Source: an uncultured Acidobacteriota bacterium (GTDB taxonomy: Bacteria > Acidobacteriota > UBA6911). From it: a DNA stretch of 64,000 nt. Below, in pieces: positions 1 through 64,000 of this stretch. The translations under genes were made by a program, and so were the position numbers. The number at the start of each line of letters is the position of its first letter. The first letter of the stretch is position 1. The notes below the pieces were generated by a model. That model was not told where the DNA came from. It saw only the letters and a program-made list of their open reading frames with translations, and did not search any database. The stretch spans positions 64,001-128,000 of the forward strand of contig CAWJKZ010000017.1 in assembly GCA_963843575.1 (NCBI GenBank). The letters run 5' to 3'.

Positions 1-680
1 GTACGAGCAACGCCGTCTTCTCCTCCTCGGGGAGGGCTGAGACCCATCGCCGGAGCGCCTCGTCATTGATTGCAGTCAAGTCGGGACTCGTGGCGGCCGC
101 AGCGTCGATCAGGTCGGGATCGATCCACAGGAAATTGGCGAACGCTTCGAGCGCAGCGCTCAGCTTGCCGAGTCCGGGCGGACAAGGGGGTTCACTGTCG
201 TCATCATCGACTTCGCCGTTCTGGACACAGCCGAGCCAGGCGATGTAGAGCGCACGCAGATCGCCGCTGGCGAGCTCCGCGCGCACCGGCACGAGCGCGG
301 CCAACGTATCGTTGTCCTCGTCGACCCACTCGCCGCCCTCCTCCTCTGAGCGGAATGAAAGAACGACGTGGTCACCCTTGGCGCGCGCGGAGGCGCAGTC
401 ACCCGCGCAGTACCGCTTCGCCGTCTCGAGGGGCAGCACTCGTCGCGGCATCCGCAGCATCAGCTCGTGAGTGCCCCAGTTGGCGAGGTAGAGGAACGCG
501 TCGAAGTACTTCTCCATCCACTCCGATGAGTTCCCCTTGAAAGTCGCCCCAGGAGTAGTCGACCACGAACCGGCTGGACGTGATCGTGGCGCGCGACGAG
601 TACTTGCGCAGCGTGGCCTGCTCCTGATCGGTGAGCGGCCGGTCGATGGCCTGGAACTCGTAGTACTGGTACTCGCTCAT
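1..680 (-). CDS. Conserved hypothetical protein (MSEYQYYEF... family), frameshifted near 540, runs off the left edge
   Basis: ATG at 680 gives MSEYQYYEFQAIDRPLT...YSWGDF. Removing one T near 540 continues KGNSSEWMEKYFDAFLYLANWGTHELMLR...GDLRALYIAWL...FLWIDPDLI, open to position 1. Confidence 0.75.
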
Positions 681-887
681 CGGGTGCTCCTCGTCTGTTG
701 CTGCCGCCTCGAGATTGGAGAGCGCTTGCCGCTGCGCCGGCGTCGCCGTCTTACGTGCCACGCCGAGCATCCTGGCGCTTCCGTAGTCGTAGTGGTGCTT
801 GAGCAGTCGGATTATCCGCTGCGCGTACTCTTCCGGTTCCGCGGTTGCCGACAGGACTTTGAACCACGGCGGCAGCACCTTCTCCAT
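681..887 (-). pseudogene. Probable C-terminal remnant of a hypothetical protein, in frame with the downstream MSEY gene
   Basis: KVLPPWFKVLSATAEPEEYAQRII...TATPAQRQAL reads as natural protein but begins abruptly at the switch to lower-GC sequence at ~890. Confidence 0.45.
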
Positions 888-914
888 TCGTTACTCTCTC
901 TGTCCAAAACACAC

Positions 915-1260
915 CTACATCCGTTGCCTGCAGACCTCGGCTGCCTGGGCTGCCCATACGACAGGATTCTTAGGAATAGTGCGGCCCCAGTAGGTCAGCA
1001 CCACCCAACCGGCTTCCGGCAAGAATTCCCGCTTTCTTGCGTCGAGCTCCAGGGTATGGACATTGCCGTGGATTGCGAACCCGTCGCAGTACCCGGCCAC
1101 CTTCAAATCCAGCCAGGAAAATCCGGAACTGTAACGAGCCGACCCACCTTATCCCGAATCTCAAAATCCCGCTGCCCGGGCGGCAGATCGGTAAGGCCTG
1201 CATCGCGAGGTAAAGCGTCTCCTAGATCTCGCCCTTGGGATAGCGCTGCACGATGGATTC
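915..1260 (-). pseudogene. Degenerate DUF559/Vsr-like (PD-D/ExK-type) endonuclease domain
   Basis: Stitching frames gives ...GEI*ETLYLAMQALP/DLPPGQRDFEIRDKVGRLVTVPDF/WLDLKVAGYCDGFAIHGN...DARKREFL..AGWVVLTYWGRTI. There is one in-frame TAG and two frameshifts. Confidence 0.6.
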
Positions 1261-1566
1261 TCTACCAGCCTTAAAAAACAGCTGTGGACCTCTACGCCAA
1301 CGGCCAGTGAAGTGTCCGGATCAGTCTCATCCCTGAGGTATACCTGTGGATTTAAGAACGACGAGCCGGATGCTGTCAATGCTTAATGATCTCTGAACCG
1401 CAAAGGCATCGCAGGAAAGTCTGGTGACAGAAACGGTCCGGTGGGTGGGGGACGGGGAGGTGCGGGAGCGACGCCGAAATCTGTGCAGCAAGGCGCAATA
1501 GCTGTTCTCTCACCAAGAGGATATGCGCGCTTACAATGGACTGCAGACAAAATGTTTAGGGATTTG

Positions 1567-1656
<90 letters not shown>

Positions 1657-1709
1657 GCGTGCTTGTCGTTCGATAGGATAGAGGAATTCACCCGTCGTCA
1701 CCAGGACTC

Positions 1710-1853
1710 GATTGTGACGGCGGAAACTCCAGCGTCCCTGGCGACAGATATATGATGGTGTTCCATCACCTGACCAAGGATTCCCATCTCCTGCTAATGC
1801 GCTGATGATTGTATGTCGTGAGTCGTGGATGCGCAAGCCGCGAAGCCCTGTTT
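1710..1853 (-). pseudogene. Tyrosine recombinase/integrase C-terminal remnant
   Basis: KTGLRGLRIHDSRHTIISALA (HxxR box), then after a frameshift EMGILGQVME, then degenerate YLSPGTLE. Confidence 0.6.
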
Positions 1854-1931
1854 TATCGCCGGCCGTCGAGGACAGTCTGGCGGTCGATCCCGCGCACACG
1901 CGGCGGGAAATGGGGTACAATCGGCGGCCTT

Positions 1932-2987
1932 ATGAGCGACGAACCGGTTTTTTCCGAAGGCGCCCTGCTACGTGGCTCGACCCTTGTCCTCGAGGCGGCC
2001 GGCGTCCCAGGCCCGAAGGCCCGGCTCGTGGCCGATTCGCTGGTCTCGGCCAGCCTGCGCGGCGTCGATTCCCACGGCGTGCAGCTGATCCCCTACTATG
2101 TGGCGCAGCTCCGGTCCGGCAACATCGACGCGGCGGCCGACGGCGAGGTGGTCTTCGAATCGGGGGCTTGCATGGTCTACGACGGGCTCCGTGGGCTGGG
2201 GCAGAGCACCGCGGCGGTCTGCTGCGAACACGCCGCTCGCCTGGCCCGCGCGCACGGCCTCGGCCTCGTCGTCGCGCGCAATTCGAACCACTTCGGGGCG
2301 GCGGCCTTCTGGGGCCAACGCATCGCCGCCCACGGCATGATCGGGATCGTTCTCTGCAACGCGTCGCCTTCGGTCGCCCCGTGGCAGGGGCGACAGGGGA
2401 GGATCGGGACCAACCCCATCTGCGTGGCCGTGCCAAGCTCGGGCCGTGGCGCCTGGCTGCTGGACATGGCCACCACGACCGTCGCGATGAACAAAATCAT
2501 CCAGGCGTCGGCGGACGGGCAAAGCTCGATCCCCGCCGGGTGGGCTTTGGACTCCCACGGCGTCCAGACCACCGACACCGAAACCGCCATGCACGGCCTG
2601 CTCATGCCGCTCGGCGGCTACAAGGGGAGCGGTCTCGGCACCATGGTCGAAATCCTCTGCGGCGTCCTCGGCGGCGGAGCGATGAACACCGAGGTCGGCG
2701 GCCTGCACATTCTCGCGAGGCCGATGGGGACCAGCCAGTTTTTTCTCGCGCTCGACGTGGCGCGCTTTCTCCCCGCCGAGACCTTCCAGTCGCGCATGGA
2801 GCTGCTTGTAGCGTCGCTGAAATCCGCCGCGCCCGCCGCGGGCTACGATGAGGTGATGGTGGCGGGCGACCCCGAATGGCGCAATGAGGCGAACAGGAGA
2901 GATAAGGGGATCCCGCTCAAGAGGGCCGCACTGGACCGGATCAACGCCACAGCCCGCGAGCTAGGGGTGCCGGAACTGCAGCCGTAG
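1932..2987 (+). CDS. Ldh_2 family (malate/L-lactate/sulfolactate-type) NAD(P)H oxidoreductase
   Basis: Motifs RGVDSHG, RNSNHFG, GTNPI, LDMATT, PLGGYKGSGL. Confidence 0.92.
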   Translation: MSDEPVFSEGALLRGSTLVLEAAGVPGPKARLVADSLVSASLRGVDSHGVQLIPYYVAQLRSGNIDAAADGEVVFESGACMVYDGLRGLGQSTAAVCCEHAARLARAHGLGLVVARNSNHFGAAAFWGQRIAAHGMIGIVLCNASPSVAPWQGRQGRIGTNPICVAVPSSGRGAWLLDMATTTVAMNKIIQASADGQSSIPAGWALDSHGVQTTDTETAMHGLLMPLGGYKGSGLGTMVEILCGVLGGGAMNTEVGGLHILARPMGTSQFFLALDVARFLPAETFQSRMELLVASLKSAAPAAGYDEVMVAGDPEWRNEANRRDKGIPLKRAALDRINATARELGVPELQP

Positions 2988-3038
2988 CTGCATGGGGCAT
3001 CGAAAAGCCATCCCCCCTATTTGGCGACAGCAAACTAA

Positions 3039-3066
3039 GTCCGGGCTGAAGCCCGGACCCACTTGT
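3039..3066 (-). repeat. REP-A palindrome (GTGG-GTCCGGGCTTCAGCCCGGAC)
   Basis: gtccgggctgaagcccggacccacttg lies between convergent genes and is identical to the ends of the 53597-53706 element. Confidence 0.9.
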
Positions 3067-3086
3067 TTTTTTGGCACGTCGTGGTT

Positions 3087-5090
3087 TTAAGGAGCGGTCA
3101 CGGGCGCGAACGCAGCCTGCAAAACTTCCTTCGTCTTGTCGTCCTGCACGAACGCCACCAGGATCAGATCCCCGGGGAGGAACGCGTCCGTCTGCCCCTT
3201 GAACTTGAGATCCTTCCGGCCGCTGAAACGTTCGGGCGGGTTCTTTTCGAAGTTTTCCAGATAGGCCCTCAGCCCTGCGGAAACCTCTGCCAGGTCTACC
3301 GTCGACTGGTGGACGGCTTTTCCGTCGGACAGCGGGATGCCGTCGGGGCCGCCGATCATCCGGCGGACAACCGTCCGGTGCTCCGACCAGCCGTTGGCCC
3401 CCGTGTAATGCACCACACCCTGAACGAGCGCGATCCGCAACCTCAGGTCGCGAATGCTTGCCCCGTCCGCCTCCGCCCGGGCCTTTACAGCAAGCCGGCC
3501 GCCGTTCAACTCGGACGAAACCTCGACCTGCGCCCCGGGGGCCGCGTCCAGGTCCCGGTCGATGAGGTAGGTGTACAGGCCGTAACGGTCCCTGGCCATC
3601 GACTTCGGCCCCCCGCCCATCAGCGATCGTGTCCCCCCCACCACGGCGGTGGGGGTGCCTCTCACGGCGTAGTACTTGGCCCTGACTTCCGTGTCCGGGT
3701 TCGTCAGCGGATCCGGCCCGGGGATGTGCAGGTGATATTGAAGCACCGCCACCGTGTCGCGCGGGTAGACGTTCAGCAGGTGGTCGAACGCCTGGTCGGC
3801 CGCGACGCACGGGCGGCATTCGGCTCCCGTGAACAGCTCCGCGAGCACCACGCGGCCCGACACGCCCTTCTTCGGCGGGCCGGACGGCGTGAAATTCGAG
3901 TACTCCCGGCTGGCGTTTTCGACCCGCTCCTTAAAGCCCGCGTCGGACCCGTTCAGCTTCCTGTACAACGCCGTGAGCGGCTCCATGATCGCAGCCGGCT
4001 GGGTCGCCGGCGTACCGGCCAGGTATGCGGCCAGCGCCTCGGAGTCCCTCCCCAGCCTCTCGAGGTTTCGCCCCAGGTGCAGGAAGACGTCGGTCTCGAA
4101 CGGCGACGCCAGCGCGGCGATGCCCTGCAGTGCGCCGACGGCCGCCTCCGGCTCGTTGCGCAGCGAGTAGATCACCCCCAGGGTCCGCTGCGTCGCGAGG
4201 TAGCCTTCCACGTCCCCGGTGGACATCTCGGCGGCGGCGGACCGGGCGATCCCCAGCGCCTCGTCGACGAGGATGCCAGCCCGGGCGTATCCGAGCGCGA
4301 CGCGTGCCCGCGCCGACGCCTTGTCCGGCGCCGAATCGATGTATCGCTCTCCCGCGGACCTGACCAACTCGGTCTTCCGCTGCGCGGTTCCAGCTGGTTC
4401 GGACGTCATCCTCGCCAGGAGCCTGTCGAGCGGGCCGGGATCCTTGAGTTCGCCCAGGACGAGCCCCGTGGCAAGCAGGTCGGCGGCTTCCTGCGATTGG
4501 GACCCCGACTTCTCGAGTATCAGGCCCAGCCTGGTCGTGAACTCGACGTTCTTGAGCACCTGGTCTCCGCCCGTCGACAGACGCCCGATCGCGTCGCGCT
4601 CGTCCTTCTCGCCCCCGGCGAAATCGCCCAGCTTGTATTTGACCCAGGCGCGGGTGTCGAGATACCCGGCGAGGGTGCGGTCGCTCGACTTCTGCGCCCG
4701 GGCAGAGTCCACCGCCTTCGAGGCGTACTTGAGGGCCCTGTCGAGCGACACCCCCTTCTCGGCGAGCGACCAGGCGAAGTCGTTGTACCGCTCGGGACGT
4801 CCCGACTCGGGGGTCGCGGCGATGGCCTTGTCGGCGTAGGCCAAGGCGCCCCCTGCCGTGGCCAGATGGGCCTCGAACAGGGCGGAATAGGCGCGAGCGA
4901 GCCTGCTGCTCGACGGGTAGTCTTTTACGAACTTCTCGAGCGCCTTGATTTTCTCCTGCGGGTTCGACGGCTGCGTCGCGCTGGCGAAGGCGTCGCGCTC
5001 GACGTCGGGTTGAGCAGGCGCCTGGGCCATGGCGAGGCCGTCGCCGAGATAAAAGACCAGCAGAACGACAAACGTGCCGATGAAACGCAT
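3087..5090 (-). CDS. Secreted TPR-repeat protein with C-terminal thioredoxin-like CxxC domain
   Basis: N-terminal signal peptide, TPR-like helices (YNDFAWSLA, YLDTRAWV), ELFTGAECRPCVAAD and LQYHLHIPGPDPL. Confidence 0.8.
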   Translation of the reverse strand: MRFIGTFVVLLVFYLGDGLAMAQAPAQPDVERDAFASATQPSNPQEKIKALEKFVKDYPSSSRLARAYSALFEAHLATAGGALAYADKAIAATPESGRPERYNDFAWSLAEKGVSLDRALKYASKAVDSARAQKSSDRTLAGYLDTRAWVKYKLGDFAGGEKDERDAIGRLSTGGDQVLKNVEFTTRLGLILEKSGSQSQEAADLLATGLVLGELKDPGPLDRLLARMTSEPAGTAQRKTELVRSAGERYIDSAPDKASARARVALGYARAGILVDEALGIARSAAAEMSTGDVEGYLATQRTLGVIYSLRNEPEAAVGALQGIAALASPFETDVFLHLGRNLERLGRDSEALAAYLAGTPATQPAAIMEPLTALYRKLNGSDAGFKERVENASREYSNFTPSGPPKKGVSGRVVLAELFTGAECRPCVAADQAFDHLLNVYPRDTVAVLQYHLHIPGPDPLTNPDTEVRAKYYAVRGTPTAVVGGTRSLMGGGPKSMARDRYGLYTYLIDRDLDAAPGAQVEVSSELNGGRLAVKARAEADGASIRDLRLRIALVQGVVHYTGANGWSEHRTVVRRMIGGPDGIPLSDGKAVHQSTVDLAEVSAGLRAYLENFEKNPPERFSGRKDLKFKGQTDAFLPGDLILVAFVQDDKTKEVLQAAFAPVTAP

Positions 5091-5240
5091 CTCTCTTAGT
5101 CCTTGCTGCCCGGGATGGGATCCTGCTCTGCGGAGGAGGGCTGGGGCGCCCGTGAATCCCGGTCATCCTTGGATTTTTCGAGCGCCCCCAGGCTGCAGCT
5201 CATCGGGGCGGGGGCGAGCCGCCCCCGCCCACTGTTGCGG

Positions 5241-6533
5241 TTAAGCGCTCGTCGCTTTGGACGGATTCACGTCGCGCACGACGTGCCCGGTGTAGATCTG
5301 GCGGGGCCGCGCGATCTTCTGCTCGGCGTCGACCAGCAGTTCCTGCCACTGCGAGAGCCAGCCGACGACGCGCGGGATGGCGAACATGACCGTGAACATC
5401 TCAGGCTTGAAACCCATCGCCTGGTACATGATCCCGGAGTAGAAGTCGACGTTCGGGTAGAGTTTCCGTTTGATGAAGTACTCGTCCTCGAGCGCGATCC
5501 GCTCCAGCTCGATGGCCATCTCGAGCTTCGGGTTGCGACCGGTGACGGCGAAGACATCCTCGGCCGCCTTCTTGATGATCTTGGCCCTGGGATCGTAGTT
5601 CTTGTAGACGCGGTGCCCGAAACCCATCAGGCGCCCCTTGCCGGCCTTGACCTGCTCGATGAAGGCGGGGATCTGGTCTTTCGTCCCGATCTCATCGAGC
5701 ATCCTCAGCACCTCCTCGTTCGCGCCGCCGTGCAGCGGGCCGGACAAGGCGGCCGCGGCACCCGCCGTGGCGACATACGGGTCCGCGTGCGAGCTCCCGA
5801 TGGAACGCATCGCGTTGGTCCCGCAGTTCTGCTCGTGATCGGCGTGCAGGATGAAGAGGATGTCGAGCGCGCGCGCCAGCGCCGGGTTGGCCACGAACTT
5901 GGGCTCGACCATCTTCCAGAGCATGTTCATGAAGTTTTCGGTGTAGGTCAGGTCGTTGTCCGGATAGACGTACGGCAGCCCGAGGCTGTGCCGGTAGGCG
6001 TAGGCCGCGATGGTCGGCACCTTCCCGATCAGCCTGAGGATCTGCAGCCGGCGGATTGCGGGATCCTGGATGTTTTTGGCTTCCGGATAGAACGTCGACA
6101 GGGCCGCGACGGTGCTGATCAGCATTCCCATGGGGTGGGCGTCGTAGTGGAATCCATCCATGAACTTCTTGATGTTCTCGTGGAGCATGGTGTGGTGCTT
6201 GATCTCGTCCTCCCACTGGTCCAGCTGTTCCCGGGTGGGAAGCTCTCCGCACATGATCAGGTAGGCGACCTCGAGGTAGGTGCACTTTTCGGCAAGCTGC
6301 TCGATCGGATAACCCCGGTAGCGCAGGATTCCTTTGTCGCCGTCGATAAACGTGATCGCGCTCCTGCAGGAAGCCGTGTTCATGAAAGCCGGGTCGTAGC
6401 TCATCATGCCGAAATCTTCGGCGTCCGTCTTGATCTGCCGCAGATCCATCGCCCGGATGGTCCCGTCCTTGATCGGGATGGTGTATGACTTCCCGTTCCT
6501 GTTGTCGACAATCGTGAACGTATCGTTGGCCAT
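5241..6533 (-). CDS. gltA: Citrate synthase
   Basis: Motifs GILRYRGYPIEQLA, ILHADHEQN, GPLHGGANE, LMGFGHRVYKNYDPRA, LYPNVDFYSG; SD-like AGGAG/GGAG upstream of the ATG. Confidence 0.97.
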   Translation of the reverse strand: MANDTFTIVDNRNGKSYTIPIKDGTIRAMDLRQIKTDAEDFGMMSYDPAFMNTASCRSAITFIDGDKGILRYRGYPIEQLAEKCTYLEVAYLIMCGELPTREQLDQWEDEIKHHTMLHENIKKFMDGFHYDAHPMGMLISTVAALSTFYPEAKNIQDPAIRRLQILRLIGKVPTIAAYAYRHSLGLPYVYPDNDLTYTENFMNMLWKMVEPKFVANPALARALDILFILHADHEQNCGTNAMRSIGSSHADPYVATAGAAAALSGPLHGGANEEVLRMLDEIGTKDQIPAFIEQVKAGKGRLMGFGHRVYKNYDPRAKIIKKAAEDVFAVTGRNPKLEMAIELERIALEDEYFIKRKLYPNVDFYSGIMYQAMGFKPEMFTVMFAIPRVVGWLSQWQELLVDAEQKIARPRQIYTGHVVRDVNPSKATSA

Positions 6534-6701
6534 CTCCCTCTCCTGTATGGCGTATCGGTCTGAGCGAAACTGAGTGTCCCGCCGACTCCTCGAAAAAGTA
6601 TGGATCCCCAAGCTCTTGAGCTATGGTAAGCAACCCAGGCACCAGAAAGAAAGGGCAAAAACACCCGAAGCAGCCTGCGGCTGAAGTAGGCCGCTGCGGG
6701 A

Positions 6702-6728
6702 GTGGGCCGCGGCGGCTCGACGCGGCCC
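6702..6728 (+). repeat. REP-B palindrome (GTGG-GCCGCGKCGGCYCGMCGCGGCCC)
   Basis: gtgggccgcggcggctcgacgcggccc; related copies at 15527, 15661, 16914 and 29541. Confidence 0.75.
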
Positions 6729-6804
6729 TCGATTGCAGCCCTGTTGGAGGAGGATCTGTCCGCTGGTGGGGGATTAGACCCAGGAGCGGGTTATCTGCGT
6801 GGGG

Positions 6805-7097
6805 GGCGTGGCCGTCGAGGTCGACCGCCTTGACGCCAAAGACCAGCTGGTCTATCGGCGTGTTCGGCATGCTGAACTCGTTGACCTTTCCCGCCCAGAT
6901 TTCGCGTTCCCAATCGGGAGCGGTGGTTGCGCGCACGACGACGGTGAAACCGGCGAGGTCCAGGGCAGTGTAAGGGTAGCTCCAGCGCAGGACGGCGTCG
7001 TAGCCGGAACCCCGGCCGAGGGCCGCGTCCTTCCCTCGCCAGGGCCGCGGCCGCCGCGGAGTTCAGCCGGGCCACTTTCGCGATGTAATCGAAATTC
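6805..7097 (-). pseudogene. C-terminal remnant of an M28-family peptidase (with FN3-like tail)
   Basis: NFDYIAKVARLNSAAAAALA, then after a frameshift LGRGSGYDAVLRW...LAGFTVVVRATTAPDWEREIWAGKVNEF...IDQLVFGVKAVDLDGH. No N-terminal catalytic part is present. Confidence 0.65.
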
Positions 7098-7142
7098 CTG
7101 ATCGCCCGCCACGTTTGTGGTAGGCTTTTTGAGCGTTGGATA

Positions 7143-9896
7143 TTGCATCCGCCGGGAGGGCTCTTGTCGTTGAAATTAACCGTCCCCAGACTTGATTTCG
7201 AGAAGTACAGGCTCAAAAACGGCCTGGAGGTGATCCTCGTTGAGGATCATCGCCTGCCGCTGGTGGCAGTCAACGTCTGGTATCACGTGGGGCCAGCGAA
7301 CGAGAGGCCCGGCCTGACGGGGTTCGCCCACCTGTTCGAGCACATGATGTTCGAGGGCTCGAGGCACGTCCCCGAGGAAGGGCACTTCAGGTTGCTGGAA
7401 GCCGCCGGGGCCAGCGACATCAACGGAACGACGGACTTCGACCGGACGAACTATTTCGAGACGCTCCCGTCCAACCAGCTCGAGCTTGCGCTGTGGCTCG
7501 AGAGCGACCGCATGGGTTTTCTGCTGGACAGGCTCGACGCCGCGAACCTGGAGAACCAGCGCGACGTGGTGCGCAACGAGCGGCGCCAGAGCGTGGAGGG
7601 GACGCCGTATGGGATCGTCCAGGAGGGCCTGTTCCACCTCCTGTACCCGAGCGAGCACCCCTATTACGCGTCGGTGATCGGGTCTCATGCCGACATAGAG
7701 GCGGCCCGGCTCGCCGACATCCGAGAGTTTTTCAAGCTGTACTACGCGCCAAACAACGCGAGCCTGGCGGTGGTGGGAGACCTCGACCGCGCAGCCGCCA
7801 GGATTCTGATCGAAAAGTATTTCGGCCCGATCCCGGCAGGGGCGCCCGTCCCGCCGATCGAGGTCCGCACGCCCCCGATATCCTCGGAGCGGCGGGCCGT
7901 CATCACAGATCAGGTCGAGTTGCCGCGGGTTTACCTGGCCTGGATCACCGACCCGATATTCAAGCCCGGCGACGCCGAGTGCGACCTGATCGGGCGGATC
8001 CTCGGCGGCGGCAAGTCCAGCCGCCTGTACAAGCGCCTGGTGTACGACGACCGCATCGCGCAGGACGCGAGCGCCATGCAGTACTCGCTCGCGCTCGGCT
8101 CCCTGTTCACCGTCGAGGCCACGGCCAAGCCCGGCGTCGCCCCCGAGACAGTCGAGCGCTGCATTGACGAGGAGCTCGACAGGTTCGTCGTCGAGGGCCC
8201 GACCGAGGCGGAACTCGCCGGGGCCCGCAACACCATCCAGTCGGCCATTATTCGGGGCCTGGAGACGCTCGGCGGCTTCGGCGGAGTCGCGGACCGGCTC
8301 AACCAGTACAACCATTATCTGGGGGACCCCGGCTATCTCGCCGCGGATCTGGCCAGATACGAGCAGGCCACGCCGGCGCGCCTGGCGGAGGTTGCGCAAA
8401 CCCGGCTGCGACGCGAGAACCGCGCGGTGGTCTACGGCGTGCCGGGAGAGAAGATCGTGGACGACGTGCCGAGGTCGGCGGACCCCGACCGTACCCCGGG
8501 CGCCGAGCCTGCGGACGTCCCGGGCCAGCAATGGCGCGCCTCGATTCCTTCCGCCGCACCCCCTTCGCCGCTCGTGCTCCCCGTTCCGGTCTCGTTCCGG
8601 CTCGACAACGGTCTGACGGTCCTGCTCGTGGAACAGCACGGTTTGCCCGTGGTTTCCGCCAACCTGGTATCCCTCAGCGGCAGCGAGTGCAACCCGCCCG
8701 AACGCCCCGGGTTGGCCGCTTTCACGGCCGACATGCTCGACGAGGGGACAAAGCGCCGGTCGGCGCTGCAGATCGCGGACGACGCGGACCAGCTGGGCGC
8801 CACGCTGTCGACCGGTTCCTCCACCGACATGTCGTACGCGGCGATCAGGAGTCTGAAACGCAACGCACGTGCCGCTTTGGAGCTGCTCGCCGACGTCGCA
8901 CTCCACCCCGAGTTCCCCGCCGGCGACATCGAGCGCGTGCGCCACGACCGCATCACCCACATCCTGCAGCAGCGCGACAACCCCGGCGCGATCGCGTCCA
9001 AGGCGTTCTTCGGAACGGTGTATGGACCACGACACCCCTACGGCTACACCGAGATCGGGTCGGAAGCTTCGGTGCGGTCCATCTCCCGGGACGAACTCGT
9101 CGGTTTCTGGGAGCGCGGCTACGCGCCCGGGAATTCGGCGCTGGTGGTCGCCGGGGACATCACGGTCGAGGAACTGCGGGAGCTCGCCGGGGAGCTGTTC
9201 GGGGCCTGGCGCGGCGCAGGCAGCGCCGCAGGACTCCCGGCCGCGGCCGGCGCCCGCGGCCGCAGGGTTGTGATCGTGGACAAGCCGGGCGCTCCGCAAA
9301 CAAGCCTCCGCATCGGCCACGTGGGAATCTCCCGTTCCGACCCCGACTACATCCCCGTCGACGTGATGAACACGGCGCTGGGCGGCCTTTTCTCGAGCCG
9401 GATCAATATGAACCTGCGCGAGGCGCACGGGTACACCTACGGCGCTTCCTCGGGTTTCGCCTTCCGCCGCGGGCCGGGGCCCTTCGTCGTCGCCACCAAC
9501 GTGCGAACCGACGTGACCGCGGCCGCGGTTTCGGAGGTGTTGCACGAGATCGAGCGGATGCGTAACAGCGAACCGACGGAAGTGGAGCTCGCGACCGCCA
9601 AGGATTCCATCTCCCGTTCCCTCGCGGGTTATTTCGAGACGACGCCGCAATCGGCATCGACCGCCGGACAGCTGTTCGTGCACGACCTGCCGCTGGATTT
9701 CTACCGCACGCTCCCGGGGCGGGTCGAGGCGGTGAGCGCCGCGGCCGCCCGGCACGCGGCGGAGACACACCTGCACCCGGAAGAGCTCGTCATCGTGGCG
9801 GTGGGCGACCGCAGCCGCATCGAGCCACAACTCTGGGACGCGGGGTTCGGCCCCGTCGAGTACCGGTGCCTGGATGGAGAGCCCGCAAAGGGCTGA
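7143..9896 (+). CDS. M16 family zinc metallopeptidase (pitrilysin/PqqL-like, two-half fusion)
   Basis: Inverted zinc motif [18 protein letters not shown], non-catalytic second half with [11 protein letters not shown]. The true start may be TTG at ~7170. Confidence 0.95.
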
Positions 9897-9901
9897 CACC
9901 C

Positions 9902-10987
9902 ATGAACAGGATCCTGTCCACGACGAACTGGCTCAACTACCTGCTGATTTTTGTGCCCGTCGCGATCGTGCTGGAATACGTGGTCCACCCCAGCGCCATC
10001 TGCATCTTCGCCGTGTCGGCGCTGGCCATCGTCCCTCTTGCCGGCATCATGGGGGACGCCACCGAACAGCTGGCCGGGAAGCTGGGCGAGGGACTCGGCG
10101 GTCTGCTCAATGCCACCTTCGGCAACGCGGCCGAACTTATCATCGCCGTCCTGGCCCTGCAGGCGGGGCTGCACGACCTGGTGAAAGCGTCGATCACCGG
10201 ATCGATCATCGGCAACGTCCTGCTGGTGTTCGGCCTGAGCGTGGTGGTCGGCGGCACGAAGTACAGCACCCAGAAGTTCAACAAGACCGCCGCCAGCGTG
10301 GGCACGACCATGCTCGTCCTCAGCGCCGTCAGCCTGGTCGTGCCGGCCATCTTCCACCTGATCGCACCCAGCGAGATCAGGGTCGAACGCGAGCTCAGCT
10401 TCGAAATCGCCGTGGTCCTGACCATCACCTACGCTCTGAGCCTGCTGTTCACCCTCAAGACCCACCGGTTTCTGTACGCCGGGGGACACGGCGGGCACGA
10501 GGGAACGGCGCCGCACCAACCCGCCTGGCACGCGACCCTCCGGCTGCTGGGCGCGACGGCCCTGGTCGCCCTGATGAGCGAGTTCCTGATCGGCGCGGTC
10601 GACGAGACCGCCCGCAGCCTGGGGATGAACGAAGTCTTCGTCGGCGTCATTCTCGTCGCGATCATCGGGAACGCCGCCGAGCACTCGACCGCTGTGATCG
10701 CGGCGATGAAGAACAAAATGGACCTGGCGGTTAATATCGCGGTGGGATCCTCGATCCAGATCGCGCTCTTCGTCGCGCCCTTGATCCTCTTCCTCAGCTA
10801 TCTCGTGGGCCCCGCCCCGATGGATCTGCACTTTACGACCTTCGAGGTGATGGCCGTGGTCCTGGCCGTCGCGATCATGGCCCTGATCTCTCAGGACGGC
10901 GAGTCCAACTGGATGGAAGGGGTCCAGCTGCTGGCGGTCTACACGATCCTCGGCATCGCCTTTTACTTCCTGCCGGCCGGCCATTGA
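9902..10987 (+). CDS. cax: Ca2+/H+ antiporter (CaCA family)
   Basis: [13 protein letters not shown] and IIGNAAEH alpha-repeats, [20 protein letters not shown]. Confidence 0.95.
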
Positions 10988-11028
10988 TAGGTCGAGCTCC
11001 CCCGCACCCTACCAGCGCGCCCAAAAAA

Positions 11029-11404
11029 CAAGTGCGTTCGGGCTTCAGAGGCTGTCCAACGGTTGATCTGCCCGATCCAAACAAGATACAAGTGGGTTCG
11101 GGCTTCAGCCCGGAGGCAGTTTGCGGTCGCTGTAACGTGCGCCCGTCGCCACATGGATCAGATCAAAAGACGTCCGGGCTGAACAGGCTGTCCAACGGTT
11201 GACGTTCAATCCGGACGAACTGAAGTAATCTGGAGTGCGGCGCCTCGGCGCCGCTTTCACTCGTCCTACGGCAGGAATGCTCGGCGCCTCGGCGCCACGC
11301 CGAATTGCGAGATGCGACCCTGCGACCTCGGCCTTTGGTGGCGTCGAGCCAGTCGAGCCGCCGCACTTCACAATCAACCGTTGGACAGCCGCTTCAGCCC
11401 GGAC
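11029..11404. mobile_element. Nested REP/MITE composite
   Basis: REP-A left arm + TTCA, left TIR GAGGCTGTCCAACGGTTGA (11048-11066), an internal REPIN, a second left TIR (11184-11202), GGAGTGCGGC-type REPs, right TIR (11374-11392), then TTCA + REP-A right arm. Confidence 0.8.
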
Positions 11405-11513
11405 GCAGCTTGCGGTCGCAATTGCGGGGCGGGTGGAACTACATGGAGCGGTTTTAAAGACGGCTGCCCGGCCGGCTTGGTACATCCGGGGCGGCGTGGT
11501 ACTTTTTTCGTTT

Positions 11514-12928
11514 ATGCCCAACGAATCTCTGAACATCAATCTCCAGAGCGAGACTCTGAACGTCACGGGCGCGATCCTCGACCGCTACAACGTCCCGGGG
11601 CCGCGCTACACGAGTTATCCGACCGCGCCCGAGTGGCTCGACACGTTCGGGCCCGACGATTACGACGAGGTCGTCCGCGCCTCCAACGCCGCGCGCCCGG
11701 CTGCCCCCGTCTCCCTCTACATGCATCTCCCTTTCTGCGAGCGGCTGTGTCTCTTCTGCGGCTGCAACGTGGTCATCAACAGGAACCACGACGTGGCGCT
11801 CGACTACCTCGAGGCGCTCCGTTGGGAAATTGACCAGCTCGCCGGAAGACTGGACCGGGGGCGGCAGCGTCGTCCAGCTGCACTGGGGGGGCGGGACCCC
11901 GACCTATCTTGACGCCTCCCAGCTCGAGCAGCTCTTCCAGTACACGCGTGAGCGGTTCAACTTCGCGCCGGACGCCGAGATCGGGATAGAGGTCGACCCG
12001 CGCGCCACCCGGTCAGACCAGCTGCGCGTGCTGCGCCGCCTGGGTTTCAACCGGATCTCGATGGGCATCCAGGACTTCAACCCCGAGGTGCAGCGGACCG
12101 TACACCGGATCCAGCCCTACGAGATGACGCGCGCGCTTTACGACCTCTGCCGCGAGCTTAAGTTCGATTCGGTGAACGTCGACCTGATCTACGGGCTTCC
12201 GCACCAGACGCCGGAATCGTTCGTCGACTCGGTCGACAAGGTGATCCTGATGCGGCCGGACCGGGTCGCGATGTTCAGCTACGCGCACGTCCCGTGGCTG
12301 AAGAAGCAGCAGGGGTCGTTTGCGCGCCACATACCGCAGGGGATGGACAAGTTCAGGATCTTCCGCGCCGGCATCGAGCGGTTCACGGAGGCGGGCTACA
12401 CCTATATCGGGATGGATCATTTCGCGCTGCCGGACGACGAACTCTGTCTCGCCCAACGGAACCGCACCCTGCACCGGAACTTCCAGGGATACACGACCAA
12501 AGCCGGCGCCGACCTGTTCGGGGTCGGGGTCAGCTCCATCAGCGGCGTGGGCCGCGCATACGCCCAGAACCAGCGCGACCTGAAGCTGTATTACGGCGCA
12601 GTCGGGCAGAGGACGCTCCCGACCATGCGCGGCACACGGCTCGACGCGGACGACGCCCTCCGGCGGGAGGTGATCAGCCGCATCCTGTGCCACTGCGTGC
12701 TGCACAAAGTCGGAGATCGAGTCGCAGTTCGACGTCCGGTTCGACGAGTATTTCGGCGACGAGCTCGACCGCCTGCGCCGGCTCGAGGACGACGGCCTGG
12801 TCGTGCTGTCCGCCGACCAGGTCGCCGTGACCTCGCTCGGCCGCATCTTCATCCGGAACGTCGGGATGGTGTTCGACCGGTACCTGCAGAAGCCGAAGGA
12901 CCGGCCGGTCTTTTCCAAAACCCTGTGA
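11514..12928 (+). CDS. hemN: Oxygen-independent coproporphyrinogen III oxidase (frameshifts ~11860 and ~12710)
   Basis: GPRYTSYPTA, HLPFCERLCLFCGC (radical SAM), HWGGGTPT, IGMDHFALP, LHRNFQGY; C-terminus ...FSKTL*. Confidence 0.93.
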
Positions 12929-12939
12929 ACGGCCCCAAA

Positions 12940-13980
12940 ATGCCCCTCGCGGAGAATACCGGCGGCGGAGAGCGCCGCGGCGTGCTCCTCTTCAACCTGG
13001 GAGGCCCGGAAACGCTGGCGGACGTGCGGCCGTTCCTGTTCAACCTCTTTTCCGATCCCGACATCATCCGGATCCGGAACGCGACCGCGCGCAGGGCGCT
13101 CGCCTGGTTGATCGCGACCACCCGGCAGCGCAAGTCGCGCGACCTGTACCGGCAGATCGGCGGGGGTTCGCCGCTGCGGCGCATCACCGGGCAGCAGGCC
13201 GCCGCACTCGAGCAACGGCTCGCCTCGCGGGGGATGCAGGCCCGGGTCTATGTCGGGATGCGCTGCTGGAAACCGTCGATAGACGAAGCCGTGGACCGCA
13301 TCCGAAAGGACGGCATCACCCGGCTGGCGGCCCTCCCCCTCTTCCCGCAGTTTTCGTTCACCACGACGGGCTCGTGCTTCAACTACCTCCGGCCGCTGCT
13401 GGAAAAATCCGGGCTGGCGCGCCGGATCGCAGTCTCGTACGTGCAATCCTGGTTCGACAATCCGCTGTACCTCGAGTGCATGGCAGACCTGATCCTCGAG
13501 GCCCGCGCGAAGTTCACCAGCACCGACCCTGGCGCCGTCCACCTGCTCTACAGCGCGCATTCCATCCCGGCGCGCTACGTCGACGAAGGGGATCCCTACC
13601 TGGAACAGACACGCCGCACGGTGGAGCTGCTCGACGGACGGCTGGGCAATGCGTCACCTTCTACGCTTGCCTTCCAGAGCAAGGTCGGGCCGGTGAAGTG
13701 GCTCGAGCCGGCCACGAGCAAGGTGCTGCAGGAGATGGGGAAGAAGGGGATCGAGAGGGTCCTGGCCGTCCCCGTGAGCTTCGTTTCGGACCACATCGAA
13801 ACCCTGCAGGAGATCGACATCCTCTATCGCGACCTGGCCGCGGCCGCCGGGATCCGGGAGTTTTACAGGGCGGCCGCGCCGAATCTACACCCGAAATTCA
13901 TCGACGCCCTGGCCGAGGTCGCGGCCGGCGCGTTCGGGATCCCGGCGGTGGCCGGGGGTGGCCCCAACCCGCCCCGATAG
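12940..13980 (+). CDS. hemH: Ferrochelatase
   Basis: LLFNLGGPE, IGGGSPL, YSAHSIP, GDPY, FQSKVGPVKWLEP, FVSDHIETLQEID. Confidence 0.95.
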   Translation: MPLAENTGGGERRGVLLFNLGGPETLADVRPFLFNLFSDPDIIRIRNATARRALAWLIATTRQRKSRDLYRQIGGGSPLRRITGQQAAALEQRLASRGMQARVYVGMRCWKPSIDEAVDRIRKDGITRLAALPLFPQFSFTTTGSCFNYLRPLLEKSGLARRIAVSYVQSWFDNPLYLECMADLILEARAKFTSTDPGAVHLLYSAHSIPARYVDEGDPYLEQTRRTVELLDGRLGNASPSTLAFQSKVGPVKWLEPATSKVLQEMGKKGIERVLAVPVSFVSDHIETLQEIDILYRDLAAAAGIREFYRAAAPNLHPKFIDALAEVAAGAFGIPAVAGGGPNPPR

Positions 13981-14039
13981 GCTGCAGCCGAATGGGGTTC
14001 GGGGGCCGCGGGCGGCCCACTCTCCCACGGAGAGGCGGC

Positions 14040-14546
14040 TCAGGGGTTCCTGAGCTGCTCGATCTGGCCTCGCAGCTGGTCTCCCATCCTCGGGCTGAAG
14101 CCGATCTGGACGTGGCGGACAACTCCGTCTTTGTCGATCAGGACCTGCATGGGAATGGAGCCGCTGCGGTACTTCCGACCCACCTCCCCCTCCTCGTCGA
14201 GCAGCACCCGGGAGTGGAGGTTTTGCCTCTTGACGTAGCCCGCGACCAGATCGCGGGGCTCCTCGAGGTTGATGGCGAGCAGTGCCAGGTCGGAGGTGTA
14301 CTGGGATTGCAGTTTCTCGAGGAGCGGCATGCTCATGCGGCACGGACCGCACCACGTCGCCCAGAAGTCGAGGAGCACGACCTTGCCCTTGAACTGATCG
14401 AGGGAGACCTCGTTGCCGTTCAGGTCCGCGAGCTTGAATGCCGGCGCAGGTTGCCCCACCTCCAGTTCGCCGGTGGGTGCGGGCGCGGAGCAGCCCAGTT
14501 GCCACGCTACGAGCGCCAGGCAAGCGGCGATTACGATCTTCCTCAT
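14040..14546 (-). CDS. TlpA/ResA-like thiol-disulfide oxidoreductase lipoprotein
   Basis: Lipobox-like LGC and LLDFWATWCGPC. Confidence 0.92.
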   Translation of the reverse strand: MRKIVIAACLALVAWQLGCSAPAPTGELEVGQPAPAFKLADLNGNEVSLDQFKGKVVLLDFWATWCGPCRMSMPLLEKLQSQYTSDLALLAINLEEPRDLVAGYVKRQNLHSRVLLDEEGEVGRKYRSGSIPMQVLIDKDGVVRHVQIGFSPRMGDQLRGQIEQLRNP

Positions 14547-14658
14547 TCCGAAAACTCCTCGCGCCGGGGTTGGCCCTCACTCCCTTGATCAAAGGCCCAG
14601 TATACCAGCGCCGAGGGTATACTGAGGGATGTTGAGGCACTTTTCCAGGGAGATAGAC

Positions 14659-15054
14659 ATGCCAGAAGCCAAACACCAGTCCGTGACATCCGCTGCGCTT
14701 CCGAAACCCGCCGGCCCTTATTCCCCGGGCGTGATCTTCGAGAAGCTGATCTTCGTCTCCGGCCAGGGCGCGGTCGACCCGGCAACCGGGGAGCTGTCCG
14801 GCCCCGACGTCGAAAGCCAGACCGAGCAAGTCCTCAAGAACATTGCTGCGATCCTCGAGGCCGCCGGCAGCAGCCTGCAGCACGTGTTGCGTTGCGGCGT
14901 ATTCCTGACCGATATCGGTGAGTTCCCCCGGATGAACGCCGTCTACGGCCGCATGTTCGGGGAGAACCGGCCGGCGCGCACCACGGTCCAGGTCGCGGCG
15001 CTTCCGCGCACCGGTCTCAAGGTCGAGATCGACGCCGTCGCCTACATTCCCTGA
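14659..15054 (+). CDS. ridA: RidA/YjgF family enamine-imine deaminase
   Basis: PAGPYS, FVSGQ, MNAVY, RPARTTVQVAALP, KVEIDAVA. Confidence 0.92.
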   Translation: MPEAKHQSVTSAALPKPAGPYSPGVIFEKLIFVSGQGAVDPATGELSGPDVESQTEQVLKNIAAILEAAGSSLQHVLRCGVFLTDIGEFPRMNAVYGRMFGENRPARTTVQVAALPRTGLKVEIDAVAYIP

Positions 15055-15063
15055 GACCACTCC

Positions 15064-15525
15064 ATGATCCGGCAGTTCCGGTCTGAAGATGCCCAGGCTT
15101 GCAGCGAGCTCGTGCGCGCCACGGTCGAGCAGGACCCGTCCATGGGCCCGGAGCTGCGCCGTCACCTGCTGCGCCTGGAGTCGCCCCGGGCCATGTTGGA
15201 GAGGGCTCGCCAGTATTACCTGGCCGTCTTCGTGGACGGGTCCGCCGTGGTCGCGGTCGGCGGCGTCGAGATGAACGAGGTGCGGTTTCTGTGTGTCTCG
15301 CCGGGGTGGCAGCGCCGCGGCATCGGGCGAAAACTCCTCCGACACCTGGAAGAGTGGGTTCCCCCGGCGCTGTTCCCCGATGTTTTCGTTTACTCGGCCC
15401 CGTCCGCAACCCGGTTCTACGAGGCCCAGGGATATAGTCCCGCGGGCGAAGACGTGGTCGACGTCGACGGCCACCCGTTGCCGACCGTGTTCATGCGCAA
15501 GAACATTCGCGTGGGTCTGGGCTGA
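15064..15525 (+). CDS. GNAT family N-acetyltransferase
   Basis: Motif A VSPGWQRRGIGRKLL and ATRFYEAQGY. Confidence 0.88.
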   Translation: MIRQFRSEDAQACSELVRATVEQDPSMGPELRRHLLRLESPRAMLERARQYYLAVFVDGSAVVAVGGVEMNEVRFLCVSPGWQRRGIGRKLLRHLEEWVPPALFPDVFVYSAPSATRFYEAQGYSPAGEDVVDVDGHPLPTVFMRKNIRVGLG

Positions 15526-15687
15526 AGTGGGCCGCGTCGGCCCGCCGCGGCCCAGTTTGCGCGTCGCCTGACCCAAGTGGGTCCGGGCTTCAGCCCGGAC
15601 GTCTTTTGATCTGAGCTATATAGCGACCGCAAACTGCGCGCCCGGGCTGAAGCCCGGACGCGGCCGCGTCGAGCCGACGCGGCCCAC
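15511..15687. repeat. REP cluster: REP-A half, REP-B (15527-15553), short REPIN (15574-15659), inverted REP-B (15661-15687)
   Basis: Direct matches to the other REP copies; fills the whole gap between convergent genes. Confidence 0.85.
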
Positions 15688-16854
15688 TCAGAGTTCCGAG
15701 AGCGCTGTGCGGATCCGGTCCACCGCGCACCGGATGTTGTCCATGGAGGCTGCGAAGGAGAAGCGGAGGTATCCTTCGCCGCAGGCTCCGAACGCGGTTC
15801 CGGCCAGGCAGGCGACGCCCGCACGGTCCAGCAGGTATTCCGAGATTTCCTTGGAGGTTCCCCCGAACGAACGCACGTTCGGGAAAGCGTAAAAGGTGCC
15901 GTGCGGCAGGAGGCAGCGCACGCCCGGGATGGAGTTGAGCCCGTCGACGATCACCTGTCGCCTGCGCCGGTACTCTTCGATCATCGCGGGGATGGTCGCC
16001 TCCCGGGTTTGCATGGCCGCCAGTCCGGCCTTCTGGGTGAATCCCGGGGTGCAGGAGACGGAGTTGACCAGCAGGCGGTTGATGTGGGGCGCAAGTGCGC
16101 GCGGCATCAGCCCGAACCCGAGCCGCCAGCCCGTCATGCTGTAGGTCTTGGAGAACCCGTCCAAAACTATCGTCCTCTCCGGCATCCCCTCGAGGCTGGC
16201 GATCGAGTGTTGGCTCCCCTCGAAGATGAAGTGGCTGTAGATCTCGTCCGAGAGCACCCAGGCGTCCCCACGGCGGACGACCCCGGCGAGCCCCTGGATG
16301 CTCGCGCGCGTCTCCACTCCCCCGGTCGGGTTGTTGGGCGAGTTGACGATAATCAGGCGGGAGCGGCTGGAAAGGCGGCTGGCGAGGTAGTCCAGGTCGT
16401 AGCGGAAGTCGTTTTCCTCCAGCAACGGGTAAGGGACGGGCGTGCCGCCAGCGAACCGGATCATCGACTCGTAAATCGGGAAACCAGGGTCGGGGTAGAG
16501 GACCTCGTCCCCCTGCTGCACCAGCGCGAGGATGGTGTAAAAGATGATCGGCTTGCCCCCGGGGGTGACGATCACCTGGTCCGGGGAGATCTGCAGCCCT
16601 CGGCGCGCACCCTCGACCTCCGCGATGCGGGTGCGCAGCTCGAGCAGGCCGGCCGAATTCGTGTACTTGGTCAGGCCGCCCCGCAAACCGGCGACGCCGG
16701 CCTCGATGGCGGAATCCGGCGAGGCGAAATCGGGCTCTCCGATCTCGAGGTGGACGATCTGCTTCCCCTGCGCCTCCAGGGCCTGGGCCCTGGCGAAGAC
16801 TTCGAAAGCGGTTTCGGTCCCCAGCCGGCTCATCCTGTCTGAAAGCCTCATCAT
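15688..16854 (-). CDS. Class I/II PLP-dependent aminotransferase (AspAT-like)
   Basis: IGEPDF, NSPNNPTG, LSDEIY, GFSKTYSMTGWRLG. Confidence 0.95.
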   Translation of the reverse strand: MMRLSDRMSRLGTETAFEVFARAQALEAQGKQIVHLEIGEPDFASPDSAIEAGVAGLRGGLTKYTNSAGLLELRTRIAEVEGARRGLQISPDQVIVTPGGKPIIFYTILALVQQGDEVLYPDPGFPIYESMIRFAGGTPVPYPLLEENDFRYDLDYLASRLSSRSRLIIVNSPNNPTGGVETRASIQGLAGVVRRGDAWVLSDEIYSHFIFEGSQHSIASLEGMPERTIVLDGFSKTYSMTGWRLGFGLMPRALAPHINRLLVNSVSCTPGFTQKAGLAAMQTREATIPAMIEEYRRRRQVIVDGLNSIPGVRCLLPHGTFYAFPNVRSFGGTSKEISEYLLDRAGVACLAGTAFGACGEGYLRFSFAASMDNIRCAVDRIRTALSEL

Positions 16855-16913
16855 CGACCTCGCACGAAAAACAATAATCCTAAGGCCGAACCCGTCGCCA
16901 GTCCAGAGCCGAA

Positions 16914-16940
16914 GTGGGCCGCGTCGGCCCGACGCGGCCC
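16914..16940 (+). repeat. REP-B palindrome
   Basis: gtgggccgcgtcggcccgacgcggccc just past the lhr stop codon. Confidence 0.75.
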
Positions 16941-16944
16941 ATGC

Positions 16945-19900
16945 TCACCTGCTGGTTCTATCTGGAATCCTGCCGTCGAACGGCGGCGGGGCGGGGCCGG
17001 CCCCGTCCGACCCCGTCCGCACCGGACGGCAGTCCAGGAGCCGGTCGAGCACGGGACGCTCGCTGTCCTCGACGCTCGCCAGGATGCGGGTGCCGCCGGC
17101 CTCGATGGCGGCCACGGGCACCCCGTCGCGATAGATCACGCGGTTGCCCAAGACAGCAGGCACGCGTGCGCCGGGAGTGAGGATCCCGGCCAGGTTGAGC
17201 GGGTCGCACGCGGACACGCGCGTGAACTGCCCGGACGGTTCTCTTCGGCGGACCAGGCGCAGCGCATCGACCGCTTCCGGCAGCGCGAACTGCTCGCCGG
17301 TGAATCCGGCCACGAACCGCCCCCCGCGGATCTCGCCGCGCGCCTCGCAGCGGCGCAGCGCCGGGGCCAGGTCGCGCCAGGGGGGTGCGCCCGGCTCGCG
17401 TACCAGCAGTTCCCGGCAGAGCACTCCGTAGCGCCGCAGGAGCTGGCGCGCCTTGATCTCCACGGCGTTGTCGGGAAACGGTCCGCCGAGGTCCAGCAAC
17501 GACCAGCGCCCCTCGCGCACGCGCCGAGGCTGCCGCCGCCGCCGGGGCGAGCGTTCGGACCGGCGGGACTCCCCGGAGACGAGCGCGCGCAACGCCGCGA
17601 AGGCGTCGGCCGTCACAAACCCTGCGGCCACGAGCTGCCACAGCGCTTCCTCCACCTCCGCCGGCAGATGGCGTGTCCCGGAGACAATTTCGGGGAAAAA
17701 GAGGGCGCCCCTGCGGCGTAGCAAGCTCCAGGGTGGCGCGGGCCGGCACCGACAGCGCGGCTTCGTCCGGCGGCTCCTGGTCGAGCAAACCGCGGACGTC
17801 CTCCCTCACGGCCAGTCCCAAAGGCGCCGTGCGGGTCAAGCCCGGACGGCGCGCCGGCACCTCCGCCTGCGTGGCCCGGTGCGTCCACCGGCCCCACAGC
17901 ACCTCGCCGGCGAGGCAGAGCGCATCGAGGAACGCGGGCTCGTAGTCGGCGATTCGGGGGGGCAGGATTTCGGCCTCCCACGCCCCCGCGGCCGCCTCGA
18001 AGCCCTGCAGCTGCTCCACGACCTCGAGCACCCCGGCATCCCCGTCCAGCCTCGATTCGGGGGCGACGTGCTGCCACTCGAACAGGAAGCGCAGAAACGT
18101 CGCCGCGCTGACCGGTTCGATCTCGCGGCGCAGGTGGGCGATAGTGGCGCGGTGGATGCGCGCGAGGATGCGGCGGTCGCAGAACTCCTCCGCGCCGGCG
18201 CACCCGGTGAAGGAACCCCGCAGCACCAGCCCCTCGCCCTCGAGCTGCGCCAGCGCGGCCTCGATGTCGGCTCCCGCCGATCCGAGGATGCCGGCATACT
18301 CGGCCGCCGTGCGTGGTCCGCTCACCTCCACCCAGCCCCGCACGACCCGTACGACCGCTTCGGGGCCCGCGGCCGCGAGAAACTCGCAGGCGGTGTCACG
18401 CTCTTCTGCGGGGCACCAGTAGGTTCGCCCGCCGTTCCCGGCGCGGAAGGCCCGCCCCTCCTGCTCGAGCGATTGGAACCAGGCGGGCGCGTCTTCGGGG
18501 AGGCGCGCGATCAAGCTTTCGGGGAAGACGACCAGGCCAAGCAGCATGTCGTGCAGCTCCTCGCGGTCGCGCACCTCCGGCCAGGCGTCCTCGGCGGCGC
18601 TGCGGATCGCCTCCGGGTCGAGGCGCCCAAGCTCGTCCGCCTGCTCCGGGAGGGCGCGCCTGAGGATCACGGCGCGGGCGCGGCGCTCCTCGAGCGGGGC
18701 GTTGTCGAGGAACCCATAGGGCATGACGTTCAGGATCTGGTGCGAGAAAGCCGAGGGCATCGGGGTGTCCCTGGCGCGGAACTCGATGAGCCCGCGCTCG
18801 AGCCCCTCGAGCACCGCCCTGAGGCCGTCGACGTCGAGCGCCTCCCTGAGGCAGTCGCGGAGCGCCTCGAAGACGAGCGGGTGGTCCGGGACCTCGATGT
18901 CTTCCGCAGCCCTGTTGTCCTGGCACTGGGTCTGGGCGGGAAAAACGGCGGCCAGGAGGTCGTCGGCACGCATCCGCTGCAGCGGCGCCGGGACACGCTT
19001 CCCCCCGGTGAACCGAAGCAGGGCGAGAGAGCGCGTCAGGGTCCAGCGCCAGCGCGTCGTAAAGAGCGGCGAGGCGAGCACGGCCTGGACAAGCGCCTCC
19101 TCGACCTTGTGAGACTTGAGGGAGCCGAAGAGGTCCTCCATGGGGAACGAGTGCTGCGGGCCGAGCGAGAGGTTGAGGCCGTCGTCGTTGGCCGAGGCCT
19201 GCAGTTCGAAATCGAAACTGCGGCAGAAGCGCTTGCGCAACGCGAGCCCCCATGCACGCGTGATGCGCGACCCGAACGGGGCGTGCAGGACCAGCTGCAT
19301 CCCGCCGCTCTCGTCGAAGAAGCGTTCGGCAACGACCCGTTCGGCCAGCGGCACGGAACCGAGGACCCGTTTCCCTTCGGCGATGTAGGCCGCCGCCTGC
19401 TCCGCGGCCGCAGCCGACAACCCAACGGTGCCGGTCAGCCACTCCCGGAGGGCCTCCGGGCTGCCGAGCCGCTCGTCGATGCCGGCCCGGACCTCCGAAA
19501 CGGCTGCCGAAAGCTCGCGGGTGCGCGACGGCGCCTCGCCCAACCAGAACGGAATGGAGGGAGCCTGGCCGCGCGCGTCCTCGACCCGCACCCTTCCCTT
19601 TTCGATCCGCCGGATGCGCCACGACGTGTTCCCGAGCAGGAAGACGTCGCCGGCCATGCTCTCGGTGGCGAAGTCCTCGTTCACGCTGCCGACGCGGATG
19701 CCGTCGGGATCCGACACGACTTCGAAGTCCGCGTTGTCCGGTATGGCGCCGCCGCTGGTCAGCGCCGCCAGCCGCGCGGAGCGCCTCGCGCGCAGGACCC
19801 CGTTGATGCGGTCGTGGTGCAGGAAGGCCGAACGATGGCCGAGACGGGGTGCAACGCCCTCCGACAGCATGTCGACCACGGCGTCGAAGCGGCTGCGCGG

Positions 19901-21235
19901 CAGCTCGCGGTACGGGTAGGCCTGCCGGACCAGGTTGAAGAGCTCGTCGGTCCTCCACTCCCCGACGCTGCACGCCGCGACGATCTGCTGCGAAAGTACG
20001 TCGAGGGGCCACGGCGGGATGCTCAGGCGGTCGAGTTCGCCGCGGCGAACGGCCCACAGGAGGGCGGCGCATTCTATCAGCTCGTCGCGTGTGAGGGGAA
20101 ACAGGCGTCCTTTCGGCGTGCCGCCGAGCCAGTGCCCGGACCGTCCCACCCGCTGCAGCAGCACCCCGATCGAGCGTGGCGAGCCGATCTGGCAAACCAG
20201 TTCCACTGCACCCACGTCGATGCCAAGCTCGAGCGAGGCGGTCGCGACGCACACCTTCACCTCGGCGCGCTTGAGTCGCTCTTCCGCCTGGAGCCGCGTC
20301 TGTCGCGCGAGACTGCCGTGGTGGGCGACCACCGCATCCTCGCCGAGCTTCTCCGAGAGGATGTGCGAGACCCGCTCCACCAGACGCCGAGTGTTGACAA
20401 AAACGAGCGTGGTTCTGTGCCGGTCGGCCAGCCGGGCGAGTTGCTCCACCGTTTCGTCCCAGAGATCCAGGGTGACGACAGGGCCGAGCTCGTTTCCCGG
20501 GATCTCGACTTGCAGGTCGAGCTCGCGCCGGCTTCCGGTGTCAACCACGGAGCAGCGGGGCGAGCCGTCGGCATCGAGGTGGGCGCCGCCGACCAGGAAA
20601 CGGGCCACCTCGTCGATAGGCCGTTGCGTCGCGCTCAGTCCAATGCGCGTGACCGCGCGCCCGGAGAGGGCGCACAGGCGCTCGACCGAAAGCGCCAGGT
20701 GCGACCCGCGCTTGTTGCCGGCCACGGCGTGGATTTCGTCCAGGATGACGGTGTGGACGCCCGCCAGCCCGCGCCGGCCCGCGGCCGACGTCAGGAGGAT
20801 GTACAGCGACTCCGGGGTAGTGATCCAGATGTGCGGCGGCCGCTTCGCCATCGCCTGCCGCTCGTAGGCCGGGGTGTCGCCCGTGCGCACCGCAATCCGG
20901 ATTTCCGGAGGGATGAAGCCCTTTTCCGACGCGAGCTGCGAGATCTCCCGCAGCGGGACCGAGAGGTTGCGGTGCACGTCGTTCGACAGCGCCTTGAGCG
21001 GCGAGACGTACACGACCTGTGCCCCCTCGGCGAGCTCGCCGCGGAAACCCGCGCGCAGCAACCGATCGAGGCAGATCAGGAAGGCGGCGAGCGTTTTCCC
21101 CGAACCGGTCGGGGCACAGATCAGGGTGTGGCGACCTGCAGCGATTGCGGGCCACCCTTCGGACTGGGCCGCCGTCGGCCCGGCAAACCTCCGCTCGAAC
21201 CACTCCTGCACGAGGGGATGAAACAACGGCCGCAT
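16945..21235 (-). CDS. lhr: Lhr-family DEAH helicase, long form with C-terminal winged-helix/HTH_42-like region (frameshift ~17720)
   Basis: APTGSGKT, DEIH, GLSAT, ATASLELGIDVG, QRVGRSGH; C-terminal LLRRYGV...EARGEIRGGRFVAGFTGEQFALPEA. Confidence 0.93.
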
Positions 21236-21305
21236 CCGTTAACTATACCCGCCGGCCCCCGGGAACCCAATCGCGTGTTTTCTTGTTAAGTGGGTCCGGG
21301 CTGAA

Positions 21306-21473
21306 GAGGCTATCCAATGGTTTGATCTGCCCGAGGGCTTTCAGCCCGGACGCAGTTTGCGGGCGCTAATGTGCGCCCGTCCCCACATAGATCAGATCAA
21401 AAGACGTCCGGGCTGAAGCCCGGACCCACTTGTTTTACGGGCAGGGCGGGTGGTTCAACCGTTGGACAGCCTC
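21306..21473. mobile_element. 168-bp MITE with ~19-bp TIRs inserted in the loop of a REP-A and carrying a REPIN
   Basis: GAGGCTATCCAATGGTTTGA ... TCAACCGTTGGACAGCCTC, flanked by gtgggtccgggc-tgaa and ttca-gcccggac. Confidence 0.82.
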
Positions 21474-21560
21474 TTCAGCCCGGACTCACTTGGAATCTTG
21501 AATCCCGCAGCACGAATCCGCTACCTTCTGTCGCAGGGTAAGCAGAACAGGAGGTTGAAA

Positions 21561-22139
21561 ATGGTGGCGACACCGTCCGTGATGCTTAAGCTGGGCACAC
21601 CGGCGCCGGATTTCCGTCTGCCGGACGTTGTCTCCGGCGCGCTGGTCTCGCTCGACACATTTGCCGGAACACCGGGGTTGCTCGTGGTGTTCATCTCGCG
21701 TCACTGCCCATACGTGCAGCACATCAAGAGCGAATTGGCCCGCGTCGGCAGGGAGTACGTGGCGCGCGTGGGGATTGTGGCCATCTCGTCCAACGACGCC
21801 GAAAGCTACCCTGACGACACGCCTGCGAACATGAAGGCGATGGCGGACGAAGCCGGTTTCCTTTTCCCGGTGTGCTACGACGAGAGCCAGGCGGTCGCGC
21901 AATCGTACTCTGCGGCGTGCACGCCCGATTTCTTCCTGTTCGACAAAGACAGGAAGCTGGTCTACCGCGGGCAGCTCGACGACAGCCGGCCGGGCAACGG
22001 CAAGCCCGTCACAGGCGCGGACCTGCGTGCGGCGCTGGACGCGGTCGTCGCCGGCCGCGAGGTCAAGGGCGGCCAGAAGGCGTCGATCGGATGCAATATC
22101 AAGTGGAAGTCCGGGAACGAACCCCCCTATTTCCGGTAG
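21561..22139 (+). CDS. Thioredoxin/AhpC-TSA-like redoxin
   Basis: APDFRLPD, SRHCPYV, AACTPDFFLFD, YRGQLDDSRP, SIGCNIKW; GGAGG RBS. Confidence 0.92.
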   Translation: MVATPSVMLKLGTPAPDFRLPDVVSGALVSLDTFAGTPGLLVVFISRHCPYVQHIKSELARVGREYVARVGIVAISSNDAESYPDDTPANMKAMADEAGFLFPVCYDESQAVAQSYSAACTPDFFLFDKDRKLVYRGQLDDSRPGNGKPVTGADLRAALDAVVAGREVKGGQKASIGCNIKWKSGNEPPYFR

Positions 22140-22142
22140 GAT

Positions 22143-23255
22143 CTACCGCTGCGCCGCCAGGGTCTTGGGGCCTGGGGCGGGGACCGAGACGCTCCCCTTG
22201 GGCTTTCGGGGTGGCACCCCTTTGTGGCAGTCGGCGCAGCCGACCGTGTGGATGTTGTGGCGGCTGGAAACCGACTTGAAGCTCGTGTCCATCTTCTCCA
22301 CATCGAGACCGCAGTTGGAGAGGCGCGGGTGACACGACGAGCACGAGCGCCTGGCGTCGAGCGAGTGAGTCGCGTGGCAGGCGAAGCAGCCCAGCCCCTC
22401 GTGCACGCCCAGGGGCGTGCGATCGTCGCTGGTCGCGGCCTGGCGCGTGGCGTCGGGTGCGTGGCACTGGTAGCAGAGGCGCTGGCGCACGTCGGGCGAC
22501 ACTTCCACGGTCCGTGCGCCATCGACGATCCGGGGATGCGGGAGGAAGGTCGTTTCCCTGTGCGCCTTCTCGTGCCGCACGAAAAGGCTGACAAACGGCA
22601 GCCGTTGCGGCCGGGACGAGGAGATCGCCTTCGGGTCCGAATATTCGGGCCGCACCGACGGCGCCCCCTTGAAGTGGATTTCGTGACACGCCAGGCACGG
22701 GATCGCGTGCCGCTTCGACCGTTCCGGCTTAACCAGACGCCACGGTCCTTTCGTGCTGATCGGCGCGACGACGTCCTGGATATTCCCCTCGAAAAACATG
22801 GCGTGGCAGCGGAGGCAGTCCTCGTTCAGCTGCTCCGTGCGGTTGTGCTTGTCGTTCAGGAAGACGTCCGCATAGGTGAGCGAGTGGCCGCTGGCCAGCC
22901 AGGCGGCGTGTTCCCGCTCGTGGCACTCCTTGCAGCGGCCGGTCATCTCCACGGCCTGTTCCTCGCTGAGCCGGATCGACTCCGGCCGATCGGCGGTGAA
23001 GTGCGAGCTGACCCTGCGGCCGTTTTCCCAGAGGCTGTGCAGGCCGTTGCTGACGGCCGATCCGTGGCAGCCGGCGCACGGCACTTCTCTGTGGGCCGAC
23101 TGCGCCCACAGTTCCTGGGCGGGCTGGATTTCGTGGCACGAGGCGCACGTCCGCTCGGGCGAAGAGTAATGCCAGGCCGAGGCGAAACCGAGCACGGCCA
23201 CGATCCCCACCGCGGAGAGGATGATCACGAGTCTCTTTGCGGGCATCCATCGCAT
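22143..23255 (-). CDS. Membrane-anchored multiheme cytochrome c (9 CxxCH)
   Basis: N-terminal hydrophobic helix; CASCH, CAGCH, CKECH, CLRCH, CLACH, CYQCH, CFACH, CSSCH, CADCH. Confidence 0.9.
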   Translation of the reverse strand: MRWMPAKRLVIILSAVGIVAVLGFASAWHYSSPERTCASCHEIQPAQELWAQSAHREVPCAGCHGSAVSNGLHSLWENGRRVSSHFTADRPESIRLSEEQAVEMTGRCKECHEREHAAWLASGHSLTYADVFLNDKHNRTEQLNEDCLRCHAMFFEGNIQDVVAPISTKGPWRLVKPERSKRHAIPCLACHEIHFKGAPSVRPEYSDPKAISSSRPQRLPFVSLFVRHEKAHRETTFLPHPRIVDGARTVEVSPDVRQRLCYQCHAPDATRQAATSDDRTPLGVHEGLGCFACHATHSLDARRSCSSCHPRLSNCGLDVEKMDTSFKSVSSRHNIHTVGCADCHKGVPPRKPKGSVSVPAPGPKTLAAQR

Positions 23256-23263
23256 AGGGTGTT

Positions 23264-24919
23264 TCAGGAGCGGAAGCGCGTCCCGGCCCATTGTTTCTTG
23301 ATGTAATCCGAAACCCAGTAGCCCAGCGCCATGATGGTCAGGACGGGGTTGAAGCCGCCATTGGTCACGTGAAGGCTGCCGTCGGCCACGAACAGGTTGT
23401 CTATGTCGTGCAGCTGCCCATGGGGGTTGGTGACGGAAGTCCTGGAGTCGTTGCCCATGCGGCAGGTCCCTGCCTGGTGCTGGCCGCCGCTCAACGACAG
23501 CCCCGGGACCAGGGTCCACGTGCGCGTCGCCCCGGCTTCCCTGACCCAGAGTTCCGCTTTGGAGGCGAGGAACCGGCAGATTTCGAGGTCGTGCTCGTGC
23601 CGCCTCCCGGAGAGCCGCGCGACCGGGATCCCCCAGTGATCTCGGGTGCCCGGATCGACCTGGACGCGGGCGTCGAACACCGGCATCTCCTGCACGGGCC
23701 CCTGCACCCCCAGGGAAAACCTGTAATAGCGCCGCTGGAATTCCTTGTGCTCCCGGCCCCACGTCGGTGCGCCGGGCGGGTGCTTCTTGGTGAAAAGGTA
23801 CGGCAGCCGGATGAACTCGTTGGCGAGCATCCCGCCGCCCCTCAGCCCGGGATTTCCGTGGCTGAAATCGCACGCCGCGATGCAGGCTCCCGGCCCTACG
23901 TCGTCGTACACCTCCTGCTCGAAGGTGCCCCAGGCGCCGCAGTAGGCGTGCCCCTGAAGGTTGCGCCCGACCCAGTCATGGCGGTTGCCCGCCCCGGTCG
24001 GGAACAGGCGCGAACGCGAGTTCAGCAGCAGGCGGGCGCTTTCGGTCGCGGACCCGGCGACGACCACCAGGTCGGCGCCCTGAAACCGTTCCCGGTCTTC
24101 GGGGGAGAAGTACCGGACGCCTGCGGCCCGGCCGCGGTCGTCGACCATGATTTCGGCGGCGACGCTGCCGGTGCGCACTTCGCAGTTGCCCGTAGCGATC
24201 GCCCGAGGGATGACCGTGTTCTGGGTGCCGTTCTTGGCGTTGACCTCGCAGGCGAACCCGACGCAGGAACGGCAGCGGATGCAGGCAGGGCGTCCGTCTC
24301 GGGGGACGGTGTTCCGGAGCATCGGGATGGGGAACGGGTGCAATCCGATGCGGCGTGCCGCCGCGTCCAGCAGTCGCCCTTCGGTCGTGTACCCGTGCGG
24401 CGGCATCGGGTAGGGCTTGCGGCGCGGCGCTTCGAACGGGTTTGAGCCGTGCGACCCGGCAACCCCGATCTCCCATTCCGCCTTCTCGTAGAAAGGCTCG
24501 AGGTCCGCATAGGAGATCGGCCAGTCGTCGAGGGTGGAGCCCTCCGGGGTTCCGTAAACGGACTTCATCCGGAAGTCCCGTTCCATGAACCGCCAGGCCA
24601 TGGCGCCATAGCTGACGGTGCCCGAGCCAACACACGCGGCGTTGTTGTTGTAGGCGCCTTCGCTCGGAAGCACTACGCGCTCCGCGCCATCGCTTCCCAC
24701 CACCACCCTCTTGTACCTGTCGTCGTCGGGTCCGAAAGCGTTGCCGAGAACGGTGGTGCGCTGGCTGATCAGTTCGTCGTGGTCGTGGTCCTCGAAACGG
24801 GGCCAGCCGCCCCGCTCGAGGAGGACGACGCTGAGCCCGGCTTCGCTGAGTTCCTTGGCGACGACGCCCCCGCCGGCTCCCGCGCCGACGACGACCGCAT
24901 TCACGTGTTTCAAGGCCAT
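23264..24919 (-). CDS. GMC family FAD oxidoreductase (large subunit of a gluconate/glucoside dehydrogenase-type complex)
   Basis: VVVGAGAGGG, DDWPISYADLEPFY, Cys cluster CIRCRSCVGFAC, HQAGTCRMG, NPVLTIMAL. Confidence 0.93.
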   Translation of the reverse strand: MALKHVNAVVVGAGAGGGVVAKELSEAGLSVVLLERGGWPRFEDHDHDELISQRTTVLGNAFGPDDDRYKRVVVGSDGAERVVLPSEGAYNNNAACVGSGTVSYGAMAWRFMERDFRMKSVYGTPEGSTLDDWPISYADLEPFYEKAEWEIGVAGSHGSNPFEAPRRKPYPMPPHGYTTEGRLLDAAARRIGLHPFPIPMLRNTVPRDGRPACIRCRSCVGFACEVNAKNGTQNTVIPRAIATGNCEVRTGSVAAEIMVDDRGRAAGVRYFSPEDRERFQGADLVVVAGSATESARLLLNSRSRLFPTGAGNRHDWVGRNLQGHAYCGAWGTFEQEVYDDVGPGACIAACDFSHGNPGLRGGGMLANEFIRLPYLFTKKHPPGAPTWGREHKEFQRRYYRFSLGVQGPVQEMPVFDARVQVDPGTRDHWGIPVARLSGRRHEHDLEICRFLASKAELWVREAGATRTWTLVPGLSLSGGQHQAGTCRMGNDSRTSVTNPHGQLHDIDNLFVADGSLHVTNGGFNPVLTIMALGYWVSDYIKKQWAGTRFRS

Positions 24920-25000
24920 GGTGTCTTACAAATACGCTGACGTATTTTTCAGGACGCGGATTGGCGCGGATCCACACGGATCGACCCAGGCCATTGTGGA

Positions 25001-25558
25001 CTAAGTCTTGGCGCGATACCGGTTCTGACCAATGATCTGGGGGAAGTCGAGGCCGATCATCCGGTAGCTGACGTAGTCCCGGTTCCCCCCGTGCCGCGGG
25101 CTGCCGTAATAACCCTGCATCACGTGGTCGCGCACCATCTCGAAAAACGCGTCCGCGGCATGCTTCCGCCAGGTGGCGCCGGGCGCCTTCCCCGCCTCGA
25201 GCCTCTGGAGGACCGCCGTCTGCCGGTCCCAGGACAGCGACTCGAAGGGGGCGCCGAAAAGGGCGGCGCTGCTTTCCTGAACGCCCGCGATTCCCGTCCG
25301 GTACGCGCCCTGGAACCGACGGTACGGGCCGACCAGCTGTTTGTCGATGAAGTTGGTGCAACCCGCGTATGTCGCACCCGGATCCTGGTCCGCCGGAATG
25401 ATCTGCTCGCCAATTGCCACAACGACCCTGGCCTCCTCGTCGGTGAGGAAGCGCCAGGCGAGCGGAGTCCGGCGGCACCCCGACAACACGGACGCGCCGC
25501 CCGCAACCACACCGACTGTCTTGAGAAAACGTCGTCGAGGATAACGCCTGCCGGGCAA
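25001..25558 (-). CDS. Gluconate 2-dehydrogenase subunit 3-like Tat lipoprotein
   Basis: RRRFLK Tat motif, lipobox LSGC, IIPADQDPGA, GYYGSPRHGGNRD; GGAGG RBS before a TTG start. Confidence 0.88.
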   Translation of the reverse strand: MPGRRYPRRRFLKTVGVVAGGASVLSGCRRTPLAWRFLTDEEARVVVAIGEQIIPADQDPGATYAGCTNFIDKQLVGPYRRFQGAYRTGIAGVQESSAALFGAPFESLSWDRQTAVLQRLEAGKAPGATWRKHAADAFFEMVRDHVMQGYYGSPRHGGNRDYVSYRMIGLDFPQIIGQNRYRAKT

Positions 25559-25777
25559 GTGGGTACCTCCGCGGGTGAGGATGCGGCCCTCAATGTAAGC
25601 GGAGCCGCCCGAGATTGCAACGGCCTTATGGAGTGCGGCGCCGGGCGGCAGAATGCTTTATTGCCCACCAGCCACGCAATTGTCGACCTGCGCCAGACCT
25701 GAATTGCGGGGAAGTGATAAGATGGATCACCTCGAGGGCCGCAGGGCCTGTGCCATATTTCCCACAAGGAGATCGAG

Positions 25778-26728
25778 ATGCGACTGAATCGTCGGGAGTT
25801 CATCGGCGCCGCGGTGGCGGCGGCCTGCGCCGGAACCGCCGGCGCCGCCGCACCGGCGCGCGAGCGGAAGATGAAATTTCAGCTGTCCTGGGGATCGATC
25901 GGGGTCCGCGCCACCCAGATCGAAGCCATCGCGCTCGCGCATCGCTTCGGCTTCGAGGCGGTCGAAGTCAACCAGGAGTTTCTGGCCGGCCTGCCCGAAG
26001 ACGAACTCAAGAGACTTCTCGCAGACTTGGCGCAGAAGAACCTCGTCTGGGGAACTGCGGGCCTGCCCGTCGATTTCCGCGGAGATGAGGCGAAGTTCGC
26101 CAACGGGATGAAGGGGCTGCCACGCAGCGCGGCCGGGCTGCAACGCGCCGGGGTCAAGCGGGTCGGCACATGGATCATGCCCTGCGACGACAAGACCACC
26201 TACCTGCAGAATTTCAAAAACCACGCGACGAGGCTGCGCGAGATCTCCAGGGTGCTCGGAGACCACGGGCTGCGCCTCGGGCTCGAGTACGTCGGAACCC
26301 AGTCGCTGCGGGACAGCAAACGCTTCCCCTTCCTGCACACCATGGCCGAAGGCAAAGAGTTGATCGCCGAGGTCGGCACCGGGAACGTCGGTTTCGTGCT
26401 CGACACCTGGCACTGGTGGACGGCAGGGGAGACCGTCGAAGACCTCCTCTCCCTCACCAACGACCAGATCGTGTCGGTGGACCTGAACGACGCGCCCGCC
26501 GGCATCGCCAGGGAACAGCAGGTCGACACGAAGCGCGAGCTGCCGGCATCCACGGCGGTGATCGACGTGGCCGCGTTCCTCAACGCCCTGCTGCAACTGG
26601 GCTACGACGGGCCGGTCCGTGCCGAGCCGTTCAACAAGCCGTTGAACGACCTGGAAAACGACGCGGCATGCGCCGCGGTCATCGATTCCCTGAAAAAAGC
26701 CTTCGCGCTCGCCGAGGCGAGGGCATAA
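25778..26728 (+). CDS. Tat-exported sugar-phosphate isomerase/epimerase-fold (AP_endonuc_2 TIM barrel) protein
   Basis: NRREFI Tat signal, LGLEY, LDTWHW, DLND, GYDGPVRAEPF. Confidence 0.88.
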   Translation: MRLNRREFIGAAVAAACAGTAGAAAPARERKMKFQLSWGSIGVRATQIEAIALAHRFGFEAVEVNQEFLAGLPEDELKRLLADLAQKNLVWGTAGLPVDFRGDEAKFANGMKGLPRSAAGLQRAGVKRVGTWIMPCDDKTTYLQNFKNHATRLREISRVLGDHGLRLGLEYVGTQSLRDSKRFPFLHTMAEGKELIAEVGTGNVGFVLDTWHWWTAGETVEDLLSLTNDQIVSVDLNDAPAGIAREQQVDTKRELPASTAVIDVAAFLNALLQLGYDGPVRAEPFNKPLNDLENDAACAAVIDSLKKAFALAEARA

Positions 26729-26742
26729 CGGGAGAAACGTCC

Positions 26743-28308
26743 ATGGCTCACGCCCGGAACGGTCTTGTGCTCTTTGTGCTCCTCTCCGCCGTGCTTTCCC
26801 TGTCCGCCGGGGCCCAGGACCAGCGGCGCATCAGCCTTGCGTCGCTGGAGGACAAGATCCGCGGCGGCTGGGCCGGACAGATGATCGGCGTCGCCTATGG
26901 CGCACCCACGGAGTTCCGGTCCAACGGTCGCATTAACGAGGCTGAACTCAAGTGGTCGCCCGCGATGGTGTCCAACGCGATCCAGCAGGACGACCTATAC
27001 GTCGAGATGACCTTCGCCGAGGTGATGGACAAGGTGGGCCTGGAAGCGACCTCGGAGCAGTACGGCGAGATGTTCAGAAACTCCAGGTACTCGCTCTGGC
27101 ATGCCAACGCGGCCGCCCGCAGGCTCCTGAACAACGGCATCAAGGCGCCGCTCTCCGGAGATCCCAGGTACAATTCCCACGCGAACGACATCGATTTCCA
27201 GATCGAGTCCGATTTCATCGGGCTGATGACGCCGGGGCTGCCGCAGGAGGCCAACAAGTACTGCGACCGCGTCGGCAGGGTCATGAACTACGGCGACGGC
27301 CTGTACGGCGGGATGTTCTTCGGCGGCATGTACTCGGCCGCCTTTTTCGAAAGGGACCCGCGCCGCGTCGTCGAGGCCGGCCTGGCGTGCATCCCGGCAA
27401 AGAGCGGTTACGGACGCGTGATCCGCGACGTGCTGGACTGGTCGGCGAAATCCCCGGGGGACTGGCGCAGGACCTGGCAGCTGCTCCAGGAGAAATGGGA
27501 CCGAGACGATCCCTGCCCGGACGGGGCGCTGCTCCCCTTCAACATCGACGCCCGGCTCAACGGCGCCTACGTAGCACTGGGCGTGTTGTACGGGCAGAAG
27601 GACTTCGCCAGGACCCTAGAGGTTTCCACCCGCAGCGGGCAGGACTCCGACTGCAACCCGTCGAGCGCCGCAGGCATTCTCGGCGTAATGCTCGGGTACC
27701 AGGGGATACCGGAGATCTACAAGTCCGGGATCCCGGCCCTCGCGGACACCCGGTTTCAGTACACCAACTACTCGTTCAACGAAATCTGCAAGTCCACGCT
27801 CGACCGAGCGCTGAAGGTGATCCGCGCGGCCGGCGGCAAGGTCGGGCCGCAGGAAGTCACGATCCCGCTGCAGCCGGCGAAGGCGGCGAAGCTTGAGCAG
27901 TGGGATCCCGGGATACCCGACAGGCGGCTCGGCACGAACGACCCGGCCTGGAAGTGGAGCGGCCCCTGGAAGGAAGCGAAAGGGGAGGGAGACCGCGATA
28001 GGTTCGTCTCCCGCGCCGTCGCAGGAGCCGGAGCCGAGGCGACCCTGGAGTTCACAGGGTGCGCCGTCCAGATCGTCGGCCCGTGCTCGCAATCCGGCGG
28101 CCGCGCCGACGTATACCTCGACGGCAGAAAGGCCGGGGAGATCAACGCCTACATCGTGGAGAGGACCAACGACGACGACCTCTGGCACACCTACGGGCTG
28201 AGACAGGGGCAGCACATCGTCCGCATCGTTACGCGCGACGACGCCGATCCACGCTCGAAGGGAAAGAGCCTGGCGCTCCATTGGGCCGTCACATACCGCG
28301 CCAGATAA
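26743..28308 (+). CDS. Secreted ADP-ribosylglycohydrolase-fold protein with C-terminal beta-sandwich domain
   Basis: Signal peptide, DKIRGGWAGQMIG, QDDLYVE, NDIDFQIE, GQDSDCN. Confidence 0.85.
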   Translation: MAHARNGLVLFVLLSAVLSLSAGAQDQRRISLASLEDKIRGGWAGQMIGVAYGAPTEFRSNGRINEAELKWSPAMVSNAIQQDDLYVEMTFAEVMDKVGLEATSEQYGEMFRNSRYSLWHANAAARRLLNNGIKAPLSGDPRYNSHANDIDFQIESDFIGLMTPGLPQEANKYCDRVGRVMNYGDGLYGGMFFGGMYSAAFFERDPRRVVEAGLACIPAKSGYGRVIRDVLDWSAKSPGDWRRTWQLLQEKWDRDDPCPDGALLPFNIDARLNGAYVALGVLYGQKDFARTLEVSTRSGQDSDCNPSSAAGILGVMLGYQGIPEIYKSGIPALADTRFQYTNYSFNEICKSTLDRALKVIRAAGGKVGPQEVTIPLQPAKAAKLEQWDPGIPDRRLGTNDPAWKWSGPWKEAKGEGDRDRFVSRAVAGAGAEATLEFTGCAVQIVGPCSQSGGRADVYLDGRKAGEINAYIVERTNDDDLWHTYGLRQGQHIVRIVTRDDADPRSKGKSLALHWAVTYRAR

Positions 28309-28503
28309 GCGGTACGGGAATGCTGCGGCCCGACGGTGCCGCGCTGATGCCGCAACTCGGTATGGCACCGAGGCGCCGGGCATTTCGGCGTTCGGCCTTG
28401 GGGCGTAAGAGCAACCCCGCGGGGTACATTTAAGCCAACGAATGCCGTTCCGGGCGGCTGCTTCCATTCCGAGCCCACGCCTTGTGGTCCGCGCCCTGAG
28501 TTT

Positions 28504-28578
28504 GGGGTGCGGCGCCTCGGCGCCGCTTAACGCTGCGCCCCGCGTCGGAATAACTGGGCGCCTCGGCGCCGCACTCCA
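28504..28578. repeat. Inverted pair of GGAG-type REPs (GGAGTGCGGCGCCTCGGCGCCGC)
   Basis: ggggtgcggcgcctcggcgccgc ... gggcgcctcggcgccgcactcc between convergent genes; same unit at ~11232. Confidence 0.75.
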
Positions 28579-28582
28579 TACA

Positions 28583-29470
28583 TCAGGAGATCAGCTTGCG
28601 CAGGGTTGCGAGGTGGCGCGGGACGGCCGTCTTCGGGTCTTCCTTCCCCTCATACTCCAGCGCGATATAGCCGCGGTATCCCGCCTTCTTCAGCAGGTCG
28701 ATTTCCCTGGCAAGGTCGGCCGGCCGGTTGTCGATCTCCGTCTTGATTTGGACGTTCACGGCGTAGGGAGCGACCATCGCCAGCTCGGCGTAGGGGTCCG
28801 CCCCGCGGAAATTCCCCGTGTCCAGATTGATCCCGAACCACTCCGACTTTACTTCCTTGACGATCGCAAGCGTCTGCTGCGGCGTGGAGACGATTCCGCC
28901 GTGATTCTCGAGAGCCAGCGTTATGCCCCGCTCCCCGGCGTATTCGCAGCACTGCTCGATCGCCGCCACGGCCCACTTGCGCGCCTGCTCCTCGGTTGTC
29001 CCCTTCTGGAGGCTTCCGGCGAAAATCCGGATGACCGGCGCGCCCAGCTCCAGGGCATGGTCGACCCACATCTTCACGTGCGCGATCTCCTTGTCGAGTT
29101 GCGGGCCGGGAGGATAGGTGAACGTGTTCCCCACGGCGGTCCCCGAGATCGACAGCCCGAGCAAGAAGGCGCGATGGCGGTAGCGGTGGAGATAGTCCTT
29201 CGTGACGGGTTCCGGGAAGTAATACGCGGTCGGTTCAATCGCATCGAGCGGGTATCCCGCCGCGAGGTCCACGAAGTCCTCGTAGCTCATCGACTTCCTG
29301 GGGCCCTGAAGATAGTCCCGGAAGGAATATCCCGCCAGGCTGAGCTTCATGCGCGGTTCGCCGTGACGGCGGACCGGATCGATCGCGCTTGCCGGGGTGC
29401 CGGCAACCCCCGCGAAGCCAGCGGCCGCTGCGGTCATCATGAATCGGCGCCTCGAACAGTCCATGTGCAT
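28583..29470 (-). CDS. Tat-exported sugar-phosphate isomerase/epimerase-fold (TIM barrel) protein
   Basis: SRRRFM Tat signal, IRIFAG, LALENHGG, NLDTGNF, GYRGYIALEYEG. Confidence 0.88.
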   Translation of the reverse strand: MHMDCSRRRFMMTAAAAGFAGVAGTPASAIDPVRRHGEPRMKLSLAGYSFRDYLQGPRKSMSYEDFVDLAAGYPLDAIEPTAYYFPEPVTKDYLHRYRHRAFLLGLSISGTAVGNTFTYPPGPQLDKEIAHVKMWVDHALELGAPVIRIFAGSLQKGTTEEQARKWAVAAIEQCCEYAGERGITLALENHGGIVSTPQQTLAIVKEVKSEWFGINLDTGNFRGADPYAELAMVAPYAVNVQIKTEIDNRPADLAREIDLLKKAGYRGYIALEYEGKEDPKTAVPRHLATLRKLIS

Positions 29471-29540
29471 CCTCCTTCGTGTGAATGGTCCCGGCGATTA
29501 TAGGCCCATCTGCGGATTCGCCGGAGTCAAAGTGAAGCGG

Positions 29541-29567
29541 GTGGGCCGCGGCGGCTCGCCGCGGCCC
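29541..29567 (+). repeat. REP-B palindrome
   Basis: gtgggccgcggcggctcgccgcggccc. Confidence 0.7.
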
Positions 29568-29644
29568 CGGGCGGTTCACTATTGATTGCATAGCGATGGC
29601 ATACTTGCTAATCTCAGCGCCTAAATCAAAGAGTCCGCATGCAC

Positions 29645-31054
29645 ATGGAAGAGCCGGCCGGCGCGCGGAGGAGTTTCTCTCCGCGATGGAAGACAGGACT
29701 GAGCATGGCGGCGGCAGGCGCGGTAGCGTTGTCTTTGTGGCTGGGGCTGCCCTCCCTCGCCCCGCACGCACGCAGCGTCCTGTCGATCAGTGCTCTCGTG
29801 CTTGTCCTCTGGATAAGCCAGCCCGTTCCGCACGCGCTGGCAGGCCTGATCGGCTGCTACCTGTTCTGGAGCGCGGCGGGGATGCCCTTTTCAACCGCGT
29901 TCGGCGGCTTTGCCAATGCGACGTCTTGGTTCGTGCTTGCGGCCGGGCTGTTCGGGGTCATGGCCACGAAGACGGGGTTGGCCTATCGCCTCGCACGCCG
30001 GATTCTGAGTGTGTCAGGCACGTCCTACAACCGCCTGCTCCTTAGTTTTCTGCTGACCAGTCTGGCGCTGAACCTGCTGGTGCCGTCCGGGATCGCCCGC
30101 GTGATCATCCTGGCGGGGATCGCGCTCGGCGTGACCAAGTCGCTGGGGTGGGGGCCGACGAGCGTGCCGGCGCGCGGGCTGTTTGTCACCCTGACGGTGG
30201 CTTCGTCCCTGTTCGACAAGATGATGATCACTGGCGGGAGCACCATCGTCGCCCAGGGTTTCATCGAGAAGATAGGGCAGAGCCGCGTCTACTGGAGCCA
30301 GTGGCTGTTTGCGCACGTCCCGACCATCCTGTTGAGTCTCCCGGCCTGCTGGGCCGCCGCCGTCCTGCTCTTTCCCCACCGCGACTGCGGCGCCGCCGCC
30401 CCGCTGTCGCCGGACGACCAGCCCGGCGCGTGGACACCGGCCGAGCGCCGTTGCGCCGTGTTCCTCGGGCTGGCGCTGGGCTTCTGGACGACCGATTTCA
30501 TCCACCACATCCATCCAGCCATGGTCGCGCTCGGCGTCGGCCTGGCAGCCATGCTGCCGGGCGTGGGGGTTCTGAGACCGAGGGAGCTGAAGGAATTCGA
30601 TTTCCTCCCATTTCTGTTTACCGCCTCCGCCCTGAGCCTGGGGATGGGACTGATGGAAAGCGGGGCGCTCGATACCCTCACCCAGGCGCTGCGCTCCTGG
30701 AGCCTGCTCGGCACCGATTTCGTGCCGTCCGCGATGATCCTCTATTGGACAGGGGTCGCCTACCACATGCTCGTCCCGAGCGATCCGACCACCCTGGCCA
30801 CCTCGATGCCGGCGCTTATGAACCTCGCGGTCGCGCGCAATTGGAGTCCCGTCGCTACCGGCCTCACGTGGACGCTCGCCCTGGTGGGAAAGGTGTTCGT
30901 GTACCAGTCCGGCGTCGCCATCGCGGGCTATTCGTTCGGTTATTTCAAGGCGCGCGATTTCCTGAAGATGGGGTTGAGCCTGATGGTGATCGAGTTCCTG
31001 ATCCTGGTGCTGCTGCTCCTGTGGTACTGGCCTCTCATCGGGCTGATCCGATGA
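29645..31054 (+). CDS. SLC13/DASS family anion transporter
   Basis: Many TM helices; LWISQPVP, TKTGLAYRLA, LVPSGIAR, C-terminal GYFKARDFLKMG...WYWPLIG. Confidence 0.85.
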   Translation: MEEPAGARRSFSPRWKTGLSMAAAGAVALSLWLGLPSLAPHARSVLSISALVLVLWISQPVPHALAGLIGCYLFWSAAGMPFSTAFGGFANATSWFVLAAGLFGVMATKTGLAYRLARRILSVSGTSYNRLLLSFLLTSLALNLLVPSGIARVIILAGIALGVTKSLGWGPTSVPARGLFVTLTVASSLFDKMMITGGSTIVAQGFIEKIGQSRVYWSQWLFAHVPTILLSLPACWAAAVLLFPHRDCGAAAPLSPDDQPGAWTPAERRCAVFLGLALGFWTTDFIHHIHPAMVALGVGLAAMLPGVGVLRPRELKEFDFLPFLFTASALSLGMGLMESGALDTLTQALRSWSLLGTDFVPSAMILYWTGVAYHMLVPSDPTTLATSMPALMNLAVARNWSPVATGLTWTLALVGKVFVYQSGVAIAGYSFGYFKARDFLKMGLSLMVIEFLILVLLLLWYWPLIGLIR

Positions 31055-31093
31055 AGGCGGGCGCGAACCTCGGCCGCTCCGGCCCACTTTGAC

Positions 31094-32698
31094 ATGATCG
31101 ACGATCTGAAGATGTTCGGCCGGTATTTCGCCGGTCTGCCGCGTTTTCTGAATTCGACCCTCTCGCTCGAGGCGGCGCACCTGATGGTGGAGCGGCAGTT
31201 ACAGCTCCGCGCCCCCAGTTTCCTGGAAATGGTGCGGCGCGCGATCTACGCGCGCCCTCGCAGCCCCTACCTGCGCCTGTTGCGCCACGCCGGAATCGAA
31301 TACGGCTGGGTGGAGGAGCACGTCCGCCAATCGGGGGTCGAGGCCACGCTCGACAGGCTCTACCGGGCCGGCGTTTATGTCGCGTTCGAGGAGTTCAAGG
31401 GGCGACGCCCTGTGCGAGCGGCCCGGGCTCTCTTTCCAGACGCGCCCCTCCGACTTCGACAACCCGCTGCTGGCGAAACACTATGAACTACGCACCGGCG
31501 GGTCCCGTGGCGCGGGCACCAGGATCGTTGTCGATTTCGGCCTGCTCACTCACGAATCCGCCTACAACTGCCTCACCTCCGTCAATCTCGGGGTGGCGGG
31601 CAGGCCCGTGGCCATCTGGTACTCGGTCCCGCCGACGGTCAGCGGGATGAAGCACGTCCTGCGCAACGCCAAGATCGGCCACCCCATCCAGCGCTGGTTC
31701 GCCCAGAACCGCCTGCCCTTGCGCCCCGGCACACTTCAAGCCTTTCGTATTCACCCACTATGCGGTGTGGGCCAGCCGGCTCACGCGCAACCACGCTTCC
31801 GGCGCCGGAATACACGCCGATGCACGAGGCCCACCGGGTGGCCCGGTGGCTCGCCGACCGGGTCGCCGAGGGGACGCCGGCCGAGATACACACGCGGCCG
31901 AGCTCGGGCGTGCGGGTGTGCCTCGCTGCCAGGGAGCGCGGCTACGACATCTCGGGAACCTGCTTCCGGTTTAACTCGGAACCTTACACTGCGGCGAAAG
32001 CGGGGGTGATCGCCCAGGCCGGCGCCCGGGCGGCCGTCCAGTACTCGCTGGCCGAGATCGGCAACATCGGCATCGCCTGCAACGCTCCCGCGGCGCTGGA
32101 CGATGTCCACGTCGCGATCGACAAACTCGCGGTCGTCCAGCACGACAAGTATCTGCCCAACGCCGCCGTCTCGGTCCCGGCCCTGTATTACACGACCCTG
32201 CTGCCGAGCAGCCCCAAGCTGATGCTGAACGTCGAGAGCGACGACTACGGGGTGCTGGAGAGGCGCCGGTGCGGCTGCCTGCTCGACGACCTCGGCTTCC
32301 ACACGCACCTGTCCGAAATCCGGAGTTACGATAAACTGACGAGCGAAGGGATGACGTTCCTCGGCAGCGAGCTCATTTCGCTCGTCGACGAGGTGCTCCC
32401 GTCCCGCTTCGGGGGAATCCGACCGACTACCAGTTGGTCGAGGAAGAGGAGGATGGCTTGCCCAGGGTGAGCCTCGTCGTCAGCCCTCGGGTCGGGACCT
32501 TGGACGAGGCGGAGGTCGTGGAGCGCGGTGCTCGCGTTCCTGAGGGCCTACCCTTCGTGCAAGAAGCTGATGTCCGACGTGTGGCGGGACAGCCGGACCC
32601 TCCGGGTGGTGCGCCGGGAGCCTTACCTGACCGGCGCGGCCAAGATTATGCCCCTGCACTTGGTGAGCGCGAAAAACGCCACGTCCGCTAGCTCTTGA
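31094..32698 (+). CDS. Hypothetical protein, probable PaaK/CapK-like adenylate-forming (ANL) enzyme; about 4 frameshifts
   Basis: Stitched frames show RTGGSRG (P-loop-like), QYSLAEIG, LNVESDDYG, CGCLL, IRSYDKLTSEGM and C-terminal TGAAKIMPLH. Confidence 0.6.
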
Positions 32699-32802
32699 CC
32701 GACCGGCATGGGAGGGGCCGCGCGATCCCCTGCCGCGCGACGCAGCCATCCAGGTTGCGTCATATCGAGGCCCGACGCGAGCCGGCCCCGACCGTGAACA
32801 GA

Positions 32803-34245
32803 ATGGTTACCGGGCGCAAATTTGTCCTGAATCTCACCTGGCTGTCCGCGGGGGACGTGGCCGCGAAGATCCTGGCCTTTTTCGCCTTCGCCCGCCTGGC
32901 GCGAGTGCTCGGGACCGACGGCTTCGGCTCCATCGCCTTTGCCGCCGCCTTCACCCTGTACTTCTCCCTGATCGTCAGCCAGGGGCTCGACGTGTACGCT
33001 ATCCAGGAAGTGGCGCGCGACCTCGGCATCCTGCAGCGGCGCGCGGCGTCGATCCTGGGGTTGCGGCTGGTCTCGACCCTGGTCGCCTATCCCGCCCTGC
33101 TCCTCGTCTCGTCGCAGATCGGGAAGCCGGCCCAGGTGAAGGTCCTCGTGCTCCTCTATGGCCTCAGCTTCATCCCCTCGGCGCTTTCGCTCCAGTGGGT
33201 GTTCCAGGTGACGGAACACATGAAGTACGTCGCCGGAGCGAACGTGCTCGGCCAGATGGTCTTCGCCTCGCTCGTGCTCCTCTCCATCGGGCGGCCGTCG
33301 CAGATATTCCTGGTTCCCGTCTTCCAGTGCGCCGGGGAACTGGCCGGGACGATCTTCTTCTTCTGCCTCTATCGCAAGCTCTTTGGGCCGGTGCGGATCT
33401 CGTTCAGGGCGGGGGACTGGACGCACATGCTGCGCGGGTCGCTCCCGATGGGTTTTTCGGGGGCGCTGAGCCTGGTCATGATCAATTTCGACATGGTCTT
33501 GCTCGGGTTCATGAAGCCGGCCTCCGAGGTTGGCCAGTACAGCGCCGCCTACAAAGTGATCGCGTTCTTCTCGTCCCTGATCCTGCTGTACAACCGGAAC
33601 CTCTTCCCCGCAGTCTCGCGCTCCCGGGGCCGGCCCGACACGCTCCGCCAGATATCCGACGGCACGCAGAAATACTGCCTCCTCCTGTCGATGCCGCTTG
33701 CGCTCGGCGGATCCATACTCGCGGGACCCCTGATGCGGATGATCTTCGGCCCCGAATACGGAGGTGGCGCCGCGGCGCTGGCGATTTTGATCTGGATCGT
33801 CCCGACCGCGTCCCTGAGGGTGCTGTATCGCGTCACGCTGATGTCTCACGGGCTGCAGAGACTCAACCTCTGGCTGGCGTTCTGCGCGGTTGCGGTCAAC
33901 GTCGGGCTCAACGTGGCGCTGATCCCGAGGTTCGGGATCCTGGGGTCGGCCGCGGCCTCCGTCACCTCCGAAATCTTGCTGCTCCTGATTTCCTTCGGCG
34001 CCGTGACGCGCCGGGTGGCTCCGCTGCCACTCGCGAAGCACTTGATCGGGCCGGCGCTCATGTGCCTGCCGATGGCGGCTTTTCTCCTTTGGTTTCCCGG
34101 GCTACACGTGGCGGCCTGCGTCGCGGCCGGGTTCCTGATCTACATGGCGTCGGGCGCCGTGTTCGGAACCCTTGACCTGCGCGAGATATCCGCCCTTGCG
34201 GGCGTCACGCGCGGGGCGAAGACCGGTCCGGAGGAGGAACGATGA
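32803..34245 (+). CDS. Wzx-type polysaccharide flippase (MOP family)
   Basis: [19 protein letters not shown]...[28 protein letters not shown]; many TM helices. Confidence 0.9.
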
Positions 34246-35157
34246 GCCGCGTCCCCGTCACGATCATCACCGGTTTCCTCGGCAGCGGCAAGACGACGCT
34301 GCTGAATCACCTCTTGCGCTCCGGCGCCGGGTTCCGGCTGGCGGTGGTCGTCAACGAGTTTGGCGCTGTGGGTGTCGACGGCGCCCTGGTTTCGGGGGGG
34401 AGCTGTTCGTTGAACTCGACAACGGCTGCCTGTGCTGCGCGCTGAACCAGGACCTCGAGAGCCTTCTGAACGCGCTGTCCCGGCGCGGCGGCTTCGACCA
34501 CCTCGTCATCGAGACCACGGGGCTGGCCGATCCCCTCGGGGTAGCTTGGACTTTCGAGCGGCCCGGCCTGGTTTCGTACTTCCGGATGGACGCGATCGTC
34601 ACCGTCGTGGACGCCGCTAATGTCGACTCGGCACTGGAACAAGCGATCGAGGCGCAGGTCCAGATTGAGCGGGCAGATCTGCTCGTGCTCAACAAGCTCG
34701 ACCTCGTGCCGGACAACGGCGCCGCCGCGGAGGAAGCCGTCCGACGGCTGAACTGCCCAGGCGCGGATCCTGCCCGCGTCCTACGGGGCCGTCCCCTGGT
34801 CGGTCGTGCTCGACCCCGGCCCAGCGAAGGCTCCGGCCGCGCCCGCTCCACCACGCGCCGGGCACCGGCACAGCCCGTTCGAATCCTGGTCCTGGGAAAC
34901 GGACGCAGACCATCCGCGCCGAGCATCTGGAAGACCTGTTCTACGATCTGCCCGCCGGCGTCTATCGCGTGAAAGGCATCCTGCGCACCCCGGGGGATAC
35001 CGGCTGGACCGCAGCCCACTGCGTGGCCGGGCGGTTCGACATCTCGCCCGCTCCCCCGCCCCGCGAGCCGCTGCGCCGGGGCGCGCTCGTCTTCATCGGC
35101 AAAAACCTCGACCGCCCCGCGCTTGCCGCCCTCTGCGCCCGCCTGGAACGCCCCTAG
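34242..35157 (+). CDS. CobW/COG0523 GTPase metallochaperone (frameshifted)
   Basis: [39 protein letters not shown], then RVKGIL...LVFIGKNLD. Confidence 0.88.
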
Positions 35158-35196
35158 CCCTTCCGTCCTCGGCTTCCGGCTCCCGGCTTCTGCTTC

Positions 35197-37539
35197 TCAG
35201 AACAGGCGTAGCTGCGGGTGAATGGCGGTGACGGCGTCGAAATCGATGCCCAGCAGCAGGAACACAGGTTCCGCCACGGCGCGCAGCTGTTTCTGGATGT
35301 AGTGCTCGTAGTCGATCGCAGAGGTGCGCGTGGCGGACGGTTCCGGCCCGTTCCGGGTCACGACATACGAGATGACCTGCCCCGCCCTGGCGGTCCCCTT
35401 GCGCGCCGCGGAAACGTGGGGTGGGGTCGACGCGACGTATTCGGCCAGCCCCTTGCGCAGCGCCTTGCGATAGACCAGCATGCCGTCCAACTGGCCTGCC
35501 CGCAGCTGCGCGGCGATCTCCCGGACGTACGCCTCGACGGGCTGTTCGCTGAAGAGGCGCAGATAGAGCTCGCGCTGGGTGCGCCGCGCCAGCTCGGTCC
35601 AATCGCTGCGGACGGCCTCCATCCCGGTAAACACCACTGCCGGCCTGCCGTCCTCGTCGACGAGCCCCGCGTAACGCTTCCGGGCCCCGGCCGCGCCGTG
35701 CCGTGCCGCCGGCAGCAGGAAACGCAGATAGAGCCGCTCGAACTTCATTTCGAGCCTGCTCTCGACGCGCCAACGCCGGGCCACGTGGTCGGCCAGGTCC
35801 CGATTCAGCCGGGCGGGGAGCGCGGCGCCCAGCGCGCGCGCCTTGTCGGTGTCGCCCGTGCCCGACACGACGAACAAGCTGTCGGTGTCGCCGTAGAGCA
35901 CCTCGTAACCGTAGCCCTCGATTGCCGCCTTGGACCAGAGCAGGATCTCGCGGCCGAAACTGGTGATCGCATTGGCCAGCTCGGGGGAGGCAAACCGGCA
36001 GGCGGGAGTCCCCAGGACGCCGTAAAAGGAATTCATCAGGATCTTGATCGCGTGACTCGCGACCCTGTCGCCGGCAGCCCGGGCCTTCTCGCGGCGCGGG
36101 AAGAGATCGTCGAGGATGCCGGGGAGGATGCCGGGCTCGCGCCGGAAGGCGGCTCCGTTCGGGGCCACGATGGGGTCGTCCCCCGGTCGAGGGGCGGGCA
36201 GGTATCCGCAGGGATCGATCTGGAACGTGCGGATGACGCTCGGGTACAGGCTCTTGAAATCGAGGACCAGCACGTTGCGGTACAACCCGGGACGCGGCGC
36301 CAGGACGTGTCCCCCGGCGGTGGCCCCCCATCGAGTGGCCGCCGCCTGGACGGATGGGGCGACGAGTCCGCGCCTCGCCAGTTCACCCAGATAGAGAAAA
36401 TCGAACGAGGCGATGCTGGCCCCCACCCTGTCCAGCGCCATGCCGGTGAGCCTGCTCCGCTCGACCGCCAGGTCGACGAGCCGCAGCTTGTCCAGGATCT
36501 CGAGGACCAGCCGCGAGTCGTTCAGGTTGTACTCGACGAGCCGGGCCCGGTCCTCCTTGAACATGCGCAGGATTTCGCCGGCCCGCCGGGCGCCCTGGAT
36601 CGTTTTGGACTTGCCCAGGATCTCGCGCGCCGCCGATTCCAGCGAGTAACTCTCCAGCCGCACGAAGGAGCTGCGCAGCGCATGAATGCCGTCGAGAACG
36701 ACGCGCCCCTGCACGAACGCCTGGCTCGCGCCGCGTCCGAAAGAAGGACGCGCGCGCATTCTCAAGGGCTCCGGGCCGCGTCCGAGGGCGAGGCGGACGT
36801 CGCACCGTTCCGCGATCCGGGCCAGGGTGGCGAGGTCGAAATCCACCACGTTCCAGCCGGTGAGGATGTCGGGGTCGAGCTCGCGCACGCGTGCGAGGAA
36901 CGCCTCGAGGAGCTCCTTCTCGCTCCGTAAGCAGGACGCGGTGCCGACGCTGTCGTAACCGCGCGGCGTGAAGAGCAGCACCTCTTCGACGCCGCAACCG
37001 GCCAGCGAGATCGAAAGGAGGCGCCGCGCCGAGGGGTCGGTCTCGATGTCGAAGGCGAGCACGGTGAGCCGGGGGATCCAATCGCCGGGACGCACCTGGG
37101 GGTTTTCGAACACGAGCACGCCGCAGTCGGTGCGGCACGGGGCGCCTTCGATGACGAGCGAGCCGCGGATGCGGCGGTCGATCAGGTAGCGCGCGGCGAA
37201 GCCGACGTCCGCCTCGTAACAGCGGATACCCCGGGCGGTGAGCGCATCCCGCAGGGGCGGGACGTCGGCAGGCGTCCGCACGCGCACACGCACGACGGGG
37301 CGCCCCGCCATGTCGGTCTTCGGGGGATGCGTCGCTTCGATGCCGGGGACCGAACCACTCAGCCGGGAGGCGTCGTCGCTGCCGATGTAGAAATACGGAA
37401 CCTGCCGGTCGTCCCGGACCAGGAACGGTTGGCCCGTGTCGAGCTTGCCATAGAGCATGACGACTGGCAGGCCCGATTCAACCCGGTAGGTGCTCTCGAG
37501 GATGAAACCTCGGCGGGCACCCTCGACGATCTCACCCAT
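35197..37539 (-). CDS. polB: DNA polymerase II (family B)
   Basis: Exonuclease motifs FDIETD and GWNVVDFD; polymerase motifs LDFKSLYPS, KILMNSFYG, YGDTDS. Confidence 0.95.
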   Translation of the reverse strand: MGEIVEGARRGFILESTYRVESGLPVVMLYGKLDTGQPFLVRDDRQVPYFYIGSDDASRLSGSVPGIEATHPPKTDMAGRPVVRVRVRTPADVPPLRDALTARGIRCYEADVGFAARYLIDRRIRGSLVIEGAPCRTDCGVLVFENPQVRPGDWIPRLTVLAFDIETDPSARRLLSISLAGCGVEEVLLFTPRGYDSVGTASCLRSEKELLEAFLARVRELDPDILTGWNVVDFDLATLARIAERCDVRLALGRGPEPLRMRARPSFGRGASQAFVQGRVVLDGIHALRSSFVRLESYSLESAAREILGKSKTIQGARRAGEILRMFKEDRARLVEYNLNDSRLVLEILDKLRLVDLAVERSRLTGMALDRVGASIASFDFLYLGELARRGLVAPSVQAAATRWGATAGGHVLAPRPGLYRNVLVLDFKSLYPSVIRTFQIDPCGYLPAPRPGDDPIVAPNGAAFRREPGILPGILDDLFPRREKARAAGDRVASHAIKILMNSFYGVLGTPACRFASPELANAITSFGREILLWSKAAIEGYGYEVLYGDTDSLFVVSGTGDTDKARALGAALPARLNRDLADHVARRWRVESRLEMKFERLYLRFLLPAARHGAAGARKRYAGLVDEDGRPAVVFTGMEAVRSDWTELARRTQRELYLRLFSEQPVEAYVREIAAQLRAGQLDGMLVYRKALRKGLAEYVASTPPHVSAARKGTARAGQVISYVVTRNGPEPSATRTSAIDYEHYIQKQLRAVAEPVFLLLGIDFDAVTAIHPQLRLF

Positions 37540-37608
37540 GAGCTACATTATAGCGGGGCCGGGAAGGGCCAAGGCGGCCGCGCGCGGCCCGGCCCCGCAA
37601 CAGGCGGG

Positions 37609-38733
37609 CTATCGGCCGGGCTGAGCCTCGCGGAAAAGCAGGGGAACGAATTCGGCGAGGTAGCGCCTCCACACCCTCCAGGTGTGCGCGCCCGGGAGTT
37701 TCCGTCCAGGAGAAACGCACGCCTTTCGCTTTGAGCCAGTCGAGGAACTTGCGGTTGTCGGCGATGAGGCGGTCGTCCTTGCCGCACGCCACCCAGAGCA
37801 GGCGCAGGCGGTCGTTGGCCTGCGCGCTCGAGCCCGGGGAACGTCTGGGCGAAGTCGTCGCCCAGGCCGCCCGAGCTGAATGCCCCGACCCAGGCGAAAC
37901 GGTCGAGCGCGTTGAGGCCCGTGAACAGCGACTCGGCGCCGCCCATCGACAGGCCCGCGATCGCGCGCCGATTCCTGTCCCTCGAGGCGTTGTAGAGGCG
38001 CTCCACCTGGGGGAGCACCTCCTTGAGCGTGGCGTCGCGGAACCCTTCCATGTTGCGCCGCCACAGCGACGCGTCGCGCGGGCCGCGCGTGGCGAGCACC
38101 TCCGGCGCGCCGTACCCGAGCGGCATGACGACCAGCATCGGCTTCGCTTTTCCGGACAGCGATCAGGTTATCGAGAACGACGTGGGCCCGGCCCACCGCC
38201 GTCCAGCCCGAGGCGTCGTCGCTGAAACCGTGCAGCAGGTAGAGGACGGGATAGCCGCCCCGCGCTCCCGGGTCATAGCCGGGCGGCGTGTACACGTAGA
38301 AATCGCGGTCGTCACCGACGACGCCGGACCGGTAAAAGTGCCGGTGCAGCGCTCCGCGAGGCACGTCGTTGACCTCCCAGGGCAGGGTCGAGGGGCCGGG
38401 CACGTGCAGCAGGCTCTGCACGTTCAAGAGGTTCGGTTTCATGACCGGGTTCACCGGGTCGACCAGGACGAGCCCGTCGGCGACAAAGGAGTACGCGTAG
38501 AGGTCCGGTTCGAGCGGCTCGGTCGTGAAGGACCAGACCCCCTGCTCGTCCTTCTGCATCGGGACGCGCTGGGCCCCCTCCCGCGCCAGGAGGACCTCTT
38601 TGGCATTGGGGGCCCGGAGCCGGAACGTCACACGGCCGTCGGAGTGGACTTCGGGCGACGCCACAGGCTGAGGCGCCTGGGCCTGCGCCGCGAGCGAAAA
38701 CAGGGGAATGAAGAGAGCGGCGAGAAAGCGCAT
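37609..38733 (-). CDS. Secreted CBM48/E-set + alpha/beta-hydrolase esterase (3 frameshifts)
   Basis: SPEVHSDGRVTFRLRAPNA, YVYTPPGY, YPVLYLLHG, AGLSMGG, GAHTW. Confidence 0.88.
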   Translation of the reverse strand: MRFLAALFIPLFSLAAQAQAPQPVASPEVHSDGRVTFRLRAPNAKEVLLAREGAQRVPMQKDEQGVWSFTTEPLEPDLYAYSFVADGLVLVDPVNPVMKPNLLNVQSLLHVPGPSTLPWEVNDVPRGALHRHFYRSGVVGDDRDFYVYTPPGYDPGARGGYPVLYLLHGFSDDASGWTAVGRAHVVLDNLIAVRKSEADAGRHAARVRRAGGARHARPARRVAVAAQHGRVPRRHAQGGAPPGGAPLQRLEGQESARDRGPVDGRRRVAVHGPQRARPFRLGRGIQLGRPGRRLRPDVPRARARRPTTACACSGWRAARTTASSPTTASSSTGSKRKACVSPGRKLPGAHTWRVWRRYLAEFVPLLFREAQPGR

Positions 38734-38795
38734 GTCAACCTCCCGGAGGGCTCACCTCGATGGTTCCAAGAATCGTCGGAATCCATCATTGCTTG

Positions 38796-39683
38796 CTATG
38801 GCTGTGTCGGGCCGGCGCTACCCGCCGTCTTCAGGTCGCGGAGGACGTCGGCGGGGGTCCACTCGTTCCCCTGATAAAGGCGGACGAGCCTGCCGTCGGG
38901 TCCGATCAGCGCCGTGCGCAGCGAGTGAACGATCTGTCCCTTTTCCGGCCAGTAGTCCAGCCCGAAGTAGCGGGTGATGGCCTTAACTTCCTCGCCGCTG
39001 CCCGAGGCGAACTCCCAGTCGCGGAAGGCATCGGGGCCGACCTCGCCGATGAAGCCCCTGCCGTATCCCCGCAGCACTTCCGCCGTGTCATGCTCGGGGT
39101 CGAAGCTGACCGTCAGCAGGTGGAGCCGGTGGCGCAGGTCCGCGTCGTTCCGCATGGCCCTGTGAATCTGCGCGAAGTTGCCGCTCATCCGCGGGCAGAA
39201 GTCCGGCAGCGGGCAGCGCGTGTAGATGAAGGTCAGCAGCAGGGCCGTGCCGCGGTACTGGTGCAGGCGGATGTGCTTGCCCTCCTGGTTTGTGAGGACA
39301 AAATCCGGCACCTCCGCACCCGGATCGGGCAGGGTCGACGCCGCAACCGGGGCGGAGGCGCCTGCGGGGGCCTGCTGGACGACCGTGATCTCCTCGAGCC
39401 ACGACCGCCCCGCTTCAACCACGAGCGTGGCGCTGATCTCCTGGCCCGGCGCCAGGACACGGAAGGGCCACTCGTCGCGGATCGCAAAGGGCATGGTCAT
39501 CGCCGCCATGAACCCGGGGATCTCCTCGTGCGCGACGGTCACGCGCCGGGCGTCCTTGTCCACCGAAATGACCTTGCCCCTCACCGCGTAGCGGAGGGTC
39601 GTCTCCTGCGGGCGCGTGCCGCAGGAGGCCAGCAGCCAAAGCATCGTGACCGCCGCGCCGATCAGTAGTCTGCGCCGACACAT
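38796..39683 (-). CDS. SCO family lipoprotein with N-terminal CusF-like copper-binding domain
   Basis: Lipobox LASC, HEEIPGFMAAMTMPF, FIYTRCPLPDFCP, HSLRTALI. Confidence 0.92.
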   Translation of the reverse strand: MCRRRLLIGAAVTMLWLLASCGTRPQETTLRYAVRGKVISVDKDARRVTVAHEEIPGFMAAMTMPFAIRDEWPFRVLAPGQEISATLVVEAGRSWLEEITVVQQAPAGASAPVAASTLPDPGAEVPDFVLTNQEGKHIRLHQYRGTALLLTFIYTRCPLPDFCPRMSGNFAQIHRAMRNDADLRHRLHLLTVSFDPEHDTAEVLRGYGRGFIGEVGPDAFRDWEFASGSGEEVKAITRYFGLDYWPEKGQIVHSLRTALIGPDGRLVRLYQGNEWTPADVLRDLKTAGSAGPTQP

Positions 39684-39762
39684 GGGAATAGTCCGGAAGT
39701 AGGCACCGCAATCCTGCACGCCGCCCATTGTAGCACCGGAGCCGGTCCAAACCACGAAACGC

Positions 39763-39791
39763 TTGCAAGGCGGCCTTCCTGCCCTTATAGT
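39763..39791 (+). promoter_or_regulatory. Sigma70-type promoter of the RRM gene
   Basis: TTGCAA (39763-39768), 17-nt spacer, TATAGT (39786-39791). Confidence 0.7.
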
Positions 39792-39836
39792 GGTGCCGCG
39801 GTGTCAGTGCTTTTCGTTCGACGTTTTCGGTAATGC

Positions 39837-39874
39837 GGCTGCGGCTTCGGGACACTGGGGCGCAGCCTTTTTTT
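39837..39874 (+). terminator. Intrinsic-terminator-like hairpin within the RRM gene leader
   Basis: GGCTGCG...CGCAGCC stem followed by T7, ending 28 nt before the ATG. Confidence 0.55.
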
Positions 39875-39902
39875 GTGCCTTTTGCTAGGCCGGCCAAGGA
39901 AC

Positions 39903-40199
39903 ATGCCAGGCAGAATCTTTTTGGGAAACCTGTCGTTTAACCTGACCGATACGGATGTGCAGGAACTCTTCGAGAGCCAGAACATCCCTGTCGCCAGCGT
40001 AAAAATCATGCGGGACCGCGAGACGGGTAAGTCGCGCGGTTTCGGTTTTGTCGAACTCGCCCCCGAGGCCGACATGGAGGCCGTCATCAGGGAGATGAAC
40101 GGCAAAGTGGTCGACGGACGCGCACTCACGGTCAACGAAGCCCGGCCGCAGACGCGGCGCGATTCGCCCGGGTACCGCGACCGAGAGTTCGGCCACTAG
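39903..40199 (+). CDS. Single-RRM RNA-binding protein
   Basis: RNP2 IFLGNL, RNP1 RGFGFVEL, DRETGKS, GRALTVNEARP. Confidence 0.95.
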   Translation: MPGRIFLGNLSFNLTDTDVQELFESQNIPVASVKIMRDRETGKSRGFGFVELAPEADMEAVIREMNGKVVDGRALTVNEARPQTRRDSPGYRDREFGH

Positions 40200-40481
40200 C
40201 CCTAATACCGGCAGACCGGGCCGAGGCTGCAAAGTGGGCCGACGCGGTCCGAACCATCCTCCACCGCACCCCAAGCCGTCCCCCCTCGGGTGCAACCTGC
40301 CGGGGATCCGTGGGCATGCCCGCGTTCGGTGCCGGTTTTCGTTGAATTGCAGCGGCGCGCAGTAGTAGTTTTGCTGCATCTGGGAACGATGCTTTGCAGA
40401 ACACGAACCCACCGAGCGACGCATGGGTGTACGCCTGTCCTTCCCAACCGCAAACCACTCCCTCCATATCGCTGGTACAAA

Positions 40482-43400
40482 ATGCCGAGCAAGCTCCTGC
40501 AGTGTCGCGTGATTCTCCTCTGCCTCGGGGCCCTGCCCGCGATGGCCCAACCGCAGGCGCGGGTGGACCAGTTCTCGCCCCAGGGCACCGTAAAGAATGT
40601 GCGCCAGGCGCACGCGCGTTTCTCGGAGCCGATGGTCCCGTTCGGCGACCCGCGCTCCCCGGACAGCCCGTTCGTCGCACAGTGCTCGGAGAAGGGTGCC
40701 GGGCGATGGGTCGACGGCCGCAACTGGGTCTTCGACTTCGACCGCAATCTCCCGGCCGGGATCCGCTGCGAGTTTCGGCTGCGCGACGGTTTGAGGACGC
40801 TCGCCGGCGGCTTGGTTTCCGGCCCTCAACGGTTCGCCTTCTCCACCGGCGGGCCGGCCATCCTGTCGTCGCGGCCGTGGGAGGGTTCGGACTATGTCGA
40901 CGAGGAGCAGGTTTTTCTGCTTGAACTCGACAGCGAAGCGTCCGAGCAAAGCGTTCTCGCGAACACGTCGTTCACGGTCGAAAAGCTCCCCGACCGCATT
41001 GGGGTGCGGATCGTAACCGGGGAACAGCGCGACGCCATCCTGAAGGCCGAGTTTCCAAGGGCCGAGCATCGCCCGGCCCACACGCTGCTGATCCAGGCCG
41101 TGAGGCGGCTCCCAGCCGGCGCGCGCGTCAGCCTGGTCTGGGGGCGTGGCGTCAGCACGCCCGGAGGAGTGGCAACCGAGACCGACCAGGTGCTCCCGTT
41201 TGTCGTGCGCACGCCTTTCACCGCCACCTTCCACTGCCAGCGCGAAAACCCCCAGGCCGAGTGCGTCCCGGTGTCGCCCATGCGCCTGTCCTTCTCGGCG
41301 CCGGTTCTGTGGACCGACGTCCGTGATGCCGTGCTGAAGGGCCCCGGCGGCAAGCGCTGGTCCCCGAAACCTCCGGGGCCCGACGAAGAGGAGGATTCCC
41401 GCTTCGTCACGGACCTCTCCTTCGAGGGGCCGTTCCCGGAGAGGTCGTCATTTTCCATCGAGATCCCCGCGGGGCTGAAGGACGACTCCGGGCGCAGCCT
41501 GTCGAATTCCGGCGCCTTCCCTGTCACGGTCCGAACGGACGAGTATCCGCCGCTGGCGAAGTTCTCCTCACATTTCGGCATCCTCGAGTGGAAGGGCAGC
41601 CCCGTGCTCCCTGTGACCCTGAGAAACGTCGAGCCGACGGTGGCCGGCCGGTCGATGCAGGTCACCGGGGGAGAGCGGGACGTAGACCCGCCCGAGCCGA
41701 ATGCGGCCGAACTGCCGGTCGCGGGAAGCTTGCGCGGCCGGGTACTGCGGGTGCCGACGGAACAGGCCGGTCAGATGATGCACTGGATCGCGAAGGTGCG
41801 TGGCCGGAGCTGGGAGGACCGCGACAAATCAGTCTTCGGCCCGGTGACGAAGGAGAAGGCGGGATCCTTCACCATCCCGAAGCCCGGCGGAGGGAAGGCG
41901 TTCGAAGTCGTCGGCATCCCGATGAAAGCTCCCGGCTTCTACGTCGTCGAGATCGAGAGCGAAATCCTGGGCGCCGCGTTGCTCGGGCCAGCCCAAGCCG
42001 ATGTACGTACCGACGACGGTGCTGGTCACGAACCTCTCCGTCCATTTCAAGCGGGGTCTCGAATCGTCGCTCGTCTGGGTCACCACGCTGGACAAGGCTC
42101 GTCCGGTCGCGGGCGCAACCGCCGAGATCACCGACTGCACGGGAGCCCGGCTCTGGCAGGGCAAGACAGACCGAGACGGCATCGCGCGTCCCGCAGGGAT
42201 CCCCGCGCAGGGACGCCAGTATCCGGAGTGCGCCGCGGAAGGCGACGAGCCGGGGCTCACGGTGACGGCCCGGCTCGGGTCCGACATGGCCTTCGTCCAC
42301 ACAACCTGGAACGAGGGGATCGAGCCCTGGAGATTCCAGATTCCCACGGAGTACGACGACAGCCTCGCCGCCGCACACACGGTTTTCGACCGGCCGCTCT
42401 TCCGGGCCGGCGAAACCGTGCACATGAAGCATTTCCTACGCAGGCACGGCACGGCGGGCTTCTCCCTGATGCGCCCGGAGGAGCTGCCCGCCCGCGGGCA
42501 CATCAGCCACCTCGGCACCAACCAGCGGTATCCCCTCGCGCTCAAGTGGGATGCCGGCGGGACCGCGGAGTCCTCCTGGACCATACCCCGGGAGGCCAAG
42601 CTGGGCGAGTACCAGGTCGTGCTGGGCGAGGAGCCGATCCCGCGGCACGGCCGGTACGACCCCCGTCTACTATGCAGGAATGTTCAGGGTCGAGGAGTAT
42701 CGCGTCCCGCTCATGCGCGGCATCATCCGGCCCCCGGCGGGTCCCCTCGTCGCCCCGGTCTCGGTTCCCATCGACCTGACCGTGACCTACCTGGCCGGGA
42801 GGTACCGCCGGCGAACACGCCGGTGAAATTCAGGTACGACGTGCACCCCGGCGGGGTCCGTCCTCTCGAGGGTTTCGAAGAGTTCGTGTTCTCGAACGGA
42901 AAGACGCGTGAGGGCCTGCAGCGCGGCGACGAGGAGATGGAACCGGAGACCCGGTTCGAGCTGAAGAGCACGGACCTCGTGCTCGACGGCTCCGGGTCGG
43001 CCCGGACCGTGATCTCGATCCTGCCCCGCGTCGAGGCGCCCCAGGAGATTCTGGCCGAGCTCGAGTTCCGCGACCCCAACGGCGAGGTGCAGACCGTGGC
43101 GTCGCGCATAACCCTGCTCCCCGCCGACCGCTACATCGGGATCCGCCCGGACTCGTGGACGCTGAACCGGGAGGCACTCAAGTTCCAGATCGCGGTGACC
43201 GATCTCGTCCGGCAAACCGGTGGCCCAGGCGCCCGTGCGCGTGGACCTGCTGCAGCGCAGAACCTATTCCCACCGCAAGCGCCTCGTCGGGGGCTTCTAC
43301 GCTTACGAACACGCGACGGAAACGAAGCGGCTCCAAACCCTGTGCGAGGGCACGACCGACGGCAAGGGGCTGCTTCTGTGCGACAAGGTCTCCCCGGCCT

Positions 43401-46157
43401 CGGGAAACCTGATCCTGCAGGCCGTCACCCGGGACTCGGCGGGACGCGAGGCGGCGGCAAACCGGCCGGTGTGGGTCGCCGGCAAGGAAGAGTGGTGGTT
43501 CCGGGCCGAGGACAGCGACCGCATCGACGTGATTCCGGAGGCGCGCCGTTACGAACCGGGCGATAAGGCTCGGCTGCAGGTCCGTATGCCGTTCCGCAAG
43601 GCCACCGCCCTGATCAGCGTCGAGCGCGAAGGGGTGGCCGACGCGTTCGTCCGCCAACTCTCGGGTAAGGAGCCGGTAATCGAGATCCCGGTCAGGGGCG
43701 AGTTCGCGCCCAACATCTTCATATCCGTCCTCGTCGTGCGCGGCCGGGTCGGCGACATCCGGCCCACCGCCACCGTGGACTTGGGCCGGCCCGCGTACAA
43801 GCTGGGTATCGCGCAATTCAACGTCGGTTGGCGCGCCCACGAATTGCGGGTCAAGGTCGCCGCCGATCGGCCCGTGTACAAGGTGCGGGAGAAGGCGCGC
43901 GTCTCCATCGCCGTCTCGACTGCGGACGCGAAGCCCTTGCCGCGCGGCGCCGAGGTGGCAGTGGCCGCGGTCGACGAGGGGTTGCTCGAACTGATGCCCA
44001 ACCAGAGCTGGCAACTGCTCGAAGCCATGATGGGGACCCGCGGCTACGCGGTGCAGACGTCCACGGCCCAGATGCACATCATCGGCAAGAGGCATTTCGG
44101 CCTCAAGGCACTCCTCCAGGGTGGCGGCGGGGGAGCACAGTCCACCCGCGAGCTGTTCGACACGCTGCTGCTCTGGAAAGGCCGCGTGCCGCTCGACGCC
44201 AAAGGGGAAGCGACCCTGGAGGTCCCGCTCAACGACTCGATCACGAGTTTCCGGATCGTGGCGATCGCCAGCGGCGGGCCGGACCGTTTCGGCACCGGCT
44301 CGACCTCCATCCGCGCGACGCAGGACCTCATGATCTTTTCCGGAATCGCGCCGGTCGTGCGCGAAGGGGACCGGTTCCGGTCGGAATTCACCGTGCGCAA
44401 CGCCACCGAGCGCGCGCTGGAGGTGCGGGTTTCCGCCCGCGTGCCGCAACACAAGGAACCCCTGCCCGCCGAATCGTTGAATCTCGCCGCCGGCGCGTCG
44501 CGTGTGATCGGCTGGAACCTCACGGCCCCCGCCGGGGTCGATTCGCTCCGGTACGAGGTCGAGGCCGCCGGGCCAGCCGGGATCGGCGACCGCCTGGCTG
44601 TGACCCAGAAAGTGGTGCCGGCCATCCCCGTCCGAACCTTCCAGGCGACTCTGACGCAACTCGAGGCTGCCCTGCGGACCGACGTGGCGCGGCCTCCGGA
44701 CGCCCTCCCGGGGAGGGGAGGGGTGCAGGTTTCATTCCGCCCGAAGCTGGTGGGCAGCCTGGCCGGGGTGACCGAGTTCATGCGCCAGTACCGGTACACC
44801 TGCCTGGAACAGCTCATCTCCAGGGCGGTGGCGCTGCGCGACCTGGAGACCTGGAACCGGATCATGGAACGGCTCCCCTCCTACACCGACCGCGACGGGC
44901 TGCTGAAGTACTTCCCTTCGATGACCTACGGCAGCGAGGTGCTGACTTCCTATGCGCTGGCGGTCGCGGATGAGGCCGGCTGGATCATTCCCCCGGATTC
45001 CCTCCAGAAAATGATCTCCGGGCTGCAGGGATTCGTGCAGGGAAAGGTCTACCGCGGATCGAGCCTCCCCACGGTAGACCTGTCGCTCAGGAAGCTTTCC
45101 GCCGTCGAGGCCATCTCACGGCTGACCAAGGCGGACCCGGCGCTCCTCTCCAGCATCGCGATCGAACCGAACCTCTGGCCCACCTCCGCCGTGATCGACT
45201 GGGCAAACATCCTCCGGCGGGTTCCGGTGCGCAACCGCGACGAGCGATCCAGGGAAGCTCAGCAGATTCTTCGGTCGCGTTTGAACCTGCAGGGGACCAC
45301 GATGGGTTTTTCCACCGAAAGGTCCGATTACCTCTGGTGGCTGATGGTGTCGACCGACACGAACGCCGTCCGATTCATCCTGAGCCAGCTCGACTCGCCC
45401 GCGTGGAGAGAGGACATGTCGCGGCTCGTGCGCGGGGCGCTCGGTCGCCAGCGCCGGGGACATTGGGACACCACGGTCGCCAACGCCTGGGGTGTCCTCG
45501 CGATGCAGAAGTTCGTCGAGGCTTTCGAGAAGACCCCCGTGACCGGCTCGTCGAAGGCGACGCTGGCCGGAAAGACCGAGGCGCTCGACTGGGGCGCGGA
45601 ACCGCAGGGCAAGACCGTCTCTTTCCCCTGGCCTGCGGGCACCGGTGCGCTCGAGTTGACCGGCAGCGGTTCGGGCAAGCCCTGGGTGACCATCCAGAGC
45701 CTCGCCGCGATCCCCCTGCGCGAGCCGCTGTCGAGCGGATTCAAGATAAGAAAGACTTACACCCCGGTGGAGCAGAAAGGTAAGTGGAACGTGGAGCAGG
45801 GGGGACATCGCCCGGGTGAGGCTCGAACTCGAGGCACAGTCGGACATGACGTGGGTGGTCGTCGACGACCCGGTCCCGGCCGGGGGCTCGGTGCTCGGGA
45901 CCGGGCTCGGCAGGGATTCCTCGCTCGCCACCCGTGGCGAAAAGAGCGAGGGTTGGGTGTGGCCGGCATTCGAAGAGAGGTCATTCGAAGCCTTCCGGAG
46001 CTACTACCATTTCGTGCCCAAGGGGACCTGGACGGTGGAATACACCCTGCGCTTCAACAACGAGGGGACGATGAGCCTTCCGCCGACGCGGGTGGAGGCG
46101 CTGTACTCGCCCGAGATGTTCGGCGAAATCCCGAACCCCCCGCTCCGGGTGCAGTAA
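40482..46157 (+). CDS. Bacterial alpha-2-macroglobulin (several frameshifts)
   Basis: FSPQG, FSEPMVPFGD, DRPLFRAGETVH, VAAVDEG, thioester YTCLEQ, C-terminal PTRVEALYSPEMFG. Confidence 0.92.
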
Positions 46158-46429
46158 GGGTCTGTCACAGAATAACAGATCCACTTTGCTGGAGGCCCGC
46201 AGGCCCGCTGACAAGGCGCGAGCGACGAGCATATCCGGGGTGGTAGGTAAGGATCGAGCAACGCAGTCAGCGGGCCTGCGGGCAGCATCCCGGAGGGGCG
46301 CGGCGGCGGGCGGGCATCTGCGGCGTTGCCGCTCCTCGACGATGTCCCCACATCGCCTGCGTCGCGGCGCCTTGCAGCTGCCCGCCCGGCGCTCGCGCCA
46401 AAGTGGGCCTGTTATTCTGTGACAGAACC
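46158..46429. mobile_element. 272-bp MITE with ~31-bp TIRs and TAA target duplication
   Basis: TAA|GGGTCTGTCACAGAATAACAGATCCACTTTG ... CAAAGTGGGCCTGTTATTCTGTGACAGAACC|TAA; no coding capacity. Confidence 0.88.
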
Positions 46430-46448
46430 TAAGGCCTTTGAATTGCCT

Positions 46449-48590
46449 ATGCGGACGACTGCAAAGCTGGGACTCCTTGTTTTGGTGCTCGCCGGCATCG
46501 GGGTGAATTTCTTGACCTTGCCCGGGGCGCTCCCGGGATTCGACGAGGTCAGGGCGGGCTTCACCGCCTCCGATGCCGTCCTGGTCGACCGTCACGGTCA
46601 GGTCATCCAGGAACTCCGCCTGGACCACACGGCGCGCCGGCTGAGCTGGGTGCAGTTGAAGGACGTCTCCCCCGCCCTGCAGGCCGCGGTAATTGCGGCG
46701 GAGGACAAGCGTTTCTACAACCACACAGGGGCCGATTGGGCTTCGCTTGCCGCCGCGCTGTCCGGCATGTTAACCACCCCGCGCGGGGCCAGCACGATAA
46801 CGATGCAGCTGGTTTCGAGACTCAGGCCGGAACTGCAGCCCGCGGCGGGTCGGCGCTCGCCATGGCAGAAGTTGCGTCAGATCAGGGGCGCGCGCGCGCT
46901 TGAGCGGCGCTGGTCCAAGGCCCGGATCCTCGAGGCGTACTTGAACCTGGTGAGCTTCCGCGGGGAGCTGCAGGGTGTCGCCGCCGCTTCCGCGGGGCTT
47001 TTCGGCAAGCGGCCTCACGGGCTGGACGACATCGAGGGTGTCATCCTGGCCTCGTTGATCCGGTCGCCGAACGCCCGGCCCGCTCAGGTCGCCGCCCGGG
47101 CGGCCCTCCTGGCGCAATCGATGCGGCTCCCGCACGAGGCCCGTCTCGTTGCGGCAAAGGCCGGCGAGGCGCTGGCGCGCCCGTACGCGATCCAGCCGGA
47201 GCTCGCTCTGGCGCCGCACGTGGCCCTGCGGCTGGCCCGGGAGGCCGCCGCCGGCCGGGCAACAGGGCGCCTGGAGAGCACGCTCGACGGCGCGCTGCAA
47301 CGGTTTGCCGCCGACTCCCTCCGGCGCCATCTTGCGTCGATCGCCTCGCAGAACGTGCGCGATGGCGCGGTGCTGGTCGTCGACAACGCCACGCACGAGG
47401 TGCTCGCTTACGTGGGCAACACCGGCGAGCCCGGTCCGGCCCGTCACGTGGACGGCGTGCGGTCGCCGCGTCAGGCCGGGTCCACCCTCAAACCCATCCT
47501 GTACGCAGTCGCGTTCGAAAAACGACTGCTCACCCCGGCGTCGCTGCTCGAAGACAGCCCCCTCGAGGTGCCCGTCCCCGGGGGAGTCTACCGGCCGCGG
47601 AATTACGACAACCAGTTCCGCGGGCTGGTCACCGCCCGGACGGCGCTGGCGTCCTCGCTGAATGTGCCGGCCGTCAAGACGCTGGCCCTTACGGGCATCG
47701 ACGCGGTGGTCGAACGCCTGGGCCTGATGGGGATCGGGGGGCTTCGGTCTCCCGACTACTACGGCCCTTCGCTCGCGCTCGGCTCCGTCGACGTCACCCT
47801 GTGGGACCTCGTCACCGCCTATGGCGTCCTGGCCTCGGGCGGCGTCGCGTCACCCCTGAGGCTCTCCGCCGTGGAAGCCGCCGGGCAGGGCCGCCCGGTG
47901 CTGTCGCCCGAAGCCGTGTTCCTGGTCTCGGACATCCTCTCGGACCGGGAGAGCCGGAGCGCCACCTTCACGCTCGAGAGCCCTCTGTCCACGCGTTTCT
48001 GGTCAGCCGTGAAGACCGGTACGAGCAAGGACATGCGCGACAACTGGTGCGTCGGCTACTCGGACCGCTTCACCGTCGGGGTCTGGGTCGGGAACTTCAA
48101 CGGCGAGCCGATGTGGAACGTGAGCGGTGTTGCCGGCGCGGCGCCGGTCTGGGTGGAGGTGATGAACCGGCTGCACCGGGACCGGCCCGTCTCGTCCCCG
48201 CAACCTCCCCCCGGGATCATCCGAAGGGATGTGAGACTGGTTTCGGGTCAGAACCGGCGCGAGTGGTTTGTCCGCGGGACGGAGACCGGAGCGGTGCTGC
48301 CGGCGTCGAGCGCTGCCCCCGCCCGCATCGTCCAGCCTGCGGGCGGAACCGTGGTGGCGCTCGATCCCGACATCCCGGCCGGGCAGCAAAGGGTTTTCTT
48401 TGAAGCCAATACAAGCGACAATGCTGCGCAGTGGCTGCTGGACGGGCGGGCGCTGGGCCCCGCGCACCCGGTCTACCTCTGGGCGCCGAGACCCGGCAAA
48501 CACAGACTGGCGCTGGTGGACGGCCACAACCGGATCCAGGACGCGGTCCTGTTCGAGGTCCGCGGCGAGGACACGAGGCAGGTCCCATGA
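46449..48590 (+). CDS. pbpC: Penicillin-binding protein 1C
   Basis: EDKRFY, RGASTITMQL, RQAGSTLKP (SxxK), SLN, KTGTS; C-terminal BiPBP_C-like domain; follows A2M. Confidence 0.95.
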   Translation: MRTTAKLGLLVLVLAGIGVNFLTLPGALPGFDEVRAGFTASDAVLVDRHGQVIQELRLDHTARRLSWVQLKDVSPALQAAVIAAEDKRFYNHTGADWASLAAALSGMLTTPRGASTITMQLVSRLRPELQPAAGRRSPWQKLRQIRGARALERRWSKARILEAYLNLVSFRGELQGVAAASAGLFGKRPHGLDDIEGVILASLIRSPNARPAQVAARAALLAQSMRLPHEARLVAAKAGEALARPYAIQPELALAPHVALRLAREAAAGRATGRLESTLDGALQRFAADSLRRHLASIASQNVRDGAVLVVDNATHEVLAYVGNTGEPGPARHVDGVRSPRQAGSTLKPILYAVAFEKRLLTPASLLEDSPLEVPVPGGVYRPRNYDNQFRGLVTARTALASSLNVPAVKTLALTGIDAVVERLGLMGIGGLRSPDYYGPSLALGSVDVTLWDLVTAYGVLASGGVASPLRLSAVEAAGQGRPVLSPEAVFLVSDILSDRESRSATFTLESPLSTRFWSAVKTGTSKDMRDNWCVGYSDRFTVGVWVGNFNGEPMWNVSGVAGAAPVWVEVMNRLHRDRPVSSPQPPPGIIRRDVRLVSGQNRREWFVRGTETGAVLPASSAAPARIVQPAGGTVVALDPDIPAGQQRVFFEANTSDNAAQWLLDGRALGPAHPVYLWAPRPGKHRLALVDGHNRIQDAVLFEVRGEDTRQVP

Positions 48591-49702
48591 ACAGACGGGA
48601 ATGGCTGAAGGGCGCGGGCGCGTTCACCGCGCTGGCCCTGGAGGAAAAGACGTTGACACTCTCGGCGGGGGCTACGGCGAGCCCGGCATCGATCGAGACA
48701 AGGATCGTCCGGCTGAACCTGAAGCACACATGGACCACGACGATGTCCTCCAGCGAGTATCGCGACAACCTGCACTTGCGCTACACGTGCGACGGCGTCA
48801 CGGGGCTGGGCGAGGGGGCTCCGATCGTGCGCTATTCCGAGAATGCGGTATCGGCCCGCAGCGCCGTCGCTTCCGTCGCCGATTACTTCCGCGGCGCCGA
48901 TCCGTGGCAGTTCGAGAAGGTGATGGCCGAGGTGTTCCGCCGCATCCGGGGCGAATATGCCGCGAAGGCCGCCCTCGACATCGCCCTGATGGACTGGATC
49001 GGGCGCAAGCTGGGGGTCCCGCTGTATCGGTACTTCGGGCTGGACCCCGCCGACGCGCCGGTCACCACGATTTCGATCGGCATCGACACGCCGGAGGTCA
49101 CGCGCCGGAAAGTGGCCGAGGCGGCACAGTTCCCCGTCCTGAAGATCAAGGTCGGGTTGAAAACCGACGAGGCCACCATCGAGGCGGTGCGGAGCGTGAC
49201 GAAAAAACCGCTCCGTGTCGACGCCAATGAAGGGTGGAAGGACAAGGAGGAGGCCGTACGCAAGATCAACTGGCTCGAGAGCCAGGGCGTCGAGTTTGTC
49301 GAGCAGCCGCTGCCCGCGGCGATGCTGGAGGAGACCCGCTGGGTGCGCTCCCGGGTGCACATCCCGATCATCGCCGACGAGGCGTGCCTGCACCCGGCCG
49401 ACATCCCTCGCCTGGCCGCGTCCTTCGACGGCGTGAACATCAAGCTCATGAAGGCGGGCGGAATGCTCGAGGCGATGCGGATGATCCAGATGGCGCGGGC
49501 GCTCGGGCTCAAGACGATGCTCGGGTGCATGATCGAGAGCTCGATCGGGGTCACCGCCGCCGCGCACCTTTCGCCGCTGGTCGACTACGCGGACTTGGAC
49601 GGCAACCTGCTGATCGCGAACGACCCTTTCTCCGGGGTCAGTGTGCGGGAGGGCAAGCTGGTGCTGCCCGATGCGCCTGGTCTCGGGCTTCACGAGGCAT
49701 GA
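48587..49702 (+). CDS. Dipeptide (L-Ala-D/L-Glu) epimerase, enolase superfamily, with Tat signal
   Basis: MNRREWLK, LKIKVG, RVDANEGW, EQP, IADE, NIKLMKAGG, GCMIES, DLDG; ATGA overlap with pbpC. Confidence 0.92.
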   Translation: MNRREWLKGAGAFTALALEEKTLTLSAGATASPASIETRIVRLNLKHTWTTTMSSSEYRDNLHLRYTCDGVTGLGEGAPIVRYSENAVSARSAVASVADYFRGADPWQFEKVMAEVFRRIRGEYAAKAALDIALMDWIGRKLGVPLYRYFGLDPADAPVTTISIGIDTPEVTRRKVAEAAQFPVLKIKVGLKTDEATIEAVRSVTKKPLRVDANEGWKDKEEAVRKINWLESQGVEFVEQPLPAAMLEETRWVRSRVHIPIIADEACLHPADIPRLAASFDGVNIKLMKAGGMLEAMRMIQMARALGLKTMLGCMIESSIGVTAAAHLSPLVDYADLDGNLLIANDPFSGVSVREGKLVLPDAPGLGLHEA

Positions 49703-49745
49703 GCGCCAACAACGCGTTACTGAAGGTGTCAGCCGGGGGAGGTCT

Positions 49746-50066
49746 ATGGAGCTGCGTCGCAGTCCGCGTTTCGAGCTGAATCAGCGGGTCACCGTCACAA
49801 ACCTGGAGAACAAGACCACGGCGCCGGCGCGGCTCGCCAACTTCTCGACCAACGGCGTGCGCCTCCTTGTCGACGTGCGGATCCCTACCGGCGCGCTGTT
49901 GAAGGTCGAGTGGGGGACCACCCTGCTCCTGGGCGAGGTGATCTACTGCCTCCCGGAGGAAAGCGGGTTCTCCGTCGGCATGGAACTGGAACACGCCCTG
50001 TACGACACCAAGGCGCTCGCCAGCCAGATGGCCCCCCGGCCGGCCGAGGGCAAACCCCCCGAGTAG
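49746..50066 (+). CDS. Stand-alone PilZ domain protein
   Basis: RRSPR (RxxxR) and NFSTNG (D/NxSxxG) c-di-GMP motifs. Confidence 0.85.
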   Translation: MELRRSPRFELNQRVTVTNLENKTTAPARLANFSTNGVRLLVDVRIPTGALLKVEWGTTLLLGEVIYCLPEESGFSVGMELEHALYDTKALASQMAPRPAEGKPPE

Positions 50067-50082
50067 CTCGCGGCCGCAGGCC

Positions 50083-51624
50083 CTATCGGTTCGCCTCCCG
50101 GGGCGAGGCGCGGACCGCGCGGTCGTAGGCCCACGAACGTATGTGGTCGACCTGCTCGCGCATAGTCTTGGAAAGCGGGATCACATTCAAGGCGGCCGCG
50201 TGAAGGTCGTCGAACGTGAGCGTCCGGTCCTCCAGCCGCACGGTCGTGATGGCCGACACGACGCACTGCTCGATCTCGGCCCCCGTCCAGCCCTGCGTGA
50301 TCCTGCGCAGCCGGTTCAACTGCATCGACTCGGGATCGATGCCCCGCTTCCCGAGGTGAATGCGGAAGATCTCGACCCGTTCCTCCTCGCCAGGGAGGTC
50401 GATGAAAAAGACCTCGTCGAACCGCCCCTTGCGGATCATCTCGGCGGGCAGGAGGTCGATGCGGTTGGCCGTGGCCGCGACAAAAAGCCCGCGCGCCTTC
50501 TCCTGCATCCAGGTGAGGAAGAAGGCGAAGATGCGTCCGAGGTTCGTGGCCTCCTGGCCCGCCTGGCCCGTCAGCCCCATCTCGATCTCGTCGAACCAGA
50601 CCACGGCAGGGGACATCGCTTCGACCACGCGGCACGCCTCGACGAAGGCCCCGTCCGGGTTGCCGTGCCGGCCCGAGAAGACCTCGATCATGTCGATGCG
50701 ATACAGCGGGAGCCCGAAACAAGCGGCGATGGCCTTCACCGACAGGCTCTTGCCGCACCCGGAAACGCCCATGACTAGAAGCCCCTTGGGCACGATCTCC
50801 GCCGAGAGGCTGTCGCGTTCGACAAACAGCTTTCGGCGCTCCAGCAGCCATTTCTTGAGGTACTCGAGGCCGCCGACGTGCTCGATCCGGGTCCCGTCCG
50901 CGACGTATTGAATAAGCCCGGATTTGTTCACAATGAGCTTCTTCTCTTCCAGCAGGTGGGGCAGGGCGCCGACGTCCAGCCTGCCATTCAGCGCAAGTGC
51001 GCGCCTCAACGCGTGGTGGCCCTCCTCGATCGTGAGCCCCTGGAGGGCGCGCGCGACGCTGAACACGGTTTCGCTCCGCGTGTCGACTTCGACCCCGCGC
51101 CCCTTCATCCGATCGGTTTCGCGCCGGACGAACGCGAGCATCTCTTCCAGATCCGGAGTCTGCAGGTCCATCAGGGCCAGTTGCCGGGAGAGTTCCTCCG
51201 GGACGGTCCGCAGCGGCGAGGTGACCACCACGAACTTGTCCCGGTCCAGGCCGAGCTCGTACAGGTCGCGCATGCGGCGGCGGATTTCCGGGTCGGCGTT
51301 CAGGAACTCGTGAAAATCCTTGAGGTGAAAGAACGCCGGCTCCGCGTGCTGGGCGATGTGGTCGAGCACGGCGCGCGCGCCCAGCGGCAGGGCCTCGGCG
51401 ATCCCGGGACCGGTCAAGCCGCCGGTGGCGCTCCAGGAGTAGACCGGGAGCGGACGGGGGAAAAGACGTCCGGCGGCCTCCTCCACCAGGTCGTGGGCCC
51501 GCCGCTCCTCCGGGGAGCAGATGTAGATCAGCGGGCGCCCGCCCTGGATCAGTTCCGCAAGGGCAGCGAAAGCCCGTCCGGCAGGCCGGGCCACGGGTTC
51601 TTTTCGAACTTTTTGAGTGCTCAT
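50083..51624 (-). CDS. Ycf46-like AAA+ ATPase
   Basis: VGGLEYLKKWL, GVSGCGKS, VWFDEIE, ATANRIDLLPAEMIRKGRFDEVFFIDLP, PLSKTMREQV. Confidence 0.9.
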   Translation of the reverse strand: MSTQKVRKEPVARPAGRAFAALAELIQGGRPLIYICSPEERRAHDLVEEAAGRLFPRPLPVYSWSATGGLTGPGIAEALPLGARAVLDHIAQHAEPAFFHLKDFHEFLNADPEIRRRMRDLYELGLDRDKFVVVTSPLRTVPEELSRQLALMDLQTPDLEEMLAFVRRETDRMKGRGVEVDTRSETVFSVARALQGLTIEEGHHALRRALALNGRLDVGALPHLLEEKKLIVNKSGLIQYVADGTRIEHVGGLEYLKKWLLERRKLFVERDSLSAEIVPKGLLVMGVSGCGKSLSVKAIAACFGLPLYRIDMIEVFSGRHGNPDGAFVEACRVVEAMSPAVVWFDEIEMGLTGQAGQEATNLGRIFAFFLTWMQEKARGLFVAATANRIDLLPAEMIRKGRFDEVFFIDLPGEEERVEIFRIHLGKRGIDPESMQLNRLRRITQGWTGAEIEQCVVSAITTVRLEDRTLTFDDLHAAALNVIPLSKTMREQVDHIRSWAYDRAVRASPREANR

Positions 51625-51722
51625 GATCGCTTCGAATGTTACATGATCCGCGCCTCTTTTCTCTATACAATGATCGGGGGGGCCCGGGTTCACCGACCCG
51701 GTCCCGCCCCCGAAGGGGACCG

Positions 51723-53576
51723 ATGATCACACGACTTGCACGCGCCGCGGCGGCCCTGTGCGCCCTGTTCCTGTTCCCGCTGCTGCCGGCCCAGGGGCCG
51801 GACGACATCAGCAGCCGCTACGCCAAATCCGAGCACGAGGTCCGCATGCGGGACGGCACGAAGCTGTTCACCGCCGTGTACGCGCCGAAGGACTCGAGCC
51901 GGCCGTACCCGATACTGCTCACCCGGACGCCTTACGGCGTAGCCCCCTACGGGGCGGAGAAATACCCCGCCAGCCTGGGGCCCTCGGATCTCTTTGCCCG
52001 GGACGGATTCATCTTCGCCTACCAGGACGTGCGCGGACGCCTGATGTCCGACGGACAGTTCGTCGACATGCGGCCGTTCAACCCGCACAAGCGGGGCCCG
52101 ACCGACGTCGACGAGTCCACCGATGCGTACGACACAATCGAGTGGCTCGTCCGCAATGTGCCCAACAACAACGGCAAGGTCGGGATGTGGGGGGTCTCGT
52201 ACCCGGGTTTCTACACGACCCTCGGCGCCATCGACGCCCACCCGGCACTGAAGGCCGCTTCACCCCAGGCCCCGATCGCCGACTGGTTCGTCGGGGACGA
52301 TTTCCACCACAACGGCGCGCTCTACCTGGCCCACGCGTTCAACTTCTTCGCCGACTTCGGGCAGCCCACGCCGCGGCACAGCACGGCGCGGCCGCCCCAT
52401 TTCGAGTTCGGCTCGGTCGACGGCTACAGCTTTTTCCTGAACATGGGCCCGCTGGAGAACGCCAACCGCAAGTACCTCCACGAGCGTGTGCGGTTCTGGA
52501 ACGACCTGATGACCCACGGCACCTACGACGACTTCTGGCAGGAACGCAACACCCGGCCGCACCTCAAAAACATCAAACTCGCCGTGATGACGGTGGGGGG
52601 CTGGTTCGACGCCGAGGATTTGTTCGGGGCCCTCAACACCTACCGGGCCATCGAGGCAGAGAGTCCCGCAGCATACAACATCCTGGTGATGGGCCCGTGG
52701 TATCACGGCGGCTGGTCCCGTGCGGATGGGGATGCCCTGGGCAGCGTGCGGTTCGGCTCCAAGACCAGCGACTTCTACCGCGAGGAGATCGAGTTCCCGT
52801 TCTTCAGCCATTTCCTCAAGGGGAACCGCGAACCGAAACTACCCGAGGCATTCGTGTTCGAAACCGGCCGCAACGCGTGGAGGCGGTACGATGCCTGGCC
52901 GCCCCGCAACGCCGAGGCCCGCAAGCTGTACCTCGATTCGGACGGCAGGCTTTCGCTCGACCCGCCGCAGGCCGGCGCGCCCGCTTTCGACGAATACGTC
53001 AGCGACCCGGCCAAGCCCGTCCCCTACATCGACGGCATCGCCATCGGGATGACCCGCGAGCACATGGTCGACGACCAGCGTTTCGCGGCGCGGCGCCCCG
53101 ATGTCGTCGTGTTCCAGACCGAGGCATTGAAGAAAGACATCACGGCGTCCGGCCCCGTGCTGGCGTCGTTGCAGGTGTCCACAAGCGGCACCGACTCGGA
53201 TTGGGTCGTCAAACTCATCGACGTCTACCCGGAGGACCCGGCGGACACGGAACCGCGGATGGCCGGCTACCAGCAGCTCGTGCGGGGCGAGGCGATGCGC
53301 GGGAAGTTCCGCAACAGCTATGAGAAACCGGAGCCCTTCGTCCCCGGCCAGGTCACACGCGTGGAGTTCAAGTTGCCGGACGTGAACCACACGTTCGTGC
53401 GCGGACACCGGATCATGGTCCAGGTGCAAAGCAGCTGGTTCCCGCTGACGGACCGGAATCCGCAGCAGTTCGTGGACATCTACAGAGCGGGTCCCGGCGA
53501 CTTTCACAAGGCGACCCAGCGGATCTACCACACGAAGGACGCCGCTTCCTACGTGCAGATCGGCGTCCTGAAGTGA
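51723..53576 (+). CDS. CocE/NonD family hydrolase (S15; alpha-amino acid ester hydrolase-like)
   Basis: MRDGTKL, YQDVRGR, WGVSYPG, GGWFDAED, MGPWYHG. Confidence 0.95.
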   Translation: MITRLARAAAALCALFLFPLLPAQGPDDISSRYAKSEHEVRMRDGTKLFTAVYAPKDSSRPYPILLTRTPYGVAPYGAEKYPASLGPSDLFARDGFIFAYQDVRGRLMSDGQFVDMRPFNPHKRGPTDVDESTDAYDTIEWLVRNVPNNNGKVGMWGVSYPGFYTTLGAIDAHPALKAASPQAPIADWFVGDDFHHNGALYLAHAFNFFADFGQPTPRHSTARPPHFEFGSVDGYSFFLNMGPLENANRKYLHERVRFWNDLMTHGTYDDFWQERNTRPHLKNIKLAVMTVGGWFDAEDLFGALNTYRAIEAESPAAYNILVMGPWYHGGWSRADGDALGSVRFGSKTSDFYREEIEFPFFSHFLKGNREPKLPEAFVFETGRNAWRRYDAWPPRNAEARKLYLDSDGRLSLDPPQAGAPAFDEYVSDPAKPVPYIDGIAIGMTREHMVDDQRFAARRPDVVVFQTEALKKDITASGPVLASLQVSTSGTDSDWVVKLIDVYPEDPADTEPRMAGYQQLVRGEAMRGKFRNSYEKPEPFVPGQVTRVEFKLPDVNHTFVRGHRIMVQVQSSWFPLTDRNPQQFVDIYRAGPGDFHKATQRIYHTKDAASYVQIGVLK

Positions 53577-53596
53577 AGGTCGATCCGGACACAACC

Positions 53597-53706
53597 CAAG
53601 TGGGTCCGGGCTTCAGCCCGGACGCTGTTTGCGGTCCGTATAACGTGCGCCCGTCGCCACATAGATCAGATCAAAAGACGTCCGGGCTGAAGCCCGGACC
53701 CACTTG
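53597..53706. repeat. Complete 110-bp REPIN (two inverted REP-A units plus conserved spacer)
   Basis: CAAGTGGGTCCGGGCTTCAGCCCGGAC ... GTCCGGGCTGAAGCCCGGACCCACTTG; the spacer is shared with the 11.1 kb and 21.35 kb copies. Confidence 0.92.
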
Positions 53707-53709
53707 TTG

Positions 53710-54730
53710 CTAGCCCTGGGGCTTGAGGGTGGCCTTGACCGTGGCGAGGAAACCGCGCACCGAGCTGAACGTATCGTTCACCGCGCTCGCTTCGTAGCCG
53801 CTGTGCACCATGCAGTCGGCGCACTTGGGGTTCCCGGATTCAACGCCGTACTTCCCCCACTCCGTCGCCTCCATCAGCTCGATCGAAGGTCTCCGCATAG
53901 CCGTCCTGCAGCAGGTAGCACGGCTTCTGCCAGCCGAAGATGTTGTAGGTGGGCATGCCCCACGGCGTGCACTCGTAGTCGCGCAGGCCCATGAGGAACT
54001 CGAGGAAGAGCGGGCTCTGGTTGAAATGCCAGCGTCGTTTGCGGTGGCTCAGCAGCTTCCGGAACAGTTCCCGGGTGGCGGATCGGCCGAGGAAGTGATC
54101 CCGGTCGGGCGCCTTGTCGTAGCTGTAGCCCGGGGAGAGCATCATCCCCTCGACACCGAGGTCCATCATCTCGTCGAAGAAGTCGCGCACGCTCTCGGGG
54201 TTAGCACCGTCAAAGAGCGTCGTGTTGGTCGTGACACGGAACCCCAGGCGTACAGCTTCGCGAATCCCCGCGACGGCGAGGTCGTAGACGCCCTCCCGGC
54301 ACACCGCGACGTCGTGCTCCTCGCGCTGCCCGTCCATGTGGACGCTGAAGGTCAGGTACTTGCTCGGGCGTGAAAAGGTCGATCGAGCTCCTTCAGCAGG
54401 AGGGCGTTGGTGCACAGGTAGACGTACTTTGCGGCGCTGCACGAGGCCGGCTACGATCTCGTCGATCTGCGGGTGCAGGAGCGGCTCGCCCCCGGGTATG
54501 CTCACCACCGGGGCACCGCACTCATCGACGGCCCGGAAACACTGCTCGGGAGTGAGCTGCTTCCGGAGGACGTGGGTCGGATACTGGATCTTTCCGCAGC
54601 CCGCGCACGCGAGGTTGCACCGGAAGAGCGGCTCGAGCATCAGGACGAGGGGGTACCGTCTCCGGCCCGACAATTTCTGCCGCAGCACGTAGCTTGCCAC
54701 GGTCCACATCTGTGAGATCGGCACACCCAT
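53710..54730 (-). CDS. hpnH: Adenosyl-hopene transferase, radical SAM (frameshifted)
   Basis: YPLVLMLEPLFRCNLACAGCGKIQYP, SIPGGEPLLHP, CTPWGMPT...GWQKPCYLL, SGNPKCADCMVHSGYE. Confidence 0.93.
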
Positions 54731-54793
54731 GGCGGATATCGTACCATGTCGACGGACAGCGCGGGACACGCCGTCCGGGGGCTGTCGGGGAGT

Positions 54794-55362
54794 CTAGCCT
54801 GCGCGCTCCAGGAGGGTCTCGAGCACGATGTCGCTCATCGCCTTGCGGGTACCGCTCTCCGCTGGGGGAGTCCGGCCGAACGGCAGTATCCCAGGTTGGC
54901 GACCGCGAGTTTCATGTTGATGTAATCGAGCGGGAGCAGGAAGTGCGCGTCCAGTTCGCCATAAGCTCCCGGGGAGGAGAAATTCACAGGGCAGAAATCT
55001 ACGGCGTCGGTCCCGTCCTCGGTCTTGATCAGCAGCGGCAACCCCTGGGTGCGGCATATGATGGGGCGCATCGGGTAGATCGAGCAGCAATCGTGCACGA
55101 GCAGCGGGCAATGGTGGCGCTGGCCCAACGCCTTGCGCGCCTGAACCTCCTCGGCCTGTGCGACGACGAGGGAACGGACTTCCGAAGGGAGATCCAGGAA
55201 TGCCGCGCGGACCGAGGCCGCCTCGATGCTGAAGACGGTCAGGTCGTGACGGCAGCACGAGGTGCAACCCGGCTTGCATTCGAGGTGCGCACCGTAGCGG
55301 GCGGCCAACTCGAGCGCGATGCGGTCGACCTCCGCAAGAAGACCTCTGTAATGGGCGAGCAT
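54794..55362 (-). CDS. YkgJ/CxxCxxCC family cysteine-cluster protein (probable frameshift ~54870)
   Basis: CKPGCTSCC, CPLL, CSIYPMRPIICRTQG. Confidence 0.85.
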
Positions 55363-55407
55363 GCGGAAAGTTTACCGTCTTTCTGCGTATCTACAAGGAT
55401 GTAAATG

Positions 55408-57671
55408 CTAGCGACGCTTGTTGAATTTGGTGAGCAGGTCCTGGACCGTCGGGGTGGTCGCCCGAGGACCGGCTGGCTTCTCTTTCTTCCCCTGCTCCTT
55501 CGGCGGCCGCGGTGAACGCATCGACAGCGCAATCCGCTTCAGCGGTTCGTTGACCTCGAGCACCCGCACCTTGACGATCTGGCCCACCTTCACCACCGTC
55601 TTGGGATCGTCGACGAAGCGGTCGGCAAGCTGCGAGACGTGCACCAGCCCGTCCTGGTGCACCCCGATATCGACGAAGGCTCCGAAGTTGGCGACGTTGG
55701 TCACCACGCCCTCCAGGACCATGCCCGGGACGAGGTCCTTGATTTCCTTTACCCCTTCCTTGAACTCCGCGTAGCGGAACTCCGCGCGCGGATCTCGCCC
55801 CGGCTTCTCGAGTTCCGCCAGGATGTCGCGCAGGGTCGGCTCGCCGGCCTCGGGCGTGACGTACTTTCGGAAGATCGAGCGACTTCAGCTTGTCGGCGCT
55901 GCGGGTGATCGCCTCGGGCGGCAGGCTCAGGTCGCGCGCCATTGTCTCCACGATCGGGTAGCTCTCCGGGTGAACGGCCGTGTTGTCCAGCGGGTTGTCG
56001 CCGTCGCGGATCCGGAGAAAACCGGCGGCCTGCTCGAATGTCTTGGGGCCGAACTTCGGCACCTCCATCAGGCCGCGCCGGGTGCGGAAAGCCCCGTGCT
56101 CGTTGCGGAAGGCGACCACGTTGCGCGCGACGCCGGCCGAGACGCCGGACACGAAGGCCAGCAGCTCCTTGGACGCAAGGTTGAGGTCGACGCCGACGTA
56201 GTTGACGCAGCTCTCGACGGTCTCGTCCAGCTTCTCGCGCAGCAGCTTCTGGTCCACGTCGTGCTGGTACTGCCCTACCCCGATCGACTTGGGATCGATT
56301 TTCACCAGCTCGGCAAGCGGATCCTGAAGCCGGCGCGCGATGCTGATCGCGCCGCGCACGGTCACGTCCAGTTCGGGGAACTCCTCGATCGCGGTCTGCG
56401 CCCGCCGAGTACACCGACGCGCCCGCCTCGCTGACCATCACCTTAACGGGCTTGCGCGGCAGACTCGACGAGCGCTCCGGCGACGAATTCGTCCGTTTCG
56501 CGCCCGGCCGTGCCGTTGCCGATCGCGATCAGCTCGATCCGGTGCTTCTCGACCATCCGCCGGAGAGTCGCGGCCGCCTGCGCGCGTTCCGCCTCCGATT
56601 TGTGCGGATGAATGGTTTCATGCTCGAGGAACTTGCCGGTCCGGTCGATGGCGGCGACCTTGCACCCGGTGCGGAAGCCCGGGTCGATCCCGAGTGTCGG
56701 CTTCATGCCGGCCGGGCTGGCCAGCAGCAGGTTGCGCAGGTTGGCTTCGAAGGTCTTGATCGATTCCCGGTCGGAATACGACCTTCTTCTCGAGACGCAC
56801 TTCGCCCACGATCGCGTTTTTCAGCAGCCGATCGAAGGCATCGGCGAGCATCGCGCGGTAAAACTCGACCAGGTTTCCCGCCCGGGTGCGGATCTCCGCC
56901 GCCTCCAGGTAGGAGAGGACCGGCGGCCTCGTCGAACGTCAACGTGAGCGATAACGATCCCCTCGGCCTCGCCGCGGCGCAGCGCGAGCATGCTGTGCGG
57001 GGCGATGTCTTTGACCCTGGCCTTGAAGTCGCGGTACATCTCGAACTTCGTGGTGCCCGGCGCGTGATCCTCCTTGATGCGCGAGACGAACCAGCCCTCG
57101 TTCAGCAAGAACTCCCGCAGATGCCGCCGGATTTCGGCCTTTTCCGAAACTTCCTCGGCAAGGATGTCGGAGGCGCCCTGCAGCGCCTCCTCGGTGGTGG
57201 CGACGCCTGCTCCTCCGAGACGTACTTCGCGGCTCTCGCCGTCGAGGTCGCAGAGGCGCATGCCCCAGCGGCGTTGTGGACGGCGATCAACCGCGCCAGC
57301 GGCTCGAGCCCCTTTTCGCGCGCAACCGTGGCCCGCGTCCTCTTCTTCGGCTTGATAGGGGAGGTAAAGGTCTTCGAGCTCCGACTTTTGCAGACACGCA
57401 CTCGATGGCGGCCTTCAGCTCGTCGGTCAGTTTTCCCTGCTCGGCGATGGACTGGAGGACGGCCTTCTTGCGCTCCTCGAGCTCCGTCAGATAGGAAAAC
57501 CGTCTCAAGCACCGAGCGCAGCTCGATCTCGTTCATCTCGCCGGTCCGTTCCTTCCGGTAGCGGGCGACGAAGGGGACCGTGGCTCCTTCGGCAAACAAC
57601 TCCAGCGCGCACCGGACGTTCGTCTCGTCCAGCGAGAGTTCACGGGCGACGAATTTCGGTATGTCGAGCAT
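55408..57671 (-). CDS. tex: Tex transcription accessory protein with S1 domain (multiple frameshifts)
   Basis: [77 protein letters not shown]. Confidence 0.93.
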
Positions 57672-57702
57672 AAGTCCGTAAATCTAGCACAGGGGGGAAT
57701 CG

Positions 57703-58726
57703 CTAGCCCTTCTCCGACTCCCGTTCGGAGAGGCGGGTCATCCTGCCCAGGGTCAGTCCTTCATAGTTCAGGAACACCAACCCGAGGAGTATCGCCGGCA
57801 GCATCGACGCCAGATAGGTGCCGTTGCTTATCCCGGCGGCCTGTGATTGCGGATCCTGCGGGGAAAGGTACTGGGCAAACAGGTGGACGAGCGCGAGGTT
57901 CATGAAAAACTGGAATCCTCCCACGCCTGCCGGGGTTGGGATCGCCACCCCCACCACGGTCAGGACCATCAGGACCAGCGTGCCCGCATAGGGGAAACCG
58001 TCGATGTAGGCGCGGGTGAAAAACCAGAGCTGGGTCACGATCGACATCCAGATGGCGAGGGACAGCATCGCCGCCTTGAACGCACCCCCGCGGCTCATGA
58101 GGCCCCGAAAACCCTCCAGGAAAGGGAGCAGGTGCCGGCGGATCTTCCACGGGATCCGGTCAAACGTCCGCGGCGTACGCAAAACGAACACGAGCACCGC
58201 GCACAGGAGACAGACCACGACGAAACTCTTGATCGAATAGTCCTGGATACGGAGGAGGATGTCGCGGCCCCGCTCCGAAGCGGGGGTGTACAGGGCGCCG
58301 AACAGGACGACGTACACGCCAAACAGGACAACCACCGTCAGCAGGTCCAGGACCCGCTCCAACAACGACGCCGCGAGCACCGAGGCGGTCGGCATCCCTT
58401 CCTTCCGGGCGAGCACCACCGAGGCGGCGACCTCGCCAGTGCGTGGCGGGATGACGTTGACGACGTACTTGACGACGGTCAGGGAAAAGAGGTTGCGGAA
58501 TGGAGATCGAGCACTTCACCGGGGCCAGCAACACACCCCAGCGCACCGCCCGCAGCGCCATGTGGACCACCACAAACGCCACGCCCGCCAGCAGCATCAG
58601 GGGCCGGCCCCGGACCATCACCCGCGTCGCCTGTCCCCAGTCCGGAACGCCACGGTAAACGAGGTAACCGATCAGAAGGGTTAAAAACAGGCTGACGCCG
58701 ACTTGGGCGGCCTTCTTCATGAGCAT
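57703..58726 (-). CDS. Lysylphosphatidylglycerol synthase TM-domain (UPF0104) membrane protein, frameshift ~58500
   Basis: LRAVRWGVLL, ERVLDLL, IPTPAGVGGF. Confidence 0.85.
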
Positions 58727-58797
58727 GGGGGTTGAGTATAGCCGATGTCCGGCTTTTGTACTAAGCTGTCGCCGTCCCTGTCGCCCGAGGTAGAACC

Positions 58798-59856
58798 ATG
58801 CCGTGGTCTGTCGCCGTCATCCTGGTCCTTGCGCTTATGAAACCACCCGCGAACTACACCGCTGAGAGAATTCAGGTCGACGGCACCGGCGTCGTCCGGC
58901 TGGCCGACGCCGTCCGCAAGACCGAGGTTTTCATCATCCCGTCGCTTGGCAACAACGCCTATGCGATGCTGGTGAACGGGAGAAACTTCTTGTGGTCCCC
59001 CTACCCGACCCTGGCGGAGTTCAAACAAAAGCCGGTGCAACTCGGCAATCCGCTCCTGTCCCCCTGGGCGAACCGGATCGAGGGGCCAGCCTACTGGGCC
59101 AACGGCAGGCGCTACGCGCTCAACGCCGAGCTGAAGAACTTCCGCAGCGACGCCAACGGGAAGCCGATTCACGGCCTGCTGGTCTTTTCCGACAAGTGGG
59201 TGGTCACGGCCGTCAAGGCAGACGGTTCGGCTGCGAGCGTCACCTCGCGCCTCGAGTTCTGGCGCTACCCCGATCTCATGGCCCAATTCCCGTTCGCCTA
59301 CAACATCGAGATGACCTACCGTCTCGCTGACGGCGTACTCGAGGTGCAGACCGCGATCGAGAACCTGTCGTCCGAGCCGATGCCGCTCTCCCTGGGATAC
59401 CACACGTACTACCGGCTGGACGACTCGCCCCGCGACGACTGGACAGTCCACGTCGGCGCCCGGGAAGAGGTGTTGATGTCGGAGGCGCTGGTGCCGAACG
59501 GCAAGACCAGGCCGGTCAGCCTGGCAGACCCGTACCCGCTGCGCAACTCGTCGATCGACAACGGCTTCACCAACCTGGTGCGCGACGCCTCCGGCCGGGC
59601 CGAGTTCTGGGTCGCGGGACGAAGCCAGAGACTGCGGGTGCAGTTCGGGCCGAAATACGACGTCGGCATCGTGTACGCGCCGCCCGGGCGCGACTTCATT
59701 TGTTTCGAGCCCATGGTCGGGGTCACGAACGTCTTCAATCTCGCCCACGCCGGTCTCTACCCTGGGCTGCAAACCATCCCCCCCGGCGCCCGCTGGCAGG
59801 AAAGCTTCTGGGTAATTCCGGGGACGGACCAAGGCAACTCAAATAATCAGAAATAG
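58798..59856 (+). CDS. Aldose 1-epimerase family protein
   Basis: GNPLLSPWANRI, IHGL, FPF, GYHTYY, FICFEPM. Confidence 0.92.
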   Translation: MPWSVAVILVLALMKPPANYTAERIQVDGTGVVRLADAVRKTEVFIIPSLGNNAYAMLVNGRNFLWSPYPTLAEFKQKPVQLGNPLLSPWANRIEGPAYWANGRRYALNAELKNFRSDANGKPIHGLLVFSDKWVVTAVKADGSAASVTSRLEFWRYPDLMAQFPFAYNIEMTYRLADGVLEVQTAIENLSSEPMPLSLGYHTYYRLDDSPRDDWTVHVGAREEVLMSEALVPNGKTRPVSLADPYPLRNSSIDNGFTNLVRDASGRAEFWVAGRSQRLRVQFGPKYDVGIVYAPPGRDFICFEPMVGVTNVFNLAHAGLYPGLQTIPPGARWQESFWVIPGTDQGNSNNQK

Positions 59857-59994
59857 ATGCAGCAAAAATGCCTTAAAAACCGGCTTATTTCCGATTTTAG
59901 GGGCTCTTTTTCTCAAATAGCGACGATTCCGGAGTATCCCCCCCACAGCCGCGTTCCCCGGTGACTATTCGAGCGCACGTTCCGCGGCCGAGGC

Positions 59995-61702
59995 TCATGG
60001 CGTAGAGCGCGGCGAGACTCTCCGCCTGGTCGCCTGTTCAAAGGCGTAGGCCAGTTGGATCAGCCGGGGTTCGCTGCAGGCCAAGCCGGTGAAGCTCACG
60101 CCGAAGGGCGCCGGCGCCGGATTGAATCCAGCGGGAAATGGAAGCGTCGGCTCATTCGGCACCAGTCCGAAAGGCACGATCACCGTCGGATATCCGGGCT
60201 TGGCCGCGATCGAAGCCCCGGAGGCACCCGGAAAGAGCAGTGCGTCCAGCCTGTGTTGCCTCATGACGGCGTCGATTCCGTTTGTTGCGCTCACGAGCAG
60301 GTCCCTGGCCCGGTCGGCGTGGTAGCGGGCCTGATCCGCTTCAATCTCCATTCCGTCGGAGATGTCCAGCTGGGCCTGACCGTACTTTATCGCGCCGGCT
60401 CTCTGGTGGGCGACGTTCCACTGCCTCAGCTCCGTGAGCGTCTTGACCGGGGCCGCCGCGCCGAGCGACGCCAGCCAGGCGTTGAAGTCCCGCTTCATGC
60501 CGTACTTGAACACGATCGAACAGTCGGCGTCCTGGCCCTTGGCGCTGTCAAGTCCCGAGCAGGTCGGCCACAACAGGAAATTGTCCTTCGGGTCGGCGGA
60601 GACGATGCTGGGGATATCTGCGGGGTCGACGATGACGGCGCCCTGTTGCCTGAGGATTCGCCATCGCTTCGGCCATGACCTTCGCCTGGTCGGGGTTGAG
60701 ACCTCCCCGCGGGCGCTTGGCTCCGGGAGGGGTCGTTTCCTCGTAGTAGAACGCCCTGGGGATGCCGATGCGCGCCCCTTTCAACGCGTCGGCCTTCAGG
60801 AACCGCGTATAGTCGCGACCCTCGGGCGGCGTGCAGGCTCGGGTCGCCGGATCGTCGGGGTCCGGCGCCGCGCCCTCGAGCGCACCCAGCAGGATCGCGG
60901 CATCGGTCACGGTCCTGGCCATCGGCCCCGGTGTGTCCTGGTCCGCGGTGATGGGAATCACGCCTCGGCGGCTGATGCGGCCGACCGTCGGCTTGATGCC
61001 GACGAGCATGTTCTGGTTGGCGGGGCTGAGGATGGAACCGGAGGTCTCGGTCCCGACGTTCGCCGCCCAGAAGCTCGCGGCCGTGCCGATCCCCGAACTC
61101 GAGCCGCCCGTCCCCAGCGCCGGCCGACCGTCGAAGGTCGCCGGCCGCGGATCCCGCCGGGGATCGTATGGATTCATGCCGTAGCCTTTTATGGCGTTGT
61201 AGTTGCCCGGCATGGCCTCGGCCACCCAGTTCGCCAGTTCGGTCATGCCGGTTTTGGCGATGATAATGGCACCCGCCTCGCGCAGGTTCCGTGTCAAGGT
61301 GGCTTCGTAGGGGGGCACCAGGCCGTCGAAGGCCAGCGCCCCGCCGGTGGTCGGCATGTCGCTTGTGTGGATGTTGTCCTTCAGCGCCACCGGGATGCCG
61401 TGCAGCGGTCCACGCATCTTTCCCCGATCCCGTTCCCGATCCAGGGCGAGCGCCTCGTCCAGGGCTTTCGGATTGACCGTGATGGCCGCGTTCAGCTTGT
61501 CTTCATACAAAGCGATCCGGGCGAGGTATTGCAGGACGATTTCCCGCGACGTGGCGCGGTGCTGCTCCATCGCCGCCCGCAGTTCGGGAATGGTTGCTTC
61601 CACCACGTTCAGATGTGCTTCTCGATCCGGTCCGGACGGAGTCTGTGCAGGGACTGCAATCGCCGTCATGGCCACAACCCAAATCAGTTTCTTCATGTTC
61701 AT
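59995..61702 (-). CDS. Amidase-signature family enzyme, secreted (frameshifts ~60560-60660)
   Basis: GPLHGIPVALKDNI, GGSSSG, GTETSGSILSP, GIKPTVG, DTPGPM. Confidence 0.92.
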
Positions 61703-61863
61703 ATGTGAGGACCTGCGGAAGCTCGTTGGCGTAAGTGCCTCAGGGCCCGTTTCGGCGGCTTCGCGCGTTCTCGCCGATGTTTTGAGGAAACGGCCCCAAA
61801 GGGACGAAACAAGACCCTTTTTGCGGCGCGACAGTGCGCAAAACTACTAGTCATCCAGTTTCC

Positions 61864-62951
61864 TCAGCGCGGTACGTCCCCGCGGAGGTCCCGGAAGAGC
61901 TCTTTGAAGCAGAGGGCGGCTTCGACGGCGTTGGCTTTGGCGGAGGGGTCGCCGAAATAGGCCTTGAGGAAGGGGCCCATGCCGCACCACGTGGTCTGCA
62001 CCATCCCCAGGGCGCGTGCCCCGACCGCGGCCGGCGCGTGCTTGCGGGCGTGGCGCACCAGGTCGAGCTGCGCCAGCGCGGCACCAGGCTTGCGCCAGGG
62101 GGAGGCGACCACGGGAAAGCCTTCGAGGGCGAAATAGAGCGGCGTCGGGGGCGCGCCCTCGTAGTGCCAGTCGCAGATCACGATGTCCTTCGGGACCTGG
62201 CGAGCGCCGGCGGCGGTCCCGTTCTGGCTGGCCTCCCATTTCCCGAGCCCGGTGACCTCTCCGTCCAGGAAGCGATCGCCCCACATCCACGTCGTCCGGC
62301 CTCTATTGCGCGAGGTGGTCGTGCACGGCGGTGACTTCCCGGGCGAAGAGCTCCGCCTTGTTGCGTCCCCTTGCAGCGCGGGCAGTCGTCCTCGCCCAGG
62401 AGAAACACCTCGTCCATCCCGACGTGAAAGGCGTCGGCCTCGCACGCGCTCGGCCAGCTCGTCGATCGAGATCGAACACGACCTCGTGCACGTCCGGATG
62501 CAGCGGGCAGTAGCTGCGGCAGTAGATCCCTTCGTTCTGCGGGTATTTCCCCGGCGTCTCGTCGAACTCGGGGTGAGACCGCAGCAGCCCGAATGTCGTT
62601 TTTGGCCCAGGACTGGTGCCCCAGCAGGTTGATCATCGGGATGAGCTTCACTCCGGCGGCGCGGCACGCCGCCACGAGCGACTGGACCTCCTCGAGCGAG
62701 AGCGGGTCCGGGTCGACGACCTCCGGGCGTTTGGCGAAGCGGTAGCCGTAGTTGAATTCCAGGATGAGCGTGTTTACGCCTTCCTTGGGCAGCGCCTCGC
62801 GGATGAACTTGAGGGTGTCGGGAATGTCGGCTGGCTTCGGCGCGGCCAGGTGGAGCCCGCGGACCGGGATAACCGGCGAGACCGCACCGAAACCGGCGGC
62901 GCCGAGCAGGGCCAGAACTGCAGCTACGACACGAATGCACCGAGACGTCAT
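61864..62951 (-). CDS. GH20-like glycoside hydrolase, secreted (multiple frameshifts)
   Basis: VRGLHL, IPMINLLGHQSW, FHVGMDEV, MWGDRFLDG, ICDWHY. Confidence 0.8.
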
Positions 62952-62984
62952 GACCGCCTCCCCCTTTTCGTCATCCGGATCCTG

Positions 62985-64000
62985 TCACCTGCCGTTCTGC
63001 ACGGCACGCACTTCGGAGCGCACGGCGCCCGGGAGCAGCGGAATCTCCCAACCTGACCGCGGGGCGCCCGCGTCCCGGCTCAGCCGCCGCTCGCCGACCA
63101 GTTTGCCGGCGGCGTCGTATCCGCGGAGCGAGACCTGCGCCGCCGCGGCGATCCGTGCCATGAGGGTGCGCACGTCGCGACCGCCGAAGACGCCCTTGGG
63201 CGCCGACAGGACCAGCCGGTCGCCGGCGTCAACCGCGACGATCGAGAGGCCATTCTCCCCTTCGGCGGCCCGCACCGCCACGCTGCCGGCGCTCCCGAGA
63301 CCGTCGAAATCGCGCGGCGTGCCGCGACCGTCCACGAAGACGCAGTCGGGGGAGGCGAGCCGGTCGAAGCGCTTCCCGTCGTCTGCCAGCGCCGACGCGG
63401 TCACGAAGTCCCTCCCCTGGGCCGCCAGCCAACCGAAGGGCGGGAGCGTGTACTTGCGGCCTGCGTGCGCGACGGTCCAGGCCGTCTGCTCGTTCCCGTT
63501 CACCCAGACCTGCAGCCCGTTGGCGTACTTGAGATAGAGCCGGTTCTGCTTCCACGCACCCGTCCGCAAGGCCTCGGACGAGCCGGCCAGCCGGCTTCCC
63601 GTGCCGTAGCGGATCTCGGCCACCGGCTCCATCAGGTAGCGGCTCTGCAGCTGCTGGAGCATGTAGTACGACCGGCAGGTCTGGCGCATGCCGTGCGCCT
63701 CCTCGACGAGCCAGCCGATGTGGCCGTACGCGATGGTCGCCGCGAGGAACTGGTCGATGCTCCGGACGATGTTCTCCGGCTTCTGCCAGCCGTCCTTCCC
63801 GGTGAAAAACTGCGCGGTCCAGGGCACCCCGATGTCGACGGTCAGCGGGTGCATCTTGAGCAGGTCGAAGTGCGGCAGGTACGGGTACTGCCAGAGCCGC
63901 AGGTCGCTGTAGGTCAGGCCGTAGTTCCCGGTCGTCAACCCGGCGTAGAGCCACTGGTGGTGGCCCTCCGACCAGCAGTGCGCCGTCGTAGACGTCCTGG
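62985..64000 (-). CDS. Large hypothetical protein, probably carbohydrate-active; C-terminal part only, continues off the right edge
   Basis: Open frame to the edge with WSEGHHQWLYAGLTTGNY, FDLLKMHPL, DQFLAATIAYGHIG, RSYYML. Confidence 0.7.
   Translation of the reverse strand, partial: RTSTTAHCWSEGHHQWLYAGLTTGNYGLTYSDLRLWQYPYLPHFDLLKMHPLTVDIGVPWTAQFFTGKDGWQKPENIVRSIDQFLAATIAYGHIGWLVEEAHGMRQTCRSYYMLQQLQSRYLMEPVAEIRYGTGSRLAGSSEALRTGAWKQNRLYLKYANGLQVWVNGNEQTAWTVAHAGRKYTLPPFGWLAAQGRDFVTASALADDGKRFDRLASPDCVFVDGRGTPRDFDGLGSAGSVAVRAAEGENGLSIVAVDAGDRLVLSAPKGVFGGRDVRTLMARIAAAAQVSLRGYDAAGKLVGERRLSRDAGAPRSGWEIPLLPGAVRSEVRAVQNGR

Follow-up and report, generated by a model that had tools for sequence, protein, structure and literature searches.

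REPs are GC-rich palindromes of 20-40 nt, present in hundreds of copies and often arranged as inverted doublets, the REPINs. Movement of the latter is ascribed to a tyrosine (HUH) transposase, and they lack both the terminal repeats of DDE-type elements and target duplications. REP-targeting elements of the IS110 type, such as IS621 and ISPpu9, have a DEDD transposase and no TIRs, and they insert without the usual duplication. In the accessible text of PMC1525189, the REP-specific IS belong to the IS3 (IS1397, ISKpn1, ISPsy8), IS110 (IS621, ISPpu9, ISPpu10, ISPa11), IS4 (ISRm22), IS256 (ISRm5) and IS5 (ISNm1106) families, and IS1182 is not named among the REP-targeting families. According to the accessible parts of PMC5678879 and PMC4923244, the IS1182-family elements IS1272 and TnSha1 of staphylococci insert into hairpins of varied sequence and delete the stem-loop wholly or partly, with no target duplication. 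The model presented in PMC5678879 includes loop duplication as a possible "pathway c", which was not observed there, and the available text of both papers cites Siguier et al. 2015 for some IS1182 members that target palindromes. ISPse1 of Paracoccus seriniphilus, also from the IS1182 family, was captured as a functional element of 1653 bp with 16-bp inverted repeats and 4-bp direct repeats (accessible text of PMC3281130). The literature search for IS1182 elements in REP loops, or for MITEs with REPIN cargo, found no paper. A preprint considered as a precedent (bioRxiv 10.1101/2024.06.02.596822) was rejected, because "IS5/IS1182" appears in it solely with reference to an E. coli element that inserts at a deletion.

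The window, that is, the whole 64-kb stretch of DNA analysed here, comes from an uncultured Acidobacteriota bacterium with an assembly of 6.68 Mb that is 88% complete (G000). Two intergenic loci of the window, at 11 and 21 kb (Table 1), very probably hold non-autonomous MITEs of an IS1182-family IS that targets hairpin loops.

Table 1. Repeat features of the two loci (window positions) and tandem arrays of the genome (contig positions).
Feature	Coordinates	Strand	Remark
Target REP left arm, C-AAGTGC-GTTCGGGC	11029..11043	+	fits the genome left-arm consensus CAAGTGG-GTCCGGGC
REP loop TTCA, target-site duplication copy 1	11044..11047	+	same TTCA at 11393-11396
TIR 1, GAGGCTGTCCAACGGTTGA, "B-type" end, 19 nt	11048..11066	+	18/19 nt as in the left end of the G113 full-length IS
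22-nt B-type subterminal segment of the REPIN-carrying MITE	11067..11088	+	found with TIR or truncated TIR, not with free REPINs
Cargo REPIN, GTGG-type: CAAGTGG-GTTCGGGC-TTCA-GCCCGGAG, spacer, GTCCGGGC-TGAA	11089..11183	+	stops at the loop of the right REP
Cargo REPIN right part: GTCCGGGC, then TGAA	11172-11179, 11180-11183	+	direct reading
Complete 209-nt "CD" MITE in the cargo REP loop	11184..11392	+	one of 14 aligned copies at different loci, median pairwise identity 0.95
CD MITE left end CAGGCTGTCCAACGGTTGA	11184-11202		second end of the 11-kb locus
CD MITE interior, GGAG-type REP units	11203-11373		direct reading
CD MITE inverse end TCAACCGTTGGACAGCCGC	11374-11392		abuts the outer TTCA copy
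TTCA, target-site duplication copy 2	11393..11396	+	direct reading
Target REP right arm GCCCGGAC	11397..11404	+	remainder of the resident REPIN runs to about 11470
21-kb left flank GTCCGGGC-TGAA	21294-21305		direct reading
168-nt REPIN-carrying ("AB") MITE	21306..21473	-	degenerate B end 21306-21325 and A end 21455-21473
21-kb degenerate end GAGGCTATCCAATGGTTTGA	21306-21325		direct reading
21-kb inverse end	21455-21473		followed by TTCA-GCCCGGAC at 21474-21485
Tandem arrays	G000:C2:19900-20330 vs G000:C10:450400-450700; C22:39729-40012; C15:174611-174899		

The 11-kb locus is, on direct reading, a repeat mosaic between a gene that ends near 10987 and another that starts at 11514. An earlier sequence-only reading had placed ends exactly after a REP loop at 11048, 11184 and 21306, with inverse ends stopping exactly before TTCA-GCCCGGAC at 11392 and 21473. 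It had also described a direct duplication of the outer TTCA at 11 kb, a second left end in the loop of a REP that is itself cargo, and cargo that differs between copies. Direct reading bears out each of these points: the two outer TTCA copies are identical, the loop TGAA of the cargo REP is followed immediately by the second end, and one interior is a GTGG-type REPIN whereas the other consists of GGAG-type REP units. The locus contains three ends, not four, since the right end is common to the inner and outer elements. The target arm upstream of the first end is part of a decayed resident REPIN lying between the two genes. The outer flanks together rebuild one canonical left REP of this REPIN, with its TTCA duplicated, and the inner cargo REP is without its right arm. 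The loop copies at the 21-kb locus are inverted (TGAA...TTCA), with no direct duplication.

The REP of this genome is a 20-nt hairpin, GTCCGGGC-TTCA-GCCCGGAC, which folds as DNA at -9.6 kcal/mol (z = -3.96). The assembly contains 326 intact GTCCGGGC-N4-GCCCGGAC hairpins, with TTCA as the loop in 157 and TGAA in 144. Inverted doublets are represented by 132 adjacent pairs 30-100 nt apart, and the target and cargo repeats both have the properties of REPs and REPINs. The flanks of the REP are asymmetric, with CAAGTGG on one side and GTCTTTTG or GCTGTTTG on the other. What follows GTCCGGGC plus TTCA or TGAA is GCCCGGAC in 492 cases (both strands counted), GAGGCTGT in 57 and the next commonest sequence in 8. 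Two Y1_Tnp matches were found in G000, the copy on C21 having an internal stop; a RAYT-like Y1 (IS200/RAYT-like) gene, G000:C27:64006-64743, scores 42.6 bits on NF047646, for which the cut-off is 80. No GTCCGGGC REPs were found beside the two Y1_Tnp genes. A genome of the same genus, G001, contains two GTCCGGGC REPs and one end. The GGAG-type repeat of which the CD interior is made is present there in dozens of copies (57 query matches, mostly to that part, for example G001:C5:128591-129676). Being almost devoid of these REPs and yet rich in the GGAG-type repeat, G001 indicates that REP families turn over fast within the genus.

The association of the ends with REP loops extends to the whole genome. 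The 17-nt TIR core has four matches in the window against 0.20 expected, a number reached in none of 100 shuffles, and genome-wide it has 182 matches at up to three mismatches, 70 of them exact. End copies with at most two mismatches number 149, and in 128 of them the preceding bases are GA. A REP half-stem (up to 2/8 mismatches) plus a 4-nt loop precedes 117 of the 149 in exact register, so that most copies are inside REP loops and not outside them. Given the asymmetry of the REP flanks, direct loop duplication predicts TTCA on CAAGTGG arms and TGAA on the other arms, read from outward to inward. This prediction holds in 72 cases (CAAGTGG arm with TTCA in 32, other arm with TGAA in 40) versus 20 with non-canonical combinations.

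According to their interiors, the elements fall into two main families. The CD elements are 99-226 nt long and built of GGAG-type REP units; their 14 copies align end to end at unrelated loci, and the window copy is a full-length member. Directly inside the D end, at 11203-11217 of the window and in all CD copies, stands CG-TTCAATCCGGACG, which resembles a loop followed by a right REP arm with mutations, as though the element had taken up half of a REP. The AB elements, of which seven copies are complete (168-194 nt), have the layout end, 22 nt, whole REPIN, 22 nt and end. In the clearest case, G000:C6:7853-8044, the element occupies the right REP of a further REPIN, and TGAA is present as a direct duplication. 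The 22-nt segments accompany an end or a truncated end and not free REPINs, and thus belong to the MITE, whereas the REPIN spacers within AB elements vary in type and orientation. Nested insertions exist among these MITEs, and the interiors joined to these ends are of at least four kinds. The elements are short, non-coding, TIR-bounded and multi-copy, with unique flanks and target duplication, and the CD family is a classical MITE. The gene-less copies at many loci agree with the non-autonomous, multi-copy element proposed from the window.

Many ends have no partner: 128 of the 182 core matches are unpaired, and A-type ends outnumber B-type ends by 59 to 13. Much of the A-end excess lies in tandem arrays with a period of about 135 nt, in which each unit consists of part of a REPIN and one A-type end. 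Between two near-identical contigs (C2/C10) with identical flanks the array copy number is 3 versus 1, so the arrays grow by recombination and not by transposition. Small contigs of G000 repeat parts of larger ones at 86-99% identity (C2/C10, C6/C19, C16/C24, C5/C14/C16, C15/C20); heterogeneity between strains or genuinely duplicated sequence in the assembly could be the cause. A facing pair of one C-type and one D-type end, separated by 2.5 kb of sequence in which no long ORF is convincing, occurs at G000:C24:512980-515516 and may represent a CD element interrupted by a different insertion.

The parent of these MITEs was found in related genomes. The end was searched in 41 and then in 137 of them, and it is present in 19 of the 50 other genomes of the same family; in the other families of the class, single 1-mismatch matches occurred at the level of the reversed-pattern control. 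Two same-family Acidobacteriota carry a full-length IS with the same ends, of 1907 bp in G113 and 1915 bp in G121. The 486-aa product of the G113 ORF matches the NCBIfam model NF033551, "IS1182 family transposase", with 387 bits (cut-off 270) and contains the Pfam domains DUF772, DDE_Tnp_1 and DDE_Tnp_1_6. The G121 transposase is 73% identical to it, the lengths being 486-487 aa. The 19-nt consensus of the window agrees with the G113 IS at 18/19 positions on the left and 17/19 on the right, and the similarity between MITEs and parent is confined to these 19 nt. The likeness to IS1182-type ends suggested by the sequence-only reading is therefore well founded, and the ends are not an invariant part of a composite repeat devoid of a cognate transposase, since such a transposase is present, in the relatives and not in this assembly. 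An IS1182-family parent is also borne out by the shared TIRs, the transposase between the same ends and the 4-bp duplication or palindromic target.

A 66-aa ORF just upstream of the transposase is kept in both full-length copies (L035 511-711; L042 2950-3150, minus strand). The two ORFs are very similar, have no Pfam or NCBIfam match and could encode an accessory or regulatory protein of this IS lineage. In another genome, an 815-bp element with the same ends (L001 476-1290, G019:C46) has a 112-aa gene of the 23S rRNA-intervening-sequence/four-helix-bundle family (PF05635, TIGR02436) in place of the transposase, and no clear hairpin or duplication was found in its flanks. This suggests that small four-helix-bundle genes can ride in IS1182-type cassettes. 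The end of a multicopy element in G020 matches the window consensus at 18/19 positions; its copies stand at contig ends with the interior unassembled, and the three places with the 33-nt pattern are all at contig ends. The interior of this element gave 0 matches in a metagenome scan, and a scan of the genome collection with the TTAA variant of the end returned only a 98-nt MITE and unrelated matches.

Within G000, none of the repeats longer than 500 bp has these ends, and no TIR was found at contig ends. No cognate autonomous IS1182 copy was found in this 88%-complete assembly, a completeness at which absence of the transposase from the genome is not proven. The assembly has a single IS1182-like gene, G000:C9:197889-199141; it is broken, shows 30-36% identity and is bounded by other ends. 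In the broken element around it (G000:C9:197786-199330) the transposase is spread over three frames, and the inverted repeats, GAGTCCGTCCGAGAA in form, are similar to the MITE ends without being the same.

Both full-length IS lie in 4-nt hairpin loops with a perfect direct duplication: ccccgggc-GTGA-[IS]-GTGA-gcccgggg in G113 and cccgacc-GTAA-[IS]-GTAA-ggtcggg in G121. Removal of the G121 copy leaves GCCCGACC-GTAA-GGTCGGGA, a motif that occurs 86 times in G121 and is its own REP. Among 22 elements from eight other genomes, with differing stems, the 4-nt repeats are perfectly direct in 11, perfectly inverted in two and neither in nine. The corresponding numbers for the 27 paired elements of G000 are nine, six and 12. 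The inverted pairs of G000 include the 11-kb inner pair; the 21-kb copy is also inverted and stands outside the 27. TTCA and TGAA differ only at the two central bases, within the long quasi-palindrome formed by REP arm and end. The inverted pairs may consequently result from later correction of the palindrome, or from elements in adjacent REPs that recombined with each other. The combination of a conserved transposon end with a variable host hairpin is an argument for shape as the recognised feature.

The 19-bp TIRs would be bound by a DDE transposase acting in trans; the enzyme is missing from this assembly and is present in related Acidobacteriota as a 1.9-kb IS. Both strands of a GC-rich hairpin, once extruded, would then be joined to the element where the 4-nt loop meets the stem, and repair of the 4-nt stagger would leave the loop duplicated. 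The target would be picked by shape and not by sequence, in keeping with elements that sit in each genome's own REP hairpins. The simplest history of the 11-kb locus has three steps. A REPIN-carrying AB element would have entered the left REP of the resident REPIN, duplicating TTCA. Subsequently, a CD MITE would have entered the loop of the cargo REP, and the loss of about 60 nt by deletion between the two right ends, which form a direct repeat, would have reduced the ends from four to three. A B...C composite that moved as one unit would have the same outcome.

Alleles with an empty site were sought in three comparisons, and none was found for any locus. The intergenic sequences of the near-duplicate contigs C6 and C19 differ, and they yielded no clean pair of a filled and an empty site. 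The orthologous flanks in G001 have 88-89% identity, and the 1085-nt spacer is taken up by GGAG-type repeats, with no REP of the GTCCGGGC type. In public reads from small-share runs (at most 0.18 of words), contigs aligned at 85% likeness contained no joint bypassing the element. A loose end of one read contig runs past 11183 as an intact REP; this is repeated sequence, so that the locus is not assignable.

The same repeats could have been assembled in other ways. The REPIN could be the active party, moved by a RAYT-type tyrosine transposase and either inserting into a small MITE or carrying resident MITEs along. On this view, the TIR elements would be dead passengers, and a DDE transposase would have contributed little to their spread. 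G000 does possess a RAYT-like gene and no cognate transposase, but this gene lies below its family cut-off and has no GTCCGGGC REPs beside it. The constant TIR plus 22-nt junctions around variable AB spacers, the surplus of A-type ends, the many unpaired ends and the D ends that mostly adjoin a GTGG arm are all compatible with a mobile REPIN; the CD elements, on the other hand, have unique flanks, and their removal rebuilds single canonical REPs. The same ends also occur in unrelated REPs of other genera and on the full-length IS, which points to the TIR element as the inserting party and makes a REPIN-driven origin improbable.

A further alternative is that the TIR is a fixed module of a composite palindromic repeat, spread by recombination or replication slippage, with the loop "duplication" as a by-product of the palindrome. 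Such a symmetry predicts TGAA...TTCA, as in the 6/27 pairs with inverted loops, but direct, non-palindromic repeats are found in 9/27 pairs here, in 11/22 in the relatives and at both full-length IS. Recombination could account for the arrays of about 135 nt, with one end per unit and with copy numbers that differ between near-identical contigs of the same flanks. It fits poorly with ends that join at least four interiors and different REP families, and with a transposase gene between the same ends in the relatives. This explanation is strongly disfavoured and is given very little weight. The IS1182-type MITEs that target hairpin loops are thus the preferred reading.

The sequence-only reading had gone further and proposed that the element, by targeting and transporting its own target site, is a self-amplifying route of REP spread that needs no RAYT. 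The targeting of REP loops and the REPIN cargo, the latter in one subfamily, stand; the self-amplifying route is at most plausible, only about one fifth of REP arms lying in a MITE context. Of the intact REPs, 68/326 lie within 60 nt inside an end. Among 453 CAAGTGG arms, 96 have MITE-type upstream sequence, while 349 have unique upstream sequence and no end. The MITE-linked REPs are therefore at most about a fifth. The scarcity of both REPs and ends in G001 indicates that REPs and MITEs expanded together in this lineage, and a spread of REPs through the MITE is plausible but unproven. A positive feedback between MITE and REPIN, in which loop-only landing and REPIN cargo would let each jump plant two new sites and a substantial share of REPs would be placed by IS1182-type transposition instead of by a RAYT, is possible though rather doubtful. 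If it were true, G001 would represent the state before the joint expansion.

These elements provide natural evidence from several genomes that one IS1182 lineage inserts at the loop of an extruded hairpin and duplicates it, the outcome drawn in the IS1272 model and not observed there. The same 19-bp ends in different REP families of different genera point to a choice by shape. To annotators, the insertions explain "split REPs" and mosaic intergenic repeats, which form a large class in Acidobacteriota. They also offer REP biology a testable idea, namely that a MITE mobilised by a DDE transposase, and itself dependent on REPs as targets, can carry REP doublets along as hitch-hikers.

Compared with the described systems, the elements share with IS1272 and TnSha1, as presented in the accessible text on these, the transposase family, short TIRs, hairpin targets of little sequence conservation and duplicated end sequences. 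Unlike IS1272, which according to the same text deletes the stem-loop, they keep the stems and duplicate the 4-nt loop; furthermore, the targets here are the REPs of the genome and the elements are mostly gene-less MITEs. ISPse1 has in common with them the IS1182 family and the 4-bp direct repeats; it comes from a different phylum, and the accessible text on it mentions no hairpin or REP target. The REP-targeting IS of the IS3, IS110, IS4, IS256 and IS5 families, as far as the available text describes them, likewise insert into REPs, but with transposases of different families. IS110 members have no inverted repeats and act by site-specific recombination, and the present elements are not of that kind: an IS110-type identity is ruled out by the 19-bp inverted repeats and the DDE_Tnp_1-type enzyme of the parent. 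With REPIN/RAYT systems the common feature is the inverted REP doublet, although here the REPINs are target and passenger and not the element itself. Since hairpin targeting (IS1272) and 4-bp duplications (ISPse1) have both been published for the IS1182 family, the elements of this window represent a rich new example and no new kind of element.
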